A stretch of 64,000 nt of DNA, from assembly GCF_044324875.1 (NCBI RefSeq), contig NZ_CP172186.1; one strand, written 5' to 3'. Both the position numbers and the translations under genes were made by a program. How positions within the stretch are numbered: position 1 is the first letter of the stretch; every line of letters starts with the position of its first letter. This document shows, piece after piece, positions 1 through 64,000 of this stretch. The stretch is from Escherichia coli (GTDB lineage: Bacteria; Pseudomonadota; Gammaproteobacteria; Enterobacterales; Enterobacteriaceae). The notes under the pieces were generated by a model. That model ran no database searches. It was not told the origin of the DNA and worked only from the letters and a program-made list of their open reading frames with translations.

Positions 1-2
1 TT

Positions 3-101
3 CGTAAGGCATGGAACCACCTTGGCGAAAAGGTGGTTCTTATGGATGAACCTCAGACAGCGCTGGTCCAGGCTATTGCACGCTTCAAAGCGGAGGAGTA
101 A
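3..101 (+). CDS. C-terminal end of upstream gene, probably actin-like segregation ATPase (StbA/ParM-type), partial
   Basis: Frame 3 reads ...GEKVVLMDEPQTALVQAIARFKAEE then stop at 99-101, 3 bp before the ParR-like gene; identity inferred from position only. Confidence 0.4.
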   Translation, partial: RKAWNHLGEKVVLMDEPQTALVQAIARFKAEE

Positions 102-104
102 TCG

Positions 105-497
105 ATGTACGACGGCGAAGAAAGGAAAAAACTTTCACTCTACCTTCACCCGGAGGACTCTGCCGATTGTCTTGCACTGGCTGAAATCGAAACTGTTCCC
201 CGGAAAAAACGGGGGGAGTTATATCGGCAGGCTTTGATAACCGGCCTGATAATGCATCAGCTTGATGAGAGAATTCCCGCCGTGTTAACCGCGCTATTCA
301 CCAGAGAACTGAATGCGGATGAGGTCATTAGTCAGATTGCCAGGATAACAGGCTGGAAACCCTCCTCCGGTGATTTAAAAGAGGTACTGAAGGCGTTGGG
401 AGGGCTTCAGAGTACAGTTTCACCAGAACTCTCTCAGGATGACGGTGAACAGGCCCGTCTGAAAGCGGCTAGGGTGAAGATGCAAAACCTAATCTAA
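105..497 (+). CDS. stbB: ParR/StbB-like partition adaptor protein
   Basis: 130 aa; core ...RGELYRQALITGLIMHQLDERIPAVLTALFTRELNADEV... resembles ParR of R1/StbB of R100 as recalled. Confidence 0.65.
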   Translation: MYDGEERKKLSLYLHPEDSADCLALAEIETVPRKKRGELYRQALITGLIMHQLDERIPAVLTALFTRELNADEVISQIARITGWKPSSGDLKEVLKALGGLQSTVSPELSQDDGEQARLKAARVKMQNLI

Positions 498-652
498 AAA
501 AGTCTCGCTCCGTGAAACCTGCAAAATTTCTCGGGGTGTGCGGCTTAATTTTTAGATTTCCGCGTTTCCCGTCATTTGAGTCAATGGAGTGCTGGTTGAC
601 AGCTCCCTGCTCTGAAGGACGGGGATTCCCACATATGCAGCCAGATTTCCGG

Positions 653-760
653 CTAGTGTGGTTTCAGACGTTGTTCGATTTCATTCTGTAGCGCCTGAAG
701 TGTGCCTGATTTGAGGTTTTTTGTGCTCTGGCGGTCGAAAAGAATTTCAATGCGGATCAT
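653..760 (-). CDS. micro-ORF (35 aa, MIRIEILFDRQSTKNLKSGTLQALQNEIEQRLKPH) immediately downstream of a LexA box; possibly a longer gene broken by an in-frame TAG
   Basis: ATG at 758-760 (minus) preceded by AAGGGAG Shine-Dalgarno; below the ORF-track length cutoff; 23 further sense codons follow the TAG. Confidence 0.3.
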   Translation of the reverse strand: MIRIEILFDRQSTKNLKSGTLQALQNEIEQRLKPH

Positions 761-781
761 GTTCTCATCTCCCTTTTATTT

Positions 782-801
782 TACTGTGTATATATACAGT
801 A
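782..801. promoter_or_regulatory. LexA (SOS) box
   Basis: TACTGTGTATATATACAGTA = CTGT-N8-ACAG palindrome, near-perfect match to the E. coli LexA operator consensus. Confidence 0.6.
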
Positions 802-1153
802 TTCTAATAACTGAATCCACACACAGTCAAATGTCATTGTTGTGACTAAAAAACGCTCAATTCTCTGAGAGTGTGGCTGTATGCCTGCTGTGGACTGCTG
901 TGTCCAGCTTATCCACAGCATTTTGTGCACGGTTCTGTGGACAAAATACCTGGTTACCCAGGCCGTGCCGGCACGTTAACCGGGCTGCATCCGATGCAAG
1001 TGTGTCGCTGTCGCCGGCCTTCTCACCCGGTCACGTTTCGTCGTTCCTCCTCCACGAGCTGCGGCTTCGGGGCCGCACCTGCATTCGTATGCGGTCGCCC
1101 GGTTACAGGTGCGGCACGGCCTGATGGAGGCCGCATGTGAGAGGAGAATTCCC

Positions 1154-2080
1154 ATGCCAAACTGGTGCTCAAATCGTATGTATTTTTCTGGTGAACCGGC
1201 ACAGATTGCTGAGATTAAACGACTGGCCAGCGGTGCAGTCACACCGTTTTATCGCCGCGCCACAAATGAAGGTATTCAGCTGTTTCTGGCCGGAAGTGCC
1301 GGACTTCTGCAGACCACTGAAGATGTGCGGTTTGAACCATGTCCCGGACTGACGGCTGCCGGACGTGGCGTTGTATCGCCGGAGAATATCGCGTTCACCC
1401 GCTGGCTGACATACCTGCAGGACGGTGTACTGCTGGATGAGCAAAACTGCCTGATGCTGCATGAACTCTGGCTGCAGAGCGGTACTGGACAGCGTCGCTG
1501 GGAAGGATTACCGGACGATGTCAGGGATACCATCACCGCACTTTTCACCGCAAAAAGAGGTGACTGGTGTGGCTTCTGGAGTAACGAAGATGTATCGGTG
1601 TGGTGGAACCGTCTGTGTGACAACGTACTGCCGGAAAAAACCATGCCGTTTGACCTGCTGACGGTTCTGCCCACCCGCCTGGATGTTGAAGTGAATGGCT
1701 TTAACGGTGGTGTTCTGAACGGTGTTCCTTCTGCATATCACTGGTATACGGAACGGTATGGCGTGAAGTGGCCTGTGGGGTATGAGGTGAATATCAGTAA
1801 TCAGGGAGACAACTTCATTAAGGTGGATTTCGACACGCCGTGGTGTCAGCCGGAAAGCGACGTTATTGCAGAATTAAGCCGCCGTTTCAGCTGCACGCTG
1901 GAGCACTGGTATGCCGAACAGGGCTGTGATTTCTGTGGCTGGCAGTTGTATGAGCGCGGAGAGCTCGTTGATGTGCTGTGGGGGGAACTGGAATGGTCTT
2001 CCCCGACAGATGACGATGAGCTGCCGGAAGTCACCGGACCTGCGTGGATAGTCGACAATGTGGCGCATTATGGCGGATGA
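1154..2080 (+). CDS. leading-region hypothetical protein (possibly DUF1281-like)
   Basis: 308 aa from MPNWCSNRMYFSGEP; GAGGAG Shine-Dalgarno 8 nt upstream; start chosen inside the 1109..2080 ORF. Confidence 0.6.
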   Translation: MPNWCSNRMYFSGEPAQIAEIKRLASGAVTPFYRRATNEGIQLFLAGSAGLLQTTEDVRFEPCPGLTAAGRGVVSPENIAFTRWLTYLQDGVLLDEQNCLMLHELWLQSGTGQRRWEGLPDDVRDTITALFTAKRGDWCGFWSNEDVSVWWNRLCDNVLPEKTMPFDLLTVLPTRLDVEVNGFNGGVLNGVPSAYHWYTERYGVKWPVGYEVNISNQGDNFIKVDFDTPWCQPESDVIAELSRRFSCTLEHWYAEQGCDFCGWQLYERGELVDVLWGELEWSSPTDDDELPEVTGPAWIVDNVAHYGG

Positions 2081-2462
2081 AGTATGACGGAGACGGGCGG
2101 GCAACTGCCCGTTTCTTTTCCGGTAAAGGATGTCGCCATGCTCCTCTTTTTACTGCGCCGGCTGACGCGGCGCGGCATAAACGCTGCCTGTGGTCAGTGT
2201 CCCGCGTCCGGTGGGCACGGGACGGGCGCTTTTACCGCTCCCGGCTGGCGTCGGTGACAGTGTACGCCAGCCTGTCGCCCTTTTCTGATGAACGCCCTTC
2301 AAGCCGCTTTCGCGGCATAACCTTGCCGTCAAACAGACGACGGCTGCGGTATTCCACGGTCGGCCTGACCCGTTACCGGACGCGGTGAACAGCCCACAGG
2401 CAGCGGGGAACGGGCACCACAGGGGTGCCCTCCCGGTGCCCCCTGTAAGAGAAGGAGCTGTT

Positions 2463-3146
2463 ATGTCCCGTTTTATCCTGGGTGACTGCGTGCGTGTTAT
2501 GGCCACGATTCCTGATAACGCCATTGATTTCATATTAACCGATCCGCCATATCTCGTCGGTTTCCGTGACCGTTCCGGGCGCACCATTGCCGGTGACGTT
2601 AATGATGACTGGCTGCAACCGGCCTGTAATGAGATGTACCGCGTACTCAAAAAAGACGCGCTGATGGTCAGCTTCTACGGCTGGCACCGTATTGACCGCT
2701 TTATGGCGGCCTGGAAACGCGCCGGATTCAGCGTGGTTGGCCACCTGGTCTTCACCAAAAACTACACATCCAAATCTGCGTATGTCGCGTACCGCCACGA
2801 ATGCGCTTACATCCTGGCAAAGGGCAGTCCGGCCCGGCCCCGTAACCCGCTGCCGGATGTGCTGGGCTGGAAATATTCGGGCAACCGCCATCACCCGACG
2901 GAAAAGCCCGTTACCAGCCTGCAACCGCTGATTGAGAGCTTCACACATCCGAACGCGATTGTGCTGGATCCGTTTGCAGGCAGCGGTTCAACCTGCGTGG
3001 CCGCCCTTCAGTCCGGACGCCGGTATATCGGTATCGAGCTGCTTGAACAGTATCACCGTGCCGGACAGCAACGACTGGCCGCCGTGCAACGGGCCATGCA
3101 GCAGGGGGCCGCGAATGATAACTGGTTTATGCCGGAGGCTGCGTAA
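2463..3146 (+). CDS. orphan DNA methyltransferase (amino-methyltransferase, DPPY motif)
   Basis: 227 aa; ...FILTDPPYLVGF... catalytic motif and ...LDPFAGSGST... AdoMet-binding motif; GAAGGAG RBS; no adjacent restriction gene. Confidence 0.85.
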   Translation: MSRFILGDCVRVMATIPDNAIDFILTDPPYLVGFRDRSGRTIAGDVNDDWLQPACNEMYRVLKKDALMVSFYGWHRIDRFMAAWKRAGFSVVGHLVFTKNYTSKSAYVAYRHECAYILAKGSPARPRNPLPDVLGWKYSGNRHHPTEKPVTSLQPLIESFTHPNAIVLDPFAGSGSTCVAALQSGRRYIGIELLEQYHRAGQQRLAAVQRAMQQGAANDNWFMPEAA

Positions 3147-3368
3147 ATGAACTATGCCGGACACGAAAAACTTCGCGCCGACGTGGCGGAGGTGGCCAAT
3201 GCCATGTGCGACCTGCGTACAACCATGAATGAGATGGAGCGGCGGTACAGCTTTAATGCTGACACCCTGCCGGAACGTCTGGTGCGTCAGACGTTGTTTC
3301 GCGCAAACCGCCTCCTGATGGAGGCATATACCGAAATTCTGGAACTGGATTCCTGCTTCAAAGATTGA
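3147..3368 (+). CDS. hypothetical small protein, translationally coupled to the methyltransferase
   Basis: 73 aa; start overlaps methyltransferase stop (TAAATG). Confidence 0.45.
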   Translation: MNYAGHEKLRADVAEVANAMCDLRTTMNEMERRYSFNADTLPERLVRQTLFRANRLLMEAYTEILELDSCFKD

Positions 3369-3381
3369 GAAGGAGACGAGA

Positions 3382-3816
3382 ATGTACGGAACATGCGAAA
3401 CGCTATGCCGGGCGCTGGCAGCAAAGTATCCGGGAGATACGCCGCTGATGCTGGTTATCTGGTCCCCGGAAGAAATTCAGGCCCTCGCTGACGGAATGGA
3501 TATTTCCCTGTCCGATCATGAAATCAGGACTGTCCTGGCGCGGCTGGCGGACATCCCGGAAGACCAGCGGACTGAGTCCGGTATTTCTTCCGGCGTGGCG
3601 ATGGAGATTATCAGCAACGTGAGCGAAAACCGCCAGGTGACCGTCCCGGCTGAACTGCTGGCGTCCCTGATTCAGACCGCCGAACAGGCACTGTGGAAAC
3701 GTGAATGGGCCGCCCGTGATTACGGCCTCGCCGTCCCGGAATGCGTCACCCGCCGTCAGGCGGTGGTTAATCAGGCCCGCATCCTGCTGAAAAACAACCC
3801 ACACGAAAACGACTGA
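3382..3816 (+). CDS. leading-region hypothetical protein (paralog of 5518..5937)
   Basis: 144 aa; shares length, acidic character and a VTVPA motif with the 5518 ORF. Confidence 0.6.
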   Translation: MYGTCETLCRALAAKYPGDTPLMLVIWSPEEIQALADGMDISLSDHEIRTVLARLADIPEDQRTESGISSGVAMEIISNVSENRQVTVPAELLASLIQTAEQALWKREWAARDYGLAVPECVTRRQAVVNQARILLKNNPHEND

Positions 3817-3860
3817 TGTTATCGCCGCCTTCGGGCGGCGATTCAGGGAGACCATGAATC

Positions 3861-4631
3861 ATGAACAAAACGCTGAATGCACTGGTTTGTCACCACGCCC
3901 GTAACCTGCTGCTGGCGCAGGGCTGGCCGGAAGAGACGGATGTTGACCAGCGTAACCCGAAGTATCCGGGCTGGATCAGCATTTATGTTCTGCTGGATGC
4001 GCCCCGGCTGGCGACGTTACTTATCAACCGTCACGGCGGCGTACTGCCGCCGCTCCTGGCCTCCGCCATTCACAAACTGACCGGAACCGGGGCGGAAGTT
4101 GTACTGTCCGGCAGTCAGTGGCAGTCGCTGCCGGTACTTCCGGCAGACGGAACGCAGGTGTCTTTCCCGTATGCCGGAGAATGGCTGACCGAAGACGAAA
4201 TCAGGGCAGTTCTTGATGCAGTGCGCGATGCGGTACGCAGTGTCAGTTGCCGGGTGACAGAAGATGCGCGGCGTATCAGGGCGGCGCTGACCACAACCGG
4301 TCAGACGTTGCTGACCCGCCAGACGCGGCGCTTTCGCCTGGTTGTGAAGGAAAGCGATCACCCCTGCTGGCTCGATGAAGACGACGAAAACCTGCCCGTG
4401 GTGCTCGATGCCATCCTGAACCGGGGCGCTCGTTTTTCTTCGGTGGAAATGTATCTGGTCAGTGAGTGTGTGGAGCATATCCTGTCCAGTGGGCTGGCCT
4501 GCGATGTGCTGCGTATACCGGATGAACCGCCCCGCCGGTGGTTTGACCGTGGTGTTCTGCGGGAGGTGGTCCGGGAAGCCCGGGCCGAAATCCGCAGCAT
4601 GGCGGATGCCCTGGCAAAAATCCGGAAATGA
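3861..4631 (+). CDS. leading-region hypothetical protein
   Basis: 256 aa ORF, same strand and codon style as neighbours. Confidence 0.6.
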
Positions 4632-4687
4632 TGACGCTGGCGGGGAAAAATCTCCGCCTTTTCCAGCCGGTCCCCGGAAAGAGCAAA

Positions 4688-5040
4688 AGGATGTCGCCGC
4701 AGGCTCCGCTTTACTCGGCCATGCGGGGCATGGCCTTGTGGGTTTTCAGTTATGTGGCCTCAGCGTCGTGTGCGGGCTGTGCCGTGCCTCCATCGTAGCC
4801 GGGCTTCTGCGGGCGGGTTGCAAGGTAAGGTGAACCGCTGCGGTCACCCGGTCCCTCCTTCCCGTCTGCCGTGATTTTCCGGTCGTTCACCCGCTCAGAT
4901 TTCGCGGTCTCACCCTCCAACTCCCGCCAGCCGTGTGCGTCAGGCTGCGGCTTCCCTTGCGCCCTTGCAACCCTGCAGGCCCGGCAAAGATGGAGGCACG
5001 GCACCGCCCGGTGTCGCGGAATATGTGAACAACGGAGGAA
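4688..5040 (+). promoter_or_regulatory. single-strand-promoter-like structured element, family A copy 1 (upstream of klcA)
   Basis: ~350-bp GC-rich element with long-range inverted repeats (TGCCGTGCCTCCATC ... GATGGAGGCACGGCA), near-identical to 16918..17275. Confidence 0.5.
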
Positions 5041-5045
5041 ATCCC

Positions 5046-5471
5046 ATGCAGTATGCGAAACCTGTCACCCTGAACGTTGAAGAGTGCGACCGCCTTTCTT
5101 TTCTGCCTTACCTGTTTGGCAACGATTTTCTGTATGCCGAGGCGTATGTGTACGCGCTGGCGCAAAAAATGATGCCGGAATATCAGGGAGGCTTCTGGCA
5201 TTTCATCCGCCTGCCGGACGGTGGCGGTTACATGATGCCGGATGGCGACCGTTTTCATCTGGTCAACGGTGAAAACTGGTTTGACCGCACTGTGAGTGCT
5301 GATGCCGCAGGCATCATTGTTACGTCTCTTGTGATTAACCGCCAGTTGTGGCTGTACCACGACAGCGGGGATGCGGGACTGACACACCTGTACCGGATGC
5401 GTGATGCGCAGTTGTGGCGTCACATCGAATTTCACCCCGAATGCAACGCGATTTACGCGGCACTGGACTGA
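5046..5471 (+). CDS. klcA: antirestriction protein KlcA/ArdB family
   Basis: 141 aa from MQYAKPVTLNVEECDRLSFLPYLFGNDFLYAEAYVYALAQ..., recalled KlcA/ArdB signature. Confidence 0.75.
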   Translation: MQYAKPVTLNVEECDRLSFLPYLFGNDFLYAEAYVYALAQKMMPEYQGGFWHFIRLPDGGGYMMPDGDRFHLVNGENWFDRTVSADAAGIIVTSLVINRQLWLYHDSGDAGLTHLYRMRDAQLWRHIEFHPECNAIYAALD

Positions 5472-5517
5472 TTAACGGACGGGGCGGCAATGCCGCCCCT
5501 GTAAAGGAGACGAGAAC

Positions 5518-5937
5518 ATGTACTGTACTGTTAAAGAAATTATCCGCGAAGTGCTGAATACAGACGTGCCGGACAGTGAATGTGTTTTTGCCGTGGTGCT
5601 GACCCGCGGGGATGTGCGCCACATAGCCCGGGACTGGAACCTGTCAGACGATGAGCTGGAAACCGTCATGCAGCGGCTGGACGATGCTTTTGTATATGGC
5701 GCATGTGACAGAGTTGTTTCCGATATTGTCAATGAACTGATGGAGGAAAAGCGCGTAAACCGTCTTGTAACAGTTCCTGCGGTGCTGCTGGAAAAAGTGA
5801 TGGTGATGGCTGGTAGTGAAATTTATCGCCTCCATGCTGTAGGGAGCGAGAACGGGGGCGACGGTGACGCATTTGTCAGGGAAGAACGTGAGATTATGCG
5901 GGTAATGCGTCAGGCGCTGGACGGGGAGAACGGGTAA
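5518..5937 (+). CDS. leading-region hypothetical protein (paralog of 3382..3816)
   Basis: 139 aa; RBS GGAGACGAG. Confidence 0.6.
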   Translation: MYCTVKEIIREVLNTDVPDSECVFAVVLTRGDVRHIARDWNLSDDELETVMQRLDDAFVYGACDRVVSDIVNELMEEKRVNRLVTVPAVLLEKVMVMAGSEIYRLHAVGSENGGDGDAFVREEREIMRVMRQALDGENG

Positions 5938-6128
5938 TGAATATCAGCACGGAAACCCGCGAAATTCTGCGTAATTACAGGGCCGTGATTAATGCGCGGC
6001 GTCGTGAAATGGGGCAGAAACCGCTCACCACCGCGCAGATTGTTGATGAAATCTGTGATTTTGTGGCGAATCAGCAGGCGGTTTTCCTCGGTGGTCACTA
6101 TATCCTTCAGGGCAGCAGGCACAGGTGA
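5937..6128 (+). CDS. hypothetical small protein
   Basis: 63 aa, start overlaps previous stop. Confidence 0.35.
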   Translation: MNISTETREILRNYRAVINARRREMGQKPLTTAQIVDEICDFVANQQAVFLGGHYILQGSRHR

Positions 6129-6289
6129 TACAGGGGCAGGCGGTGGAGGCCGCCTGTCAGCCCGCGCGAAAACCCCTGGCAGGCTGGCGCCTGCCGGAAG
6201 GGATGCGGGCCACGCTGGCGCGTCGCCCGTTACCCTTCCTGTTGGTGACAGGCGTTGTTTCAGGAAGTACCTGTTACAGACCTGTCGTT

Positions 6290-6875
6290 AAAGAACCTTC
6301 TTACACATGCGCCCCTTCGGCTCCCGGCTGCCTGGCGGCATCCGGTCGTCAGGCCCGACTCCGACAGGCAGCTGCTGGCGCACCCGCCAGTCTCCGCCGA
6401 ACCCGCTGGCGCGGTTTCGGGCTGTCGCTACGGTCCGATGCGTGAAAACCCGGGCTTGCAGCGACCGTTCCGGTCGCGCCGCCTCTGTCGCGCCGTGACC
6501 TGCGCTCCCTGCACACCTGACGGTGTGTGAGGAAACTGCGCCTGATGGCGCAGCAGTCCTCCCTCCTGCCGCCACCTCTGCGGCCTGTTTCCCGCTGTGG
6601 ACTTTCCGGGGGGCAGACGTAACCCCCTCCCGTTCCATCTGTCCAGGGTGAGATGCACCGGCCACAAAATTTTTAGCCATGAACCCGGCAAAAAATTTTG
6701 CGTCCGCCCCCGGACAGCTGCCCCGTGAGGCGGTAAACGGGCCCCCATCGGAAAGGTCCACTGCGGGGAGAAACCCCTGTGAAGTGGACGGCAGGAGGAG
6801 CTTTCGCTCCTCTGAAGGGGCACATGAACGTCCCGTCGCCGGTATCCGGTTTATCTCACATCTTTCAGTCAGGAG
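6290..6875 (+). promoter_or_regulatory. single-strand-promoter-like structured element, family B copy 1 (upstream of ssb)
   Basis: ~580-bp GC-rich repeat also found at 17935..18505 and, 3' part only, 20990..21380; contains CCACAAAA(C/T)TTTT...GCGTC(C/T)GCCCCCGGACA(G/A)CTGCCCCGTG core. Confidence 0.5.
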
Positions 6876-6881
6876 GTTCTT

Positions 6882-9800
6882 ATGAGTGCACGTGGTATCA
6901 ACAAGGTCATCCTCGTCGGGGTGCGCCGTTGAAGCGCGGTGTTTTATGGAGTGTTGCCTGAAAAGCAACATGGCTTAGTGGTATAGCCATTGCATACTGT
7001 GGTTAGCCTTGCTTGGTAACAGGCTCGGAGATCCTGAAAAGGAGAGGTGAACATAGCATCCACAGAAAAGGGTGGTGAATATGGAAATCGTTATAAGTAT
7101 CACCATTCAATGCAAGATGTATATGGATAAACTGGGTTTGTTGAAGTCGAGATCTATGTGGGAAACAGGAAACCAATAACGCAGAACGATTGAAGCGTTA
7201 TTCCCGTACTAGCACAAGAAATCCGTCCGACGTTGATTGTGACCACTCTAACGGGCCAGCTATTGATGAAATAGTTAAACGATCGAAAGACATCCTAAGT
7301 ACATCGCATCTCCACACCGTGAAACTACGGGACTACCTAAACTGGATTTATACCCAGCATGGTAGCGGAGTCTCCATAGTACTCAAGGTCGGCCTGTAAT
7401 GGGTTCCGGCAGTCCGCATTATACGGAAGCAGCAAAGGTATAAATCAACCGGAAGGAAGATGAAAGCCTCACAGTGCTGCGGGGAAGGGAGACAGTTGTT
7501 AGATACATCAATCTCTAAGAGGAGGGTTAGCCAATGCTGCCTGATGAACTTGAGAAAAGATTAGATGGAATTGAGGATGCTTCAAAAAAAGGGTATCCAG
7601 TACGTAATCTATACAAAATTGCGTGTGAGCCCGGACTGTGGCTGCAAGCCTACGTGAATATACGGGCCAATGCAGGTGCACTGACTCAAGGTGTATCAAC
7701 AGATACCATTGATGGCTTTTCTATCGAAAGAGCAGAGAAGCTGGCAAAAACATTGCGGAGTAGAGAATACGTAGCGAAACCTGTACGCAGAGTTCAGATC
7801 CCAAAAAAGGACGGAAAAACCAGACCGCTGGGGATTCCAGGTGGAGACGATAAACTGGCGCAAGAAGTAGCAAGAATTATTCTGGAAAGGGTTTATGAAC
7901 CAGTATTCTCTGAACACTCTCATGGATTCAGACCAAAACGTTCGTGTGAAACTGCGCTCAGATCTATTCGTCCAGTCTGGAACGGAGTTAAATGGATCGT
8001 GGATGTTGATATCAAAGGTTTCTTTGACAATATCCCCCACAAACTATTGCTGAATACACTGGCAGAGAAAATTAAGGATAAGAATTTCCTGAAATTAATC
8101 GAACAGTGGCTGAAGGCAGGATATGTGGACAATTGGAAATACCATCGCTCATATTCTGGCACGCCACAAGGTGGGATAATTTCTCCCTTACTGGCAAATA
8201 TATACCTCGACAAACTGGACCGTTTTGTAGAACAGAATTTAATTCCTGCATATACAAGCGGTACAAAACGAAGAGCGAATCCAGATATGAACAGGCTGGC
8301 CCATAAGATTCATAAACTACGAAAGAAAGTAGACGGTATGGCAACTGATTCTGAATCAGAAAAAGAAGCCATAAAGAAAGAAATTGAACGACTGCTTGAA
8401 GAAAAACGTTCTATACCATCTCAGGTCATGAACGATCCAAACTTCAGGCGTATGTACTATGTTCGATATGCTGATGACTTCGTAATCGGTGTCATCGGCT
8501 CGAAGAAAGATGCTGAACATATATCAAGACAGGTCAGAAACTTTATTACTACTTCACTGGGATTGGAAGTTAATGAAGCAAAGACCAGGATCCGCCATAT
8601 CTCAGAAGGAGTTAATTTTTTAGGCTATGAAATCAGACAGGCAGATGCAAAGAAATTGCTGAAGCAGAAAATGCAAGGGCGGCACGCTCTCCGGAGATCC
8701 ACCACAGGAATTGTGCAGCTCTTCGTTCCTGACAATATAGCCGCTAAATTTTGTCACCAAAAGAAATATGGCTGTTATGAGAATGTGAAGGCTGTACATC
8801 GTTCAAGTCTACAAAATCTCAGTGAAGCTGAAATTGTTCTGACTTTCAACGCGGAAATGCGCGGATTGGCGAACTACTACAGTCTGGCGCTGGACATGAA
8901 ATATAAATTATCAAAATTATATTTCATATGGCAAATAAGCCTTTTTAAGACCCTGGCGAATAAACGACGTAGTTCAGTGAATAAAGTCGCCAAATCGCTA
9001 CGGCAAAATAATGGAGATCTGGCTATTACCGTTCAGGCCAAAAATGGATCCCGAAAGATTGAGGTTTTCAAACTCAAACATGTCAATCGCAACCGAACAA
9101 CGATTGTCGATACGGAACCGAGAACCGCACATATCACAACCCGCACAACAGAGATCATGCGTCGATTAGGGGCAAGGATCTGCGAGTATTGTGCGAAGAC
9201 TGGGCGCTGCGAAGTACATCATGTCAGAAAGCTAAAAGACCTGAAGAAAGGTCGTAAGGCCGGATATAAACCCAGCTTGTGGCAACTAATGATGATCGCA
9301 CGCCGCCGGAAAACGATGATTTTGTGCGCAAGTTGCCACGACAAGTTACATAGCGGAAAACTACCCGATTTGAGACAGGAAAAGGGAAGAATACTCCTGC
9401 AACCACCTGTCTCAAGCGGGGATTCTGCTAAATGAGTTTATCCCCAATAAGCTAGCAATGGAGAGCCGTATGCACTGAAAGGTGCACGTACGGTTCGGAG
9501 GGGGGGTAACGGTGATCTAACTCAAGATAAGCAGGACATATTCGCCATTTATCTTGAAAGACCACACGTACCCTACCCTACCGTCTGGGCAATGATCCGG
9601 AAGTCTGTTACATCCCCAACGGGGGCGCAGTGGCAAACCTGCAGGTCGCCACGTCAGAAAGCTGGCGCGACAAACAGACGGGGGAGATGCGGGAGCAGAC
9701 GGAATGGCACCGCGTGGTGCTGTTCGGCAAGCTCGCGGAAGTGGCTGGTGAATATCTGCGCAAGGGCGCGCAGGTCTACATCGAGGGGCAACTCCGTACC

Positions 9801-10064
9801 CGTAGCTGGGAGGATAACGGTATCACCCGTTACGTCACTGAAATTCTTGTTAAGACCACGGGCACCATGCAGATGCTGGGGAGTGCACCACAGCAGAACG
9901 CTCAGGCGCAACCGAAGCCTCAGCAGAATGGGCAGCCACAGAGTGCTGACGCGACGAAAAAAGGTGGCGCGAAAACGAAAGGCCGTGGACGTAAGGCCGC
10001 GCAGCCGGAGCCTCAGCAGCCGTCTGAACCCGCGTATGACTTCGATGACGACATTCCGTTCTAA
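6882..10064 (+). CDS. ssb: plasmid single-stranded DNA-binding protein, split by a group II intron (exon 1 6882..6920, exon 2 9582..10064)
   Basis: Exon 1 [13 protein letters not shown]; exon 2 [35 protein letters not shown]...DDIPF; exons are in frame and together match the plasmid SSB N-terminus. Confidence 0.8.
7534..9435 (+). CDS. group II intron-encoded reverse transcriptase/maturase with HNH endonuclease domain
   Basis: 633 aa; RT motifs [31 protein letters not shown]; C-terminal CEYC...HHV...CASCHDKLH zinc/HNH motif. Confidence 0.9.
   Translation: MLPDELEKRLDGIEDASKKGYPVRNLYKIACEPGLWLQAYVNIRANAGALTQGVSTDTIDGFSIERAEKLAKTLRSREYVAKPVRRVQIPKKDGKTRPLGIPGGDDKLAQEVARIILERVYEPVFSEHSHGFRPKRSCETALRSIRPVWNGVKWIVDVDIKGFFDNIPHKLLLNTLAEKIKDKNFLKLIEQWLKAGYVDNWKYHRSYSGTPQGGIISPLLANIYLDKLDRFVEQNLIPAYTSGTKRRANPDMNRLAHKIHKLRKKVDGMATDSESEKEAIKKEIERLLEEKRSIPSQVMNDPNFRRMYYVRYADDFVIGVIGSKKDAEHISRQVRNFITTSLGLEVNEAKTRIRHISEGVNFLGYEIRQADAKKLLKQKMQGRHALRRSTTGIVQLFVPDNIAAKFCHQKKYGCYENVKAVHRSSLQNLSEAEIVLTFNAEMRGLANYYSLALDMKYKLSKLYFIWQISLFKTLANKRRSSVNKVAKSLRQNNGDLAITVQAKNGSRKIEVFKLKHVNRNRTTIVDTEPRTAHITTRTTEIMRRLGARICEYCAKTGRCEVHHVRKLKDLKKGRKAGYKPSLWQLMMIARRRKTMILCASCHDKLHSGKLPDLRQEKGRILLQPPVSSGDSAK
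9461..9494 (+). ncRNA. group II intron domain V (catalytic hairpin)
   Basis: 34-nt hairpin GAGCCGTATGCAC-TGAAAG-GTGCACGTACGGTTC matching the domain V pattern. Confidence 0.65.
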
Positions 10065-10119
10065 CGAAAGACAGTGACAACCGCCCCGTCCAGTGCGGGG
10101 CATCACCGGAGAGATGAGG

Positions 10120-10353
10120 ATGAGCGAATATTTCAGAATACTTCAGGGACTGCCTGACGGTCCTTTTACCCGCAAACATGCCGAAGCCGTTGCCGCACAG
10201 TACCGGAATGTCTTTATCGAGGATGATCAGGGAACGCATTTTCGCCTGGTTGTCCGCAATAACAGTGGCCTGGTCTGGCGTACCTGGAATTTTGAGGACG
10301 GTGCCGGGTACTGGATGAACCATGCCATCCGTGATTTCGGCATTCTTAAGTAA
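10120..10353 (+). CDS. hypothetical small protein
   Basis: 77 aa from [10 protein letters not shown] (internal start of 10093..10353 ORF) after GGAGA RBS. Confidence 0.45.
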
Positions 10354-10416
10354 GAGAGGTGCCGGACGGGAACGCGTCCGGCAGACATACAACCATCCCG
10401 GTCAAAGGAGAAATAT

Positions 10417-12375
10417 ATGTCAGTTACAGAGTCTAAGACAAAAACGGAGCGTAAATCCAGCCGTAAACCTGCAAAAACGCAGGAAACCGTCCTGTCAGCC
10501 CTGCTGGCGCAGACGGAGGAAGTGAGCGTGCCGCTGGCCTCGCTGATTAAATCACCGCTGAATGTGCGCACGGTGCCGTATTCTGCGGAGTCTGTCAGCG
10601 AACTGGCGGACTCCATTAAAGGTGTCGGCCTGTTACAGAATCTGGTTGTTCATGCCCTGCCAGGTGACCGTTACGGTGTCGCCGCAGGCGGTCGCCGACT
10701 GGCTGCACTCAACATGCTGGCAGAGCGTGGCATCCTTACGGCTGACTGGCCTGTACGCGTGAAGGTTATTCCGCAGGAGCTGGCGACTGCCGCATCAATG
10801 ACTGAAAACGGTCATCGTCGGGATATGCACCCTGCTGAACAGATCGCCGGATTCCGCGCAATGGCGCAGGAAGGCAAAACACCTGAGCAGACTGGCGACC
10901 TGCTGGGCTATTCACCCCGCCACGTCCAGCGAATGCTGAAACTGGCAGACCTTGCACCCGTCATCCTTGATGCGCTGGCAGAAGACCGCATCACCACCGA
11001 ACACTGTCAGGCGCTGGCGCTGGAGAACGACACCGCGCGTCAGGTGCAGGTGTTTGAAGCCGCCTGCCAGTCAGGATGGGGCGGTAAACCGGATGTGCGG
11101 GTTATCCGCAACCTGATTACCGAAAGTGAAGTGGCGGTGGCGGGGAACAGTAAATTCCGCTTCGTGGGGGCTGATGCCTTCTCGCCAGACGAACTGCGCA
11201 CCGATTTGTTCAGCGATGACGGGGACGGTTATGTCGACCGCGTGGCGCTCGATGCCGCCCTGCTGGAAAAACTCCAGGCTGTCGCTGAACACCTTCGGGA
11301 AGCCGAAGGCTGGGAATGGTGCGCCGGGCGCATGGAGCCTGTCGGTGAGTGCCGTGAGGATGCCGGAACATACCGCTGTCTGCCGGAGCCGGAAGCGGTG
11401 CTGACGGAGGCGGAATACGAACGCCTGAACGAACTGATGACGCGTTACGACGCGCTGGAAAACCAGTGTGAGGAATCCGACCTGCTGGAAGCAGAAATGA
11501 AGCTGATGCGCTGCATGGCGAAGGTCAGAGCGTGGACGCCGGAGATACGTGCCGGAAGCGGTGTGGTGGTGTCCTGGCGTTATGGCAACGTATGTGTCCA
11601 GCGTGGTGTGCAGTTGCGCAGTGAAGATGACGCGACTGACGACGCTGACCGCACGGAACAGGTGCAGGAGAAAGCGTCAGTGGAGGAAATCAGCCTGCCG
11701 TTGCTGACGAAAATGTCCTCAGAGCGCACGCTGGCAGTCCAGGCGGCACTCATGCAGCAGCCGGACAAATCCCTGACACTGCTGGCATGGACGCTCTGCC
11801 TGAATGTGTTTGGCAGCGGGGCGTACAGTAAACCAGCACAAATCAGCCTGGAATGTGAACATTATTCGCTGACCAGCGATGCGCCATCGGGGAAGGAAGG
11901 TGCCGCATTCATGGCGCTGATGGCAGAAAAATCCCGTCTTGCAGCCCTGCTGCCGGAGGGATGGTCACGGGACATGACGACATTCCTGTCCCTCAGTCAG
12001 GAGGTGCTGTTATCCCTGCTCAGTTTCTGCACCGCATGCAGCCTTAACGGTGTCCAGACCCGTGAGTGTGGTCACACGTCACGCAGTCCGCTTGACTCGC
12101 TGGAAATCGCTATCGGATTCCACATGCGCGACTGGTGGCAGCCGACAAAAGCAAACTTCTTCGGACACCTGAAAAAGCCACAAATTATCGCAGCCCTGAA
12201 TGAGGCCGGACTGTCCGGTGCCGCACGGGACGCGGAGAAGATGAAGAAAGGTGATGCGGCTGAACATGCAGAGCACCATATGAAAGACAACCGCTGGGTT
12301 CCAGGCTGGATGTGTGCACCACATCCACAGACAGATGCCACTGAACGCACCGATAACCTGACTGATGCCGCCTGA
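10417..12375 (+). CDS. ParB/Srx-like nuclease-domain protein (large leading-region ParB-like protein)
   Basis: 652 aa; N-terminal ParB-like box ...VPLASLIKSPLNVRTVPY...GLLQNLVVHAL...GGRRLAALNML... Confidence 0.75.
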   Translation: MSVTESKTKTERKSSRKPAKTQETVLSALLAQTEEVSVPLASLIKSPLNVRTVPYSAESVSELADSIKGVGLLQNLVVHALPGDRYGVAAGGRRLAALNMLAERGILTADWPVRVKVIPQELATAASMTENGHRRDMHPAEQIAGFRAMAQEGKTPEQTGDLLGYSPRHVQRMLKLADLAPVILDALAEDRITTEHCQALALENDTARQVQVFEAACQSGWGGKPDVRVIRNLITESEVAVAGNSKFRFVGADAFSPDELRTDLFSDDGDGYVDRVALDAALLEKLQAVAEHLREAEGWEWCAGRMEPVGECREDAGTYRCLPEPEAVLTEAEYERLNELMTRYDALENQCEESDLLEAEMKLMRCMAKVRAWTPEIRAGSGVVVSWRYGNVCVQRGVQLRSEDDATDDADRTEQVQEKASVEEISLPLLTKMSSERTLAVQAALMQQPDKSLTLLAWTLCLNVFGSGAYSKPAQISLECEHYSLTSDAPSGKEGAAFMALMAEKSRLAALLPEGWSRDMTTFLSLSQEVLLSLLSFCTACSLNGVQTRECGHTSRSPLDSLEIAIGFHMRDWWQPTKANFFGHLKKPQIIAALNEAGLSGAARDAEKMKKGDAAEHAEHHMKDNRWVPGWMCAPHPQTDATERTDNLTDAA

Positions 12376-12429
12376 TGAACAACCACACCGCCCCGCCGGA
12401 GACGGGGCGGCAGCAAGGGAGATACCGTG

Positions 12430-12864
12430 ATGAAAACTGAACTGACCCTGAATGCCCTGCAGTCCATGAACGCACAGGAATATGAAGATATCCGTGCTGC
12501 GGGAAGCGATATGCGCCGTAATCTCACTCACGAGGTGATGCGTGAAGTGGACGCACCGGCTAACTGGATGATGAATGGCGAGTATGGCAGTGAGTTCGGG
12601 GGCTTTTTCCCCGTCCAGGTTCGTTTCACGCCAGCCCACGAACGTTTCCACCTGGCATTATGTTCGCCGGGAGACGTCTCTCAGCTCTGGATGCTGGTTC
12701 TGGTGAGTGGTGGTGGACAGCCTTTCGCCGTCGTTCAGGTGCAACATATCTTCACGCCTGTCGCGATCAGTCACACGCTGGCGCTCGCCGCGACACTTGA
12801 TGCGCAGGGATACAGTGTTAACGACATCATTCATATTTTGATGGCAGAAGGAGGTCAGGCATGA
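12430..12864 (+). CDS. psiB: plasmid SOS inhibition protein PsiB
   Basis: 144 aa [27 protein letters not shown]...[32 protein letters not shown]...; near-identical to recalled PsiB. Confidence 0.9.
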
Positions 12865-13071
12865 GCGCATGCAAAATGGCATCTGAATCGATCGCAGTTT
12901 GGCATTCGAATCGATCATGATTTGGCATCCATCTCCGATCACAGTTTGGCATCACAATCGATCACGATTTGGCATGCTTCCGATCATTGATTGGCATCCT
13001 GCCAGTCACTCCGGGAATTAACTCTTTTCACCACAGTCTCCATTGCCGTGTTTAAACCAGTGGAGACGTCA

Positions 13072-14637
13072 ATGTCCAGAAAGAGAAAATCCAGGAGCAC
13101 TATGGAAACCTGTTTTAAGATCCTTCAGCTCAAGTTCGACAAGAAGCTGACTAACCGTTGTATCGGACTGACGTTACACATCAGCGCCTCAACCGTTTTT
13201 GAGGTTCTTGCCCGCTTCAAAGCCTCTTCTCTGTCATGGCCATTACCTGCTGATATATCCCATGACACGCTGGAGAAACTCATTTTTCCGCCCAAAGACA
13301 CCTTTGCATCAGAGCTTGTAATGCCTGACATGTTGTACTTCGATACGGAAATGAGAAAACCAGGTGTGACGCGGCAACTGTTGTGGATGGAATACAAGGC
13401 ACAGGCGGGTAACAAAGCGATGGGATACTCGCACTTCTGCCGTTGCTACCGGGAGTGGAAAAAAACGCGACGTCTCTCCATGCGCCAGGAGCATCGTGCC
13501 GGCGAAAAGCTTTTTATCGACTTCTGTGGTCCTACGGTTCCTGTTATTAATCCGGACACCGGTGAGATACGCCGCGTGGCAATCTTCGTGGCCGTAATGG
13601 GGGCGTCCAACTATACCTACGTTGAAGCGTGCGAAGGTCAGGACATGATGTCATGGTTAAATGCCCACAGCCGTTGCCTGACCTTCCTGGGCGGCGTACC
13701 GAAGCTGCTCATCCCCGATAACCTCAGAAGCGCAGTGAAAAAGGCCGATCGATATGAGCCTGTCATCAACGACAGTTATCAGGCACTGGCTGAGCACTAT
13801 GGCACGGTTATCATCCCGGCCCGACCACGCAAACCTAAAGATAAACCAAAAGCAGAAAACGGCGTCCTCATCGTTGAACGATGGCTTCTTGCCCGCATCC
13901 GTAATGAAACCTTCCACACGCTCAGGGCGCTGAATGCGCGCCTTAGGGAGTTACTGACAGACATGAATAACCGGCCAATGAAGGGGTACGGCAATCAAAC
14001 CCGTGCAGAACGCTTCCGCATACTGGATGCGCCAGCACTCTCTCCGCTGCCTCTGGCACCTTATGAATACACGGAATACAAAGCTGTGAAGGTTGGCCCT
14101 GACTACCACGTTGAATATGCCCGTCACTGGTACTCCGTTCCACACGAACTGGTCGGTCAGCGTCTGTCACTGAAGGCGGGGCAGTCGGTGGTACAGCTCT
14201 GGCACAAGGGGCAGTGTGTGGCGCAACATCCGCGCAGCACACATGAATATAAACACACAACCAATCCGCTTCACATGCCAGAGCGCCACCGGCAGCACGG
14301 GACATGGACACCGGAACGCCTGATCGAGCAGGGAAAACGTACGGGCCCGTCCACAGGCCGGGTGGTTGAATCCATGCTGAAGGCAAAACCCCATCCGGAA
14401 CTGGCTTATCGTGCAGTTCTGGGGCTGCTGGCACTTCAGAAAAAATACGGCCCGGAACGGCTGGAAAAGGCCTGTTACGTTGCCCTGCACTATAACGCCC
14501 CTGACAGACGCTTTATCGACAATCTGCTGCGTCACCATCGGGAGAACCTGGAGCTTCCATTATCCCGCCAGGGCGAACAACATCCGGCATATGCTTCAGA
14601 GCATGAAAACCTGCGTGGTCCGGGCTACTACCACTGA
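13072..14637 (+). CDS. istA: IS21-family transposase IstA
   Basis: ~521 aa, HTH N-terminus and DDE integrase core; start chosen at MSRKRKS after GGAGACG RBS. Confidence 0.85.
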   Translation: MSRKRKSRSTMETCFKILQLKFDKKLTNRCIGLTLHISASTVFEVLARFKASSLSWPLPADISHDTLEKLIFPPKDTFASELVMPDMLYFDTEMRKPGVTRQLLWMEYKAQAGNKAMGYSHFCRCYREWKKTRRLSMRQEHRAGEKLFIDFCGPTVPVINPDTGEIRRVAIFVAVMGASNYTYVEACEGQDMMSWLNAHSRCLTFLGGVPKLLIPDNLRSAVKKADRYEPVINDSYQALAEHYGTVIIPARPRKPKDKPKAENGVLIVERWLLARIRNETFHTLRALNARLRELLTDMNNRPMKGYGNQTRAERFRILDAPALSPLPLAPYEYTEYKAVKVGPDYHVEYARHWYSVPHELVGQRLSLKAGQSVVQLWHKGQCVAQHPRSTHEYKHTTNPLHMPERHRQHGTWTPERLIEQGKRTGPSTGRVVESMLKAKPHPELAYRAVLGLLALQKKYGPERLEKACYVALHYNAPDRRFIDNLLRHHRENLELPLSRQGEQHPAYASEHENLRGPGYYH

Positions 14638-14653
14638 CAGAAGGAACAACAGT

Positions 14654-15409
14654 ATGAGTGATAACCTGTTAAACAAACTGACCCAACTGAAACTCCCGGC
14701 GATGGCCGGGAGCCTGATACGGCAGCGGGAAACGCCTCAGACCTACGACGAACTGTCGTTCGAGGAAAGGCTGACGCTGCTGGTTGATGACGAGCTTCTG
14801 AGCAGGGAAAACAGCCGTGTGGCACGGTTGAGAAAAAATGCCGGCCTGAAATACCAGGCAACACCGGAAGGGCTGCGCTATCCGGCCTCAAGAGGTCTGC
14901 GGGCTGAACAGATGAGAGAACTGCTGAACGGCCACTACATAACCCACAGGAAAAACCTGCTGATAACCGGTCCGACAGGATGTGGCAAGAGCTGGATAGC
15001 CAATGCGCTGGGCGAACAGGCATGTCGACAGAAACACAGCGTCCGGTACTGTAGAACCGGGCGATTACTGGAACAACTGGCTCAGGGACGTGTTGATGGC
15101 AGCTGGCTGAAATATCTGAAACAGTTGCAAAAAATACAGGTTCTAATCCTGGACGATCTGGGGCTGGAACAGTTAAGTAACGCCCAGTGTAATGACCTTC
15201 TGGAGCTCATAGAGGATCGTTACGGACAAAGCAGCACGATAGTGGTAAGCCAGTTCCCGGTAGATAAATGGCATGGTCTGATGGAGAACCCAACAACAGC
15301 AGATGCCATCCTGGACAGACTGGTACATAACTCACACCGAGTGGTCCTTCAGGGAGAGTCACTGAGGAAAAATCCCCCGGTAGTGGAAAGCAGCGAAAAA
15401 ACGCGTTAA
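14654..15409 (+). CDS. istB: IS21-family helper ATPase IstB
   Basis: 251 aa; Walker A LLITGPTGCGKSW, Walker B ILILDDLG. Confidence 0.9.
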   Translation: MSDNLLNKLTQLKLPAMAGSLIRQRETPQTYDELSFEERLTLLVDDELLSRENSRVARLRKNAGLKYQATPEGLRYPASRGLRAEQMRELLNGHYITHRKNLLITGPTGCGKSWIANALGEQACRQKHSVRYCRTGRLLEQLAQGRVDGSWLKYLKQLQKIQVLILDDLGLEQLSNAQCNDLLELIEDRYGQSSTIVVSQFPVDKWHGLMENPTTADAILDRLVHNSHRVVLQGESLRKNPPVVESSEKTR

Positions 15410-15509
15410 AAAGCGGTAGAAAAAGTTAAGTTCCCGGTTGATCGAATGGATGCGAATCGCTGATCGGACTTCGATGCCAATCCGTGATCGAATAGAGCGG
15501 AATACGCAA

Positions 15510-16225
15510 GCGCACGTTCACGGGCACTGATCCCCCTCAGCGCAGAACAACAGGCCGCTATGCAGGCTGTGGCTGTCACCGAACAACGTCGTCGTCAGGG
15601 ACGCACACTTTCAGCATGGCCTTATGCCACCGCTTTCTTTCGCTGCCTGAATGGCAGTCGCCGGATTTCGCTGACCGATCTCCGCTTTTTTGCCCCTGCG
15701 CTGACGAAGGAGGAATTTCATGGCAACCGTCTCCTGTGGCTGGCTGCAGTGGACAAACTGATTGAAAGTTTTGGTGAAGTCTGTGTTCTTCCCCTGCCAT
15801 CCGATGCGGGGCATCGTTTGTTCCCGTCCGTTCCTTTTCGTGAAGGTGAGCGGCGTCGTCAGAAAACCACGCTGACAGAGCAGAAATACAGCCGCCAGCG
15901 GGAACGTGAGGCAGAACGACGGGAACGGGAATACCAGACATGTTTTGCTCAGGCGCAGATTGACCTTGCGTTTCATACTCCCGCCACGGTCGGAAGCTGG
16001 TTGTCCCGCTGGTCTGGTGTTGTTGAGGAGCATGATCTGGAAACGATTTTCTGGGGGTGGTGCGGGCGTTTTCCATCACTGTCATCATTTGACCGGTTTT
16101 TCTGGCAGGAGGAACCACTCTGGCGGTTGATTTTTGAAGCCGGTGAGGCCGGTCGTGGTGCACCGGTACAGGTACGTGCACTTGAGCAGTGGATGATCCC
16201 GAACAAGCTGGAGAACGTAATATGA
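15510..16225 (+). pseudogene. psiA: plasmid SOS inhibition protein PsiA, separated from its first three codons (12861..12869) by the IS21-family insertion
   Basis: Joining ATGAGCGCA to the sequence after the IS gives MSARSRALIPLSAEQQAAMQAVAVTEQRRRQGRTLSAWPY..., matching PsiA. Confidence 0.8.
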
Positions 16226-16818
16226 TGAAATCAGACGAAAAATACCAGGTTCCCGCGTGGATGCGACCTCTGTTGCCGTTGCTCTGCAACACCGGGGAGA
16301 ACGATCCGGAAGAACTGCTGAATGATACAGAAACCACTGCCAGTGCGAATGTTGTCCGTTATGTGCTGATAGTTGCTGTGCGGTCGCAGGTTGATCTGCT
16401 GCAGCTTCTGTACAGGAAAGGGCTGTTGCGCACAGAGATACCAGGTGGCTTTTCACCGGAAGAAGCGCAGGAACTCCTGGATAATCTGGTGCGCAGCCAT
16501 ATCAGCAGGGCGCTGTCGGGTGAGCGAATGGCAGCCCGTGACAGGAATGCCGATCTGGCCTGGATTCGACAGCAACTGGTCGATGCCGCCTGGTTTGTCC
16601 GTGCCACACTGGAAGCGCATGGGATGAGCGTCGGAAATGAGAGTCCCCCTGCTCAGCCGGAGACAATGCCGGACATACAGACACGGGAACTGGTGATGTT
16701 GATCAAGCGACTGGCATCATCGCTGAAAGCGGTGAAACCGGACAGTTGTGTGGTGCGTGAAGCGCAGGACTGGCTGCGCGACAGAAAACTTGTGAGCATC
16801 ACGGATGTTCTTCGGTGA
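16222..16818 (+). CDS. leading-region hypothetical protein
   Basis: 198 aa from MMKSDEKYQ; start overlaps psiA stop. Confidence 0.55.
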   Translation: MMKSDEKYQVPAWMRPLLPLLCNTGENDPEELLNDTETTASANVVRYVLIVAVRSQVDLLQLLYRKGLLRTEIPGGFSPEEAQELLDNLVRSHISRALSGERMAARDRNADLAWIRQQLVDAAWFVRATLEAHGMSVGNESPPAQPETMPDIQTRELVMLIKRLASSLKAVKPDSCVVREAQDWLRDRKLVSITDVLR

Positions 16819-16917
16819 ACCAGTGGAGGTATGCTTGAGGAGCAGGGACATGCCGGCCATGATCGTTTCGTTCCAGGGGTGGTCTGGAGATCATGCGGCG
16901 TGTCCTCTGCACTCGCC

Positions 16918-17275
16918 GGAATAAGGACGTCGCCGCCGGCTCCGCTTTTACCCGGCCATGCGGGGCATGGCCTTGTGGGTTTTCAGCTCTGTGGCCTCAG
17001 CGTCGTGTGCGGGCTGTGCCGTGCCTCCATCGTAGCCGGGCTTCTGCGGGCGGGATGCAAGGTAAGATGAACCGCTGCGGTCACCCGGTCCCTCCTTCCC
17101 GTCTGCCGTGATTTTCCGGTCGTTCACCCGCTCAGATTTCGCGGTCTCACCCTCCAACTCCCGTCAGCCGTGCGCGTCGGGCTGCGGCTTTCCTTGCGCC
17201 CTTGCATCCCTGCAGGCCCGGCAAAGATGGAGGCACGGCACCGCCCGGTGTCGCAGAACATGTGACTATGGAGGA
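16918..17275 (+). promoter_or_regulatory. single-strand-promoter-like structured element, family A copy 2 (upstream of ardA)
   Basis: Near-identical to 4688..5040. Confidence 0.5.
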
Positions 17276-17282
17276 TTCGGGA

Positions 17283-17783
17283 ATGTCTGTTGTTGCACCT
17301 GCTGTATACGTTGGAACCTGGCACAAATATAACTGCGGAAGCATCGCCGGCCGCTGGTTTGACCTGACCACGTTTGATGATGAACGCGATTTTTTCGCCG
17401 CCTGCCGTGCCCTTCACCAGGATGAAACCGATCCGGAACTGATGTTTCAGGATTATGAGGGTTTCCCGGGGAATATGGCCTCTGAATGTCATATCAACTG
17501 GGCCTGGGTTGAAGGCTTCCGCCGGGCACGGGATGAAGGCTGCGAAGAGGCTTATCGTCTCTGGGTGGATGATACCGGTGAGACGGATTTTGACAGCTTC
17601 CGCGATGCCTGGTGGGGCGAGGCTGACAGTGAGGAGGCTTTTGCGGTTGAGTTCGTCAGTGATACCGGCCTGCTGGCTGACGTGCCGGAGACGGTGGCGC
17701 TCTATTTTGACTATGAGGCGTATGCGCGGGATTTATTCCTGGACTCCTTCACCTTTATTGACGGTCATGTGTTCCGTCGGTGA
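17283..17783 (+). CDS. ardA: antirestriction protein ArdA
   Basis: 166 aa MSVVAPAVYVGTWHKYNCGSIAGRWFDLTTFDDE...; acidic DNA-mimic, matches recalled ArdA. Confidence 0.9.
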   Translation: MSVVAPAVYVGTWHKYNCGSIAGRWFDLTTFDDERDFFAACRALHQDETDPELMFQDYEGFPGNMASECHINWAWVEGFRRARDEGCEEAYRLWVDDTGETDFDSFRDAWWGEADSEEAFAVEFVSDTGLLADVPETVALYFDYEAYARDLFLDSFTFIDGHVFRR

Positions 17784-17934
17784 TTTACTCCCCCGCTCCG
17801 GCGGGGGTATGGCCTGCCGGGCCGCCGGAAAACCCTGGCAGGCTTACGCCTGCCTGAAATACAGGAGGGCCGCGCCTGCGGCGCTGCCCTTCCTGCCCGT
17901 CATGGTGTGAGGCATTTTTCTGTTTTGTCGTTTC

Positions 17935-18505
17935 TGTTGTTCTGATGCCCGGAGGCGGGGACACCCTTCGGCTCCCGGCTGCCTGGCGGCATCCGGTCGT
18001 CGGCCCGACTCCGACAGGCAGCTGCTGGCGCACCCGCCAGTCTCCGCCGAACCCGCTGGCGCGGTTTCGGGCTGCCGCTACGGTCCGATGTCTGAAAAAC
18101 CAGGCCTGCAGCGACCGTTCCGGTCGCGCCGCCCCTGTCGCGCCGGAAACGGCGCTCCCTGCACACCTGACGGTGTGTAAGGCCACTGCGCCTGATGGCG
18201 CAGTCAACCCTTCCGCCGCCACCCCTGCGGCCTGTTTCCCGCTGTGGACTTTCCGGGGGCTGAAGCGGCCACAACACGGGGCAGCCGTCCAGGGGAGAGA
18301 TGTACCAGCCACAAAACTTTTTGCCGCAGGCGTCAAAAACTTTTGCGTCTGCCCCCGGACAACTGCCCCGTGCCGTGGCAGTCGCTGCCCCATCGGAAAG
18401 GTCCACTGCGGGGAGAAACCCCGAAGAAGTGGACGGCAGAAGGGGCTTTCGCCCCTCCGGGGGAGCAACCGGTCGGCCCGGCGACCTGATTCAGCAGAAG
18501 GAGAC
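17935..18505 (+). promoter_or_regulatory. single-strand-promoter-like structured element, family B copy 2
   Basis: Near-identical to 6290..6875. Confidence 0.5.
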
Positions 18506-18511
18506 GTTTTC

Positions 18512-18946
18512 ATGACAGTCAGCAGCACGATTTCCGTTTTTTGCCGAGACGGGGTGTTCCGTACCGTTTACTGCCACCTGCACGGTGAGCCGACCTGGAA
18601 CGGTCGCATCCTGCATACCCACTATGCCACCGGTCAGCTGGCCGAAGCCCTGGTTGAACACGGAGATATCCGTTGCCTCGGTCCCCGTTGCGACAAACCC
18701 GCCGGGCATACGCTTCAGAACCCGGTGGACGGTGTGACGGCTTATTACGGACGTGACAGTGGTTTCCGGATGGACAGTGAGGCGCGTGAGTACCGTTCTT
18801 TCAGGGAGGCTATTGCCACTGAAAGCACTGAAGAGGTGCGCTTCCATTATGTGTTCATCGACGGCTACTGGAAGGTGATGTACCGCACGCCGGAAGGCTG
18901 GAAGATGAAAGCGCTCGCGCTGGCACTGCGTCGCTGTCCGGAATGA
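18512..18946 (+). CDS. hypothetical protein directly downstream of a family-B element
   Basis: 144 aa from MTVSSTISVFCRDG; GAAGGAGACG RBS; the long 17945..18946 ORF upstream of this start is the repeat element read in frame. Confidence 0.6.
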   Translation: MTVSSTISVFCRDGVFRTVYCHLHGEPTWNGRILHTHYATGQLAEALVEHGDIRCLGPRCDKPAGHTLQNPVDGVTAYYGRDSGFRMDSEAREYRSFREAIATESTEEVRFHYVFIDGYWKVMYRTPEGWKMKALALALRRCPE

Positions 18947-19037
18947 AAAAAAGCAGGGCGATAAACCCTGCCTCTCTCCGCCGCTGCTTCCCGGCCAGGA
19001 AGAGCGGCAGTCATCAACAACATAAGGAGAAATATTT

Positions 19038-19304
19038 GTGAGACCATCAATTATCTTCGCAACCGCCGAGTATGTAAAGCGTCTGCGTGAAGAGTGCCTG
19101 CGGGAGAATAAACCCCTGCACCGCCATACCCGCTTCAGACGTCAGGAGCTGGCACAGGATGAGATTAACCCGGACGTCCTGGCGATGAGCGGTCATATCG
19201 CCAGACGCTGCAGTGAGCAGAAGCGGGTGCGTATCCCCGCCATGAAAGTCAGCGAATGGGGCCACCTGCTCCGCGCGCTTGAAATTGAACGGGTCTGTCA
19301 CTGA
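19038..19304 (+). CDS. hypothetical small protein (GTG start)
   Basis: 88 aa; AAGGAGA RBS 8 nt upstream. Confidence 0.4.
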   Translation: MRPSIIFATAEYVKRLREECLRENKPLHRHTRFRRQELAQDEINPDVLAMSGHIARRCSEQKRVRIPAMKVSEWGHLLRALEIERVCH

Positions 19305-19368
19305 TTAACCCTTGCCGTCTGCCTGTGCAGGCGGCAGGATACGTTCAGACATCTCACCAGGAGGAACC

Positions 19369-20247
19369 GTGAGTAAGAAGAAAAACACCACAACGCCCAC
19401 GCCGCATGATGCCGCGTTCCGGTCGTTCCTGGCGAATCCCGACGTTGCCAGGGATTTTCTGGAGTTGCATCTTCCTGCGGAGTACCGGCAGTTGTGCGAC
19501 CTGTCCACCCTGAAGCTGGAACCCGCCACCTTTGTTGAGCCGGACCTGCATCAGTACGCCAGCGATATCCTCTGGAGTGTGAAAACCACCGGGGGTGAAG
19601 ACGGCTATGTTTATACGCTCATCGAGCACCAGAGCACCGAAAATCTGTACATGCCTTTTCGCATGTTACGTTACAGTGTGGCGGCGATGCAGAGACATCT
19701 GGAGCAGCACAAAACGTTGCCACTGGTCATTCCGGTGCTGTTCTATCACGGTGAGCGCAGCCCGTACCCGTACAGCATGAACTGGCTGGACTGTTTTGAG
19801 AATCCGGCACTTGCGGCTAAAATATACACAAAGCCGTTTCCGCTGGTTGATATCACTGTCGTTGATGACAATGAAATCATGAACCATCGCCGGATGGCCG
19901 CACTGACGCTGCTGATGAAGCATATCCGCCATCGTGACATGATGGAGCTGCTGGACAAACTCCCGCAGGTCATGGTGGAAATTTCAGACGAGCAGGTGCG
20001 TGTTCTGATTCATTACATCGTTAACGCAGGGGACACTGTATCACCGGAATTTATGCGGGCGCTGGCCGAGCGCCTGCCGCAGCATGAGGATAAACTGATG
20101 ACAATCGCAGAACGTCTTGAGCAGAAAGGTGCGCTTGAAAAAGCCCTGGCCATTGCGCGTCAGCTTCAGAAAATGGGGATGACACCTGAGCAGATTAAGC
20201 AGGCCACCGGACTTTCCGAAGCTGAACTGAAAAAAGTCATTCACTGA
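19369..20247 (+). CDS. rpn: Rpn-family (YhgA-like, PDDEXK) recombination-promoting nuclease
   Basis: 292 aa from GTG after AGGAGG RBS; ...TPTPHDAAFRSFLANPDVARDFLELHLP...DILWSVKT...YTLIEHQSTENLYMPFRMLRYSVAAM... typical Rpn N-terminal nuclease domain. Confidence 0.8.
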   Translation: MSKKKNTTTPTPHDAAFRSFLANPDVARDFLELHLPAEYRQLCDLSTLKLEPATFVEPDLHQYASDILWSVKTTGGEDGYVYTLIEHQSTENLYMPFRMLRYSVAAMQRHLEQHKTLPLVIPVLFYHGERSPYPYSMNWLDCFENPALAAKIYTKPFPLVDITVVDDNEIMNHRRMAALTLLMKHIRHRDMMELLDKLPQVMVEISDEQVRVLIHYIVNAGDTVSPEFMRALAERLPQHEDKLMTIAERLEQKGALEKALAIARQLQKMGMTPEQIKQATGLSEAELKKVIH

Positions 20248-20259
20248 TGAGAGCATCAC

Positions 20260-20285
20260 AGCCCGGCAAAATGCCGGGCTTTTTG
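20260..20285 (+). terminator. intrinsic terminator after rpn
   Basis: AGCCCGGCA-AAA-TGCCGGGCT followed by TTTT. Confidence 0.5.
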
Positions 20286-20308
20286 CCAGCAGGAGCAGAG
20301 CAAACAGC

Positions 20309-20527
20309 ATGACGATTGCAGAACGTCTTATACAGAAAGGTTTCGACGAGGGTTTTAAAGAAGGTTTTAAACAAGGTTTTAAACAAGGTTTTAAACAAGG
20401 AGCTCTTGAAGTGGCGCGGGAAATAGCCTGCCGGCTTCGGGATATAGGCTGGTCGCCGGAACGGATTCAGGAGGTCACGGGACTTTCCGGTGAAGAACTG
20501 AAAAAGCTGTTTCCTGATGAGCAGTAG
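20309..20527 (+). CDS. free-standing Rpn C-terminal-tail (RpnS-like) small protein with GFKQ repeats
   Basis: 72 aa MTIAERLIQKGFDEGFKEGFKQGFKQGFKQGALEVAREIACRLRDIGWSPERIQEVTGLSGEELKKLF; parallels the last ~50 aa of the upstream Rpn (MTIAERLEQKGALEKALAIARQLQKMGMTPEQIKQATGLSEAELKKVIH); AGGAG RBS. Confidence 0.65.
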   Translation: MTIAERLIQKGFDEGFKEGFKQGFKQGFKQGALEVAREIACRLRDIGWSPERIQEVTGLSGEELKKLFPDEQ

Positions 20528-20557
20528 CCTGGCATTCAGCCAGGCTGTGAATCACGC

Positions 20558-20809
20558 TCACACATCCTCTGCCGTTTCCCCCAGTTCATTTTCCAGTCGC
20601 CTGATGATATCTGCCTTACGCATCCCCTGCATGTGAGGCAGCAGGTCACGGACTGAAAGTGCCTGGGTGGTCCTCCAGACGGTGACGTCCACCTGTTCCG
20701 CATTTTCCCAGGCGTGCCATGTTCTCTGCGTCACGCCAAATTCTCTGGCCGCTTTTTCGCGTGACCAGAGCATGCTTTTTCGCCAGATTCGCAGTTCCCA
20801 TCCGGTCAT
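20558..20809 (-). CDS. putative helix-turn-helix regulator
   Basis: 83 aa; ...WSREKAAREFGVTQRTWHAWE... HTH-like segment; AAGGTG RBS. Confidence 0.5.
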   Translation of the reverse strand: MTGWELRIWRKSMLWSREKAAREFGVTQRTWHAWENAEQVDVTVWRTTQALSVRDLLPHMQGMRKADIIRRLENELGETAEDV

Positions 20810-20823
20810 AAAACACCTTTGAA

Positions 20824-20908
20824 AAAGTGAAAAAACTTCACTTTATTTTATCATCACAATTGCCAAATCAGCGCGATAAATAAGTGTAAAAAAGTGAAGA
20901 AATTTCAC
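20824..20908. promoter_or_regulatory. two palindromic operator-like sites AGTGAA-N5-TTCACT
   Basis: AAAGTGAAAAAACTTCACTTT at 20824..20844 and AAAGTGAAGAAATTTCACTTT at 20890..20910, upstream of the minus-strand HTH gene. Confidence 0.45.
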
Positions 20909-20989
20909 TTTTTTTGGTTGTAAATGTCGTGCGGTTTTCTCTGTTTTCACCTGTGCGGGAGTGGTGTGCCAGTGACCACCACATGCCAT

Positions 20990-21380
20990 TGTTGTGCCGT
21001 CGTTTTTCTTCAGTCGCGCCGGATGCGGCGCTCCCTGCACACCTTACGGTGTGTAAGGCCACTGCGCCTGATGGCGCAGCTGCCTCTGCCTGTCTGCCGC
21101 CGCACTGCGGCCTGTTCTCCGCAGACGGACTTTCCGGGGGTACATACACGACCACATCCCGTTTCAGTCGTCCAGGGGAGAGATGTACCAGCCACAAAAC
21201 TTTTTGCCGCAGGCGTCAAAAACTTTTGCGTCTGCCCCCGGACAACTGCCCCGTGACGTGGTGAGCGTCCCCCGTCGGAAAGGTCCACTGCGGGGAAATC
21301 CCCGAAGACCCGGACGGCAGAAGGAGCTTCGCTCCTCCGGGAAATGACCTGGCTGACCCGGCAGTCGTGACGATGAGGAG
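20990..21380 (+). promoter_or_regulatory. single-strand-promoter-like structured element, family B copy 3 (3' two-thirds only)
   Basis: Matches the 3' part of 6290..6875 and 17935..18505. Confidence 0.45.
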
Positions 21381-21385
21381 ACAAT

Positions 21386-22237
21386 GTGATGAATCAGACT
21401 TTACCCACTGCTGACCTGAATACTGCCGGCACGACAGATGTTATTCCGTCTGTGGCTATCGACCGCATCATCGCGCAGCGTAACGAAGGTATTGCACTGT
21501 TCATGCAGGCGATGGAATGCCTGGCGACAGCGCGCAGGATTCTGCTCGATGCTTCCGGTGACATTTTTCTCTACGGGTTTGAAGACTGCGTGACTGACTC
21601 CGTTCGATGCATGGATAAACCGGAAGAAGCGAAAAGGAATATCACCCGTCTTGCCGACCGGAAAATCTGGGACCGCCTGATGACAGATACGGGCATGTAC
21701 ACCTTCATGAGTTCATGCCAGCGTGATGAGTGGAACAGCCAGCTGATGAGCGACACCTGTCCTGAAATCACCCTGGACAATGTACTGGCAACATTCCGCC
21801 ATCTTAATGCCAGCAAGATGCAGACATTTGAACAGGGACTGATTGATGTCTACCGGAAATTGTCATGGGATTACAGAACCAATAATCCCTGCCGTCTGGG
21901 CAAGAAAATCATTATTGAAAACCTGCTGTACCGCTGGAGTAACGGGCGTGTGACGCTGGACTGCAGCAGACGGGAGGCACTGGATGACCTGGTACGTCCG
22001 TTTTATCTGCTGGAGGGGCGCAACGTTCCTGACTTCAGGAACAGCATCGGGGCGCAGTATGGTGAATTTCTCAGGAACGGCGACAATGTCGGTAAGTTGT
22101 TAGAAGGGGAATATTTTACGGTGCGTGGCTACCAGAAAGGGACCGTACACATTGTCTTTAAGCGTTCTGACCTTGTTGAAAAACTGAATGATATTATTGC
22201 ACGGCATTATCCTGGTGCATTGCCGCCACGAGTCTGA
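21386..22237 (+). CDS. hypothetical protein directly downstream of a family-B element
   Basis: 283 aa; GAGGAG RBS; hairpin plus T-run at 22248..22280 follows. Confidence 0.6.
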   Translation: MMNQTLPTADLNTAGTTDVIPSVAIDRIIAQRNEGIALFMQAMECLATARRILLDASGDIFLYGFEDCVTDSVRCMDKPEEAKRNITRLADRKIWDRLMTDTGMYTFMSSCQRDEWNSQLMSDTCPEITLDNVLATFRHLNASKMQTFEQGLIDVYRKLSWDYRTNNPCRLGKKIIIENLLYRWSNGRVTLDCSRREALDDLVRPFYLLEGRNVPDFRNSIGAQYGEFLRNGDNVGKLLEGEYFTVRGYQKGTVHIVFKRSDLVEKLNDIIARHYPGALPPRV

Positions 22238-22322
22238 TTAAACAGAAAAGCCCTGGTATTTATGCCGGGGCTTTTTTTTCTGTAATCATCATAATCTCAG
22301 AACACGATGTGACATTGTCACA

Positions 22323-22664
22323 TCAATTGTTGTTCATATCGATGCCATCTTTCCTGCCTGAATCTGTCTTTTTAGGTGCTGTTTTAGAGGAAGAACGGCG
22401 GGATGTTTTTTTCGATTCTGCTTCCCGAATAATGTCACGAAGTGCCTTCTCTCCTACTTCATACCCTGCATTTTTGAGCGTGTCACGAATATCTGCCAGT
22501 GTATAACCCTTTGTCCTTACCAGGACAATAATGTCATCACGAATGGCATCAAGAAAATCACGCAATGTTTTCCGTTGAGCGGTGAGATCTGGCAATTCCG
22601 ATAAAGCAGCTTTTGCCAGCTGGATGTCATCATCTGAGTAAAATTTTTTAGAAGCCATTGGCAC
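22323..22664 (-). CDS. hypothetical protein with basic C-terminal tail, divergent from oriT
   Basis: 113 aa; K/R/S-rich tail ...KKTSRRSSSKTAPKKTDSGRKDG. Confidence 0.5.
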   Translation of the reverse strand: MPMASKKFYSDDDIQLAKAALSELPDLTAQRKTLRDFLDAIRDDIIVLVRTKGYTLADIRDTLKNAGYEVGEKALRDIIREAESKKTSRRSSSKTAPKKTDSGRKDGIDMNNN

Positions 22665-22699
22665 TTTCTCTCCGTTTAATCTTGAAGCCTGATTTTATC

Positions 22700-22885
22700 A
22701 TCAAAAACTGACTCCTGGCAGGGCTGCGCCCTGCCTCTGCCGTCTGCATAAGACTATGATGCACAAAAATAACAGGCTATAATGGCATGAAAAACGGGAC
22801 AGGATGTGTAATCGTATAACCGCGCACGCACGGCTATACGATTACCACCTGGTCAGGGCTTAGCCCCGACACCCCGGTAAGGAGC
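22700..22885. other. oriT: origin of transfer (oriT) region upstream of nikA
   Basis: Intergenic region with inverted repeat GTAATCGTATA...TATACGATTAC (22810..22848) and hairpin GGCAGGGC-TGC-GCCCTGCC; location immediately 5' of nikA. Confidence 0.65.
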
Positions 22886-22890
22886 AGACC

Positions 22891-23223
22891 ATGAGTGAGA
22901 AGAAAACCCGAAGTGGCAGTGAGAAACGGCAAAAGAATGTCCTCATTGCTGTTCGTTTTTCACCAGAAGAGGCTGAGATTGTTAAAGAAAAGGCAGAAAA
23001 AAACGGACTGACAGTTTCAACTCTGATAAGAAAAACTGTGCTGGGAAAACAGATAAATGCCCGCATTGATGAAGATTTTTTGAAAGAGCTGATGCGTCTT
23101 GGTCGCCTGCAGAAGCATCTGTTTGTGGAAGGAAAACGCACGGGAGATAAAGAGTATGCAGAGGTTCTCGTTGCTATTACAGAACTTGCTAATACTCTGC
23201 GAAGAGATTTAATGGGACGCTGA
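22891..23223 (+). CDS. nikA: relaxosome accessory protein NikA (ribbon-helix-helix)
   Basis: 110 aa, size and position as in IncI1 oriT operon; NVLIAVRFSPEEAEIVKEKA... RHH-like. Confidence 0.8.
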   Translation: MSEKKTRSGSEKRQKNVLIAVRFSPEEAEIVKEKAEKNGLTVSTLIRKTVLGKQINARIDEDFLKELMRLGRLQKHLFVEGKRTGDKEYAEVLVAITELANTLRRDLMGR

Positions 23224-23234
23224 GATAATCGCTG

Positions 23235-25937
23235 ATGAATGCCATCATTCCGAAAAAAAGACGCGACGGAAAGTCTTCTTTTGAAGACCTGATTGCGTAC
23301 ACCTCAGTGCGGGATGATGTGCCGGAAGATGAACTCAGACCAGACACGGAAGTGAAAGGTGAGGTTCCGCACCGGAATCGCTTCAGACGTCTTGTTGATT
23401 ATGCAACACGTCTGCGTAATGAAAAATTTGTTTCCCTGATTGATGTGATGAAAGACGGCAGTCAGTGGGTGAATTTCTATGGTGTGACCTGCTTTCATAA
23501 CTGTTTGTCTCTTGAATCTGCGGCTGAAGAAATGCAGAAAGCAGCAGACCTTGCTTATTTTTCCAAAGATGATACAGATCCTGTTTTTCACTATATTCTC
23601 TCCTGGCCTGCGCACGAAAGTCCGCGTTCTGAGCAGCTTTTTGACTGTGTGCGTCACACCCTGAAATCCCTTGAGCTGTCAAAACATCAGTATGTGGCAG
23701 CCGTTCATACAGACACGGATAACCTGCATGTACATGTTGCAGTGAATCGTGTCCACCCTGAAACCGGCTATATCAATTGCCTTCCGTGGAGCCAGGAAAA
23801 ACTCAGCCGTGCATGTCGTGAACTTGAACTTAAGCACGGATTCGCGCCGGATAATGGCTGCTTTGTGCATGCACCCGGCAACCGTATTGTGCGCAAAACA
23901 GCGCTGGTACGTGAGCGCCGTAATGCCTGGCGACGCGGGAAAAAGCAGACGTTCAGGGAATATATTGCTCAGATGTCGATTGCCGGGCTGCGTGAAGAGC
24001 CTGCACAGGACTGGTTATCTTTGCATAAACGGCTGGCCAGCGATGGTCTGTATATCACGATGCAGGAAGGGGAACTGGTGGTGAAGGATGGCTGGGACAG
24101 AGCGCGGGAAGGTGTTGCACTCAGTTCGTTCGGACCGTCATGGACAGCTGAAAAACTGGGGCGGAAACTGGGGGAATATCAGCCTGTACCGACAGATATT
24201 TTCAGTCAGGTGGGGACACCCGGTCGTTATGATCCGGAAGCCATAAACGTTGATATCCGGCCGGAAAAAGTGGCAGAAACGGAGAGTCTGAAACAGTACG
24301 CCTGCCGTCACTTTGCTGAACGCTTACCGGCAATGGCGCGCAATGGTGAACTGAAAAGCTGCCTGGCTGTACACCGTACTCTGGCAGAGGCGGGATTATG
24401 GATGGGGATCCAGCACGGGCATCTGGTACTGCATGATGGATTTGATAAACAACAGACACCAGTACGTGCAGACAGTGTGTGGCCGTTGTTAACGCTGGAA
24501 AATATCAGAAAACTGAATGGCGGCTGGCAGTCTGTACCGAAGGATATTTTTACTCAGGTTGTACCACAAAGTCGCTTTAGTGGGCATCGAATGGATATGC
24601 ATCCGGTCAGTGATCATGAATGGCACAGAATGAGAACAGGGGCTGGCCCACAGGGGGCAATTAAGCGGGAGATTTTCTCTGACAAAGAGAGTCTGTGGGG
24701 ATATGCAGTCAGCCATTGTGCCCGTGATATTCAGTACATGATCTCTGAAGGGCGCTTTAGCTGGCAGAACTGCCATGAACTGTTTGCCCGCAGTGGACTG
24801 ATGTTACAGAAACTGCATCATGGTCTTGTGATTGTGGATGCGTTTAATCATGACCAGACACCGGTTAAAGCCAGCAGCATTCATCCGGATTTGACTTTGT
24901 CCAGAGCAGAGCCGCAGGCCGGGCCATTTGAAATTGCAGCGGCGGATATTTTCGATCGGGTGAAGCCTGAAAGCCGTTATAACCCTGATATGGCTGTCAG
25001 TGACAGTAAGGAACCCGGGTTTAAACGGGATCCTGAATTGCGCCGCCGTCGTCGTGAAACCCGTGCAGCTGCGCGGGAAGATTTGCGTGCGCGTTACCTT
25101 GCATGGAAGGAGCACTGGCGTAAACCCGATTTACGTTACGGCGAACGGTTACGGGAAGTTCATGCTGCCTGCCGCCGGCGCAAGGCGCATATCCGCGTAC
25201 AGTTCAGGGATCCGCAAGTGCGTAAGCTGCATTACCATATTGCGGAAGTGCAGCGAATGCAGGCGCTGATCAGGCTGAAGGAAAGCGTCAGGGAAGAGCG
25301 ACTGTCGCTGATGGCGGAAGGTAAGTGGTACCCGCTGTCTTACAGGCAGTGGGTGGAGCAGATGGCGGTTCAGGGGGATTCTGCTGCTGTATCTCAGTTA
25401 CGTGGATGGAATTATCGCGACAGAAGGAATGATGAGGTGCTTTTAACCACGCCTCAACGCTGTGTGGTTCTTTGTGAACCAGGCTCCACCCCGATTCACA
25501 GGGATATCGGTGGCATGGTGGCGACTTTGCAGCGTAATGGCAGTGTGCGTTTCCGTGATGCGACAACAGGAGAGTACGTCTGTACAGATTATGGTGATCG
25601 CGTTGTTTTCAGCAACAGTGCCGATAACAAAACACTGAAGAAAAGGATGGTCAGGGTGTCCAGTGTGCTTTTTGCAAGGGATCCCCGAATGGGGTTTGAG
25701 CCGGAAGGTCAGGATGCACAATTTAACCGTATGTTTGCTGATATGGTTGCGTGGAAAAACGTGCAGCGGGATGAGCGTAAGGGGCACTACAGGATAAGTC
25801 GTTCTGATGTTGATCAACTGAGGGTCAGTAGTGAAAAACGTTTTCGTGATTATCTTAAAGGGCGTGATACTGAATCACACACTTACCATCATGCAACGGA
25901 TGAAAATAAGTGGGAGCCGCCATCACCGGGGATGTAA
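23235..25937 (+). CDS. nikB: relaxase NikB (MOBP-type)
   Basis: 900 aa; N-terminal relaxase domain with HxDTDNLHVHVAVNRV histidine motif. Confidence 0.85.
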   Translation: MNAIIPKKRRDGKSSFEDLIAYTSVRDDVPEDELRPDTEVKGEVPHRNRFRRLVDYATRLRNEKFVSLIDVMKDGSQWVNFYGVTCFHNCLSLESAAEEMQKAADLAYFSKDDTDPVFHYILSWPAHESPRSEQLFDCVRHTLKSLELSKHQYVAAVHTDTDNLHVHVAVNRVHPETGYINCLPWSQEKLSRACRELELKHGFAPDNGCFVHAPGNRIVRKTALVRERRNAWRRGKKQTFREYIAQMSIAGLREEPAQDWLSLHKRLASDGLYITMQEGELVVKDGWDRAREGVALSSFGPSWTAEKLGRKLGEYQPVPTDIFSQVGTPGRYDPEAINVDIRPEKVAETESLKQYACRHFAERLPAMARNGELKSCLAVHRTLAEAGLWMGIQHGHLVLHDGFDKQQTPVRADSVWPLLTLENIRKLNGGWQSVPKDIFTQVVPQSRFSGHRMDMHPVSDHEWHRMRTGAGPQGAIKREIFSDKESLWGYAVSHCARDIQYMISEGRFSWQNCHELFARSGLMLQKLHHGLVIVDAFNHDQTPVKASSIHPDLTLSRAEPQAGPFEIAAADIFDRVKPESRYNPDMAVSDSKEPGFKRDPELRRRRRETRAAAREDLRARYLAWKEHWRKPDLRYGERLREVHAACRRRKAHIRVQFRDPQVRKLHYHIAEVQRMQALIRLKESVREERLSLMAEGKWYPLSYRQWVEQMAVQGDSAAVSQLRGWNYRDRRNDEVLLTTPQRCVVLCEPGSTPIHRDIGGMVATLQRNGSVRFRDATTGEYVCTDYGDRVVFSNSADNKTLKKRMVRVSSVLFARDPRMGFEPEGQDAQFNRMFADMVAWKNVQRDERKGHYRISRSDVDQLRVSSEKRFRDYLKGRDTESHTYHHATDENKWEPPSPGM

Positions 25938-26005
25938 AAATCATGTAGACAGGGTGATTAAATCACCGTAATGTGTCCTCGTTGTGTATACATTATGGGG
26001 GAGAT

Positions 26006-26254
26006 ATGCGAACACAGGTGACACTGCAAAAATGGGGCAACAGTATTGCTCTCCGGTTAACCGGAAATCTGAAAACCGTGCCGGGTTTTTCGGCAGGAGA
26101 TGTGGTTGATGTGGAAATCAGTGAGAAAGGATTGATCGTGGAAAAACCGGTGAGACCTCGTCTTACAGAGGCTGTATTGCTTGCGGGGCTGACGCCATTT
26201 TCCGCGCATGCAGATGAAGCTGCCACTCTTCTTGATAAGGAGAGTGAGTTCTGA
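26006..26254 (+). CDS. MazE/PemI-like antitoxin (AbrB/SpoVT fold)
   Basis: 82 aa MRTQVTLQKWGNSIALRL...; immediately precedes and overlaps the toxin gene. Confidence 0.7.
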   Translation: MRTQVTLQKWGNSIALRLTGNLKTVPGFSAGDVVDVEISEKGLIVEKPVRPRLTEAVLLAGLTPFSAHADEAATLLDKESEF

Positions 26255-26598
26255 TGTTTGTTCCAAAGCGTGGTGATATTTGCTGGCTTGATTTTGAACC
26301 CCAAAAAGGAAAAGAAATTGGCAAATATCGTCCGGCATTAATCCTGTCCCATGAGCAATATAATCGTTTAACAGGGCTTGTCATATGCTGCCCTGTCAGT
26401 ACGAGTATCCGGGGCGCTCCAACAGAGGTTCCTGTTACTAATCTCGATGCACCAAGTGTGGTGGCCACAACGCTCATACAGACACTTGACTGGCGGCAAA
26501 GGCAAGTGCGTTTAATTACGGAAGCAGAAGAGGGCGTATTTGATGAGGTGCTTGAGAGAGTGATCACTCTGATTGGTGGTGAACATTTACTGAAGTGA
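26254..26598 (+). CDS. MazF/PemK-family endoribonuclease toxin
   Basis: 114 aa ...KRGDICWLDFEPQKGKEIGKYRPALILS...GLVICCPVSTS... PemK-like. Confidence 0.75.
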   Translation: MFVPKRGDICWLDFEPQKGKEIGKYRPALILSHEQYNRLTGLVICCPVSTSIRGAPTEVPVTNLDAPSVVATTLIQTLDWRQRQVRLITEAEEGVFDEVLERVITLIGGEHLLK

Positions 26599-26600
26599 AG

Positions 26601-26854
26601 GAGCCTGTTTAAGATTCTGTGTAAATGCCTTTCTCAGAAGTGACCGTCCAGGCGGTCACCGAACTCGATAATAAAGCGGCTCATTGCCATTCGCCAGTCC
26701 TTCAACGGCATCGTCCATTTCCGGGACGCAGACTGGATTGCCAGCCACACCACTTTTTTCACCGAGTCGTCTGTCGGGAACACTTTACGCTTTTTGATCG
26801 CATGGCGGATCACGCTGTTTAGCGACTCGATGGCATTCGTCGTATAGATCACTT
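26601..26854 (-). mobile_element. IS256-family element, right-end fragment with transposase C-terminus
   Basis: 72-aa ORF 26634..26852 ...TNAIESLNSVIRHAIKKRKVFPTDDSVKKVVWLAIQ... typical IS256-family Tnp C-terminus. Confidence 0.7.
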
Positions 26855-28144
26855 TGAACCGCCCCGGAAATCCTGGAGACTAAACTTCCTGAGAAAGATG
26901 TAAACAGGATGACTAAAAATACTCGTTTTTCCCCCGAAGTCCGTCAACGGGCAGTTCGTATGGTTCTGGAAAGCCAGGGCGAATATGACTCACAATGGGC
27001 GGCAATTTGTTCCATTGCTCCAAAGATTGGCTGTACGCCAGAGACCCTGCGTGTCTGGGTTCGCCAGCATGAGCGGGATACCGGGGGCGGTGATGGTGGG
27101 CTCACCACCGCTGAACGTCAGCGTCTGAAAGAGCTGGAACGCGAAAATCGTGAACTGCGCCGCAGTAACGATATCCTTCGCCAGGCTTCCGCTTATTTTG
27201 CGAAGGCGGAGTTCGACCGCCTCTGGAAAAAATAATGCCACTGCTGGATAAGCTGCGTGAGCTGCAGTGAGCTGCATATTGCCCCGTCAACGTATTACCA
27301 CTGTCAGCAACAGCAGCATCATCCTGATAAACGCAGCGCCCGTGCGCAGCGTGATGACTGGCTGAAGAAAGAGATACAGCGCGTATACGATGAAAATCAC
27401 CAGGTGTACGGTGTGCGTAAAGTCTGGCGTCAGTTGTTACGGGAAGGTATCAGAGTGGCCAGATGCACTGTGACACGTCTTATGGCGGTTATGGGTTTTG
27501 CCGGTGTTCTCCGGGGTAAAAAGGTCCGCATTACCGTCAGCCGGAAAGCCGTTGCCGCAGGCGACCGCGTAAACCGTCATTTCGTGGCAGAACGTCCTGA
27601 CCAGCTGTGGGTGGCTGATTTTACTTACGTCAGCACATGGCAGGGCTTTGTTTATGTGGCGTTCATCATTGATGTGTTTGCCGGATACATCGTGGGATGG
27701 CGGGTCTCCTCGTCCATGGAAACGACATTCGTGCTGGATGCACTGGAGCAGGCGTTGTGGGCCCGTCGTCCGTCTGGCACCATCCATCACAGCGATAAAG
27801 GCTCTCAGTATGTATCGCTGGCCTACACGCAGCGGCTTAAGGAAGTCGGATTACTGGCATCAACAGGGAGCACAGGCGACTCGTATGACAACGCGATGGC
27901 GGAGAGCATCAATGGTCTTTACAAGGCGGAGGTAATACACCGTAAGAGCTGGAAAAACCGGACAGAAGTGGAGCTGGCTACACTCACGTGGGTGGACTGG
28001 TATAACAATCGACGATTGCTGGAAAGGCTGGGCCATACTCCCCCGGCAGAAGCAGAAAAAGCTTATTATGCTTCCATCGGAAACAATGATCTGGCAGCCT
28101 GAGTTCACAGACAAAACATTCTCCAGGAAACCCGGGGCGGTTCA
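26855..28144 (+). mobile_element. IS629/IS1203-like IS3-family element, copy A (small internal deletion, frameshifted orfB)
   Basis: Ends TGAACCGCCCCGG...CCCGGGGCGGTTCA; orfA 26909..27235, orfB remnant 27257..28102; ~20 bp missing at orfA/orfB junction relative to copy C. Confidence 0.85.
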
Positions 28145-28603
28145 GTTTTGCCATTCTACAACCTGCTCCATCACGGCATCGGTAACCTTTGATATCAGTG
28201 CCGGTGAAACATCTGCGTCATACAGTTCTTTGAACGCAGCGGCTATCTCACGGGTGGTCATCCCTTTGGCATACAACGAGAGGATCTGGTTATCCATCCC
28301 GGTAATACGGGTCTGATTTTTCTTTACCAGTTGTGGTTCGAAGGTACCGTCACGATCGCGCGGAGTACGCAGTTCCAGTGGACCGTCGCCTGTGATAACG
28401 GTCTTTGTGGAATAACCGTTGCGGGAGTTAGCTCCTGGTCTGGACTGATTTTTCTCATACCCAAGATGGTGTGTCATCTCTGCATTGAGAGCGGCTTCAA
28501 CGCTGAGCTTTTTCAGCAGCCGATCAAACTGACTGAGGTCTTCAGGGGTTTTGAGGTTTTTGGCCAGTTCGTTAGCCAGAGCCTGTAACTGTTTTTCGTC
28601 CAT
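28142..28603 (-). pseudogene. IS256-family transposase, N-terminal 153 aa (interrupted by IS629 copy A)
   Basis: MDEKQLQALANELAKNLKTPEDLSQFDRLLKKLSVEAALNAEMTHHLGYEKNQ...; middle ~175 codons absent. Confidence 0.75.
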
Positions 28604-28689
28604 AAATTAACCTTCATTTGATGCTGGATTGAACATATCAAAATCAGGCAATTACACAAATCTATGTACAGGCTCTTCCGCTGGCTGGC

Positions 28690-28935
28690 TCACCTGCGTC
28701 GCGCCGGCTGCCAGGTAAACGTGTTCTCTGCGGCACGATACGCTTTTGTTCGTTGAGCCTTTGCGGTTCTCGCTTTGCGCTCTGCCCGAATCATTCTCAA
28801 AACTTTTACACGCACTTTTCTCTTAACTTCCCGTGGCAGTTCATCCCTGCCGGACAACTTTAACTGTGCAGCCTGTGCGGCATAAGCATCGTTGATACGC
28901 TTACGTTCTGCTTCCGTCAGTTTCATCCAAGACAT
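28690..28935 (-). CDS. hypothetical highly basic small protein (cargo of the IS256-bounded insertion)
   Basis: 81 aa; strong AGGAGGA RBS 5 nt upstream of ATG. Confidence 0.45.
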   Translation of the reverse strand: MSWMKLTEAERKRINDAYAAQAAQLKLSGRDELPREVKRKVRVKVLRMIRAERKARTAKAQRTKAYRAAENTFTWQPARRR

Positions 28936-29073
28936 AATTCCTCCTGGTGACTTATCCGTGTTATGTCTTTAATCTGTATCCCCTTCGTTGCTATGCCTCC
29001 GGGATATCAGGTATTACCTTTCGAAGAATTTTATAAAAAACCACCTGTGCAGAGGGAAAGAGTGGATTTGCCC

Positions 29074-29979
29074 CTATATTTCCAGACATCTGTTATCACT
29101 TAACCCATTACAGGCCCGCTGCCGCAGATATTCCCGTGGCGAGCGATAACCCAACGCACTATGCGGATGCCATTCGTTATAATGCTCGAACGCCTCTGCA
29201 AGGTTCTTTGCTGCCGTTAACCCGTCTGGTTTGGGCATGACACTGATGTAGTCACGCTTTATCGTTTTCACGAAGCTCTCTGCTATGCCGTTACTCTCCG
29301 GACTCCGCACCGCCGTGTTCTTCGGTTCAAGCCCCAACATCCGGGCAAACTGCCGTGTTTCATTAGCCCGGTAGCATGAACCATTATCCGTCAGCCACTC
29401 TACTGGAGACGCCGGAAGCTCGTTGCCGAAGCGGCGTTCCACCGCTCCCAGCATGACGTCCTGTACTGTTTCACTGTTGAAGCCGCCCGTAGTGACCGCC
29501 CAGTGCAGTGCCTCACGGTCACAGCAGTCCAGCGCGAACGTGACTCGCAGTTTTTCTCCGTTATCACAGCGGAACTCGAACCCGTCAGAGCACCATCGCT
29601 GATTACTTTCTTTCACAGCCACTCTGCCGGTATGTGCCCGTTTCGATGGCGGTACAGCGGTTTTTCGCTCAAGCAACAGCGCATTCTGGCGCATGATCCG
29701 GTAAATACGTTTGGCATTGATCGCAGGCATACCATCAAGTTCTGTTTGTCTGCGAAGCAGCGCCCATACCCGACGATAACCATATGTGGGTAGCTCTCCG
29801 ATAACATGGTGTATACGGCGAAGCACATCCGTATCATCCGTGTGACGGCTGCGGCGGCCGTCCTTCCAGTCATCGGCTCGTCTGAGAATGACGTGCAACT
29901 GCGCACGCGACACCCGGAGACAACGGCTGACGAAGCTTACTCCCCATCCCCGGGCAATAAGGGCGCGTGCGCTATCCAC
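29074..29979 (-). CDS. insD: IS2 InsD (OrfB transposase)
   Basis: 301 aa DDE transposase ...[26 protein letters not shown]... Confidence 0.9.
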
Positions 29980-30347
29980 TTTTTTGCTCGCCCATATTCA
30001 ACGGCTTCTTTAAGGAGTTCATTTTCCATCGTTTTTTTGCCGAGCAGACGCTGGAGTTCTTTAATCTGCTTCATGGCGGCAGCAAGTTCAGAGGCAGGAA
30101 CGATCTGTTCTCCGGCAGCCACAGCAGTAAGACTTCCCTCCTGGTATTGCTTACGCCAGAGAAATAGCTGGCTGGCTGCCACACCATGTTGCCGGGCAAC
30201 AAGGGAGACCGTCATTCCCGGTTCAAAGCTCTGCTGAACGATAGCGATCTTTTCCTGTGTAGTACGCCGTCTGCGTTTCTCCGGCCCTAAGACATCAATC
30301 ATCTGTTCTCCAATGACTAGTCTAAAAACTAGTATTAAGACTATCAC
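29937..30347 (-). CDS. insC: IS2 InsC (OrfA)
   Basis: [53 protein letters not shown]... Confidence 0.9.
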
Positions 30348-30394
30348 TTATTTAAGTGATATTGGTTGTCTGGAGATTCAGGGGGCCAGTCTAA

Positions 30395-31981
30395 AGAGTA
30401 AGGAACTTACTGATTCATTTAATATTATTATCCATCAATAACTGAGCATACAAAAAAATAACAAAACTCTGACACAGATACAACCAGCTCTCTCTATATC
30501 AGACTGACATTCTTCTCAAAAAGAGGCGTGTTCTGGAACACGGAACAGAAGCAATGAACATTGTAGACAGAAACACACTCTGTTTTTTACACGAGGATAT
30601 ATGTCGGGAAAATCAGGCAGAAGAAATTAAAGGACTTTGTGCATACAAAGGGAAAGCGCGTTTCCGGTGCACCATATTAGATATTATCCCTGCTACAAAC
30701 ACCAGAGACGCGCTCATAACTCTTCTAGCGTAAAATATCCTTTCAGGCAAGGAAAAGGTCGTGATACAGAATCACGACCTTAATTTTATCGAAAACACGG
30801 ATTTTAGTATGCACATGACTGTACTCCTCAGGAGTACAGGGAAATCATAATCAGTAACAAAAACACCCGGCAACAAAAATTTAACGCGTTTACGCTATTT
30901 TTGTGACAAATATTGCAAATATGGAATCACTGTATTTTTACTGCAACAAAATCTGGTTGATCCACAGGCGGATCCGGGGTAAAAAATTATCCGGAATGTT
31001 TCTGCGTGGTGTGGTAAAACCTCTAGCCGGATTGCCTTTGCAGCAACGCAGGAACATTCCATCCTTTATCAGTACTCCTGACGCTGTAAAGACCTGGCTG
31101 ATGCAGACAGGACTGCTGATATCGAATCAAAGCTTTCTCATTTTTTCGCGTACACAAAATAAAACAAATCAGGCAATTCCTTACACTCCCCCTCTAAAAT
31201 TGAGGGTTTTTTTTTACCATATAAATTACTTGCACAGCTTTTAAAAAAATTGCAAATCTTTACTGTAGTGTCGGGCTTCATGTAGCTCAACAGGGCATGG
31301 ACTAAAAAGAAGTAAACCCATCTTTTATCTCCCTGATATGGGGGTCTTTGTGGCATAAAGAATTCCTTGAATTATTATTTTGATCATATCAACATGAAAA
31401 GAATAATACTCTGACTTTTGATTTCCAGTGCCAGATATAAAATCAAATTCACTGTAAATATCACATAATGATATCTGGCTGCCCCCAGTCACTTCCTGTA
31501 TTCAGCCACACATATAAGCCCCCTGAATTTCCTTGTGGTTTTTATGTGATAAAAACCACAAGGAAACGATGGTTGAAATAATATTTAAAATGTGAAAGAT
31601 ATCACCCGTAGAATTTTTCAATCCGACACTCCATAGAATGGACCTTTAAGATTTAATCCTCATCATGTATGAGGATTTTTTTTCTGGCAGACAAAAATAT
31701 CTTTTCAGCAATCCCTGTTCAGTTCCGGTTCTGGTGACTCTGGAAGAGGTATTGTTACACGCTATAACCTGCCGGAATGACTCAGGTCCGTTCATCTCTG
31801 ATACCATTAAAAGAAGCATTAAGCACATTCTGAGCGCCTCTTACAGAAGAAGCGGAACGCGTTCCTGGCTCCTGTTGCATAATCTTACTAACCCCATGGT
31901 TTTCTTGACTGCCAGAAACGCGCCCACAGTTTTTTTAGCCTGTCTCCGGTTCCTTGTCTAGAATACTGTTGATTTTTTGTT
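30395..31981. other. AT-rich non-coding segment with three plus-strand intrinsic terminators and a 13-bp-arm palindrome
   Basis: No convincing ORF; hairpin+T-run at ~30760..30790, ~31188..31218, ~31663..31693; palindrome CCTTGTGGTTTTT-ATGTGAT-AAAAACCACAAGG ~31530..31565. Confidence 0.5.
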
Positions 31982-33163
31982 TGAACCGCCCCGGGTTTCC
32001 TGGAGAGTGTTTTATCTGTGAACTCAGGCTGCCAGATCATCGTTTCCGATGGAAGCATAATAAGCTTTTTCTGCTTCTGCCGGTGGGATATGGCCCAGCC
32101 TTTCCAGCAATCGTCGATTGTTATACCAGTCCACCCACGTGAGTGTGGCCAGCTCCACTTCTGTCCGGTTTTTCCAGCTCTTACGGTGTATTACCTCCGC
32201 TTTGTAAAGGCCATTGATGCTCTCCGCCATCGCGTTGTCATACGAGTCACCAGTACTTCCTGTTGATGCCAGTAATCCGGCTTCCTTAAGCCGCTGTGTG
32301 TAGGCCAGCGATACATACTGAGAACCTTTATCACTGTGATGGACTGTGCCGGACGGTCGACGGGCCCATAACGCCTGCTCCAGAGCATCCAGCACGAATG
32401 TCGTTTCCATAGACGATGAGACCCGCCACCCCACGATGTATCCGGCAAACACATCAATGATGAACGCCACATAGACGACCCCCTGCCATGTGCTGACGTA
32501 AGTAAAATCAGCCACCCACAACTGGTCAGGACGTTCTGCCACAAACTGACGGTTTACGCGGTCGCCTGCGGCAACGGCTTTCCGGCTGACGGTAGTGCGG
32601 ACCTTTTTACCCCGGAGAACACCGGCAAGTCCCATAACCGCCATGAGGCGCGCCACTGTACATCTGGCTACCCTGATTCCTTCCCGTAACAACTGACGCC
32701 AGACTTTACGCACACCGTATACCTGATGATTCCCATCGTATACGCGCAGTATCTCTTTCTTCAGCCAGTCATCGCGCTGCGCACGGGCACTGCGTTTATA
32801 AGGATGATGTCGCTGTTGCTGACAGTGGTAATACGTTGACGGGGCAATATGTAGTTCACTGCATACCGGTCCGACCCCGTACAGCTTACGCAGCTTATCC
32901 AGCAGTGGCATCACTTTTTCCAGAGGCGGTCGAACTCCGCCTTCGCAAAATAAGCGGAAGCCTGGCGAAGGATATCGTTACTGCGGCGCAGTTCACGATT
33001 TTCACGTTCCAGCTCTTTCAGACGCTGACGTTCAGCGGTGGTGAGCCCGCCATCACCGCCTCCGGTATCCCGCTCATGCTGGCGTACCCAGACACGCAGG
33101 GTCTCTGGCGTACAGCCAATCTTTGGAGCAATGGAACAAATTGCCGCCCACTGTGAGTCATAT
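31982..33163 (-). mobile_element. IS629/IS1203-like element, copy B, 5'-truncated
   Basis: orfB 32024..32914 intact; orfA loses its first ~30 codons at the junction with the IS66-family element. Confidence 0.8.
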
Positions 33164-33193
33164 GTAAGCGACTCGTCAGAACCGTATTGATAT

Positions 33194-34765
33194 TTACTGA
33201 GAGCTCAGATCAACTTTCCAGGGCAACAGATCGCGTACCCGGTTTGCCGGCCAGTCCTGGATATGTTCAATGACGTAACGCAGCCACTTTTCTGGCTCCA
33301 CATTGTTCAGACGGCATGTGCCGATCAGCGAGTACAACACCGCCGCATGTTCACCACCGCTGTCGGAACCCGCGAACATCCAGTTTTTCCGGCCTACGGC
33401 CACTCCCCGTAAGGCGTTCTCTGCGATGTTGTTGTCGATTTCCACCCAGCCATTACTGCAGTACACGTTCAGTGCATCCCACTGTTTCAGCAGGTATGCG
33501 AACGCTTTTGCCGTATCTGAGTGACGCGACAGTGTTTTCATCTGTTGCTGTATCCAGTCATACAGTGACTGCATCAGTGGCGCGGCTCTGGCTTTTCTTG
33601 CCGCCAGACGCTGTTCTGCTGAACAGCCCCGGACCTCTGCCTCGATGGCATACAGTTCACCGATACGCTGCAGGGCTTCCGTGGTGATGTAGGTGGGCGC
33701 TCTTGCATGCACATCGTGGATTTTTCTCCGGGCATGAGCCATACACGCGGCTTCCGTTATTCTGCCGGATTCGTATAACGCCCGGTAACCACCGTAAGCA
33801 TCGGCCTGAAGCACACCGCTGTAACCGGCCAGGTGATTTTGTGGATGGATACCTTTCCGGTCCGGACTGTACGCGAACCAGACCGCCGGGGGCATCTGTG
33901 AACCGGCGTTACGGTCATCACGGACGTAGACCCACAGCCGGGCTGTCCGGGTTTTACCGCTGCCCGGCTCCTGGACCGGGACGGGGATATCATCAGCATG
34001 GACTTTACCGGGCATCAGCACATACTGGCGCAGGACGTCATACAGCGGCTCCAGCAGTTCAGCAACAGCACCTGTCCAGCGCCCCAGTGTGGCACGGCTC
34101 AGCTCCACTCCCTGACGACGGTATATTTCTGACTGGCGGTATAACGGCAGATGGTCTGCATATTTCCCGGTGACAACATGGGCCAGAAGCCCCGCTCCGG
34201 CATAACTGCGTGCAATGGGTTTTGAAGGTACTGGTGCCTGCACGATATGGTCGCACCGGCAACAGGCCTGTTTCGGACGTTGTGTTTCGATAACCTTAAA
34301 GGCGCTGCTGATAAGCTCCAGTTGCTCTGACACATCACATCCCAGAGAACTGAGTTCACCACCACAGGCAGGACAGCATTCCTCTTCCGGCCGGATAACC
34401 CGGGTTTCACGGGGAAGTGAGGCCGGTAACGGTTTACGGGCTGAAGACTGGCGCAGGGCGGATGGCAGTACCGGGTCATATTGCTCACCCAGCGTTTCCG
34501 CCATTTCTTCCTGAAGTGCGCTGATTCGCTCCTGTGCTTCCTGTATCTGCCGTTCGGTTTTTGCACGAAGTTTTTCTGAGCTTTTACCGAACTGCATACG
34601 TTGCAGTTTCGCAACCAGCGCCTTCAGCCGGTTGATTTCGGAAGCATAAGCCGCCACCCGCTGTGAGAGCAGGCGGTTGTATTCAGCCATCTGGCGGATG
34701 GTGTCCTGTTGCGTCTGCAACAGTGCCCGCAGGCGGGCGTTCTCATGAGCAAGTGAGGTGTCCAT
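33194..34765 (-). CDS. IS66-family transposase (TnpC)
   Basis: 523 aa with leucine-zipper N-terminus and CPACGG zinc motif, typical IS66 TnpC. Confidence 0.85.
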
Positions 34766-34784
34766 ATCCTCACTTTACAACGGG

Positions 34785-35132
34785 TTATATGCGGATTCCA
34801 GCGCGTTCCGTTCGTTTCGGGTGCTTCCAGTTGATACCTTCAAGAAGCATGGATAACTGAGCCGGAGTAAGGTGCACCTTGCCGTCACGGGTGACTGGCC
34901 AGACGAAGCGGCCCCGCTCCAGGCGTTTGGTGAAGAGGCACAGTCCGTCACTGTCAGCCCACAACACTTTTATCTGGTCACCCCGGCGTCCGCGGAAGAT
35001 GAACAGGTGTCCGGAGAACGGGTCATCCTTCAGGACGTTCTGAACTTTTGATGCCAGGCCGTTAAAGCCATTTCGCATATCGGTGATACCTGCAACCAGC
35101 CAGATACGCGAACCTGCAGGGAGAGATATCAT
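34785..35132 (-). CDS. IS66-family TnpB (orf2)
   Basis: 115 aa MISLPAGSRIWLVAGITDMRNGFNGLA... Confidence 0.85.
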   Translation of the reverse strand: MISLPAGSRIWLVAGITDMRNGFNGLASKVQNVLKDDPFSGHLFIFRGRRGDQIKVLWADSDGLCLFTKRLERGRFVWPVTRDGKVHLTPAQLSMLLEGINWKHPKRTERAGIRI

Positions 35133-35809
35133 CAGTGGCTGCTCCCTTTTATTTCGCGGATAAGTGTCTGTAATAACGCCGGCGTCAGTTTACCTTTAAG
35201 CCTGAGAGTTCCGGCCGGCAGAACCAGCTCACAACACAGACTGTCGGACGGTGTATTTATCTGCTCTGGTTCCTGTGCGGGGGCCGGGATTTTATTATCC
35301 GGCTCCGGCGTTAACGTCACGGGAAGCAGTGCCGGCATATTTTTTCCGGAAGGCAGCAGGCCACCTTTCCGGTATTGATGGCGCCAGTTGAAGAGCAGGT
35401 TATCGTTGATTCCGTTTTCCCGGGCGATCTGCGCCACACAGGCTCCGGGCTGCAGTGACTGCTCCACTAAGGCGATTTTAAACTCATAAGGGAAGTTGGG
35501 CCGCCGGGGACGTTTTTTTACCACGGGGGCTTCGGATATAACGGTGCTTTCAGGACGTACGACTGGTACCGTGGAAAATTGTCCGTAAAGGCAGGCATCA
35601 AGTTCCTGCTCCGACATGCCTGCGGGCAAAGGCCACGAAAGGCCAGCTCTCCGAAAGCGCACGAACATACTACAAACTGTTGATTTTGGTACACCCAGGC
35701 GACGCCCGGCCACAACCCGGGGTAAATGTTCTTCAAAGTGAAGACGTAAAGCTTCAGTGATCCAGGTCCGGTGTTTCATACGATAGTGTCCATTAAAAAT
35801 GATGGACAT
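35132..35809 (-). CDS. IS66-family orf1 (TnpA-like HTH protein); start uncertain
   Basis: First ORF of the three-gene IS66 arrangement. Confidence 0.7.
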   Translation of the reverse strand: MSIIFNGHYRMKHRTWITEALRLHFEEHLPRVVAGRRLGVPKSTVCSMFVRFRRAGLSWPLPAGMSEQELDACLYGQFSTVPVVRPESTVISEAPVVKKRPRRPNFPYEFKIALVEQSLQPGACVAQIARENGINDNLLFNWRHQYRKGGLLPSGKNMPALLPVTLTPEPDNKIPAPAQEPEQINTPSDSLCCELVLPAGTLRLKGKLTPALLQTLIREIKGSSH

Positions 35810-35855
35810 TATTTTTGTAGAGCCGGAGGAAACAGACCAGACGGTTTAAATGAGC

Positions 35856-36042
35856 CGGTTACTTCCCGACAGACGACTCGGTGAAAAAAGTGGTGTGGCT
35901 GGCAATCCAGTCTGCGTCCCGGAAATGGACGATGCCGTTGAAGGACTGGCGAATGGCAATGAGCCGCTTTATTATCGAGTTCGGTGACCGCCTGGACGGT
36001 CACTTCTGAGAAAGGCATTTACACAGAATCTTAAACAGGCTC
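35856..36042 (+). mobile_element. IS256-family element, second right-end fragment (inverted relative to 26601..26854)
   Basis: Reverse complement of 26601..~26785 including transposase 3' end. Confidence 0.7.
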
Positions 36043-36086
36043 AAGTGAAGCTAAGCACACAATCAATTCAGGTCTTTGACATCCTC

Positions 36087-36151
36087 CATCTTAACTTCCA
36101 AAGGGTACTCCCGCCGACATAAGGCGGGAGTACCCTTTGGAAGTTAAGATG
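36087..36151. repeat. perfect 29-bp inverted repeat with 7-bp loop
   Basis: CATCTTAACTTCCAAAGGGTACTCCCGCC-GACATAA-GGCGGGAGTACCCTTTGGAAGTTAAGATG; flanked by 13-bp direct repeats TTGACATCCTCCA at 36076 and 36254. Confidence 0.6.
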
Positions 36152-36296
36152 GAAAACCGACATAAGAACCCTCTGTTATCCTGAAACTCTTATATTTATA
36201 TAACTTGTGAAGGCGTTATGCACACAACCAATCTTCGCAAAGTCGGCGTCTCGTTGACATCCTCCACGCCCTGACGAATGTGGAGGAATGTCAATA

Positions 36297-38570
36297 TTAA
36301 TGTCCGGGCCACTCCTGTTGTTCAGTGACGTGATGTGATATTTCTTCTTTAGCTGTAGCCTCATTCTGGAGGTTTGAAGTAAATATACGCTCCATTGTTT
36401 GTGCAACCGATGGTGGCATTTTTTCTTCCACACGTTCCTCTTCCGGACAACTCTGTGTGATATAGCATACGTGCCGTTCTTCCCGGGATGTGGTATTGAT
36501 GATGTGAACTGCCTTGTTCCACAGGCTGTTTCCCCGGGCAGAGATATCTGTATCATATTGCGGAAGCAGATCCAGCGATGTTTGTGTTTCGTTAAGCTGC
36601 TTCTGGAAGGTATCGATGATACGGTAAGGCTCTGTACGGTTTTTACGACGTTTACGGGATGGTTTTGCTGTCAGTACACCAATAATGCTGCTGACATGCT
36701 CCGGTGTGGGAAAACGGCGCTGCACTGTCCTGGGGACGAGACGGCGGAGACGCTCCAGGCGGGGGGCTTCAACGGAAATATAGCGGTTGATGACCACCGG
36801 ATCACTGTCGCAACTTTTCTCGCTGTCCGGAATATACACAGAGGCTGACGGCACCACATCCCCCTGGAAAACGGTAAAGAACTCACCGGCATTCAGTCTG
36901 ATCAAATCCTGCACGTCGATTTTGCTTTCCATCTGGATGGTGATCTGGTTACCGTCCACCCAGGACTCACCCATCACACCATCGTGGCGCTGCAGGCTGC
37001 CCATTCTGGCCCGAGCCTCTTCACCGGCGGCATTTTTCACCGTTCTTGCCGTTTTGTCGTCACTGACAATGCGTCCGGCGAATTTGGTGCCGGCGTTCTG
37101 CATCAGTGTGGCGGTGTTGGTGGCGGAGGTCTGCCCTTCAATTCGCTCCTGATCCTGCGCCATCATTATCAGGGAAAACTCCAGTGAACGTACCTGGGTG
37201 GCCTCCACAGCAATGCGGTCTGTGTAGTAGGCACCGACTTCGTCAAGGATACAGATATAGGGGAAGCGGCCTTTGTATTTTTTTACTTCCAGGGTCTGTG
37301 CGTCTGTGCCTTCCAGGCGGTAGCCCAGGTCACGGGCGAGGATCATGCTCTGCTGGGTGATGAACATACGACCGAGTGCCGACGTGGTATGGGCTGATGT
37401 GTCCAGTGCGGGGATCATCACAATCAGAATTCGGTCGCTGTGGATACTGTCGCGAATATCGATGTCGCCGGCATCTGCCGCAAAGACGTCCCCGAAGGTT
37501 TCGGCAAAGGTTGTGAATGTTTCCGAGAACTGACCGGAGAGATAAGCATGCTGTTTACGGGGCTCCTCAGTCCAGGCTGACGGCGTTCTCACCAGTGACA
37601 TATCGAATCCCGGAACGTCCTGCAGGTAATTTCTCAGTGGTGCGATGGCTTCTTCCGGCCACTGGTCATCAAGCCCACGGCAATAGAGTTTTGCCATACC
37701 TTCCAGCGTCATATGCTCCCGTAACATCTGCAGGGACATGGTTTTTCTTTCCCGGACGCACCAGAATTTTGTGCCAAAGACCAGGGCTTTGTTCATGGCT
37801 ATCGCCCGTGACTGCCATTCACCCCCCTGAACGTTCTGGGGAAGCATGGACTGCATGGTTTCGGCGGTGAAGGCTTCGGTGCTGAATGCGAACGGGTTCC
37901 AGGTGTTTGACTGTGGGCGGGATTTTTCGCCGCTCTGAATGATTTCACTGCGGGATTTTCCGCCGTTCATGAAGTTGATGACCTCGATATCATCCTCCCG
38001 GCCAAAACGTCGGGAGAGATACCAGATTGTCCTCGTGGTATCGTTCTGTGCCTTTCCGTCAACAAAGGTAAAGCCTCTTCCCCAGCAGAGAGGGTTGAGC
38101 AGCCAGGCAAAGGTGGTTTCTGTTTTACCGCCACCGGTGGTGGAAAAAAATATGATATGCCGGGTGAGGTCATCCATGCTCAGCCAGAGCTCACGACCGA
38201 TATCGTTGATACGGCGGTAACCGACATAAAAAATCCCCCGTGCGGGGGATGTTTCATCTGCTTCATACTGAAACAGGGTGGGCCAGAAGCTGAAGAGGCT
38301 TCGCCTGACCTTTCTGTCCTGGGAGGGGTCATCAAGGCTGAGCGTCATGGGCATACGCAGGGGGCATCGCCAGCGTTGCAGCGTGAATATCACGGAGGTG
38401 ACCAGGGTGAACAGCAGACAGACAGGAAGGGCCAGTGGCCATATCAGGGCCGTAATGATACTGCCGGCCAGACACAGACCAATGATGTTCAGGTTGTGCA
38501 GTGCATTCCACAGCGGGTTTCCCCAGGCCGTGCGGTGTATGAGGTCAGGATTAACGTGATGCTGGCTCAT
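36297..38570 (-). CDS. trbC: TrbC, conjugative coupling-type ATPase (N-terminal membrane segments, Walker A)
   Basis: 757 aa; ...FFSTTGGGKTET... Walker A; size/order as IncI1 trbABC. Confidence 0.8.
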   Translation of the reverse strand: MSQHHVNPDLIHRTAWGNPLWNALHNLNIIGLCLAGSIITALIWPLALPVCLLFTLVTSVIFTLQRWRCPLRMPMTLSLDDPSQDRKVRRSLFSFWPTLFQYEADETSPARGIFYVGYRRINDIGRELWLSMDDLTRHIIFFSTTGGGKTETTFAWLLNPLCWGRGFTFVDGKAQNDTTRTIWYLSRRFGREDDIEVINFMNGGKSRSEIIQSGEKSRPQSNTWNPFAFSTEAFTAETMQSMLPQNVQGGEWQSRAIAMNKALVFGTKFWCVRERKTMSLQMLREHMTLEGMAKLYCRGLDDQWPEEAIAPLRNYLQDVPGFDMSLVRTPSAWTEEPRKQHAYLSGQFSETFTTFAETFGDVFAADAGDIDIRDSIHSDRILIVMIPALDTSAHTTSALGRMFITQQSMILARDLGYRLEGTDAQTLEVKKYKGRFPYICILDEVGAYYTDRIAVEATQVRSLEFSLIMMAQDQERIEGQTSATNTATLMQNAGTKFAGRIVSDDKTARTVKNAAGEEARARMGSLQRHDGVMGESWVDGNQITIQMESKIDVQDLIRLNAGEFFTVFQGDVVPSASVYIPDSEKSCDSDPVVINRYISVEAPRLERLRRLVPRTVQRRFPTPEHVSSIIGVLTAKPSRKRRKNRTEPYRIIDTFQKQLNETQTSLDLLPQYDTDISARGNSLWNKAVHIINTTSREERHVCYITQSCPEEERVEEKMPPSVAQTMERIFTSNLQNEATAKEEISHHVTEQQEWPGH

Positions 38571-39669
38571 TGTGATTATCCTCGGTATCTGTGGCTTTCA
38601 GGAACAGGCTGACGGTAGTGGCGTCTTTCAGGATGCCGGACGGCAGGTGCCAGCCGGTATCGGATAACACCCATGGGGTACCGCCAAAACCGAACTGGCG
38701 GAAAGCCTGGTTATTGACATCGATGGCAGCACGAGCAGCGGTCAGACACTTTTCATCCGGTGCAGCCGGTGCATCGCCGGTGGGTGCCATACCACCGTCT
38801 GCGGAATACAGCTGATGCCATCCGGTCGCCCGTTTTTGTGCGTCCGGTTCACACAGCAGTGGCGCAGTCCGGTTTGTGCTGGCCTCTCCGCCGATTACGG
38901 AGACCGGATAAATCACCACGCTGAATTCCCGGGCCAGTTGCTTAAGCGCGGGCTCCAGAAGACGGCAGTTGATGCATGCGGGGTCAAGGAAGGCGTAGAG
39001 TGTGCGTTCATGACCAGTGGAGAGATTAATGGTGAACATACCCCGGTCCGCGTTGCGTTTAAGTACAGTGGCCAGATTACGGCGGGCTTCAGCGACCAGA
39101 GTATTTTTGTCTGCTGTTATCGCCGGGGTAGCGGATGTCTCCTGCATTTCCTGTGATGCCGGGTGAACGATTTCATTTTTCGTCTCTGACGGGGCTACTG
39201 ACCGGACAATTTCCTTGTCGATGTGTAATGGTGCTGTTTCTGTTACGGATTCTGTGACAGGTACCCTGAGAGGGGAATCGCTGTCCGGTTTCAGTAAAAT
39301 ATATCCGGCTGTTACCGCTGTCAGAAGTGCCAGCACTAATCCTGCACCGTATATCAGCCCTCTCATGAAGCTGGTTTTCCGGGCAGGAAGTTCTGCATAT
39401 GCCGCGCTCAGACAGCTGTCAATCGCGGAGAGCATTCTGCCGATGTGATGTCCGGGACGTTCAGTATCAACGGTATCAACAAGCAGTGTTTCGGTTATTT
39501 CACGAAAAGGGGTGCTGAAGGACAGGTGCATCAGCCTGTTATTACGGTTAATCAGTGCGCCCAGTTCTGTAACCGGCAGGATGGCAATAACCTCCTGACC
39601 ACCGTCAGGGTACAGGGCGGTCAGGGACAGGTGTTTATTGTTCAGTGTTGCAGTGTAGCGGATGGTCAT
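38551..39669 (-). CDS. trbB: TrbB, thioredoxin-fold (DsbC-like) conjugation protein
   Basis: 372 aa; C-x-x-C motif PACINCRLL. Confidence 0.75.
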   Translation of the reverse strand: MTIRYTATLNNKHLSLTALYPDGGQEVIAILPVTELGALINRNNRLMHLSFSTPFREITETLLVDTVDTERPGHHIGRMLSAIDSCLSAAYAELPARKTSFMRGLIYGAGLVLALLTAVTAGYILLKPDSDSPLRVPVTESVTETAPLHIDKEIVRSVAPSETKNEIVHPASQEMQETSATPAITADKNTLVAEARRNLATVLKRNADRGMFTINLSTGHERTLYAFLDPACINCRLLEPALKQLAREFSVVIYPVSVIGGEASTNRTAPLLCEPDAQKRATGWHQLYSADGGMAPTGDAPAAPDEKCLTAARAAIDVNNQAFRQFGFGGTPWVLSDTGWHLPSGILKDATTVSLFLKATDTEDNHNEPASR

Positions 39670-40982
39670 TGTGCTTTTTCCTTGTCGGCGGGATGCTGTT
39701 TTTCGGTGGTTTCGGTGGTTTCGGTGGTTTCGGTGGTTTCGGTGGTTTCGGTGGTTTCGGTGGTTTCACCAGTGTCAGTGTCTTCGTCGTTATCATGGCG
39801 GCGGGGTATCACGTCATCCGTGAGTGACCAGCGGGTCCTGATCTGACGTTTACGATCGCGATCTGGCTGAGGTTCGTCCCATATCAGGCCCAGCCCCAGC
39901 ATGTCCCGTCGAAGCCCTTCAATGGCCTCTTCCACACAGGGTTCCGGGCAGGGGAGGCCGAGACGGCTGGCTTCATTTTCTGCCCGGGCAACGGCCACCA
40001 CGCCGGCCCCTTCGATGAAGCCTTTTGTGGTGTTTGCCCGGTGAAGGGCATAGAAGAGCGTCCGGTCAACGCCCTTGAGCCACAGCCAGTTCGGAGGCGT
40101 CAGGCGCAAATCATGTGCGTAAAGCCAGACCAGACCGCTGCGAACGTAACGGTGCTGCCTGAGCCACTTTTGTGCGCCTTCTGTTTTGATGACCCGGATA
40201 AAGGCGTTTCTGGCCAGTGAATACACCGGCGTGCTGAAACGCCCCTGGTCCCGTTTACTTTTGAGCCTGCAGGAGAGATTGAGGTTGTTCATCAGGGCTA
40301 CCGCTGCTTTCCGGTCACCGAGGAAGAACTGCAGGCCAAAGATGGCAAAGAGCGCTTTTTCATGTGGGGCCATGTCTTTCCAGCTGGTCAGTGGTTGCCC
40401 CAGTTGCGCCATGAAGCACTGGCGTGTGGACGCAACATCGAGCTGCATGTTGCGGATAAGGTTGTTCTGCTCCACAAAGGCTTCGGGGGTTAGTGCGACA
40501 CGGCGCTCGGGACGTTTTTGTCCGTGGAAGAGTCTGTTGTTGTCTCCGTCAGCCAGAACGGGGGCGATCGCCGGTGACAGAGCTGAAAAAATATGGGGCA
40601 GTGTGTGGATATTCAGTGGCCTGCGGGTAAAACGGGGCTGGGCCGGATGGTGAAACCACATCCACAGAAAGCCGAATGTCATGGGAAGCAGAATCAGCCA
40701 GAGGATCCCCACTGTCCGGGACATAACATCCAGCCACTGGCTGAAAGTGATGGTTGCCGCGTTGTTAGCAGTGATGGCCAGCAGGTTGTAACGGGGGACG
40801 GCAAAGTTGTGAAAGGGCCCCCAGTCAATCATGCCCCACAGTGTGTGCAGGATCAGGCAGGAGGCGAAGACGATTTCAGGTAAAAAGCGCCAGATGATAA
40901 TCGCAAAGAGCAGGCATATGGCACCGACGATATACCATATAGCCATTGGATCTTCGGCGGCAGACGTCTGTTGGTAAGACAC
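39666..40982 (-). CDS. trbA: TrbA conjugation protein with C-terminal TET repeat
   Basis: 438 aa, N-terminal membrane segments; ends ...TGETTETTETTETTETTETTETTEKQH... Confidence 0.75.
   Translation of the reverse strand: MSYQQTSAAEDPMAIWYIVGAICLLFAIIIWRFLPEIVFASCLILHTLWGMIDWGPFHNFAVPRYNLLAITANNAATITFSQWLDVMSRTVGILWLILLPMTFGFLWMWFHHPAQPRFTRRPLNIHTLPHIFSALSPAIAPVLADGDNNRLFHGQKRPERRVALTPEAFVEQNNLIRNMQLDVASTRQCFMAQLGQPLTSWKDMAPHEKALFAIFGLQFFLGDRKAAVALMNNLNLSCRLKSKRDQGRFSTPVYSLARNAFIRVIKTEGAQKWLRQHRYVRSGLVWLYAHDLRLTPPNWLWLKGVDRTLFYALHRANTTKGFIEGAGVVAVARAENEASRLGLPCPEPCVEEAIEGLRRDMLGLGLIWDEPQPDRDRKRQIRTRWSLTDDVIPRRHDNDEDTDTGETTETTETTETTETTETTETTEKQHPADKEKAQ
39700..39770. repeat. tandem 9-bp repeat (GGTTTCGGT x ~7) inside trbA
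   Basis: Visible tandem array; encodes the TET repeat on the minus strand. Confidence 0.8.
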
Positions 40983-41438
40983 GGGGATTCCTCCATAGAT
41001 GAATGGATAAATTTCGGGATTAAGTCGGGTGGCATGAATGCGAATCAGCGCCGGTAATAACCGGACAGGAATGAATTCAACAGGACATTTTTACAGAGAA
41101 GAGCGAACGGCAGAAGGTGGTGGGAGACAGGTACAAAAAAACCGACTGGTGAGGCCGGTTTTTTTGCGATTCCGGGGTGGAGTTGGTGGCTCTGACCGGA
41201 GGAAGTCTCTTTTCAGCTAACAATGAGAGAGCTGTTGTGACAGGCAATGTAAGAGTAAGCAGCAGTGATTTCCTCCATTGACGGAGAAACGGATGATTAA
41301 CCTGTTAATCATCGTTCTCAGGGCGGTTGTTGCTGTGGCTAACGCAGTGATAGCTCTCCGGGAACTGGTTGACTGATAATCCCGGAAACGTACTTAAGGG
41401 CAGAGGGTCACCTCCTTCTGCCCTTTAACAAAATATGC

Positions 41439-41615
41439 TCAGGTTAAAAATCGAAAACCTTCCTGCACTTCCTGTGCCTGTTCCCGTGAGCCAAACATGA
41501 GCCGGCTTTTACCCGGAACTCCCCAGGAAATATATTCTACATCCACCCACCATTTTCCGTATTCTTCATACGGTCCGGATATCACTTTAGTGACAAATGC
41601 ATCAATCAGGTTCAT
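41439..41615 (-). CDS. hypothetical small protein (58 aa) not in the ORF track
   Basis: MNLIDAFVTKVISGPYEEYGKWWVDVEYISWGVPGKSRLMFGSREQAQEVQEGFRFLT; GAAAGGTG RBS; IS21-family copy 2 lies ~70 bp upstream. Confidence 0.3.
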   Translation of the reverse strand: MNLIDAFVTKVISGPYEEYGKWWVDVEYISWGVPGKSRLMFGSREQAQEVQEGFRFLT

Positions 41616-41785
41616 TTTTACACCTTTCTGTTATTCTGCTTATTACGACCAGCAGACAGCAAATATTAAAAATAACGCGGCGGTAATGCGTATTCCGCTC
41701 TATTCGATCACGGATTGGCATCGAAGTCCGATCAGCGATTCGCATCCATTCGATCAACCGGGAACTTAACTTTTTCTACCGCTTT

Positions 41786-42541
41786 TTAACGCGTTTTTTC
41801 GCTGCTTTCCACTACCGGGGGATTTTTCCTCAGTGACTCTCCCTGAAGGACCACTCGGTGTGAGTTATGTACCAGTCTGTCCAGGATGGCATCTGCTGTT
41901 GTTGGGTTCTCCATCAGACCATGCCATTTATCTACCGGGAACTGGCTTACCACTATCGTGCTGCTTTGTCCGTAACGATCCTCTATGAGCTCCAGAAGGT
42001 CATTACACTGGGCGTTACTTAACTGTTCCAGCCCCAGATCGTCCAGGATTAGAACCTGTATTTTTTGCAACTGTTTCAGATATTTCAGCCAGCTGCCATC
42101 AACACGTCCCTGAGCCAGTTGTTCCAGTAATCGCCCGGTTCTACAGTACCGGACGCTGTGTTTCTGTCGACATGCCTGTTCGCCCAGCGCATTGGCTATC
42201 CAGCTCTTGCCACATCCTGTCGGACCGGTTATCAGCAGGTTTTTCCTGTGGGTTATGTAGTGGCCGTTCAGCAGTTCTCTCATCTGTTCAGCCCGCAGAC
42301 CTCTTGAGGCCGGATAGCGCAGCCCTTCCGGTGTTGCCTGGTATTTCAGGCCGGCATTTTTTCTCAACCGTGCCACACGGCTGTTTTCCCTGCTCAGAAG
42401 CTCGTCATCAACCAGCAGCGTCAGCCTTTCCTCGAACGACAGTTCGTCGTAGGTCTGAGGCGTTTCCCGCTGCCGTATCAGGCTCCCGGCCATCGCCGGG
42501 AGTTTCAGTTGGGTCAGTTTGTTTAACAGGTTATCACTCAT
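41786..42541 (-). CDS. istB: IS21-family IstB (copy 2)
   Basis: Protein identical to copy 1 IstB. Confidence 0.9.
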   Translation of the reverse strand: MSDNLLNKLTQLKLPAMAGSLIRQRETPQTYDELSFEERLTLLVDDELLSRENSRVARLRKNAGLKYQATPEGLRYPASRGLRAEQMRELLNGHYITHRKNLLITGPTGCGKSWIANALGEQACRQKHSVRYCRTGRLLEQLAQGRVDGSWLKYLKQLQKIQVLILDDLGLEQLSNAQCNDLLELIEDRYGQSSTIVVSQFPVDKWHGLMENPTTADAILDRLVHNSHRVVLQGESLRKNPPVVESSEKTR

Positions 42542-42557
42542 ACTGTTGTTCCTTCTG

Positions 42558-44123
42558 TCAGTGGTAGTAGCCCGGACCACGCAGGTTTTCATGCTCTGAA
42601 GCATATGCCGGATGTTGTTCGCCCTGGCGGGATAATGGAAGCTCCAGGTTCTCCCGATGGTGACGCAGCAGATTGTCGATAAAGCGTCTGTCAGGGGCGT
42701 TATAGTGCAGGGCAACGTAACAGGCCTTTTCCAGCCGTTCCGGGCCGTATTTTTTCTGAAGTGCCAGCAGCCCCAGAACTGCACGATAAGCCAGTTCCGG
42801 ATGGGGTTTTGCCTTCAGCATGGATTCAACCACCCGGCCTGTGGACGGGCCCGTACGTTTTCCCTGCTCGATCAGGCGTTCCGGTGTCCATGTCCCGTGC
42901 TGCCGGTGGCGCTCTGGCATGTGAAGCGGATTGGTTGTGTGTTTATATTCATGTGTGCTGCGCGGATGTTGCGCCACACACTGCCCCTTGTGCCAGAGCT
43001 GTACCACCGACTGCCCCGCCTTCAGTGACAGACGCTGACCGACCAGTTCGTGTGGAACGGAGTACCAGTGACGGGCATATTCAACGTGGTAGTCAGGGCC
43101 AACCTTCACAGCTTTGTATTCCGTGTATTCATAAGGTGCCAGAGGCAGCGGAGAGAGTGCTGGCGCATCCAGTATGCGGAAGCGTTCTGCACGGGTTTGA
43201 TTGCCGTACCCCTTCATTGGCCGGTTATTCATGTCTGTCAGTAACTCCCTAAGGCGCGCATTCAGCGCCCTGAGCGTGTGGAAGGTTTCATTACGGATGC
43301 GGGCAAGAAGCCATCGTTCAACGATGAGGACGCCGTTTTCTGCTTTTGGTTTATCTTTAGGTTTGCGTGGTCGGGCCGGGATGATAACCGTGCCATAGTG
43401 CTCAGCCAGTGCCTGATAACTGTCGTTGATGACAGGCTCATATCGATCGGCCTTTTTCACTGCGCTTCTGAGGTTATCGGGGATGAGCAGCTTCGGTACG
43501 CCGCCCAGGAAGGTCAGGCAACGGCTGTGGGCATTTAACCATGACATCATGTCCTGACCTTCGCACGCTTCAACGTAGGTATAGTTGGACGCCCCCATTA
43601 CGGCCACGAAGATTGCCACGCGGCGTATCTCACCGGTGTCCGGATTAATAACAGGAACCGTAGGACCACAGAAGTCGATAAAAAGCTTTTCGCCGGCACG
43701 ATGCTCCTGGCGCATGGAGAGACGTCGCGTTTTTTTCCACTCCCGGTAGCAACGGCAGAAGTGCGAGTATCCCATCGCTTTGTTACCCGCCTGTGCCTTG
43801 TATTCCATCCACAACAGTTGCCGCGTCACACCTGGTTTTCTCATTTCCGTATCGAAGTACAACATGTCAGGCATTACAAGCTCTGATGCAAAGGTGTCTT
43901 TGGGCGGAAAAATGAGTTTCTCCAGCGTGTCATGGGATATATCAGCAGGTAATGGCCATGACAGAGAAGAGGCTTTGAAGCGGGCAAGAACCTCAAAAAC
44001 GGTTGAGGCGCTGATGTGTAACGTCAGTCCGATACAACGGTTAGTCAGCTTCTTGTCGAACTTGAGCTGAAGGATCTTAAAACAGGTTTCCATAGTGCTC
44101 CTGGATTTTCTCTTTCTGGACAT
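42558..44123 (-). CDS. istA: IS21-family IstA (copy 2)
   Basis: Protein identical to copy 1 IstA. Confidence 0.85.
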   Translation of the reverse strand: MSRKRKSRSTMETCFKILQLKFDKKLTNRCIGLTLHISASTVFEVLARFKASSLSWPLPADISHDTLEKLIFPPKDTFASELVMPDMLYFDTEMRKPGVTRQLLWMEYKAQAGNKAMGYSHFCRCYREWKKTRRLSMRQEHRAGEKLFIDFCGPTVPVINPDTGEIRRVAIFVAVMGASNYTYVEACEGQDMMSWLNAHSRCLTFLGGVPKLLIPDNLRSAVKKADRYEPVINDSYQALAEHYGTVIIPARPRKPKDKPKAENGVLIVERWLLARIRNETFHTLRALNARLRELLTDMNNRPMKGYGNQTRAERFRILDAPALSPLPLAPYEYTEYKAVKVGPDYHVEYARHWYSVPHELVGQRLSLKAGQSVVQLWHKGQCVAQHPRSTHEYKHTTNPLHMPERHRQHGTWTPERLIEQGKRTGPSTGRVVESMLKAKPHPELAYRAVLGLLALQKKYGPERLEKACYVALHYNAPDRRFIDNLLRHHRENLELPLSRQGEQHPAYASEHENLRGPGYYH

Positions 44124-44408
44124 TGACGTCTCCACTGGTTTAAACACGGCAATGGAGACTGTGGTGAAAAGAGTTAATTCCCGGAGTGACTGGCAGGATG
44201 CCAATCAATGATCGGAAGCATGCCAAATCGTGATCGATTGTGATGCCAAACTGTGATCGGAGATGGATGCCAAATCATGATCGATTCGAATGCCAAACTG
44301 CGATCGATTCAGATGCCATTTTGCAGGTAAAAATGGCAATTTTTTTCATGCTGTATTTTTGCCATTTATTTTCTTTGAAATGGTTTTTTTCTTCATATCA
44401 GCAAATAA

Positions 44409-44876
44409 TTATTTCTTATTCTGTTTTCTCCAGGTCCATGGTGGTACCGGATTTTTATCTGCCCATAATCCCCGCTTCAGGGCGCGGGCATCACGCTGGA
44501 GCGGCGGGAGAGTATAGTCATTATTGTAGTCCGGGTACACCCAGGCAGCGCCGTTACGGACCTGCCAGCGATTTGCTTCTGTGCCGTCAGCGGTATAGAC
44601 CCGGCCGAGAATACGGCCATACCTGTCTGTCTGCGCGTATTGCACGGTTACGGGCTTTCCGGCCACCAGGTCCTTCAGCTGAGTGGCTGACCAGCGTCCA
44701 AAGGGCTGTTTCTTTTCCGGTGCATCAATATTAGCCAGACGGACCCTGACAGGCTTTTTGTCCTGTAATATTTCCAGCGTATCACCATCAAGAACGCGGA
44801 TGACGTGCCCCTGAATCTGTGCGGCACAGAGAGAAGCGGAAAAAATAATGGTGAGTGAAAAGATATATTTTATCAT
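44409..44876 (-). CDS. nuc: secreted thermonuclease-type (SNase-like) endonuclease
   Basis: 155 aa, signal peptide MIKYIFSLTIIFSASLCAA, ...RVLDGDTLEI...RVRLANIDAPE... SNase motifs. Confidence 0.8.
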   Translation of the reverse strand: MIKYIFSLTIIFSASLCAAQIQGHVIRVLDGDTLEILQDKKPVRVRLANIDAPEKKQPFGRWSATQLKDLVAGKPVTVQYAQTDRYGRILGRVYTADGTEANRWQVRNGAAWVYPDYNNDYTLPPLQRDARALKRGLWADKNPVPPWTWRKQNKK

Positions 44877-44978
44877 TTCATCGTCTCCTTTTTATTTATG
44901 AAAACAGGTGCAATTAATATTGCGAAATAATAACGTTCAGGTGTGTTTTTTTTGGCAGTGTGATACTTCACGCAGGGC

Positions 44979-45659
44979 ATGAATTCCAGTACGCTGATAT
45001 CCGTGATGATACGGCAACAGATATCCGGTGACGGTATGCAGGAACATATTGATTATCAGATTGAGAAATATCAGTTCAGGGCCAGGAATGAGTCACCGCG
45101 ACTGATGCGCCAGTGGGAAGATGTCATGCGTGAATGCCGTGATACCGGAGCAGGAGCCAGGGAGCGGCTGCGGATTGCCTTACTTAATGTTGATTATGTG
45201 ACCAGTTTTGAACTGCCGTTTCGTCTGCTGTTAACCCGGACACCGCAGATGATTGACAGCGTGCGGCGGGAATGGCAGCTCAGCCAGAAAAAAGTCGTAT
45301 TCAATGAGCGGCAGCGGGGATGTGTATACAGTCTGCAGAATGACTTATCCGGCGTGCCGGATAGCTTCAGTTACAGTCTTGCGACGCGAATACGGCGGGT
45401 GGACAGCTATGGCATGACGACGCGTTGTTTCACTGATATAGCCGGGCAGGTTAAAGCCCCGACAGCACGGCTGAAACTGGCGCTGGAAAGCGGGTTAATT
45501 GTCACCGCGCTGGATGGTCTGTTCTGGCTTGGTATTCAGCGTATTGCCGCAGATGTGCAGCGGCTGCGTCAGTCCGGAATGACAATCATCACCCGGGATG
45601 TTGAGGTCTCAGACTCGCTGACCGGAACCACACGGGTTGTTTCCGGGTACAGACTTTGA
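44979..45659 (+). CDS. hypothetical protein; start uncertain
   Basis: 226-aa ORF. Confidence 0.5.
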   Translation: MNSSTLISVMIRQQISGDGMQEHIDYQIEKYQFRARNESPRLMRQWEDVMRECRDTGAGARERLRIALLNVDYVTSFELPFRLLLTRTPQMIDSVRREWQLSQKKVVFNERQRGCVYSLQNDLSGVPDSFSYSLATRIRRVDSYGMTTRCFTDIAGQVKAPTARLKLALESGLIVTALDGLFWLGIQRIAADVQRLRQSGMTIITRDVEVSDSLTGTTRVVSGYRL

Positions 45660-45860
45660 TTTATGCAACAAAGTATCGCAGCGTCGAATATGAGCTATGG
45701 CCAGATTTTTGTTAATCGTGGTTGTTGCAACATGTAAGGCGAATGACCACACTATTCTGGTACGCTCGTAATCACGCTGAAATTCTGCTTCCTGTCCTGC
45801 CGTGATGAGTTCCGACCAGGACATACGGCGAAGTGTATGTCTGTCAGTAATATCCGTCAT
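45609..45860 (-). CDS. hypothetical small protein
   Basis: 83 aa, start overlaps previous stop. Confidence 0.4.
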   Translation of the reverse strand: MTDITDRHTLRRMSWSELITAGQEAEFQRDYERTRIVWSFALHVATTTINKNLAIAHIRRCDTLLHKSKSVPGNNPCGSGQRV

Positions 45861-46072
45861 GAGCTCTCAGCCTCCTCCTTCGTATTTCCGTCAGAAACAC
45901 AAACGCCCCGCAGAGAAAATTCGCCAACATTCTCCTTTTTAATGGCGCGCAATGCATCGCGGCAGGCCCGTTCGGTATGAAAGGCCTGGCTGTGCACCGC
46001 CAGTGTGGGCTGACGGGCATCACCGGAAGAGACATTAAAGGGCGATGAAAGCCAGAAAATCAGTAGCCACAT
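45857..46072 (-). CDS. hypothetical small exported protein
   Basis: 71 aa, hydrophobic N-terminus MWLLIFWLSSPF. Confidence 0.45.
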   Translation of the reverse strand: MWLLIFWLSSPFNVSSGDARQPTLAVHSQAFHTERACRDALRAIKKENVGEFSLRGVCVSDGNTKEEAESS

Positions 46073-46075
46073 GCG

Positions 46076-46459
46076 TCACACCTCGTCCTTTTTATGCGGG
46101 TATCTGGACAGAATATTGAGCGCCTGTAATGGCGCTTCATGCATTTCACGGATACAACGGGCATCGGTGATATTTTCCCGGTAATGTGTGGTTTCCAGCA
46201 TCATATGATGCATATGGAGCATCCGGGCCAGGGCTGCGCGGAGTTCTTCAATATGTTGTTCATGGGAATGCTGGCGGGGCTGTATCCGGCAGAGAGGGAT
46301 AACCTCCACATCATCCGGGTGCGCGCGAAGCCACGCGTCAGTGACTGCAATGTCGTCAGTGTAAAACCATGTGCCGGATGTCCCGTTGGCCAGAAAACGC
46401 ATTTTCCAGGCTTCTGGGGTGGCGGTTGTGTTGTTATCTTTCATGGTGCCACCACTCAT
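46076..46459 (-). CDS. hypothetical protein
   Basis: 127 aa. Confidence 0.5.
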   Translation of the reverse strand: MSGGTMKDNNTTATPEAWKMRFLANGTSGTWFYTDDIAVTDAWLRAHPDDVEVIPLCRIQPRQHSHEQHIEELRAALARMLHMHHMMLETTHYRENITDARCIREMHEAPLQALNILSRYPHKKDEV

Positions 46460-46647
46460 TCAACAGGCTTAATGCTGTCCAGGCGCAGTCTGCTCAGACT
46501 GTCGTGGCTGCCACAGCGGCGTCCAGTGCTTTTGCTGTAGCACTCCTGCCCCCTGATACACCATGCCGTTGGCGTTTCGTAGAGGCTGACACGTCGGGTT
46601 TTATCTTTAATGATGAGAAGCCCGGTGTGAGTTTTTGTCTTTTTCAT
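46456..46647 (-). CDS. hypothetical small protein (first ORF of a four-ORF overlapping minus-strand string)
   Basis: 63 aa; stop overlaps next start. Confidence 0.35.
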   Translation of the reverse strand: MKKTKTHTGLLIIKDKTRRVSLYETPTAWCIRGQECYSKSTGRRCGSHDSLSRLRLDSIKPVE

Positions 46648-46991
46648 CGGTGGGGTACAAACGCAGAAATTTTGTTGTCATTACATCATCAGTTTTAGCC
46701 TGCAGAGACGCTGAAAAATCAGCGTTTTCAGACCCTGTTCAGGTTAGTGAATATTCTTGCCTGGCCTTTCGGCAATATCAATCCCCTGATGTGTGCACAC
46801 GTAGTCACTTTCCGGCTTTATTTCTGTCCCTGACACAAAATACGTGGTGGCATGAAAAGGATTGTGGCGGACAGGAAAACGATTAGAATAGCGGCGGGCG
46901 CTTGAGGCTGTATGCCGAAAGCGTTTTGTGGACGGCATGTAGCAGAAAGCCCCAGGCGATTTTTTTATCAATCAACCCAGGGCCCACTGTA

Positions 46992-47195
46992 ATGCCTAGA
47001 CAACATTATAGTAGCCCGATGACGGCCGAAAGGCAATGGAGGGGCTGCGATGCCACAACGAACGTTTTTAATGATGTTAATCGTCGTCTGTGTGACGATA
47101 CTGTGTTTTGTCTGGATGGTGAGGGATTCGCTTTGCGGATTTCGTATCGAGCAGGGAAATACGGTGCTTGTGGCAACGTTAGCCTACGAAGTTAA
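46992..47195 (+). CDS. pndC: possible PndC (mok-like overlapping reading frame); start uncertain
   Basis: Alternate frame overlapping almost all of pndA, as in hok/mok-type loci. Confidence 0.35.
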   Translation: MPRQHYSSPMTAERQWRGCDATTNVFNDVNRRLCDDTVFCLDGEGFALRISYRAGKYGACGNVSLRS

Positions 47196-47202
47196 ACGTT
47201 AA
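47050..47202 (+). CDS. pndA: Hok/Gef-family post-segregational killing toxin PndA
   Basis: 50 aa MPQRTFLMMLIVVCVTILCFVWMVRDSLCGFRIEQGNTVLVATLAYEVKR; below ORF-track cutoff, read directly. Confidence 0.8.
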   Translation: MPQRTFLMMLIVVCVTILCFVWMVRDSLCGFRIEQGNTVLVATLAYEVKR

Positions 47203-47339
47203 CGGGCAACACGGCGGTAGAGAATCTGCCGCCGGATTGTTGCGAAGGCTGACCTCAATGCGCCTTGTTTGTCTTTTTTACCGGACGACTGCTGGTTGCT
47301 GCTGTCCGGCAGCTATTATTTTTTCCGTCCTGTGCGTCA

Positions 47340-47555
47340 TCAATTATGACAGTCGCTCTCATTTAGTTGTCTCTGGTTAGATGTATTATTATATATTTTC
47401 GGGGTAATTCGATAAAAGTTATCCACTTCAGCACCAGACTGAATGATATATGCAATAAGATCTAAACGATGAATCTCGTATCGTGTACGTAACTCCATTA
47501 TTTCACGCCATGGAGTACCATGTCGTGCTGGAAAATTGCTGCGGGATTCAGACAT
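47340..47555 (-). CDS. hypothetical small protein in AT-rich spacer
   Basis: 71-aa ORF only. Confidence 0.25.
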   Translation of the reverse strand: MSESRSNFPARHGTPWREIMELRTRYEIHRLDLIAYIIQSGAEVDNFYRITPKIYNNTSNQRQLNESDCHN

Positions 47556-47759
47556 GATTTTATCTTTATGTTTTCTAGGTACTGCCTTGAGTGTGTGGAT
47601 ATGATAATTATTTATAATGATATTGTTATCTTTTATAGATAACTGATATGCAGAATTGTATTGATTTTGTCTACAGTGGGCAAGACAGTGCTAAGAATTT
47701 GTGGGGAAAACATAGAGACTCCATGCTGCGTCCTGAGATAGACGGCAGACAGGCATTCT

Positions 47760-47800
47760 GCCTGAAAAGAAAAAGCCGGTTCAGAGAAAACCGGCTGACG
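47760..47800 (-). terminator. intrinsic terminator after excA
   Basis: Minus-strand hairpin AGCCGGTTTTCTCTGAACCGGCT followed by T-run. Confidence 0.5.
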
Positions 47801-47828
47801 GATTATCGTCTAACAGTTGATAGCTACC

Positions 47829-48476
47829 TCAAAATACTTCTGCAACAGGAACACCGGCAACTTTTTCCCACTCTTTAACCCGATACCGGATCATCTGTGG
47901 GAAACGTTCCTTGTACTCATATCCACGTGCAGCCATGGTGTGCATGGTGTTGGCCAGCGTCCTTGCTGAGATGCCGGAGATCTCAAGAGGAATCATCGGC
48001 AGACTCACATAGGTGGTGTGGATTTCCAGCTTGCCGTCCTCAGCAACCGTGCGGGTAAAGTTGTGAATATCCAGACCAATCACATCCATCACATTGTTTG
48101 GATAAATACGCACATACAGCATGGTGCCGTTTTTAATGTCGATCCCGAAATAACAACTCTTCGAGAATGACAGTTGCTCATAATCGCTGGTCGGCGCAAA
48201 GGGACTGCTTTCTTTTATCTGCTGAACAACCTGCTGGACTTTCTTTTTCTTCGCCCTGGTTCTTAGATATAGCCAGAGTAATGGGAGGATAATCAGCGTT
48301 GAACATCCATATGTTATCATATAGATATTAGGGGAGGAGTATCTGGCGTAGCTAATACTTAATGTACCTAATATTGCATATATTAATAGGAATGGTATTC
48401 CAATAATAAAATAAGCATTGCGGATCAGGTAATAATATGCCCACCAGGAAGGATATCTGTTTTTTGTTGTACTCAT
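47829..48476 (-). CDS. excA: entry-exclusion inner-membrane protein ExcA
   Basis: 215 aa, membrane-embedded N-terminal half, position after traY as in IncI1. Confidence 0.7.
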   Translation of the reverse strand: MSTTKNRYPSWWAYYYLIRNAYFIIGIPFLLIYAILGTLSISYARYSSPNIYMITYGCSTLIILPLLWLYLRTRAKKKKVQQVVQQIKESSPFAPTSDYEQLSFSKSCYFGIDIKNGTMLYVRIYPNNVMDVIGLDIHNFTRTVAEDGKLEIHTTYVSLPMIPLEISGISARTLANTMHTMAARGYEYKERFPQMIRYRVKEWEKVAGVPVAEVF

Positions 48477-48563
48477 AATAAACCTCCATATTCACCTGAA
48501 TGTATTTTAATCTCTTCAGGTGAATATGGCAATGGTATTTTAGTGGTTTTTCGATATTTTCAT

Positions 48564-50723
48564 TTATTGTTTTATTCCGTCTTTATCATCTCTATTAATA
48601 TTTTTCAGTTTTTCTTCACGAACGCCAGGTGTTCTGCGCATATTGGTATTACCTCCGGCAATAATATCTTTGACGGATGAAACCATATTCCCCAGCATAT
48701 TAACACCGTCACGTCCGCCCAGAAAATTAATCACATGGTCAGGCAGATAAGCCTGAAGCGCAAAAACGGCCGCAACCAGCGTGGTACAGACTCGGGCATA
48801 AATCAGCAAAAATCCTGCCATGCTGAATAGCCCCGTCAGGGAGTCTGTCTGTACATTGGCCAGTGCAGCTCCAAACAACGAATTTAGAATGGTTCCGGCA
48901 GCAATGATAGCGACTGACGCAAAGAAGAACCCGAATACCATCAGCAGCGGTCTGATCATGCTGTCTATCAGGTAGATGTAACCGTAAGCGGCCCGGCTTC
49001 CCCGGTCCTGGCTTGTTCCCAGGTGGGTGGCCGCCCAGAGGGGGCCAGCAGCACATCCAATCAGCACGCTGACTATCCAGTTACCAATGCCGGTCATCCA
49101 GAAGATAAACGGAATAAACGGCAGGTAAATGGATAACGAAAAGCCGGCACAGAACAGCAAAAACAGCAGGAAGTAGAGCGGTGGAGCGGCTGCTTCCATA
49201 AAAGCCTTTGCAGCCTCAGGTAAGCCCGTAACGGTATTAACCAGCCGACCAAAAATGGAGTTGCTGCCGGCAGTCGAAAGCACCCTGACTGTGGTATAAC
49301 CCGCCCAGATGCTTTCAGTAATGCCCATAGTGTAATCACCGATATTTTTCATTTTTATCAGTGGGTTTAGTTGGTCAGTGGTTGTGCCGGTTTTTGTAAA
49401 GATTGTTGCTACATTATTTGTAAGTTCTACTCCAGGAATTGAACTTAAAATAGCACTTTGCGGATCGTTACTGCCTGCGCTGTTATATTCATTTGCTGAT
49501 TTTAATGTTCCCAGTGCAGGAGTATACGTTGAGTTCTGTAGCTGTGCCTGGTAAGCCCCCTTGACTTCCTTCAGGAACTCCGTATCCCCGGCTTCGCCCA
49601 GTGACGAGACGCCACTCACAGTAGGAGCGCGGTTGGCCAGGTCTTCCAGTCGCTGGTTGGCGGTGGCAAAGGTCTGGTACCAGGCGCCCAGGGCAACCCA
49701 GCCGTAGGTGGTCAGGTAGGATTTCAGCTGCTCCCTGCGCTCAGTTTCTGCGTTATCTGCCGGCAACGCCTTCTGCACCGTTTCTTCATACCGGTTGGCA
49801 GCCTGCTGAATACGGCTTTCAATATCCGGCAGGTTGCCGTTACCCGTGTCGCGTCGGGTCCGGTACGCTGACACAAATTCCTGCGCCGCGCTGTCCAGGT
49901 CACGGAGCATGGTATCCATGGCGGAGCGCTGTGCCGTCAGAACCCCCTGATATTCCGTTTCAATGAAGGGATTGAAAAAATGGGCCAGCGCGGACTGCTT
50001 GTTACTGCCGTTTCCTTTCACGGAGAGACTCACACTCCCGCAGGTGGCGCTGCCATTTGAGACGGTGACGGTATATCTGCCATTCTCTGTCCGTGAGGAT
50101 TCGCTCATGGGCGGCGTTGATGAACGTGCGGTACGGTTAAAGTCATCGAGGCCCGTATTCATGGCGTGTTTGCACAGTTCCATCTCCAGTATTCCCCGTG
50201 CTGCCGTGCGGGTGGAGACATGTACTGGCTGTACGGTCATTGAATAGCCTTCAGCGATGTTTTCTGCCGCTGTCTGAACCATGATATTGGCGGAACCGAT
50301 GCCCATGATGGATGCGCCCCACAGCATGACCAGTTGTGCCAGACTCCAGCCGGAAGCGGTGGGCACAATCATCATAAAACCGCTCACAATACTGAGCATT
50401 CCGACGACGTCCCGTCCGTTGTTAAAGACATTGCCCTGGTGTCCCGTGCGGACAGCATGACGGATACCAATAAACAGAAACCAGACTATCCCCATCGTGG
50501 CGATAATTGCGTTAAACACCATGAACAGGTTGCCAATGATGGTGTTGCTGCTGGCTGTCAGGGGATTTGTGACCACATCACCAAAAATGGTGACCAGTGC
50601 CTGGCGCGACAGGTCATCCGGATTGGTGGCGGCACTCACAATGTCCTGATAGGTGACGAAAGCCTGTGCAGGTACGGCAGCCAGCGCCAGACCTGCACTC
50701 AGTGCTCTGGGTATGATTTTCAC
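48564..50723 (-). CDS. traY: TraY polytopic membrane protein (IncI1 transfer)
   Basis: 719 aa, multiple hydrophobic segments; order traU-V-W-X-Y-excA. Confidence 0.75.
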   Translation of the reverse strand: MKIIPRALSAGLALAAVPAQAFVTYQDIVSAATNPDDLSRQALVTIFGDVVTNPLTASSNTIIGNLFMVFNAIIATMGIVWFLFIGIRHAVRTGHQGNVFNNGRDVVGMLSIVSGFMMIVPTASGWSLAQLVMLWGASIMGIGSANIMVQTAAENIAEGYSMTVQPVHVSTRTAARGILEMELCKHAMNTGLDDFNRTARSSTPPMSESSRTENGRYTVTVSNGSATCGSVSLSVKGNGSNKQSALAHFFNPFIETEYQGVLTAQRSAMDTMLRDLDSAAQEFVSAYRTRRDTGNGNLPDIESRIQQAANRYEETVQKALPADNAETERREQLKSYLTTYGWVALGAWYQTFATANQRLEDLANRAPTVSGVSSLGEAGDTEFLKEVKGAYQAQLQNSTYTPALGTLKSANEYNSAGSNDPQSAILSSIPGVELTNNVATIFTKTGTTTDQLNPLIKMKNIGDYTMGITESIWAGYTTVRVLSTAGSNSIFGRLVNTVTGLPEAAKAFMEAAAPPLYFLLFLLFCAGFSLSIYLPFIPFIFWMTGIGNWIVSVLIGCAAGPLWAATHLGTSQDRGSRAAYGYIYLIDSMIRPLLMVFGFFFASVAIIAAGTILNSLFGAALANVQTDSLTGLFSMAGFLLIYARVCTTLVAAVFALQAYLPDHVINFLGGRDGVNMLGNMVSSVKDIIAGGNTNMRRTPGVREEKLKNINRDDKDGIKQ

Positions 50724-50797
50724 GGTAACTCCGGAACCGAAGGGGATGCCCGGGCATCAGCCCCCGGAATGAGGAAAAGAAATTGCAGACCGGACGG

Positions 50798-51367
50798 TCA
50801 GTACTGCCGGTGGGTAATGGCCAGCCATGTGGCCTGTTTCCAGCCGTGCCGGGCCTGCAGGTAATCGGGGAAGGTGCCCTGTTCGTCCTCGCTGACCCGC
50901 CGTTCATTCAGCTGCCAGAGGCGGTATGACGCAATCAGGGCTTTTGAGGCACACAGTGCTGCAATGGTGCTCATCAGTAACAGGCAGACCAGGATACGTA
51001 TCAGGGTGATGACCGGCAGTGCGGTGGCCGCAAGGGCCATACCACACAGCAGAAGTACCGGTATCATCATCAGCCAGAATCCTGTCCGCCAGAACATCCT
51101 GCGACGTCGCAGACGCCGGTCCAGTTCGTCGACCGTCAGTCCGCTGGCCCTGACCGCTTCCTCCCAGGTCATACAGACCGGACTCTCCGGTTGCCGGTCG
51201 GGCATGAGGCGCTTCAGGCGCGTTTTATGCTGGTCCAGCATATGGCGGCAGCTGCGCAGCATCCAGCGGGTTTCTGCCAGTGGTGCGAACAGATTTATCC
51301 CTATATCACCGATGCGGCGGAGACGGGGGGCCGGTTTTTTTTCGTCGATGCTGTTGTCGTCTTTCAT
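50798..51367 (-). CDS. traX: TraX
   Basis: 189 aa membrane protein, synteny. Confidence 0.65.
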   Translation of the reverse strand: MKDDNSIDEKKPAPRLRRIGDIGINLFAPLAETRWMLRSCRHMLDQHKTRLKRLMPDRQPESPVCMTWEEAVRASGLTVDELDRRLRRRRMFWRTGFWLMMIPVLLLCGMALAATALPVITLIRILVCLLLMSTIAALCASKALIASYRLWQLNERRVSEDEQGTFPDYLQARHGWKQATWLAITHRQY

Positions 51368-52569
51368 CTTACGCTCCCCTGGCTCATGGCCTGTGACAGT
51401 TCGCCAAGGCGCTGTCCGTAATACTGCCGTGCGGCCAGCGCAAGTTGCTGCCCGGCGATAACGTTACCCTGACGAATCTGCTCTTTCAGGTCGTTCATCT
51501 GCCAGTTCAGCAGGGCGGTGGTGCGCAGCAGTTCACGGAGAAGGTTATCGCCTTCCATGCCCTGCAGATCCTGCTGCCAGTCGGTGTTTGCATAGCGTCT
51601 GCCGGCTTCAAAGGCCTCAAACTCCCGCTGGCTCATGTGACCACGGGTGCGGGCCTCTGATGATGCGGTCCGGTCAAAATATGCCGCAGCGGATGGTGAC
51701 TGCAGGGCTTCAGTCAGCGCTCCACGGGTGGCCTCATTAGGGGTGCTGTCAGCTATCAGTGACAGTTGCGGATGAGAGGCGGCATCGATGATGCCGTTGT
51801 ATTCATTCTGCAGGCCCACATACGTGCGCCCGGTCTGTGTTCCCACTTCACCTTTCCCCGGGGCACGACCCGCTGACGGTCTGGCGGTGTTTTTCATGTA
51901 AGCCGTGGCAGCATCAATCTGTTTCTGATCCCAGGTGAGGGCGGCAGGGGTATCTGCTGTGCCTGCACCCTGATAGAGCGATCGCACCTGGCTGTCTCCG
52001 CCCGGCAGCTCGCCCACGGCAGGGCAGACATCGGTTCCGCCAAAGCGGGCATATTCAGCTTCCGTGCAGTAACCGGCATGAATGCCTGCACTGTCATATG
52101 CCTCGCGGGTTGGTGAGTCTGCTGCCCGGGAGAGACGTTCACGGATGAGTTTACTGCTGACGCCTCCTCCCTGACTCAGACGTGCAGCCGCAGACGCTGC
52201 TGCACGGCGACTTTCAGCTGCAACTCCGGAGGCGGATTCACTGCAGATGGAGTCCGGCACGCTGAAGCTCTTCCGGGCTTCCTCAAGCCGGCGGGTTTCA
52301 TTACTGAATATCATCTGCTGACGGGTGGCCTGCCCATCCTGTGCGATGACAGAGGCCAGCTTCTCTGAACTCTGGTTGATGGCTGTGCCGGTGGCTGTCT
52401 GCATACGGACCATCTCTGCCATCACGCCCTGAATGGCGGCCAGCTCCGGCATGATTTGTGTGGTGACAGGCTGGCTGGCCACTACGGTCACAGAATAGGC
52501 GTGGGTGGACGGGATAACCGCACAGCCTACCAGGAGTGCAAGCAGTGTGGTTGCTGGTTGTCTTTGCAT
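51364..52569 (-). CDS. traW: TraW lipoprotein
   Basis: Start set at MQRQPATTLLALLVGCAV (lipobox LVGC); the longer upstream extension is less likely. Confidence 0.7.
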   Translation of the reverse strand: MQRQPATTLLALLVGCAVIPSTHAYSVTVVASQPVTTQIMPELAAIQGVMAEMVRMQTATGTAINQSSEKLASVIAQDGQATRQQMIFSNETRRLEEARKSFSVPDSICSESASGVAAESRRAAASAAARLSQGGGVSSKLIRERLSRAADSPTREAYDSAGIHAGYCTEAEYARFGGTDVCPAVGELPGGDSQVRSLYQGAGTADTPAALTWDQKQIDAATAYMKNTARPSAGRAPGKGEVGTQTGRTYVGLQNEYNGIIDAASHPQLSLIADSTPNEATRGALTEALQSPSAAAYFDRTASSEARTRGHMSQREFEAFEAGRRYANTDWQQDLQGMEGDNLLRELLRTTALLNWQMNDLKEQIRQGNVIAGQQLALAARQYYGQRLGELSQAMSQGSVR

Positions 52570-53147
52570 TCTTTTTTCTCCGTTTTCAGGGGATACAGGA
52601 TGTCTGGTACGCGGTGACTGTGTGATTCCGGCAGCGGAGCCAGCGGGAAACACTGGAAGCGGCGCGTGATCCATCCCTGACGGTTACGGTTATCGATGAG
52701 CGTGAAGGTACGACGCTTCACGCGTTTCAGTGTCGGGGTGTCGCTTTCCATGACCGGCCAGTCTCCGGCTGTGAGTGCCGGTGTGCCGGGGACATCCGGC
52801 CACAGCCAGGTGTTGTCAGACATCAGCGCCGTGAGAGGCGAGGGCAGAAGCCAGTGAATGACATGCTGTATATCAAAAGGCGGTCGCTCCGGCACGTTAA
52901 CCTGCCAGGTGGCCGTTGTTATCAGCGTGCCTGTCTCTCCGGGCAGGGCCAGGCGAATACCACTCATCTCCCCGTCAGCCCGTCTGTCACTGGCAAAAAT
53001 GACCCGGGGATTGGGGGACGGTCGCAGTGTGAAGCAGGCGGACGGCAGGGTGAAGCTGAAACTGTCACCGTCCACGCGCAGCGTTTTCAGGAAGACCTGT
53101 CCCCGTGCAGGACGCCGGCAGCGGGGAGTGATGTGTATGCTGTACAT
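52527..53147 (-). CDS. traV: TraV
   Basis: 206 aa, synteny. Confidence 0.65.
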   Translation of the reverse strand: MYSIHITPRCRRPARGQVFLKTLRVDGDSFSFTLPSACFTLRPSPNPRVIFASDRRADGEMSGIRLALPGETGTLITTATWQVNVPERPPFDIQHVIHWLLPSPLTALMSDNTWLWPDVPGTPALTAGDWPVMESDTPTLKRVKRRTFTLIDNRNRQGWITRRFQCFPLAPLPESHSHRVPDILYPLKTEKKECKDNQQPHCLHSW

Positions 53148-56100
53148 CAGAGGTGATATCCCTGCTTACGGATGAGTTCCGCAGCCAGATCATGGATGAC
53201 GTTTTCACTGTCATGTGTACGGGCGCGGTGTTCTATCAGTGAGGTGGCTGAACCACGGGGAAAGTTTTCTGCCAGGATCTGGCGTGCCCGCAGTGACCCG
53301 AGCTCCTGCGTCAGCGCACGTCTCAGGGCGCTGTCTTTGGGTGAGGAATTCAGAGCCCACAGCTCCAGTGGACCGAGAGTGAATTTCAGGATCCGGGCCA
53401 GCGTACCGTTTTTTACACGGAACACAGCCAGTACCGGGACACCGCTGCCATCCGGTGCAGCCCCTTCCGGCATTTTCAGAAAGCGCCGCAGGGTGACTTC
53501 AGGGACACCAAAATTATCCCGCAGAAACGGAATTTCGTCAGGGCGGTAACGCAGCAACCAGAGGGTGTTGGCGGATTTGAGAACTGCCGGTGGATAGTCC
53601 TGCAGTAGCTGGGTGCTCAGCACTGTGCGTATCCCGAACTTACGCTGCTCCAGCTCCTGGGTGTCCAGGGCTTCCCAGATGAAGTTGATCCCTTTTGCAT
53701 TGTGCAGTTCGTCATAGACTTTGGTCTTGACCTCCTGATCAAGCTGTTCAATGCGGCGGAAAATCACCTCATGGTAGCGTGGGTCGAGATTTTTCCGTAT
53801 TTCCTCCTGATACTGCGGCAGGACAAAATCCCCGCCGGCGATTTGTCCTGCCAGCAGGTACATGATGCCGGTGCGCAGACGCCCGGCAGGTGTCTTGTCA
53901 CCGGCCACATTGTTCAGATCAACGGCCACAACGCGGGTGTCGGGGCTGAGCATAAACCGGGTACAGCCGGACATCATCGGGTAGTCACTGTGTCCCTGAT
54001 CGAGGGCACGGCGGATGTAGTCCAGTAACAATTCTGCTGAGTTATCGCGCTGAACTGTGCCGAACACATCCCGGATGGATGGCTGTCCCAGCAGGGCGGA
54101 CATTTCAGCCAGCAGGGGCATGGCCTGGTAGTGTGCCCGCTGGGCTGCGGGGATATTGCCAGCCATATGCAGCATGTCCCTGATTTCAAACCAGGTGGCA
54201 GCATTCCACCATCCAGAGTCATGTTGTTCTGCGATGCCACTCTCTTCCAGGGCGAGATCCACAAGGGGCTCTGTTCCTGCACGGTACAGTCTGGGGTTGT
54301 TTTCGCCATACTCCCTGAAGGCCAGATCCACCAGGTTGCTTATGATTTGCCGGGTGTCACCGGGATTACAGGGCTGACCGGTGCCGGTATCCACGCACAG
54401 TGCGCAGAGTACAGATACCATGAAGTTCTTTTCCGGGGTGGCGGGTTTTTTAGCACCGTACATCACATCAAACAGGTTACGGGTGTGTTCCGGATCATTG
54501 CTCAGAATGATCCCCACGGCTTCGTCCTTTCTCTGCTCCGGCAGGCTGTCACGGATAAGCTGTACCAGTCCCTGTGCACTGAATCCCTTGTCGATATAGG
54601 CAATGAAAGGCAGGTTCTTCTGGGCTGAGGCTATCTGGATCTCCGACAGTGCGTTGATGAGTACCGATTTGCCCAGACCGGGTGCGCCGGGCGTCAGTTC
54701 CGTGTGCTTGTTCTGTTGTGACGATGCCAGTGCGACCTCCCATGCAGAGCCGTCCTCGGTGTGCATCATCAGATTTCCCTGTCCCCGCCAGACAGAGCCT
54801 GCCCTGTTCAGGGGAAACAGGGAAAGGGCGTGTGAAAGGGGCGGGTAAAGGGGGATCGGGCCGGAGCTGTGGGAGGCTGCCAGAACCGTGTTCACCCAGG
54901 CACGTCTCGGATCACCGAAGGTGGTGGTGGTGCCGCATACCCCCCAGCCTTCCAGCGCAGATTTCAGGAGAGCCTGGTTACGGGTACAGACTTCCCGGCT
55001 GTTTCCCCATGTGGTGGCAACAATGGTCATGATACAGACCGGATCATGTTTGTTGATGTCATTCAGCATCATCACCGAGTCATACATGGGCCGGAGAGGG
55101 GAAATAAAGCTGCTGTAGGTTAGCAGGGTTTTCTTGACTCCAAGCGCCTTCATGCCGCCGGGCATCAGATCCATCCGGATACGCCAGGGGATTGCGCGGG
55201 GCACATCCCTGACCAGCTGGTTGAATGTCCGCAGATTCTGGGGTGGCAGGGTAATGGCGACCATACCGTGCCAGAGGTCACCGGCCTTTATCAGGCTGCC
55301 GTGTGTTTCAGGCTGTGTGGTGAATAACTGCAGATTCAGCGACGGTGCGTGGAATACAGAGGTATCCTCGCCCTGTCGCCAGCCGGCAGGACGGGCATCT
55401 TCAGGCAGATGAGGCTGCCATACTGCAGGTGTGCTGTTGCGCTCCAGTTGACGGCGGATTTCCCGTCCCACTTCATGAATATCCATCAGGCGAACCAGCA
55501 GACCATCAGAATCATGTGTCAGGGCCTGCTCCAGCGTGTCCAGAAAGGCGTCATGCCGTATTTTGAGTGCGGAAAGTGTCCAGCGCCATGGATCCTGCGC
55601 AAATCGGGCTGGCGGAGCGTGTTCAGCGAGTTTCCTGATACGGGTCTGGTGGTCCTTGCGATCGGTCCGGCTCAGCAGTTCTTCAGAGCTCCAGACGGTC
55701 AGCCAGCAGCGTTCCCGGACAAGCCAGGGGGTGAGGGTGGTGACTTTTTCATCCAGAACGTCCTGAAGCAGGATCCCCGTACGTGCGATGGATTTTCGCT
55801 GGGGTAAGAGCATGGCTTCGATTTCATCCCTTCCACGCTCCGGATCGCGTTCGAAAACAAAACTGATTTTGTGACCGGTGTTTTTATAGGCAGTGTTCAT
55901 TCGCTCTGCCAGCGCTGTAATCAGTGATTCCAGTGTGCCGGGGGCTGTCAGGTCCGGGTTTTCATCCATTTCTTTCAGGGCACCGCTGATTTCAAAGACG
56001 GAAAGGTAATACCCCTGTTTTGTGGTGGCAATGTAGGGGGCTTTCAGCCAGGGGCGGCGTTCGCGGTCCTGTTGGTCCAGACCGATGACGGTGTGCAGAT

Positions 56101-56203
56101 CACAGTAATCGGGGAAGAATGCGGAAACGGAATACCGTGACAGGGTACTGATACAGTCTTCAATGGCAAAAATAATGCGGTTGATATTCATGGCATGGAG
56201 CAC
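53147..56203 (-). CDS. traU: TraU, large ATPase of the IncI1/Dot-Icm-type secretion system
   Basis: 1018 aa; Walker A ...GAPGLGKSV... Confidence 0.8.
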   Translation of the reverse strand: MLHAMNINRIIFAIEDCISTLSRYSVSAFFPDYCDLHTVIGLDQQDRERRPWLKAPYIATTKQGYYLSVFEISGALKEMDENPDLTAPGTLESLITALAERMNTAYKNTGHKISFVFERDPERGRDEIEAMLLPQRKSIARTGILLQDVLDEKVTTLTPWLVRERCWLTVWSSEELLSRTDRKDHQTRIRKLAEHAPPARFAQDPWRWTLSALKIRHDAFLDTLEQALTHDSDGLLVRLMDIHEVGREIRRQLERNSTPAVWQPHLPEDARPAGWRQGEDTSVFHAPSLNLQLFTTQPETHGSLIKAGDLWHGMVAITLPPQNLRTFNQLVRDVPRAIPWRIRMDLMPGGMKALGVKKTLLTYSSFISPLRPMYDSVMMLNDINKHDPVCIMTIVATTWGNSREVCTRNQALLKSALEGWGVCGTTTTFGDPRRAWVNTVLAASHSSGPIPLYPPLSHALSLFPLNRAGSVWRGQGNLMMHTEDGSAWEVALASSQQNKHTELTPGAPGLGKSVLINALSEIQIASAQKNLPFIAYIDKGFSAQGLVQLIRDSLPEQRKDEAVGIILSNDPEHTRNLFDVMYGAKKPATPEKNFMVSVLCALCVDTGTGQPCNPGDTRQIISNLVDLAFREYGENNPRLYRAGTEPLVDLALEESGIAEQHDSGWWNAATWFEIRDMLHMAGNIPAAQRAHYQAMPLLAEMSALLGQPSIRDVFGTVQRDNSAELLLDYIRRALDQGHSDYPMMSGCTRFMLSPDTRVVAVDLNNVAGDKTPAGRLRTGIMYLLAGQIAGGDFVLPQYQEEIRKNLDPRYHEVIFRRIEQLDQEVKTKVYDELHNAKGINFIWEALDTQELEQRKFGIRTVLSTQLLQDYPPAVLKSANTLWLLRYRPDEIPFLRDNFGVPEVTLRRFLKMPEGAAPDGSGVPVLAVFRVKNGTLARILKFTLGPLELWALNSSPKDSALRRALTQELGSLRARQILAENFPRGSATSLIEHRARTHDSENVIHDLAAELIRKQGYHL

Positions 56204-56526
56204 TCCGGTAAGGATGAATCATCACGGTCTGATATTTTTTGATGCCACAGCAGGGGATGTGGCATGAAAAAACAGCAGAGGAAATAAATAATCTGTTGAG
56301 GGACAGGTGCGTATTTCTGTGTGATTACAGTAAATAATAAAAATGTAATAAGGTGGAAACACGCTGTCAGCTTAGTGAATTTACAGGCGGATAAGTGATT
56401 TTATTAATATGTACAACAATAGATTTTCTTCTTTTATTTTGTATAAATACCGGTGGGACATAAAAGAAACGGAGACTGCAGAGACAGAGATGAAGGGGTT
56501 CTACGCCGGAACCGCCGAAATTTCCG

Positions 56527-56769
56527 TTACCCTAGTTTTAGGCCGGCGACCAACTCATCTAAATCAATAATTTCATTACTGTTTTGAAAGGTATAATGGC
56601 CGTTCAGTAAAATGTGTTGCCAGGCCACCGGTGATATCCGAGTTAGAGCATCAATGCCTTTAGTATTGCCTTCCGCTTCCAGTCGCTCTAGTAATCGTGA
56701 CAGGATCGCTGAGTTGTAGTAGATGATTGCATTGGAAATTAACCGACCACATTGGTTGCTGATTTCCAA
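56527..56769 (-). pseudogene. tnpA: Tn3-family transposase TnpA, C-terminal fragment ending inside the IR
   Basis: ...ISPVAWQHILLNGHYTF... typical Tn3-family TnpA C-terminus. Confidence 0.75.
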
Positions 56770-56842
56770 TGCAATGTCATTTTTTCCTGTTAATTCCTTC
56801 TTTCCACCTACTTTGGCTATTGCAGCACGTAACTGGTGGTAG

Positions 56843-57120
<278 letters not shown>

Positions 57121-57148
57121 TAAACTCCCTGAGAAAGAGGTAAACAGA

Positions 57149-57475
57149 ATGACTAAAAATACTCGTTTTTCCCCCGAAGTCCGTCAGAGGGCGATTCGTA
57201 TGGTTCTGGAAAGTCAGGGCGAATATGACTCACAGTGGGCGGCAATTTGTTCCATTGCCCCAAAGATTGGCTGTACACCGGAGACTCTGCGTGTCTGGGT
57301 ACGCCAGCATGAGCGGGATACCGGAGGCGGTGATGGCGGGCTCACCACCGCTGAACGTCAGCGTCTGAAAGAGCTGGAACGTGAAAATCGTGAACTGCGC
57401 CGCAGTAACGATATCCTTCGCCAGGCTTCCGCTTATTTTGCGAAGGCGGAGTTCGACCGCCTCTGGAAAAAGTGA
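57149..57475 (+). CDS. IS629 OrfA
   Basis: 108 aa [41 protein letters not shown]... Confidence 0.9.
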
Positions 57476-58362
57476 TGCCACTGCTGGATAAGCTGCGTAA
57501 GCTGTACGGGGTCGGACCGGTATGCAGTGAACTACATATTGCCCCGTCAACGTATTACCACTGTCAGCAACAGCGACATCATCCTGATAAACGCAGTGCC
57601 CGTGCGCAGCGCGATGACTGGCTGAAGAAAGAGATACTGCGCGTATACGATGGGAATCATCAGGTATACGGTGTGCGTAAAGTCTGGCGTCAGTTGTTAC
57701 GGGAAGGAATCAGGGTAGCCAGATGTACAGTGGCGCGCCTCATGGCGGTTATGGGACTTGCCGGTGTTCTCCGGGGTAAAAAGGTCCGCACTACCGTCAG
57801 CCGGAAAGCCGTTGCCGCAGGCGACCGCGTAAACCGTCAGTTTGTGGCAGAACGTCCTGACCAGTTGTGGGTGGCTGATTTTACTTACGTCAGCACATGG
57901 CAGGGGGTCGTCTATGTGGCGTTCATCATTGATGTGTTTGCCGGATACATCGTGGGGTGGCGGGTCTCATCGTCTATGGAAACGACATTCGTGCTGGATG
58001 CTCTGGAGCAGGCGTTATGGGCCCGTCGACCGTCCGGCACAGTCCATCACAGTGATAAAGGTTCTCAGTATGTATCGCTGGCCTACACACAGCGGCTTAA
58101 GGAAGCCGGATTACTGGCATCAACAGGAAGTACTGGTGACTCGTATGACAACGCGATGGCGGAGAGCATCAATGGCCTTTACAAAGCGGAGGTAATACAC
58201 CGTAAGAGCTGGAAAAACCGGACAGAAGTGGAGCTGGCCACACTCACGTGGGTGGACTGGTATAACAATCGACGATTGCTGGAAAGGCTGGGCCATATCC
58301 CACCGGCAGAAGCAGAAAAAGCTTATTATGCTTCCATCGGAAACGATGATCTGGCAGCCTGA
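57472..58362 (+). CDS. IS629 OrfB (DDE transposase)
   Basis: 296 aa; ...[13 protein letters not shown]...[10 protein letters not shown]...[15 protein letters not shown]... Confidence 0.9.
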
Positions 58363-58425
58363 GTTCACAGATAAAACACTCTCCAGGAAACCCGGGGCGG
58401 TTCAAAACGTCAGCCACATCACAAA

Positions 58426-60271
58426 ATGGTAGCTGTTCATAGAATCGCGTCTCTTTTGCCTTATTACGATTGACAACGGGTTTATGCCAAGTCAGCTTCT
58501 GCGTTTCTCTATCGTATATCACATGCTTCAACTTTCCCTGTTTTAGCTCGCGGTTGAATGCTTTCCATTGTCGATGCAGTTCAGACTCCAACTTCTTTAG
58601 TTGTGTTTTGATCGGCTTGTGCAAAAATGGGATATTCATTTCAGCCAGCACCGTCGCCTTTTTTCCTTCTGGTACCAGTTCATCAGAAAGATGACGATGA
58701 CGGAGACTGTTATTGAGGTGGAATTCACCTGCCTGAAAGCGTTTTCTAATCTGTCGGTAGAGCCAGAACTCATAGCGCCCAGCATTCAGTCCAATGACTT
58801 CGCCACTCTCATCAAACTCTAGCAAATACGGGCGTAATCGTTTGGGTAATGTTCCCTTTGGGCATTCTGTTAGTGGTCGCTGCGAAAGCGTCTGCTTTTT
58901 ACTGAATACCACCTTAAGCCAGTTCATGGCTTTTACCCACGGACTATCGCTGACTACACTGTTGAGGTCGAGCGACAGAAATAATGGTCGAAGGTGACGC
59001 CGGATTAATCCGGTCATACCATCGACAGCTTGCCACTGTAATGCCAGTTTGCTGACGGGTTTTACGCTCATACGCTGAGCGGTGGTTTGCAGTGTCTCCC
59101 GTGGCATAATCTTCCACGCTCTACGGCGCACTTCGCCAAAGGTGGTAAAGTCTGAGACACTATCATCAACATAAAGAGACAGCAGTCGTCCGATCTTAGG
59201 CGTTTCACGCCGGTGTTTTTCTTGAACGTCAACCAGAAGCTGCTTAGCTACACGGCGACTCTCATCCTCGATCTTTTTCAAATGGAAAAACATGGCTTCC
59301 ACCAAGTTATCGCTGAACTGACGATAACGAACCCATGCATAACACAGCAGATAAAGACGCGCCTGCTCGGGTTTCAGTTGACGCAGATCGTAAACGGTAT
59401 AGAAATTTGCCAGACTCGCGTAGTACAACAGGTTTTGCTGAGAAATATTCAGTGTAGGTAAAATATTGCAGGCTTTATGGTGCAGTGCTTCCAAAATGGT
59501 TCGTTTTTCCCTTTCTTGGGTCATCTGTCGCCATCCGAAGTCTCGGGCATCTTGCCTGAGAATGGCAAGGCGGGAAAGAGTTTCATCGCGTTCAATCAGC
59601 TTGTTCAAATGAGCAATAGTCGCGTCATCGAGTTGTTCCGTTAAAATATGTCCTAATCTTTGTCTTTCATTAGAAAGGACTTTGCTGACTAGCTCTTGAA
59701 GTGTGGTATAGCCGGGTCTGATAATTTTGTTCTCGTTGAGCCAGATAATTAGCTCTGTGGCAACAAATCCGGGAGTGATATCGCGGTGAACAATATGGAC
59801 AGCTTGTTGTTCAACCAATGAAGACAATGCTGAGGACCATGGACGATAATTATACAATTTGAATATTTTTTCTCGCTGAGCATAGCGTTCATATTTAGAG
59901 GGCGATTGAAGTGGAATTGACTCTCCAGGAAAATAACGACTCAGGATAAAGTTGCAGTCGTCCAAGACATCATGCCAATTGAAATGAAAAAACAGACTTT
60001 TAGCTTTAAAGTAAGCAATCTGCAGAATGCAACAAAGCTGCGCATGAAGCCCTTTTCGACTGTTGACTAACGCTAACTCCGATTCATCCAGAACCAAAAA
60101 CTCTAATTGTTGTGCATCATCGAAATCAGGGAGGCCATAGAGAGCTTCTTGTTCAGCATTACTTAATACCGCTAGTCGTTCACTTTTACCAGCGGCTTTA
60201 CCACCACTTACCATCTTGCCCCCCGAAATTAATGTCCGTAAGAGGATCGTTAAGCGGACAGTAATAACCAC
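58426..60271 (-). pseudogene. tnpA: Tn3-family TnpA, N-terminal portion (truncated by IS insertions)
   Basis: ~615 aa of TnpA-like sequence; the ORF-track protein 58244..60271 reads on into IS629. Confidence 0.7.
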
Positions 60272-60362
60272 TTTTATAATCCGCCTATTTATTAGGCTGA
60301 CGTTGTCTCATATAACTGGTACGATATCAATCTCTTTTATCCCCCCTTAAACGTACATTAAT

Positions 60363-60938
60363 ATGACTGGAATCAAGATTGGCTATGCTCGTTGCTCCAC
60401 AGACCAACAAGACCTAACTGCCCAGATAGATGCGCTGATAAATCTAGGCATTTCCACTGACAGGATCTATACAGACAAAGGACTGACTGGTTCAAACCGA
60501 CAGAGGCCGGGCCTAGAACAGGCGCTTGCAGCGGTTCGAGAGGGAGATACGCTAGTTGTTCCAAAACTAGATCGTTTAGCCCGTTCAGTACCTGATGCAA
60601 GAGGTATTGCTGATATCCTACAAGCTCGAGGAGCGAAACTCGCTCTAGGGGACAGTATCTATGATCCAACAGACCCGATGGGGAAAATGTTCTTCAATAT
60701 TCTTGCTACTTTTGCAGAGTTTGAAGGAGACCTTATTCGACTACGAACTAAAGAGGGGATGGCTGTTGCCCGTTCAAAGGGAAAATTGAAAGGAAAACAG
60801 CCTAAATTATCTGAAAAACAACAAAAAGAACTATGCCGTATGCGTGATACTGGCCAGTACTCTATCAGCGATCTAGCGGAACTATTTACCGTCTCGCGTG
60901 CAACGGTTTATCGAACACTTTCACGAGGACAAAAATGA
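60363..60938 (+). CDS. tnpR: Tn3-family resolvase (serine recombinase) TnpR
   Basis: 191 aa; MTGIKIGYARCSTDQQDLTAQ... catalytic Ser region, C-terminal HTH; divergent from tnpA with ~90-bp res-like spacer. Confidence 0.9.
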   Translation: MTGIKIGYARCSTDQQDLTAQIDALINLGISTDRIYTDKGLTGSNRQRPGLEQALAAVREGDTLVVPKLDRLARSVPDARGIADILQARGAKLALGDSIYDPTDPMGKMFFNILATFAEFEGDLIRLRTKEGMAVARSKGKLKGKQPKLSEKQQKELCRMRDTGQYSISDLAELFTVSRATVYRTLSRGQK

Positions 60939-61149
60939 CCGATTTAACTACACAGCAACATCTAGTAAAAATTGTCCATGATTATGCCTGCCCTCAAAAG
61001 GGTCATGGACAGTCCATCAAAGGTTCAAATGGATTACATCTGCATTCAATACCCAGATTACTTCCGCTTTGCTAAATGGATAGAACGGTTGGCGTAGGGT
61101 ATTGTTGATGGTGTAATTAAAGTTCCTAAAGATCATTAAAATATCAGAT

Positions 61150-61188
61150 CGGAAATTTAGGCGGTTCCGGCGTAGAACCCAGAACCCC
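61150..61188. repeat. internal degenerate copy of the Tn3-family terminal IR
   Basis: CGGAAATTTAGGCGGTTCCGGCGTAGAACCCAGAACCCC: same orientation as the right IR, with one substitution and a 7-bp duplication. Confidence 0.65.
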
Positions 61189-61197
61189 TTATCCGAA

Positions 61198-62061
61198 TTA
61201 TTGTTCAGTTAACTTCATTTCGACAAGTAAAGGTAAATGATCTGAGACAGATGCATATGGCTTACTTTCAGGGGTCGCTCTATCTGACGGTTTAGGAATA
61301 TATACATCTTTAATGTCCCATTTTTGAGCATTTGATGTAAGTATATAATCAATTTTCCTGTCTGGATTCCATGATGGTGCCGTGTACTTCAATTCCTTAT
61401 CAGTGTCATTGAACCATGCTGTTAAATCCAAGTACTCTGTTGATTGAGGTGGTAAATTAAGATCACCCACTATAATTGGAAGTGCATTTTTAAACTGCCA
61501 AGAAGAGAATTTTGTTTGAAGAGTTCTTACTTGCTCTGCTCGTAATGGCTGCGTAGTGAAGTCCAAATGAGTAGTTACTAACATAACAGGCGCAGGATAA
61601 TTAGGGACATCAACTTCTACAGCACAGGCCGCTCTTTGCTCCGCACCTTTGATGTTAGGTAGTTCCATCCTTTTACTCAATTTCAAATCATACTTAGACA
61701 GTACTGCTGTACCATATTCCCCACCATCATGATCTATAGCCTTGCAGAAGTAATAATTCATTCCCAACTTATTAGCTATATACTCTGCTTGATTGACTGG
61801 GTTAGAACCCTCTTTACTAAAGTTCTTACCAGAACGCCTAGTCATGTTATCAACTTCTTGCAGTCCAATAATATCAACATTCATTTTACGAATTGCTTCT
61901 ACAATGGCATCAGTACTCCCCATTCTAGAGGCCATTATGTTATATGACCCAACACGAATACTATCGGTATCTGCTGGACCATCCATGAGGCGATCAGAAG
62001 CTAAAGTTGAAGAGGAAAGAACTATAAACCCTATAACCGCAGCAATGCTTGTTAATTTCAT
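61198..62061 (-). CDS. secreted endonuclease/exonuclease/phosphatase (EEP, DNase I-like fold) family protein
   Basis: 287 aa; signal peptide MKLTSIAAVIGFIVLSSSTLA; ...VGSYNIM...IIGLQEVD...TTHLD...VGDLN...SDHLPL... EEP motifs; visibly AT-rich gene. Confidence 0.7.
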   Translation of the reverse strand: MKLTSIAAVIGFIVLSSSTLASDRLMDGPADTDSIRVGSYNIMASRMGSTDAIVEAIRKMNVDIIGLQEVDNMTRRSGKNFSKEGSNPVNQAEYIANKLGMNYYFCKAIDHDGGEYGTAVLSKYDLKLSKRMELPNIKGAEQRAACAVEVDVPNYPAPVMLVTTHLDFTTQPLRAEQVRTLQTKFSSWQFKNALPIIVGDLNLPPQSTEYLDLTAWFNDTDKELKYTAPSWNPDRKIDYILTSNAQKWDIKDVYIPKPSDRATPESKPYASVSDHLPLLVEMKLTEQ

Positions 62062-62067
62062 TTGGAT

Positions 62068-62389
62068 TTGCCCCTATATTTCCAGATACCTGTTATCACT
62101 TAACCCATTACTGGCTTGCTGCCGTAGATATTCCCGTGGCGAGCGATAACCCAGTGCACTATGCGGATGCCATTCGTTATAATGCTCGAACGCCTCTGCA
62201 AGGTTCTTTGCTGCCGTTAACCCGTCTGGTTTGGGCATGACACTGATGTAGTCACGCTTTATCGTTTTCACGAAGCTCTCTGCTATGCCGTTACTCTCCG
62301 GACTCCGCACCGCCGTGCTCTTCGGTTCAAGCCCCAACATCCGGGCAAACTGCCGTGTTTCATTAGCCCGGTAGCATGAACCATTATCC
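62068..62389 (-). mobile_element. IS2 3'-end fragment
   Basis: IS2 right terminus TGGATTTGCCCCTATATTTCCAG and InsD C-terminal ~104 codons. Confidence 0.8.
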
Positions 62390-62936
62390 GTCATCCATAT
62401 CACCACGTCAAAGGGTGACAGCAGGCTCATAAGACGCCCCAGCGTCGCCATCGTGCGTTCACAGAATACGTGCGCAACAACCGTCTTCCGGAGCCTGTCA
62501 TACGCGTAAAACAGCCAGCGCTGGCGCGATTTAGCCCCGACATAGCCCCACTGTTCGTCCATTTCCGCGCAGACGATGACGTCACTGCCCGGCTGTATGC
62601 GCGAGGTTACCGACTGCGGCCTGAGTTTTTTAAGTGACGTAAAATCGTGTTGAGGCCAACGCCCATAATGCGGGCAGTTGCCCGGCATCCAACGCCATTC
62701 ATGGCCATATCAATGATTTTCTGGTGCGTACCGGGTTGAGAAGCGGTGTAAGTGAACTGCAGTTGCCATGTTTTACGGCAGTGAGAGCAGAGATAGCGCT
62801 GATGTCCGGCGGTGCTTTTGCCGTTACGCACCACCCCGTCAGTAGCTGAACAGGAGGGACAGCTGATAGAAACAGAAGCCACTGGAGCACCTCAAAAACA
62901 CCATCATACACTAAATCAGTAAGTTGGCAGCATCAC
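62390..62936 (-). mobile_element. IS1 5' fragment (insA plus start of insB) fused to the IS2 fragment
   Basis: InsA 62607..62882 [39 protein letters not shown]...; InsB N-terminus reads in frame into IS2 InsD; IS1 terminus ...GGCAGCATCACC. Confidence 0.8.
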
Positions 62937-63228
62937 CCGCGAATTATTAAATAAATACCATGGGCTCTCTCGTATTAGCCAAAAATTAAGGCAAAAAGGC
63001 TCGAGACCTTAGTAATAGAACAAGAGCTTGAAGATACCGATGTCAATTGGTTTGAGACGTGCCTTAAAGCAAAAGAAAAAAGTTTGGCAGCAGCTTCCCC
63101 CAAAATCAGAGTTAGAAAACAAAGATGATTCGTGACCTTCTATATTAAGGTCACTCGTTATCAATGATATTAGAGTGCATAAGCAAATAGAAAGAACATA
63201 CCAGTCAATTACTTATACTTTCTTTGAC

Positions 63229-63678
63229 TCAATGTCGGAAATTTCGGCGGTTCCGGCGTAGAACCCCATGAAGTTGTTTTCTCCGTTTCCTTAATGAAAA
63301 TTCAGCCAGAGGCGCAGCAGGATGATTATGTAGTGCACTTAATGCCCTGTTGAACTGAAGTATTCCGGCAATATCCATCCATGAGAGATATTTATCGACG
63401 CTCACTGTGACGGTGATGCAGTCATGGGTACGGGATTTTTCATGAATTTCTGCAGCCAGAAAGAGCAGCCAGCCGCCGTTAAATGCCGGGTGGCGGAGAA
63501 TGAACCGGGCAATCTCTTTTTCAACTCCATCAGGCGGAATATCGTCCGTCAGTGTCCGGATAATAAAGTGCCGGAATGCATCAGCGGTGAACTGATATGC
63601 GGCAGAGAGGGTATCCATTTTTGTTCCTCTGTAAGTTGAGAGGGCCGGCAGAACGTCACCGGCACCGGTGTGTGTCAC
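63229..63678 (-). CDS. hypothetical backbone protein whose 3' end is displaced by the Tn3-family insertion
   Basis: ORF reads from backbone across the IR outer boundary (63267) and terminates inside the IR. Confidence 0.4.
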   Translation of the reverse strand: MTHTGAGDVLPALSTYRGTKMDTLSAAYQFTADAFRHFIIRTLTDDIPPDGVEKEIARFILRHPAFNGGWLLFLAAEIHEKSRTHDCITVTVSVDKYLSWMDIAGILQFNRALSALHNHPAAPLAEFSLRKRRKQLHGVLRRNRRNFRH

Positions 63679-63974
63679 ATGACGTACTTTTTGTCAGGAA
63701 ACGAATCCGGCAGCAGGATAAGCGCCACACCGTCCATTTTCTCCCGCAACATTTGACGCTGTGCCGGCGGCCAGCGGCGCAGTGCATCAGCAAAATCCGC
63801 CGGACGCCAGGTGCGAAATTTCTCCTCAACGGCCAGGCGGTTCTGTACCAGGGCATTCAGTACGGCCCGTCCCTGTCTGACTCGCTTACGCTCATCGCTG
63901 AAAATTTCCTTCAGTGCCCGTGCATTGAGAGCAACTACCGAGGCCGGATGCAAATCAGGGAGCCAGACCATCAC
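63675..63974 (-). CDS. hypothetical backbone protein
   Basis: 99-aa ORF ending 4 bp before the next start; may continue beyond the window. Confidence 0.4.
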   Translation of the reverse strand: MMVWLPDLHPASVVALNARALKEIFSDERKRVRQGRAVLNALVQNRLAVEEKFRTWRPADFADALRRWPPAQRQMLREKMDGVALILLPDSFPDKKYVM

Positions 63975-64000
63975 CCCCTGTGCGGCAGCGTAGCCGTTCA

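What the first reader, a model, noticed from the sequence alone, without database searches (positions are those of the whole stretch)
45609..46647. String of four overlapping small minus-strand ORFs between nuc and pnd, including an exported 71-aa protein
Four ORFs (63, 127, 71 and 83 aa) are linked by overlapping stop/start codons, which argues they are real and co-translated. One has a hydrophobic signal-like N-terminus. None matches anything I recognise. The location inside the transfer region next to the killer locus and entry exclusion suggests a surface-exclusion or maintenance role.
Basis: inference. Interest (0 to 1): 0.4.

Follow-up and report, generated by a model that had tools for sequence, protein, structure and literature searches.

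The report
Conserved phage-derived small-gene operon, ANR-like
The four small genes are real and conserved, but they are a mobile cassette of phage-type genes of unknown function, found mostly on E. coli chromosomes, whose last gene resembles a family of small virulence-regulator inhibitors; nothing ties it to plasmid transfer or exclusion.

Summary
All four ORFs exist at the stated coordinates and are genuine genes. A second version of the string at about 72% DNA identity keeps all four in the same order. dN/dS is 0.07-0.14 for the 63-, 122- and 71-aa genes. All 18 sampled copies are intact.

- The 127-aa ORF really starts at MKDNN (122 aa).
- Only the 71/83 junction is a true stop/start overlap.
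- 'nuc' here is a thermonuclease, not the R64 Nuc.

The string is not a transfer-region function. R64 and pESBL lack it. It occurs in 992 of 5,426 complete E. coli genomes, with 801 chromosomal places (for example beside iha in ST131) against 259 on plasmids.

The 63- and 71-aa proteins belong to PHROG families 1226 and 3766, found in early accessory regions of temperate phages. The C-terminal 50 residues of the 122-aa protein form a widespread, uncharacterised phage-linked helical domain. The 83-aa ORF, which PGAP does not call on plasmids, is a divergent relative of the ANR (AraC negative regulator) family.

AlphaFold2 models the hydrophobic start of the 71-aa protein as a core beta-strand, not a signal peptide.

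Best reading: a phage-derived accessory operon of small cytoplasmic proteins ending in an ANR-like regulator. The function is inferred, not shown.

The parts
46456..46647 (-). Gene 1 of the string, 63 aa, basic (pI 9.95). Member of PHROG 1226 (function unknown). Annotated as hypothetical protein WP_000751583.
   Evidence: ORF. phrog_1226 E 7.1e-17, full length. 73% aa identity in L004 with dN/dS 0.11. tblastn finds 100 phage records and 294 IMG/VR matches. pI.
46076..46444 (-). Gene 2, 122 aa from the conserved MKDNN start; the longest ORF, 127 aa, starts at 46459. Predicted N-terminal small alpha/beta domain plus a C-terminal helical hairpin. The hairpin carries a widespread uncharacterised motif, L..AL.RM..MH......DA.C.RE..EAP.QA. 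Annotated as WP_001302696.
   Evidence: start codon. dN/dS 0.12-0.14. The full-length family is essentially limited to E. coli. The C-terminal domain is found in 72 representative proteins. AF2 pLDDT 78.7. No Pfam, NCBIfam or PDB match.
45857..46072 (-). Gene 3, 71 aa, member of PHROG 3766. Hydrophobic N-terminus MWLLIFW and two conserved Cys (C37, C58). Annotated as WP_000266543.
   Evidence: phrog_3766 E 2.5e-11. 85% aa identity in L004 with dN/dS 0.07-0.09. 47 IMG/VR loci. AF2 model: strands 2-10, 23-31 and 53-60, helix 34-47.
45609..45860 (-). Gene 4, 83 aa, 9.5 kDa. Divergent ANR-family-like small protein with a conserved core at residues ~10-62 and an unconstrained tail. Its start overlaps the stop of gene 3 (ATGA). 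Its last 51 nt overlap the 3' end of the convergent HTH_39/ECs1377-family gene. PGAP does not annotate it on plasmids, but annotates a 90-aa form on chromosomes.
   Evidence: NF033650 at 16.2 bits, E 0.007. All 8 family members hit NF033650, best E 2.1e-7. Relative P0173 scores 41.1 bits, above the 32-bit cutoff. hhalign against phage ANRs: E 2.6e-5. Chromosomal annotation. Tail variants.
46744..46789 (-). 3' remnant of an 80-aa gene that precedes the string in most copies. A 266-bp deletion in this plasmid lineage removed its start and upstream region.
   Evidence: Alignment of the window with L002. The 80-aa gene is present in L002, L009, L142, L147-L152 and L157-L160. It is homologous to the R64 83-aa ORF beside pnd.
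46753..46781 (-). Promoter-like site (TTGATA-17-AAGAAT) inside the remnant, about 105 nt upstream of gene 1. A candidate only.
   Evidence: Consensus scan, 9 of 12 matches. The number of such sites equals the shuffle expectation, so this is not evidence of function.

Best explanation
The region is a conserved, horizontally mobile accessory operon. Elsewhere it has five genes; here the first is truncated, leaving four. It encodes small, probably cytoplasmic proteins whose relatives sit in the early accessory regions of temperate phages.

It is cargo in the variable trbA-excA slot of IncI-complex plasmids. It is not part of conjugation, entry exclusion or the pnd killer system.

Shown:
- All four ORFs are under purifying selection and stay together in two diverged versions.
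- Most copies are chromosomal.
- Genes 1 and 3 are members of PHROG families 1226 and 3766.
- Gene 4 is homologous to the ANR (AraC negative regulator) family.

Inferred mechanism:
- The genes are transcribed as one unit. Gene 4 is translationally coupled to gene 3.
- The ANR-like product acts by protein-protein contact on a host or element transcription factor, either an AraC/XylS-type activator or H-NS. This would tune expression of horizontally acquired genes.
- The other three small proteins would be partners or independent host-modulating factors.
For: Coding and operon structure:
- Synteny and aa identities of 73/69/85/54% in the 72%-DNA version.
- dN/dS of 0.07-0.14, with a third-position excess for gene 4.
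- 18 of 18 copies intact.
- Intergenic gaps of 11, 3 and -4 nt.
- The antisense ORFs are not conserved.

Mobility:
- 593 plasmid records carry it.
- It is absent from R64 and pESBL.
- It is present in 992 of 5,426 complete E. coli genomes, with 801 chromosomal places.
- It lies beside iha in the iha-sat island of ST131, and near a TonB-dependent receptor (Plug/TonB_dep_Rec domains), an AraC-family gene and a SPATE gene in other chromosomes.

Phage ancestry:
- PHROG hits.
- Phage records and IMG/VR loci.
- Location in nin-type and Mu early regions.

ANR link:
-.
- Bona fide ANR genes (49-73 bits) lie within 450 nt of gene 1 or gene 3 homologs in six phage loci.
- A variant of gene 4 with a replaced tail keeps the core intact.

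ANR mechanism: taken from PMC4983702 and PMC5570504 (abstracts and text).

Location of the 71-aa protein: AF2 model and hydropathy.
Against: - No experiment bears on function, transcription or translation.
- The window's gene 4 scores only 16.2 bits against NF033650 (cutoff 32). It lacks four of the eight signature residues published for ANRs: A10->G, A22->T, W43->L, R47->H.
- The hhalign probability is only 74.8%.
- The bona fide ANR closest to gene 4 (P0173) is not preceded by genes 1-3.
- No AraC-family gene accompanies the string on plasmids or in ST131.
- Only 6 of 127 phage loci pair an ANR with genes 1 or 3, and these come from about three independent lineages.
- Genes 1-3 gave no informative structural or family match.
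- The promoter is unknown, and the usual upstream region is deleted in this plasmid.
Confidence: 0.55

Rival explanations
1. Phage-type host-takeover, anti-defence or superinfection module. The four small proteins would inhibit host defence or DNA-metabolism proteins, or exclude phages, as many early phage 'moron' genes do. The ANR-like similarity would be incidental to function.
For: Homologs of genes 1 and 3, and of the C-terminal domain of gene 2, lie in early accessory regions of temperate phages. They sit next to replication genes, VRR-NUC-like genes, methylases and the Mu semi-essential region. The neighbouring thermonuclease matches a PADLOC candidate-defence model.
Against: None of the four proteins hits PADLOC. 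None resembles a known anti-defence fold. The string is kept at 95-97% identity outside prophages, in chromosomal islands.
Confidence: 0.2
2. One reading: a surface-exclusion or plasmid-maintenance function of the transfer region, involving an exported 71-aa protein.
For: The string lies between pnd and the nuclease gene and close to excA and traY. The N-terminus of the 71-aa protein is hydrophobic, and two Cys are conserved.
Against: R64 and pESBL lack the string. 76% of copies (801 of 1,060 places) are chromosomal, without tra, exc or pnd genes nearby. The first 17 residues carry no charged n-region. The Kyte-Doolittle mean over 19 residues is 0.81. AF2 makes residues 2-10 a core beta-strand with pLDDT 83. 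The motif MW.LI.W is conserved in sequence down to 36% identity, though one of the two search patterns selected for it.
Confidence: 0.07
3. Toxin-antitoxin or addiction cassette made of small overlapping genes.
For: The genes are small and tightly packed, sit on mobile DNA and lie next to a type I toxin locus.
Against: No match to any toxin or antitoxin family in Pfam, NCBIfam or PADLOC. The string has four or five genes rather than two. The pnd/sok unit is complete without it.
Confidence: 0.05
4. Decaying hitch-hiker DNA whose ORFs are not functional.
For: The upstream gene is truncated here. PGAP omits gene 4 on plasmids. The tail of gene 4 varies by frameshift.
Against: dN/dS is 0.07-0.14 with synonymous sites saturated. 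All four ORFs are intact in 18 of 18 copies spanning 54-100% aa identity.
Confidence: 0.03

Closest known systems
ANR (AraC negative regulator) family: Aar of EAEC, Cnr of ETEC, Rnr of Citrobacter rodentium (NCBIfam NF033650)
   Same: Gene 4 is under 10 kDa. It aligns without internal gaps over a 45-residue core and shares the signature positions E14, W26, A29 and C51, with A22 present in its close relatives. All family members hit NF033650, and one relative passes the cutoff. Like ANRs, it is carried on mobile virulence-associated DNA.
   Different: The window protein is below the family cutoff (16.2 against 32 bits). It has L in place of the second signature Trp and H in place of the signature Arg. 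It is the last gene of a multigene string rather than a lone gene. No cognate AraC-type activator lies nearby on the plasmid. Binding activity is untested.
PHROG 1226 and PHROG 3766: small early-region ORFs of temperate enterobacterial phages, function unknown
   Same: Genes 1 and 3 match over their full length. Their phage homologs sit in nin-type accessory regions, or between a DNA polymerase A gene and a VRR-NUC-like gene.
   Different: Here they lie outside any prophage, fixed in a four/five-gene string together with an E. coli-restricted 122-aa gene. No phage locus examined has all four genes.
Hha/YmoA-type H-NS modulators carried in the same trbA-excA slot of other IncI plasmids (pESBL)
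   Same: A small regulator-like cargo gene in the same plasmid position. ANRs are reported to act on H-NS as well (PMC5570504).
   Different: There is no sequence relationship. This is an analogy of position and possible role only.
PerC/Pch small activators (Pfam PF06069)
   Same: A phage ANR found next to gene 1 homologs touches PF06069 exactly at its cutoff. A 51%-identical relative of gene 2 lies in a locus with three PerC genes.
   Different: The gene 4 family itself gives no PerC hit at E <= 1.

Membership tests
ANR family (NF033650) | Score at or above the curated NCBIfam cutoff (32 bits) | tested here: not met
   The window protein scores 16.2 bits, E 0.007. Relatives: P0073 30.7, the L004 homolog 28.3, P0173 41.1.
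ANR family (NF033650) | Homology to bona fide ANRs by profile comparison | tested here: met
   Eight of 8 family members hit NF033650, best E 2.1e-7. The A4 profile finds the NCBI-named ANR P0173 at E 2.6e-19. hhalign of A4 against phage ANRs gives E 2.6e-5 and probability 74.8% over 45 columns.
ANR family (NF033650) | Published signature residues A10, E14, A22, W26, A29, W43, R47, C51 (PMC4983702) | tested here: inconclusive
   The window copy keeps E, W26, A29 and C51. It has G, T, L and H at the other four positions. Close relatives keep A22, and P0173 keeps R47.
ANR family (NF033650) | Size below 10 kDa | tested here: met
   9.51 kDa.
ANR family (NF033650) | Three predicted alpha-helices | not tested
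ANR family (NF033650) | Binds the central region of AraC/XylS activators and/or H-NS and represses their regulon | not testable with these tools
   Needs two-hybrid or pull-down assays, or complementation of an aar mutant.
PHROG 1226 (gene 1) | Full-length match to the family profile | tested here: met
   E 7.1e-17, residues 1-63 on profile positions 1-63 of 67.
PHROG 3766 (gene 3) | Full-length match to the family profile | tested here: met
   E 2.5e-11, residues 1-65 on profile positions 2-64 of 66.
Sec-exported protein (claim for the 71-aa ORF) | Positively charged n-region before the hydrophobic core | tested here: not met
   No K, R, D or E in the first 17 residues. The same holds in 25 distinct phage homologs.
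Sec-exported protein (claim for the 71-aa ORF) | N-terminal segment separate from the folded domain | tested here: not met
   AF2 makes residues 2-10 strand 1 of a beta-beta-alpha-beta fold, with block pLDDT 83 and overall pLDDT 72. This is a prediction only; SignalP was not available.
IncI entry exclusion / transfer genes | Present in the reference IncI1 transfer systems and homologous to ExcA or Tra proteins | tested here: not met
   Absent from R64 and pESBL. No Pfam hit for any of the four proteins. Most copies are chromosomal.
pnd (Hok/Sok-type) killer locus | Part of the hok/sok unit | tested here: not met
   The Rfam sok hit (46896-47052) and the Hok/Gef ORF (47050-47202) lie outside the string. 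R64 has pnd without the string. ST131 has the string without pnd.

The most novel reading that the evidence does not exclude
The four (originally five) genes form one functional regulatory module. In it, a divergent ANR-like anti-activator, translationally coupled to a phage-type partner, acts with the other small proteins on H-NS or on AraC-type regulators. This would control expression of the DNA that carries it: iha/sat-type virulence islands in ExPEC lineages such as ST131, and IncI/K/B/O plasmids. If so, it would be a widespread, unrecognised regulator of virulence or plasmid cost in about one fifth of sequenced E. coli.
Probability: 0.15. Interest if true: 0.55.

Novelty: new member of a known kind. 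Interest (0 to 1): 0.3.

Why it matters
The string is carried by about 18% of complete E. coli genomes, including the iha-sat island of ST131 and several hundred resistance plasmids. Yet it is annotated only as 'hypothetical protein', or under spurious names such as 'neurotensin receptor R8' and 'FlgM'. Recognising its last gene as ANR-like gives a concrete, cheap test: binding to H-NS or AraC-type regulators, and complementation of an aar mutant. It also corrects the idea that the genes belong to the conjugation or exclusion machinery. If the ANR-like activity is real, the string would be a candidate modulator of virulence-island or plasmid gene expression. If not, it remains an ordinary set of conserved phage-derived ORFs of unknown function.

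Tried and rejected
- Pfam, NCBIfam and PADLOC scans of the four proteins gave nothing except the weak ANR hit.
- Pfam, NCBIfam and PHROG scans of 35 proteins sharing the C-terminal domain of gene 2 found no named family.
- Sequence searches of the PDB with profiles of all four families found nothing.
- The R64 83-aa ORF beside pnd was tested as a possible homolog of gene 4. It is unrelated and instead matches the truncated 80-aa upstream gene.
- Synteny test: the bona fide ANR P0173 is not preceded by genes 1-3. It sits alone inside an F-like tra cluster.
- No homolog of gene 2 turned up in any of the 127 phage loci.
- A single-sequence IMG/VR scan for gene 3 found nothing; the scan with an alignment succeeded.
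- The promoter and terminator scan gave counts equal to the shuffled expectation.
- Literature searches for the genes, for 'neurotensin receptor R8' and for guessed CFT073 locus tags found no functional work.
- The alternative ORFs (alt 63 aa at 45844-46035, and plus-strand ORFs of 109 and 133 aa) are not conserved in the diverged version.
Full report
**What is there**

The minus strand of window 45609-46647 carries four consecutive ORFs of 63, 127, 71 and 83 aa, at exactly the coordinates given. The window is an IncI-complex plasmid. Its best match is the IncK2/Z plasmid pLH50-c-A, at 100% identity.

RefSeq annotates three of the ORFs as 'hypothetical protein': 63 aa, 122 aa and 71 aa. It does not call the 83-aa ORF on plasmids. 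There, the last 51 nt of that ORF overlap the 3' end of a convergent HTH_39/ECs1377-family gene.

It is not the phospholipase-D-type gene that occupies the nuc position in R64.

**Are the ORFs real genes?**

Yes.

- A second version of the string, about 72% identical in DNA, occurs on other IncK2/Z plasmids (L004, L006). It keeps all four ORFs in the same order, with 73%, 69%, 85% and 54% amino-acid identity.
- Between the two versions, synonymous sites are saturated. dN/dS is 0.11 for the 63-aa gene, 0.12-0.14 for the 122-aa gene and 0.07-0.09 for the 71-aa gene. The 83-aa gene is more diverged (dN about 0.6) but still shows a third-position excess of 33/34/60.
- All four ORFs are free of stops in all 18 plasmid and chromosomal copies sampled.
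- The overlapping alternative-frame and antisense ORFs are not conserved.

Three details need correcting.

- The MSGGT extension of the 127-aa ORF is not conserved. The real start is MKDNN, giving 122 aa, 11 nt after the preceding stop.
- The 122/71 junction is a 3-nt gap.
- Only the 71/83 junction (ATGA) is a true overlap, and in the diverged version it becomes a 27-nt gap.

**Where else does it occur?**

- The trbA-excA interval is a variable cargo slot. R64 and pESBL have other genes there and lack this string.
- The thermonuclease/HTH pair is an independent module. It lies on the other side of the string in pDETEC45.
- The string occurs on 593 PLSDB plasmids.
- It is more common on chromosomes. 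It is present in 992 of 5,426 complete E. coli genomes, with 801 chromosomal places at 95-97% identity against 259 on plasmids.
- In ST131 it lies next to iha in the iha-sat island, amid IS debris and without pnd, excA or tra genes.
- In other chromosomal copies it follows a TonB-dependent receptor gene (Plug/TonB_dep_Rec domains, ~695 aa), about 4 kb from a YdeO-like AraC-family gene and a SPATE gene.
- On chromosomes, PGAP does annotate the fourth gene, as a 90-aa form whose stop/start overlap with the 71-aa gene is the same.
- Most copies have a fifth, 80-aa gene upstream. In this window a 266-bp deletion has removed its 5' two-thirds and upstream region, leaving the remnant at 46744-46789. 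That gene is the homolog of the R64 83-aa ORF beside pnd.

**What are the proteins?**

- *Gene 1 (63 aa, pI 9.95).* It is a full-length member of PHROG 1226. The same module also forms part of longer phage proteins. It is found in 100 phage records, including Stx2a phages, mEp460 and Klebsiella phages, and in 294 IMG/VR stretches.
- *Gene 3 (71 aa).* It is a member of PHROG 3766, with 47 IMG/VR loci. In Klebsiella phages it is an unannotated ORF between genes annotated EaD and Eaa, in the region between the replication genes and ninE/ninG/Q.
- *Gene 2 (122 aa).* Its full-length family is essentially limited to E. coli. An exhaustive profile search shows that its C-terminal ~50 residues form a widespread domain at the C-terminus of many small proteins. 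One of these lies in the early region of a Mu-like prophage. No Pfam, NCBIfam or named PHROG family covers the domain. AlphaFold2 (pLDDT 78.7) predicts a small beta-beta-alpha-beta N-domain plus a helical hairpin. Structure searches gave only generic matches.
- *Gene 4 (83 aa, 9.5 kDa).* This is the only gene with a link to a studied family, so it is treated separately below.

**The ANR link for gene 4**

- It gives a weak hit to NCBIfam NF033650, 'ANR family transcriptional regulator': 16.2 bits, E 0.007, against a cutoff of 32 bits.
- All eight diverse members of its family hit the same model, with best E 2.1e-7.
- The family profile retrieves P0173 at E 2.6e-19. P0173 is 41% identical, is named ANR by NCBI and scores 41.1 bits.
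- A profile-profile comparison with independent phage ANRs gives E 2.6e-5 and probability 74.8% over an ungapped 45-residue core.
- Against the signature published for ANRs (PMC4983702), the window copy keeps E14, W26, A29 and C51. It has G, T, L and H at A10, A22, W43 and R47. Close relatives keep A22.
- The tail beyond about residue 62 is unconstrained. It differs by frameshift between plasmid and chromosomal copies, and it is replaced outright in plasmids where a sulfatase-family gene lies downstream of gene 4.

I therefore treat gene 4 as a divergent homolog of ANRs, not as a certified member.

The public names for this family, 'neurotensin receptor R8' and 'flagellar biosynthesis protein FlgM', have no support.

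**Association in phages**

Bona fide ANR genes (49-73 bits) lie within 450 nt of gene 1 or gene 3 homologs in six IMG/VR loci. Several of these loci also carry a DNA polymerase A gene and a VRR-NUC-like gene nearby.

- In L017 the order is gene-1-like, a 65-aa ORF, ANR, gene-3-like, with the ANR stop abutting the gene-3 start.
- In L062, L064, L065 and L099 the ANR lies immediately upstream of the gene-1 homolog.
- In L015 the ANR lies 444 nt downstream of the gene-3 homolog.

This is 6 of 127 loci, from about three independent lineages. I did not compare this frequency with a random-gene baseline. No phage locus has all four genes. The closest bona fide ANR, P0173, sits alone in an F-like tra cluster.

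**The 'exported' 71-aa protein**

- Residues 2-12 are hydrophobic, but the first 17 residues carry no charged residue.
- The Kyte-Doolittle mean over 19 residues is 0.81, too low for a membrane helix.
- MW.LI.W is conserved in sequence down to 36% identity. This is partly ascertainment, because one of the two search patterns was this motif.
- AlphaFold2 (pLDDT 72) makes residues 2-10 the first strand of a beta-beta-alpha-beta fold, with a block pLDDT of 83.

Export is therefore not supported, but it is not excluded without SignalP or fusion experiments.

**Mechanism**

Shown:
- The string is a conserved, co-oriented and tightly packed set of protein-coding genes.
- It is mobile between chromosomal islands and plasmids.
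- It has phage-type relatives and an ANR-like last gene.

Inferred:
- The genes form one operon, and gene 4 is translationally coupled to gene 3.
- The ANR-like product acts, as Aar does, by binding an AraC/XylS-type activator or H-NS (PMC4983702, PMC5570504).
- The other three proteins are partners or separate host-modulating factors.

A positional analogy: pESBL carries an Hha/YmoA-type gene in the same plasmid slot.

My confidence in the whole statement is 0.55. I am confident about the 'real, mobile, phage-derived, not a transfer function' part, and only modestly confident about ANR-type activity.

The rivals, in order, are:
- a phage-type anti-defence or host-takeover module (0.2);
- a toxin-antitoxin cassette (0.05);
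- non-functional DNA (0.03).

**Novelty and interest**

The genes are already in the databases as hypothetical proteins, and two belong to PHROG families. I found no paper that studies them. The ANR-like assignment of the unannotated fourth gene and the chromosomal distribution are useful but not surprising. I class the finding as a new member of a known kind, with interest 0.3.

Noticed in passing
window 42558-44204 (-); homology break at 44326: A 548-aa IS21-type transposase ORF (rve plus Mu-transpos_C_2 domains) sits where related plasmids carry dqlB and a 58-aa gene. Identity with pLH50-c-A begins only at window 44326, just beyond the 3' end of the thermonuclease gene.
   Followed up: partly
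window ~46789/46790; remnant ORF 46744-46971 (-): A 266-bp deletion relative to the common IncI1 version truncates an 80-aa gene. That gene precedes the string in most plasmid and chromosomal copies and is homologous to the R64 83-aa ORF beside pnd. The deletion may also have removed the usual promoter region.
   Followed up: partly
window 44409-44876 (-) and 44979-45659 (+): The thermonuclease (SNase) gene matches the PADLOC candidate-defence model PDLC01096 'SNc+LTD' (E 1.3e-11). It is paired divergently with an ECs1377-family HTH_39 gene (NF052300, 300 bits). The pair lies on the other side of the string in pDETEC45.
   Followed up: no
window 46896-47052 (+) and 47050-47202 (+): Rfam sok (RF01794, 125.6 bits) and the 50-aa Hok/Gef ORF. 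The pnd killer locus appears intact and lies immediately upstream of the deleted region.
   Followed up: no
window 47340-47555 (-): A 71-aa ORF between pnd and excA with no family match. In other IncI plasmids this interval holds a 528-aa TnsA-like gene.
   Followed up: no
database names of homologs of window 45609-45860: Homologs of the fourth gene are named 'neurotensin receptor R8' or 'flagellar biosynthesis protein FlgM' in NCBI and UniRef records, and this was repeated in one paper on an ST58 island (PMC7371111). No evidence supports these names.
   Followed up: yes
L064 2701-2928; L145/L146: A bona fide phage ANR also touches Pfam PerC (PF06069) exactly at its cutoff (22.6 bits), which hints that ANR and PerC/Pch small regulators may be related. 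A 51%-identical relative of the 122-aa gene lies in a locus with three PerC genes, a Q antiterminator gene, ProQ and SSB, beside a type III secretion cluster.
   Followed up: partly
L157-L160 5457-7001 (-): In some IncI-type plasmids a 475-514-aa sulfatase-family (PF00884) gene lies immediately downstream of the fourth gene. In those plasmids the tail of the fourth gene differs while its ANR-like core is kept. The identity of this gene (possibly a phosphoethanolamine-transferase-like gene) was not checked.
   Followed up: no
L153/L154 5001-5234: An ANR-family gene (P0173, 41 bits) stands alone on the opposite strand inside an F-like transfer cluster (TraG_N, TraU, TraC_F_IV). ANR-like genes thus recur as cargo in unrelated conjugative elements.
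   Followed up: no

What the first reader, a model, noticed from the sequence alone, without database searches (positions are those of the whole stretch)
46900..47202. hok-type killer gene pndA invisible to the ORF track
A 50-aa peptide MPQRTFLMMLIVVCVTILCFVWMVRDSLCGFRIEQGNTVLVATLAYEVKR is a clear Hok/Gef-family toxin. The 97-aa alternate-frame ORF at 46902..47195 is the expected mok-like overlapping frame (pndC). The antisense RNA should lie over its 5' region, but I could not place it confidently.
Basis: partly seen in the sequence, partly recalled or inferred. Interest (0 to 1): 0.3.

Follow-up and report, generated by a model that had tools for sequence, protein, structure and literature searches.

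The report
Known pnd plasmid-addiction killer locus
This is an intact copy of the long-known pnd "kill the cell that loses the plasmid" module of I-complex conjugative plasmids (toxin PndA, helper frame pndC, antisense RNA PndB), so it is real but ordinary.

Summary
ORF 47050..47202 (+) encodes exactly the quoted 50-aa peptide. It matches Pfam Hok/Gef (E 1.3e-12) and is nucleotide-for-nucleotide the pndA gene of plasmid R16 (UniRef name PNDA1_ECOLX).

The window is an IncK2/Z-like I-complex plasmid. The locus sits in the usual place, between the trbA/nuc side and excA.

All sequence-level parts of a hok/sok-type type I toxin-antitoxin module are present:
- a full-length Rfam RF01794 leader (125.6 bits);
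- a 5'-3' fold-back (tac 46896-46907 with fbi 47253-47265) that appears in the minimum-energy fold and covaries in distant relatives;
- alternative pairing of the pndC ribosome site with ucb or dcb;
- a conserved minus-strand promoter (TTGCCT, 17 nt, TACTAT) that should drive a ~63-nt hairpin RNA (about 47002 to 46940) covering the pndC start.

Two corrections. First, pndC is most likely the 67-codon frame from ATG 46992. Second, the Rfam "sok" hit lies on the toxin strand and models the mRNA leader, not the antisense gene.

Novelty: already known. Killing activity and RNA ends are inferred, not shown.

The parts
46862..46889 (+). Presumed pnd mRNA promoter: -35 TTGTGG (46862-46867), 16-nt spacer, -10 TAGAAT (46884-46889)
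   Evidence: Read from the sequence. The -10 lies 6 nt upstream of the Rfam-defined 5' end, and TAGAAT is kept in all intact pnd variants aligned. The block conserved with IncI1-type plasmids begins at about 46855, just upstream. The consensus promoter scan did not flag it because the -35 is weak. Inferred.
46896..47283 (+). pnd mRNA (pndC-pndA transcript). The 5' end is at about 46896. The 3' end is not determined: either the T-rich run after fbi (47266-47283) or the terminator-like hairpin 47293-47315 with its T run to 47325
   Evidence: Rfam RF01794 model position 1 aligns to 46896. The block conserved with other pnd alleles ends at 47264 plus a T-rich run. A terminator-like hairpin lies at 47293-47315.
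46896..46907 (+). tac element (5'-terminal GGGCGCTTGAGG)
   Evidence: It pairs with 47254-47265 in the MFE of every full-length construct tested. When fbi is absent it pairs with ucb (Rfam consensus helix).
46946..46953 (+). ucb / anti-SD box (AAAGCCCC)
   Evidence: In the full-length fold, GCCC 46949-46952 pairs with GGGC 46980-46983, the pndC SD. In the 5' fragment and the fbi-less RNA it pairs with tac instead.
46979..46983 (+). Shine-Dalgarno-like AGGGC of pndC
   Evidence: It lies 8 nt upstream of ATG 46992 and aligns to the GaGGC of the Rfam consensus, which is the R1 mok SD position described in PMC9841398.
46992..47195 (+). pndC (mok-like) reading frame, 67 codons, overlapping pndA in another frame
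   Evidence: ATG 46992 to TAA 47193-47195. The 67-codon frame is kept in all 6 pnd loci compared, while the upstream extension is frame-shifted in 2 of them. Several database records name 67-aa members of the same 90% cluster 'PndC'.
46986..47012 (+). Antisense-target hairpin: stem ACUGUAAUG/CAUUAUAGU, loop CCUAGACAA. The pndC AUG sits at the top of the stem
   Evidence: Rfam consensus helix and the local fold. It is complementary to the unpaired 5' tail of the antisense candidate.
47014..47017 (+). dcb (GCCC), which pairs with the pndC SD in the open form
   Evidence: Fold of the first 125 nt and the Rfam consensus outer helix.
47008..47036 (-). Antisense (pndB) promoter: -35 TTGCCT (47036-47031), 17-nt spacer, -10 TACTAT (47013-47008). 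A perfect TATAAT overlaps it at 47010-47005
   Evidence: Read from the sequence. The TTGnnn / 17 nt / TAnnnT arrangement is conserved at the same place in pnd, srnB-like, IncHI2 and Vibrio loci. It was not flagged by the consensus scan (8 of 12 matches).
46940..47002 (-). Predicted PndB antisense RNA, about 63 nt (ends uncertain by a few nt): a 13-nt unpaired 5' tail, a long hairpin and a CUUUCU tail
   Evidence: The fold is -24.9 kcal/mol, z -3.2, against -14.1 for the plus strand of the same interval, because 5 G-U pairs exist only on the minus strand. Four distant relatives show a promoter-then-long-hairpin-then-U-rich-tail layout; in two of them the MFE pairs much of the 5' tail. The 63-nt length is inferred from the percentages given in PMC3562002.
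47038..47044 (+). Shine-Dalgarno GGAGGGG of pndA
   Evidence: Read from the sequence. It is invariant in the pnd alignment.
47050..47202 (+). pndA toxin gene (50 aa, Hok/Gef family)
   Evidence: It is 153/153 nt identical to the R16 pndA CDS listed in the supplement of bioRxiv 10.1101/2025.08.07.668861. UniRef names the exact protein PNDA1_ECOLX.
47206..47242 (+). Conserved 3'-UTR hairpin, the likely 3' end-protecting stem-loop of the processed mRNA
   Evidence: Present in all local folds of pnd 3' UTRs. A U-G to C-G change in the stem keeps the pairing. The role is inferred by analogy with the last stem-loop of truncated hok mRNA (PMC9841398).
47253..47265 (+). fbi element (CCTCAATGCGCCT), complementary to the mRNA 5' end
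   Evidence: MFE pairing 46896-46906 with 47254-47265, with one bulged U. Duplex energy is -20.3 kcal/mol, and compensatory changes occur in the srnB-like and Vibrio loci.

Best explanation
Window 46855-47325 is an intact pnd post-segregational-killing cassette of the R16 (IncB/O/K/Z) type, a hok/sok-family type I toxin-antitoxin system on an I-complex conjugative plasmid.

Proposed working, by analogy with R1 hok/sok and R483 pnd:
1. A stable mRNA starts at about 46896 and is made in a closed form. Its 5' end (tac) pairs with fbi near the 3' end, and ucb masks the pndC ribosome site. The RNA is therefore neither translated nor bound by antisense.
2. Slow 3' trimming removes fbi. Tac then captures ucb, the pndC ribosome site is freed, and the target hairpin is exposed.
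3. While the plasmid is present, the short-lived ~63-nt antisense RNA PndB (minus strand, about 47002 to 46940) binds the target loop and the pndC start. This blocks pndC translation and, through translational coupling, pndA. The duplex is cut by RNase III.
4. In a cell that has lost the plasmid, PndB decays first. The stored mRNA is then translated, and the 50-aa membrane toxin PndA kills the cell.

Shown here: gene identity, all sequence elements, the predicted alternative folds and their conservation. Inferred from the literature: transcription, processing, RNase III cleavage, coupling and killing.
For: - Toxin: exact ORF; Pfam HOK_GEF 47.5 bits, E 1.3e-12; 153/153 nt identity to R16 pndA; UniRef name PNDA1_ECOLX.
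- Context: the best-matching plasmids are IncK2/Z or IncI1/B/O conjugative plasmids, with the locus between the trbA/nuc side and excA.
- Leader: full-length RF01794 hit, 125.6 bits against a gathering score of 59. The same model hits pnd, srnB-like, IncHI2 and Vibrio loci.
- Fold-back: tac and fbi pair in the MFE of three full-length constructs. ucb masks the SD in that fold, and removing fbi switches tac to ucb.
- Covariation: the 4th tac/fbi pair is C:G in pnd, U:A in the srnB-like locus and A:U in the Vibrio locus.
- Antisense: a conserved promoter and hairpin on the minus strand.
- Literature: the hok/sok mechanism and its elements (PMC9841398; PMC4147584); pnd acts as a killing/addiction system on IncI plasmids (PMC7602700; PMC5330492).
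Against: - There is no expression or activity evidence for this copy.
- Both promoters are weak matches to consensus and were not reported by the promoter scan.
- The RNA ends are placed by homology and structure only.
- The mRNA 3' end is ambiguous. The T-rich run directly after fbi has no strong local hairpin, while the terminator-like hairpin at 47293-47315 is not conserved in other pnd alleles.
- NCBIfam's HokA equivalog and Hok subfamily models score below their cut-offs (66.7 against 89; 41.5 against 73). The assignment therefore rests on Pfam plus identity to R16 PndA.
- The MFE of the fbi-less RNA shows the tac/ucb switch only partly.
Confidence: 0.92

Rival explanations
1. The locus is a decayed or silent remnant that keeps the sequence but no longer kills. 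Many chromosomal hok copies are reported as unable to mediate killing.
For: Both flanks carry deletions relative to close relatives: 266 bp upstream and 1,371 bp downstream. A partial cassette that lacks the 5' leader does exist elsewhere (pCFSAN076166, no Rfam hit). The preprint text notes that chromosomal hok loci did not mediate killing.
Against: The upstream deletion ends 106 nt before the mRNA start and 72 nt before the -35. The downstream one starts about 190 nt after the terminator-like hairpin. The CDS is identical to R16 pndA. Every regulatory element is intact and identical or near-identical in more than 100 plasmids. The preprint authors obtained no clones, or only mutated ones, for the R16 PndA CDS, a result they took as a sign of toxicity for another homolog (cluster 39).
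Confidence: 0.05
2. The 97-aa ORF 46902..47195 is itself the translated pndC protein, starting at TTG 46902.
For: The ORF is open. Members of the 97-aa ORF's 90% cluster are deposited in databases under the name PndC or 'plasmid stability protein'.
Against: The TTG is 6 nt from the mRNA 5' end, inside the tac helix, with no room for a ribosome site. In L003 (IncI1 type) and L006 a 1-nt indel puts the upstream 30 codons in a different frame, while the ATG-initiated 67 codons stay intact. The antisense RNA and the SD-like AGGGC bracket ATG 46992, as in mok of R1.
Confidence: 0.04
3. The antitoxin RNA is the plus-strand interval 46896..47052, which Rfam labels 'sok antitoxin'.
For: The RF01794 hit is reported on the plus strand under the name 'sok antitoxin (CssrC)'.
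Against: The model's last three consensus positions are the toxin's AUG (47050-47052), and position 1 is the tac 5' end. It therefore describes the toxin mRNA leader. No minus-strand match appears even at E up to 10. A same-strand RNA could not act as an antisense. The conserved promoter and the more stable hairpin lie on the minus strand.
Confidence: 0.02

Closest known systems
pnd (pndA/pndB/pndC) of plasmid R16 (IncB/O)
   Same: The pndA CDS is identical at all 153 nt and all 50 aa to the R16 entry in the supplement of bioRxiv 10.1101/2025.08.07.668861. UniRef names the protein PNDA1_ECOLX. The plasmid backbone is of the same I-complex type.
   Different: No difference was detected in the toxin. 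I had no R16 sequence for the non-coding parts. Relative to most B/O/K/Z-type copies, the window carries AG instead of CA/CG in the target loop (46998-46999) and lacks 266 bp upstream.
pnd of R483 / R64 (IncI1), the experimentally dissected pnd system
   Same: Same gene order, same position in the transfer region and the same tac, ucb, SD, target hairpin, antisense promoter and fbi. Identity is about 90% over window 46855-47264. The first 17 nt of the predicted PndB are identical.
   Different: The toxin differs at 4 of 50 residues and 10 of 153 nt. In the PndB hairpin there are 5 substitutions plus a 1-nt indel, and that indel shifts the frame upstream of the pndC ATG. The sequence downstream of fbi is unrelated.
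hok/sok/mok of plasmid R1 (the paradigm), and srnB/srnC and flm of F
   Same: Same architecture and presumably the same mechanism. The RF01794 leader, the tac/fbi end pairing, the ucb/SD/dcb switch, the overlapping leader frame and the antisense promoter sit at the same places.
   Different: Toxin identity to the srnB-like protein on an IncF plasmid is only about 48%. The leader sequences diverge, with compensatory changes. R1 itself was not fetched, so the comparison with R1 rests on the literature and on my memory of its sequence.

Membership tests
Hok/Gef toxin family (Pfam PF01848) | A small protein that matches the family HMM above its curated cut-off | tested here: met
   47.5 bits against a cut-off of 22, E 1.3e-12, covering profile positions 3-42 of 42.
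Hok/Gef toxin family, NCBIfam HokA equivalog (NF007290) and Hok subfamily (NF007279) | Score above NCBI's curated cut-off | tested here: not met
   66.7 bits against 89, and 41.5 against 73. It should therefore not be called HokA. It is a PndA-type member.
pnd locus of I-complex plasmids | Toxin identical or near-identical to a characterised PndA | tested here: met
   100% nt and aa identity to R16 PndA and 92% aa identity to R483 PndA. UniRef name PNDA1_ECOLX.
pnd locus of I-complex plasmids | Location in the IncI-type transfer region, between the trbA/nuc side and excA | tested here: met
   Annotated neighbours in the 100%-identical pLH50-c-A and in pB-9427-1. The window is collinear with them.
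pnd locus of I-complex plasmids | An overlapping pndC (mok-like) frame that starts upstream of pndA and ends inside it | tested here: met
   A 67-codon frame, ATG 46992 to TAA 47195, conserved in 6 of 6 loci.
hok/sok-type type I TA regulation | Conserved structured mRNA leader | tested here: met
   RF01794 matched end to end (positions 1-157 of 157), 125.6 bits, E 3e-28.
hok/sok-type type I TA regulation | 5'-3' end pairing (tac/fbi) that closes the full-length mRNA | tested here: met
   Present in the MFE of three full-length constructs. Duplex energy -20.3 kcal/mol, with covariation in two distant relatives. This is a prediction, not structure probing.
hok/sok-type type I TA regulation | Alternative pairing of the leader-frame SD (ucb in the closed form, dcb in the open form) | tested here: met
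   ucb 46949-46952 pairs with SD 46980-46983 in the full-length fold. SD pairs with dcb 47014-47017, and tac with ucb, in the 5' fragment. The full fbi-less RNA shows the switch only partly in its MFE.
hok/sok-type type I TA regulation | A cis-encoded antisense RNA with its own promoter, a single-stranded 5' tail and a hairpin, covering the leader-frame start | tested here: met
   At sequence level only: a conserved -35 / 17 nt / -10 arrangement; fold with a 13-nt tail and hairpin, z -3.2; strand asymmetry of -24.9 against -14.1 kcal/mol, and a long hairpin with U-rich tail in four relatives (5' tail partly paired in two).
hok/sok-type type I TA regulation | Actual transcription of both RNAs, 3' processing, RNase III cleavage of the duplex, and post-segregational killing | not testable with these tools
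   Known for R1 hok and R483 pnd from the literature. Not measured for this copy.

The most novel reading that the evidence does not exclude
The 2-nt polymorphism in the antisense-recognition loop could tune which PndB recognises which pnd mRNA. The window and IncI1 type carry CCUAGACAA; other B/O/K/Z-type copies carry CCUCAACAA or CAUCGACAA. The change alters nt 4-6 of the PndB 5' tail. If it affects recognition, related I-complex plasmids would carry partly orthogonal addiction modules, and this plasmid would combine an R16-type toxin with an IncI1-type recognition tail. Separately, the only termination-like signal shared by all pnd alleles is a T-rich run directly after fbi. That run would make the long-range tac/fbi helix itself part of the terminator.
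Probability: 0.1. Interest if true: 0.35.

Novelty: already known. Interest (0 to 1): 0.08.

Why it matters
The practical value is annotation. The cassette is easy to miss because the toxin is only 50 aa and the antitoxin is an RNA. Standard records label only a "Hok/Gef family protein" and omit pndB and pndC, or give pndC with an unconserved 97-aa start. The Rfam "sok" hit reports the wrong strand for the antitoxin.

Knowing that this resistance- or virulence-type conjugative plasmid carries an intact pnd module bears on plasmid persistence. It also bears on plasmid-curing strategies that supply PndB in trans (PMC5330492). It does not open a new biological question.

Tried and rejected
- The generic sigma-70 scan found neither the pnd nor the pndB promoter, because both fall below its 9-of-12 threshold. 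The promoters were instead placed by position and cross-family conservation.
- A permissive Rfam scan of both strands gave no minus-strand family hit, so no curated model directly supports the antisense RNA.
- R64 (AP005147) is not in the plasmid collection. An IncI-gamma/K1 plasmid whose PndA is identical to that of R483 stood in for the IncI1 allele.
- The supplement of PMC3562002, which might have given the published pndB target sequence, is not held. The 63-nt length is back-calculated from its percentages.
- My automatic toxin-ORF finder picked a wrong ORF in the IncHI2 locus L010, so that row was ignored for tac/fbi.
- From memory I first assigned a different sequence to R16 PndA. The preprint supplement showed this was wrong.
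- No large protein or structure searches were run. The identity was settled without them.

Full report

Yes. At a 20-aa threshold, the ORF listing shows an ATG-initiated ORF at 47050..47202 (+). It also shows a TTG-initiated 97-aa ORF at 46902..47195 in another frame of the same strand.

The 50-aa protein matches Pfam PF01848 (Hok/Gef) at 47.5 bits, E 1.3e-12, against a cut-off of 22. NCBIfam's HokA equivalog and Hok subfamily models match but stay below their curated cut-offs. "Hok family, not HokA" is therefore the right level of naming.

A whole-window Rfam scan gives one end-to-end hit of RF01794 at 46896..47052, at 125.6 bits and E 3e-28. tblastn with three Hok-family proteins finds no second copy in the window.

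**2. Whose gene is it?**

Megablast of 46700-47400 finds about 1,900 plasmid records, almost all conjugative plasmids of Escherichia, Salmonella and Shigella. The ORF is annotated there as "Hok/Gef family protein".

The 100% matches are IncK2/Z plasmids such as pLH50-c-A. In these and in IncI1/B/O plasmids, the locus lies between the trbA/nuclease side and excA of the IncI-type transfer region.

An exact-sequence look-up shows that UniRef names this protein "Protein PndA, PNDA1_ECOLX". The IncI1-type variant is PNDA2_ECOLX.

The supplement of bioRxiv 10.1101/2025.08.07.668861 lists the CDS of "PndA_R16" and "PndA_R483". The window's CDS is 153/153 nt identical to the R16 entry. It differs from the R483 entry at 10 nt and 4 residues.

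So this is the R16-type pnd allele, one of the ten Hok homologues that the preprint lists as experimentally studied. It is not the R64/R483 allele.

**3. The pndC frame**

There are three reasons:
- TTG 46902 is only 6 nt from the mRNA 5' end and lies inside the tac helix.
- An in-frame ATG at 46992 is preceded by AGGGC (46979-46983). That motif aligns with the GaGGC of the Rfam consensus, which is the mok SD position in R1.
- In the IncI1-type locus L003 and in pO104_H21 (L006), a 1-nt indel upstream of that ATG throws the 30-codon extension into a different frame. The 67 codons from the ATG are preserved in all six loci compared.

**4. Fold-back elements**

I folded 46896..47264, 46896..47283 and 46896..47325. 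Each gives a minimum-energy structure in which 46896/7-46906 pairs with 47254-47265, which is the tac/fbi pairing. In the same fold, GCCC 46949-46952 (ucb) pairs with GGGC 46980-46983, the pndC ribosome site.

Folding only the 5' 58-125 nt reproduces the Rfam consensus:
- tac pairs with ucb (46947-46953);
- the ribosome site pairs with GCCC 47014-47017 (dcb);
- the hairpin 46986-47012 presents the loop CCUAGACAA.

The full RNA lacking fbi shows the switch only partly in its MFE.

The tac/fbi complementarity is conserved with compensating changes. The srnB-like locus has GGGUGUUUG/CAGACACCC and a Vibrio plasmid locus has GGAGCUU/AAGCUCC. The fourth pair is therefore C:G, U:A or A:U in the three lineages.

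This is the two-state switch described for R1 hok (PMC9841398). From my own knowledge, unverified here, it was also described for R483 pnd by Nielsen and Gerdes (1995), a paper cited in PMC7602700.

A conserved hairpin at 47206-47242 lies between the stop codon and fbi. By analogy with hok, it is the likely protective 3' end of the processed, active mRNA. That role is inferred.

**5. Placing the antisense RNA**

The Rfam family is called "sok antitoxin", but the hit is on the toxin strand. Its last three consensus positions are the toxin's AUG. A permissive scan finds nothing on the other strand. The model therefore describes the mRNA leader.

On the minus strand I read TTGCCT (47036-47031), a 17-nt spacer and TACTAT (47013-47008). 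A perfect TATAAT overlaps 3 nt downstream.

I aligned the minus strands of four pnd alleles, an srnB-like locus, an IncHI2 hok locus and a Vibrio locus. All show the same TTGnnn / 17 nt / GGCTAnnnT arrangement, followed downstream by a hairpin ending in GGGG(C/U)UUU.

Starting about 6-7 nt after the -10 gives a 63-nt RNA (47002 to 46940). It has a 13-nt unpaired 5' tail, a long hairpin and a CUUUCU tail. Its fold energy is -24.9 kcal/mol with z -3.2.

The same interval on the plus strand folds to only -14.1 kcal/mol, because five pairs are G-U on the minus strand. This fits selection for structure on the antisense transcript. A long hairpin followed by a U-rich tail recurs in the four distant relatives, though in two of them the MFE pairs much of the 5' tail.

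The tail is complementary to the target loop and the pndC AUG. The 63-nt length agrees with the figures in PMC3562002, where 87.3% and 14.3% correspond to 55/63 and 9/63. That correspondence is my inference.

Neither promoter reaches the threshold of the generic scan. The RNA ends are predictions, uncertain by a few nucleotides.

**6. Extent and integrity**

Against IncI1-type plasmids, the homology block is window 46855-47264 at about 90% identity. That runs from just upstream of the -35 to the end of fbi, followed in every allele by a T-rich run.

The terminator-like hairpin at 47293-47315 is specific to this allele group, so the true 3' end is undecided.

Relative to pB-9427-1, the window lacks 266 bp upstream (junction 46789/46790). 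This removes most of an 80-aa hypothetical ORF. It also lacks 1,371 bp downstream, an in-frame loss inside a TnsA-N-domain gene. Neither deletion touches the cassette.

**7. Mechanism and verdict**

The best explanation is a functional hok/sok-type post-segregational killing module, as set out in the Best explanation section.

The literature supports killing or addiction by pnd on IncI plasmids (PMC7602700; PMC5330492). It also supports antisense control through the leader frame, with RNase III cleavage, for hok, srnB and pndA (PMC4147584).

None of this was measured for this copy. The rivals (a silent remnant, a real 97-aa PndC, a plus-strand antitoxin) are each contradicted by the data above.

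The finding is correct and useful for annotation, but the system is already known. Interest is low.

Noticed in passing
window 46783-46798 (junction 46789/46790): A 266-bp deletion relative to most related plasmids. It removes most of an 80-aa hypothetical ORF that lies just upstream of pnd on the minus strand (L002 6045-6287). Only two plasmid records share this junction at 100% identity.
   Followed up: partly
window 47340-47555 (-): A 71-codon ORF that is the in-frame remnant of a ~528-aa TnsA-endonuclease-N-domain gene present downstream of pnd in pB-9427-1. 1,371 bp are missing. The pnd cassette is thus bracketed by two deletions yet is untouched.
   Followed up: partly
window 41687-44325: A ~2.6-kb insertion relative to pLH50-c-A. 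It carries IstA-like (548 aa, 42558-44204, minus strand) and IstB-like (332 aa, 41786-42784, minus strand) ORFs and several short terminal repeats (ATGCCAAA..GATCG). It looks like an IS21-family element; the family assignment rests on ORF layout and was not checked by an HMM.
   Followed up: partly
window 41133-41376: A probable second type I toxin-antitoxin locus. An Rfam AgrB (RF02891) hit lies at 41133-41220 (minus strand, 51.8 bits). Next to it is a 32-aa ORF at 41278-41376 (+), at the position annotated 'DinQ-like type I toxin DqlB' in related plasmids.
   Followed up: partly
window 46998-46999: A polymorphism in the antisense-target loop. The window and the IncI1-type allele have AG (CCUAGACAA), while other B/O/K/Z-type alleles have CA or CG. 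It changes nt 4-6 of the predicted PndB 5' tail and pndC codon 3 (R or Q).
   Followed up: partly
window 27190-27276 (+), 32840-32956 (-), 57430-57546 (+): Three Rfam ALIL pseudoknot hits, which mark IS3-family transposase frameshift sites. The last two have identical scores and displayed sequence and lie in inverted orientation, which suggests two copies of the same IS.
   Followed up: no
window 9461-9581 (+): An Rfam group II intron catalytic-domain hit (67.4 bits), which suggests a group II intron on this plasmid.
   Followed up: no
L007 (pCFSAN076166) 340-900: A pnd copy with a 52-aa toxin variant (a 2-codon insertion). Its sequence upstream of the antisense region is replaced, so there is no tac and no RF01794 hit. 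It sits directly downstream of an MqsA-type type II antitoxin gene and is probably a truncated or rewired cassette.
   Followed up: no

Follow-up and report, generated by a model that had tools for sequence, protein, structure and literature searches.

A probable IS1-IS2 deletion remnant with an in-frame InsB-InsD fusion in a decayed Tn3-family transposon of Escherichia coli

In the Escherichia coli DNA analysed here (a stretch of 64,000 nucleotides from contig NZ_CP172186.1, referred to throughout as the window), part of an IS1 runs directly into part of an IS2 and the transposase genes of the two insertion sequences (ISs) share one open reading frame (ORF) across the join. The locus raises the question of whether such a fusion is a product with a role of its own or what is left after a deletion. 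The reading favoured below, with a probability of about 0.85, is that the feature is an immobile deletion remnant of two adjacent ISs and that the fusion ORF is an incidental by-product.

Structure and limits of the chimera

References for both elements (IS1A and IS2A from E. coli K-12 MG1655) were aligned to the window with blastn. On the minus strand, 875 bp (62063-62937) consist of IS1 nt 1-552 welded to IS2 nt 997-1331, with both ISs in the same orientation. The IS1 part (window 62386-62937, IS1 nt 552 down to 1) is identical to K-12 IS1A at 548 of 552 positions (99.3%) and the IS2 part (window 62063-62397, IS2 nt 1331 down to 997) is identical to K-12 IS2A at 320 of 335 positions (95.5%). 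The earlier note, made from the sequence alone, had recognized an IS1-IS2 chimera at 62068-62936; the identification stands and the limits do not, being off by 5 and 1 nt at the two ends. The features of the chimera and its IS1 flank are as follows.

62063..62937, minus strand: the whole IS1::IS2 chimera, with the IS1 left end and the IS2 right end as its limits (blastn against IS1A and IS2A; comparator homology)
62394..62937, minus strand: IS1-only part (IS1 nt 1-544), containing the left terminal inverted repeat (IRL), insA, the A6C site and the 5' part of insB (99.3% to K-12 IS1A; positional alignment)
62386..62397, minus strand: junction, a 12-nt overlap between the two parents (blastn; positional alignment)
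62063..62385, minus strand: IS2-only part (IS2 nt 1009-1331), containing the 3' 103 codons of insD and the right terminus (blastn and positional alignment)
62915..62937, minus strand: IS1 left terminal inverted repeat, GGTGATGCTGCCAACTTACTGAT (blastn; sequence reading)
62903..62930, minus strand: promoter-like site in the IS1 left end, CTGCCA-16-TATGAT, matching at 9/12 positions, at the position of the weak insA promoter
62938..62946, no strand: sole surviving copy of the IS1 9-bp target-site duplication, CGCGAATTA (both copies flank an intact IS1 in Providencia p12100-PER)

Measured against a complete IS1 (both ends, a full InsAB' and both target duplications), the chimera keeps nt 1-552, with the left inverted repeat, the promoter region (in IS1 the weak insA promoter overlaps the IRL; PMC12428005), insA, A6C and the first 101 insB codons, but is without nt 553-768, which hold the last 66 insB codons (including the region of the IS1 catalytic Glu) and the right inverted repeat, and has a single copy of the duplication. 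The IS1 right end is absent, with nothing past IS1 nt 552 either here or elsewhere in the 64-kb window. From IS2, a member of the IS3 family, it retains nt 997-1331, which covers the right terminus and the final ~104 codons of insD/orfB, those for the NGIAES Glu and for the Lys that follows it among them, but not the left inverted repeat, insC/orfA, the frameshift region or the first 195-198 insD codons, and it falls short of a complete IS2 as well.

The alignment to IS1 and IS2 references that the earlier note had proposed places the breakpoint at IS1 nt 545-552 and IS2 nt 1001-1008, where the parents share an 8-nt perfect microhomology (TGACGGAT on the coding strand, window 62386-62393), and the junction is in frame. 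The match extends to 11 of 12 nt as TGG[A/C]TGACGGAT. The join has a short identical run and no transposon terminus, as a microhomology scar does, and both breakpoints are internal to their IS; neither transposase therefore made the join, and a transposase-made junction was rejected on this ground. These internal breakpoints, together with comparators in which an intact IS1 confirms the loss of sequence (see below), uphold the earlier description of the junction as a deletion or recombination scar.

The IS2 part is closer to plasmid IS2 variants (97-99% identity) than to the K-12 reference, and the 78-79 nt adjoining the junction are one base apart from common plasmid variants. It is an IS2 variant other than the full copy that the window carries at 29063-30393, with which it shares only 97.0% identity; on this ground that resident copy was ruled out as the origin of the fragment.

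Relatives, ancestral states and order of events

Among PLSDB plasmids and complete E. coli genomes, the contiguous junction occurs in one record, pLH50-c-A (NZ_CP100501.1), a complete IncK2/Z plasmid from Swiss poultry faeces, with which the window is collinear at ~99.9% identity and relative to which the window carries five extra mobile-element insertions. A third sighting lies on a 313-bp contig of a draft E. coli assembly (GCA_022409875.1; protein WP_275680075.1), and no match to the IS1/IS2 junction came out of a metagenome scan. Both IS1 and IS2 are multi-copy repeats, and several oddly duplicated IS proteins in public data resemble misassemblies, so that IS1 and IS2 reads misjoined at a shared short word have to be considered. 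The shared word, however, is merely 8 nt, far under assembler k-mer sizes, and the same junction recurs in three separate assemblies, which are told apart by SNPs and by insertions at other positions, on which basis an assembly artefact was rejected and its likelihood taken to be next to nil. The junction is real, rare (3 sightings) and inherited within one plasmid lineage; the chimera was seen in no other context and shows no sign of mobility.

The chimera lies within a decayed transposon, directly upstream of a passenger gene of the endonuclease/exonuclease/phosphatase (EEP) family.

56495..63267, no strand: decayed Tn3-family transposon carrying the chimera, with 32-bp terminal inverted repeats, a 5-bp target duplication (ATGAA) and tnpA in fragments
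60363-60938: tnpR of the Tn3-family transposon
61198..62061, minus strand: EEP gene (287 aa, with a signal peptide), downstream of the chimera

Earlier states of this site survive in other plasmids. Providencia rettgeri p12100-PER carries the EEP gene within an intact Tn3-family transposon (tnpA, tnpR, EEP) and has a complete IS1 at the exact IS1 position of the window, with both 9-bp copies of CGCGAATTA, 165 bp upstream of the EEP start; the same IS1, likewise intact, occupies the site in two E. coli plasmids (NZ_CP066840.1 and NZ_CP029742.1), and in a Vibrio tapetis plasmid the site is empty, without IS1. In every comparator, homology to the window ends exactly at 62063 and restarts at 62386. 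Compared with the ancestral arrangement that bears the IS1, the window is missing IS1 nt 553-768, the second target-duplication copy and the native 165 bp upstream of the EEP gene; what it has in addition is the terminal ~330 nt of an IS2.

The starting point of the proposed path, an IS1 with its 9-bp duplication located 165 bp upstream of the EEP passenger gene, is thus shown by plasmids in which it survives. An IS2 would then have inserted in the orientation of the IS1, 1-2 nt upstream of the EEP ATG, giving a predicted intermediate in which the left junction reads through the native spacer ...AACAAGGTGTAAAA(ATGA) into the IS2 left end TAGACTGGCCCC. A RecA-independent, microhomology-mediated deletion between the 8-nt direct repeats TGACGGAT, by replication slippage or end joining, would have followed, removing ~1.39 kb (IS1 nt 553-768, the 165-bp spacer and IS2 nt 1-1000). 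PLSDB, 5,426 complete E. coli genomes and JGI metagenome contigs yielded no example of the intermediate, in which an intact IS1, the spacer and an intact IS2 would stand together, and for this reason the order and number of steps are only inferred; likewise, no intact IS2 at the EEP start occurs in PLSDB or the complete E. coli genomes, and a metagenome scan for the IS2/EEP junction returned 0 matches. In this orientation IS1 and IS2 share 24 8-mers, including a 10-mer elsewhere, and the length of the microhomology alone does not account for the use of this site.

A second in-frame IS1-IS2 hybrid bears on the order of events. A search of representative proteins recovered a 147-aa protein present on 592 contigs, including complete E. 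coli chromosomes, that is named 'MULTISPECIES: IS1 family transposase' or 'integrase core domain-containing protein' in its records. Its DNA consists of IS1 nt 1-417, IS2 nt 1039-1331 and IS1 nt 703-768, with a 6-nt overlap, an arrangement that arose from an IS2 insertion inside IS1 followed by an internal deletion. The two chimeras have the same parents in the same relative orientation, a microhomology deletion and an in-frame InsB-InsD ORF behind an intact insA; they differ in that the chromosomal one breaks at IS1 nt 417 and IS2 nt 1039, is without the second Asp of the catalytic motif, keeps the IS1 right end, is chromosomal and is common, as opposed to the 3 sightings of the chimera studied here. 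IS1-IS2 scars of this type recur independently in E. coli, and literature searches found nothing specific on a published IS1-IS2 chimera.

The same final product could have arisen by another route, either with IS2 first entering the IS1 or the 165-bp spacer and two deletions following, or through illegitimate recombination that joined an IS1 on one replicon to an IS2 on another. The widespread chromosomal chimera, which has IS2 inside IS1 (nt 702/703) before its deletion, lends this some weight, and the event order is not fixed by any intermediate found. Such a route is nonetheless unlikely, as it needs more events than the two-step path, and the IS2 reaches the EEP start codon with exactly its terminal base, as would be the case for a true IS2 insertion there.

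Microhomology deletions that remove IS copies are known, as in the loss of ISApl1 from Tn6330/mcr-1, and immobilise the neighbouring gene, through replication slippage or IEE-assisted end joining (bioRxiv 10.1101/2023.06.07.543989). In ISApl1-type loss approximately one IS is removed between 2-4-bp repeats, whereas the present deletion took parts of two unrelated ISs and used 8 bp. What is left here should be unable to transpose by itself, because its two ends come from different elements (one from IS1, one from IS2) and it encodes neither the DNA-binding OrfA of IS2 nor a complete transposase. It can still make the InsA repressor.

The fusion reading frame and its catalytic motif

The coding features of the chimera and the positions of its candidate catalytic residues are listed below.

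62607..62882, minus strand: insA, intact, 91 aa, 100% identical to K-12 InsA (Pfam Zn_ribbon_InsA and HTH_Tnp_IS1)
62625..62631, minus strand: AAAAAAC (A6C), the -1 frameshift motif, intact (sequence reading; role of the motif from PMC12428005)
62074..62688, minus strand: in-frame fusion ORF of 204 aa, InsB aa 1-101 followed by InsD aa 199-301 (translation, Pfam, alignment)
62557-62559, minus strand: codon of D44, the first Asp, from the IS1 part
62386-62388, minus strand: codon of D101, the second Asp, at the junction
62278-62280, minus strand: codon of E137 (in NGIAES), from the IS2 part
62257-62259, minus strand: codon of K144 (E+7), from the IS2 part

The 204-aa ORF translates exactly as the earlier note had quoted, and its account of an InsB start that continues without a frameshift as the InsD C-terminus, behind an intact upstream insA, is borne out by Pfam, by blastn, by the identity of insA to its K-12 counterpart and by the in-frame junction. 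Across the join the frame is kept, reading ...DVVIWMTD and then NGSCYRANE.... Taken with their extension to 11 of 12, the 8 shared nt specify W-M-T-D in InsB and W-L-T-D in InsD in the identical reading frame, and since the repeat lies in the same frame in both transposases, any crossover within it yields an in-frame product. Pfam places DDE_Tnp_IS1 at aa 37-109 and rve_3 at aa 119-184 of the ORF, and the NCBIfam models all score below their cut-offs (transpos_IS1, 80.1 bits against a cut-off of 100; the IS2 TnpB model, 236.7 against 597; transpos_IS3, 88.1 against 160).

In IS1, InsB is normally produced only as InsAB', by -1 frameshifting at A6C (PMC12428005). With insB severed after codon 101 of 167, there is no full frame for the 232-aa InsAB' transposase. 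Given this normal mode of InsB production and the intact A6C at 62625-62631, the realistic product of the remnant would be a 269-aa InsA-InsB'-'InsD protein made by frameshifting. Automated annotation (PGAP) of pLH50-c-A treats the chimera as two incomplete pseudogenes, an 'integrase core domain-containing protein' with a missing N-terminus and an 'IS1 family transposase' with a missing C-terminus. Within the chimera the window differs from pLH50-c-A by 3 substitutions. One change, G76C, is private to the window copy (pLH50-c-A and the draft contig are without it) and affects a residue invariant in a 17-sequence InsB alignment, which is consistent with relaxed or absent constraint.

The codon at the junction specifies, in IS2, the second catalytic Asp (the middle residue of the IS3-family DD(35)E triad) and, in IS1 InsB, the invariant D101. 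Conservation in IS1 was judged in the same 17-sequence alignment, where W98 to P104 are invariant, and from the conservation of D101 (invariant) and D44 (at least 90%), together with the alignment of motifs, we infer that these two residues are catalytic in IS1. In the hybrid D44, D101 and E137 are colinear; 35 residues separate D101 from E137, and K144 follows at E+7, an IS3-like spacing. The earlier observation that only part of each DDE domain is retained holds for both parents, with the refinement that the parts are complementary (D44...D101...E137, with K144, in order). Moreover, Pfam rve (aa 49-130) and NCBIfam IS481 (aa 51-186) each cross the junction as a single colinear stretch, in a register that differs by at most a few residues from that of native InsD.

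Such an arrangement invites the reading that the 204-aa ORF, or more plausibly the 269-aa frameshift product, is a working hybrid protein, either a nuclease or a dominant-negative regulator of IS1. It would consist of a chimeric RNase-H-like core, with an N-terminal half from IS1 that brings the first Asp and a C-terminal half from IS2 that brings the Glu and Lys, set on the IS1 zinc-finger/HTH domain. The join at the second catalytic Asp of both parents, the D(35)E and E+7 Lys spacing and the colinear rve and IS481 matches, with their register near that of native InsD, all suit this reading, as do the intact insA, A6C site and IS1 left-end binding site. The two cores, however, have no similarity detectable by BLASTP or hhalign outside a stretch of 17-18 residues around the second Asp; the best local alignment of InsB and InsD is this stretch itself (BLASTP, InsB 92-108 against InsD 189-205, E 0.26, not significant), and hhalign returns the same stretch at a probability of 0.14%, again not significant. 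The segment from Asp to Glu is ~24 aa in IS1, as read from its sequence, as opposed to 35 aa in IS2. An AlphaFold2 model of the 204-aa ORF, built from a 101-sequence alignment, was poor (pLDDT 50, pTM 0.31), with the lowest values at the junction and the expected fifth strand, and is not decisive, since a control with native InsB and a shallow alignment was equally poor (pLDDT 40) and the models are uninformative. Also against a working hybrid are G76C, at an otherwise invariant position, and the common chromosomal chimera, which shows by its missing second Asp that preserved triads are no general pattern. On balance a functional hybrid protein is very improbable, and an incidental ORF within a deletion remnant is the preferred reading of the frame.

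Consequences for the EEP gene

In the remnant, IS-derived sequence has taken the place of the EEP gene's own promoter and ribosome-binding site. The native 165-bp upstream region was deleted, including a promoter-like TTATCA-16-TATGAT and an AAGGTG Shine-Dalgarno sequence, and the EEP ATG now lies 1-2 nt from the IS2 right end and 12 nt past the TAG of the fusion ORF, with an IS2-derived TAGGGG upstream. The coding sequence is intact; it matches that of pLH50-c-A at 100% identity and the copies on other E. coli and Providencia plasmids at 99.5-99.9%. The gene is carried by 31 PLSDB plasmids, most of which come from poultry E. coli, and the EEP protein had no match in a PDB sequence search.

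62383..62411, minus strand: junction-made promoter-like site, TTGACG-17-GATAAT, matching at 10/12 positions and pointing to the EEP gene (consensus match, in silico)

The -35 of this site (TTGACG) comes from IS1, and its -10 takes GAT from the shared bases and AAT from IS2. It is the best promoter-like match on that strand and is absent from both parent ISs. Sites matching at 10/12 positions or better occur in 3.7% of shuffles of the 875 bp and number 8 in the whole 64-kb window; the total of promoter-like sites in the region (7) is not above that in shuffles (5.0 +/- 2.5). No terminator-like site was found between the junction and the EEP gene. Classical IS hybrid promoters pair an IS terminus with host DNA. 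The putative site at the junction resembles IS-generated hybrid promoters in that its -35 and -10 come from different sequences joined by a mobile-element rearrangement upstream of a gene, but differs in that both halves derive from internal IS coding sequence.

The junction-made site leaves room for selection and counts against a purely incidental deletion. The deletion might have been kept since it rewired EEP expression; IS2 would have separated the gene from its own promoter and Shine-Dalgarno sequence, a sigma-70-like promoter at the junction would lie ~320 bp upstream, and an open frame reaching to 12 nt before the ATG would let transcripts read through free of premature-stop polarity and permit translational re-initiation at the IS2-derived AGGGG. 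A 10/12 site exclusive to the chimera and equalled in so few shuffles would fit, as would the loss of both native control elements, the intact coding sequence, the TAG-12 nt-ATG spacing with TAGGGG upstream and the lack of a terminator-like site. On the other side, the site is a consensus match only, spotted post hoc in a region whose total is not above shuffles; the lineage is rare (3 sightings), with no sign of spread under selection; and an in-frame outcome has a 1-in-3 chance in any case and is automatic for this repeat. Retention through rewiring is accordingly judged quite unlikely. The broader version, in which the deletion would be non-neutral because a strong hybrid promoter and the open frame re-activate the severed EEP passenger gene and the D-D-E hybrid might also fold, is distinctly doubtful.

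With the locus read as a deletion remnant, the join within the Asp motif and the promoter-like site at the junction are probably minor curiosities, unlikely to be important. The remnant is already public as pseudogene fragments in the pLH50-c-A record and represents ordinary decay of mobile DNA; its exact breakpoints and the surviving ancestral states show two unrelated ISs decaying to one immobile remnant, a result of little wider importance. With the remnant in place, a passenger gene of the EEP family is fixed downstream of control sequences derived from ISs, and the rare junction is usable as a lineage marker for the IncK2/Z poultry plasmid family. In-frame hybrids of this kind are split by annotation pipelines into two pseudogene fragments, and, as in-frame IS1-IS2 chimeras recur, hybrid "IS1 family transposase" proteins in databases are best read as scars.

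Decayed transposon and its passenger gene

The gene directly downstream of the IS1-IS2 chimera belongs to a degraded transposon, with the following features in the window:

56495-63267, decayed Tn3-family transposon
61198-62061, minus strand, passenger gene of this transposon, 287-aa product

The transposon has terminal inverted repeats of 32 bp, is bounded by a 5-bp target duplication (ATGAA; 56490-56494 and 63268-63272) and is inserted within the plasmid's IncI-type transfer region. An intact copy, with a tnpA of 3048 bp, is carried by the Providencia rettgeri plasmid p12100-PER. The passenger protein combines a signal-peptide-like segment at the N-terminus with an Exo_endo_phos domain and is weakly similar to models of exonuclease III and of extracellular nucleases; a PDB sequence search with the 287-aa protein found no relative. 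The gene is present in 31 plasmids, chiefly of poultry E. coli and frequently flanked by two IS1 copies, and is also carried by Vibrio tapetis.

IS2 copies and a second chimera

29063-30393, minus strand, full-length IS2, 96.2% identical to the E. coli K-12 copy IS2A

The resident IS2 was rejected as the source of the IS2 part of the chimera because the two are only 97.0% identical. A different in-frame IS1-IS2 chimera occurs on 592 contigs, including the E. coli chromosome CP126602.1 (locus L012, 2752-3521), and is composed of IS1 1-417, IS2 1039-1331 and IS1 703-768, with an ORF of 147 aa. In all six loci read (L012 and five similar), it lies at one identical site, immediately upstream of a Porin_8/GH32 gene pair; the genes flanking the opposite side differ in two of the six.

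Insertions relative to pLH50-c-A

6921-9581, group II intron
7534-9435, reverse transcriptase/maturase/HNH ORF of the intron, 633 aa
12870-15508 and 41687-44325, two IS21-family elements, 2639 bp each
33194-34765, minus strand, 523-aa ORF
57095-58404, IS629/IS1203-like IS3-family element, 1310 bp

The poultry plasmid pLH50-c-A lacks the group II intron, which includes an Rfam Intron_gpII match (9461-9581), although it is otherwise ~99.9% identical. Relative to this plasmid, the window has an additional insertion of ~2.7 kb (33164-35862) that contains the 523-aa ORF. The IS629/IS1203-like element, missing from the corresponding site of pLH50-c-A, possesses two ORFs (108 aa and 296 aa) and an ALIL pseudoknot (57430-57546), is flanked by a 4-bp target duplication (AAAC), and lies within the Tn3-family transposon's tnpA, which was already in fragments. 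Rfam matches to sok antitoxin RNA (46896-47052), part of hok/sok plasmid addiction, and AgrB antisense RNA (41133-41220) are ordinary features of the plasmid backbone.

The IS21-family elements, each encoding an IstA-like protein (548 aa) and IstB (332 aa), are 100% identical to each other and inverted in relative orientation. Since neither copy is found in pLH50-c-A, both look like recent insertions. The pair could bring about inversion of the intervening ~26 kb.
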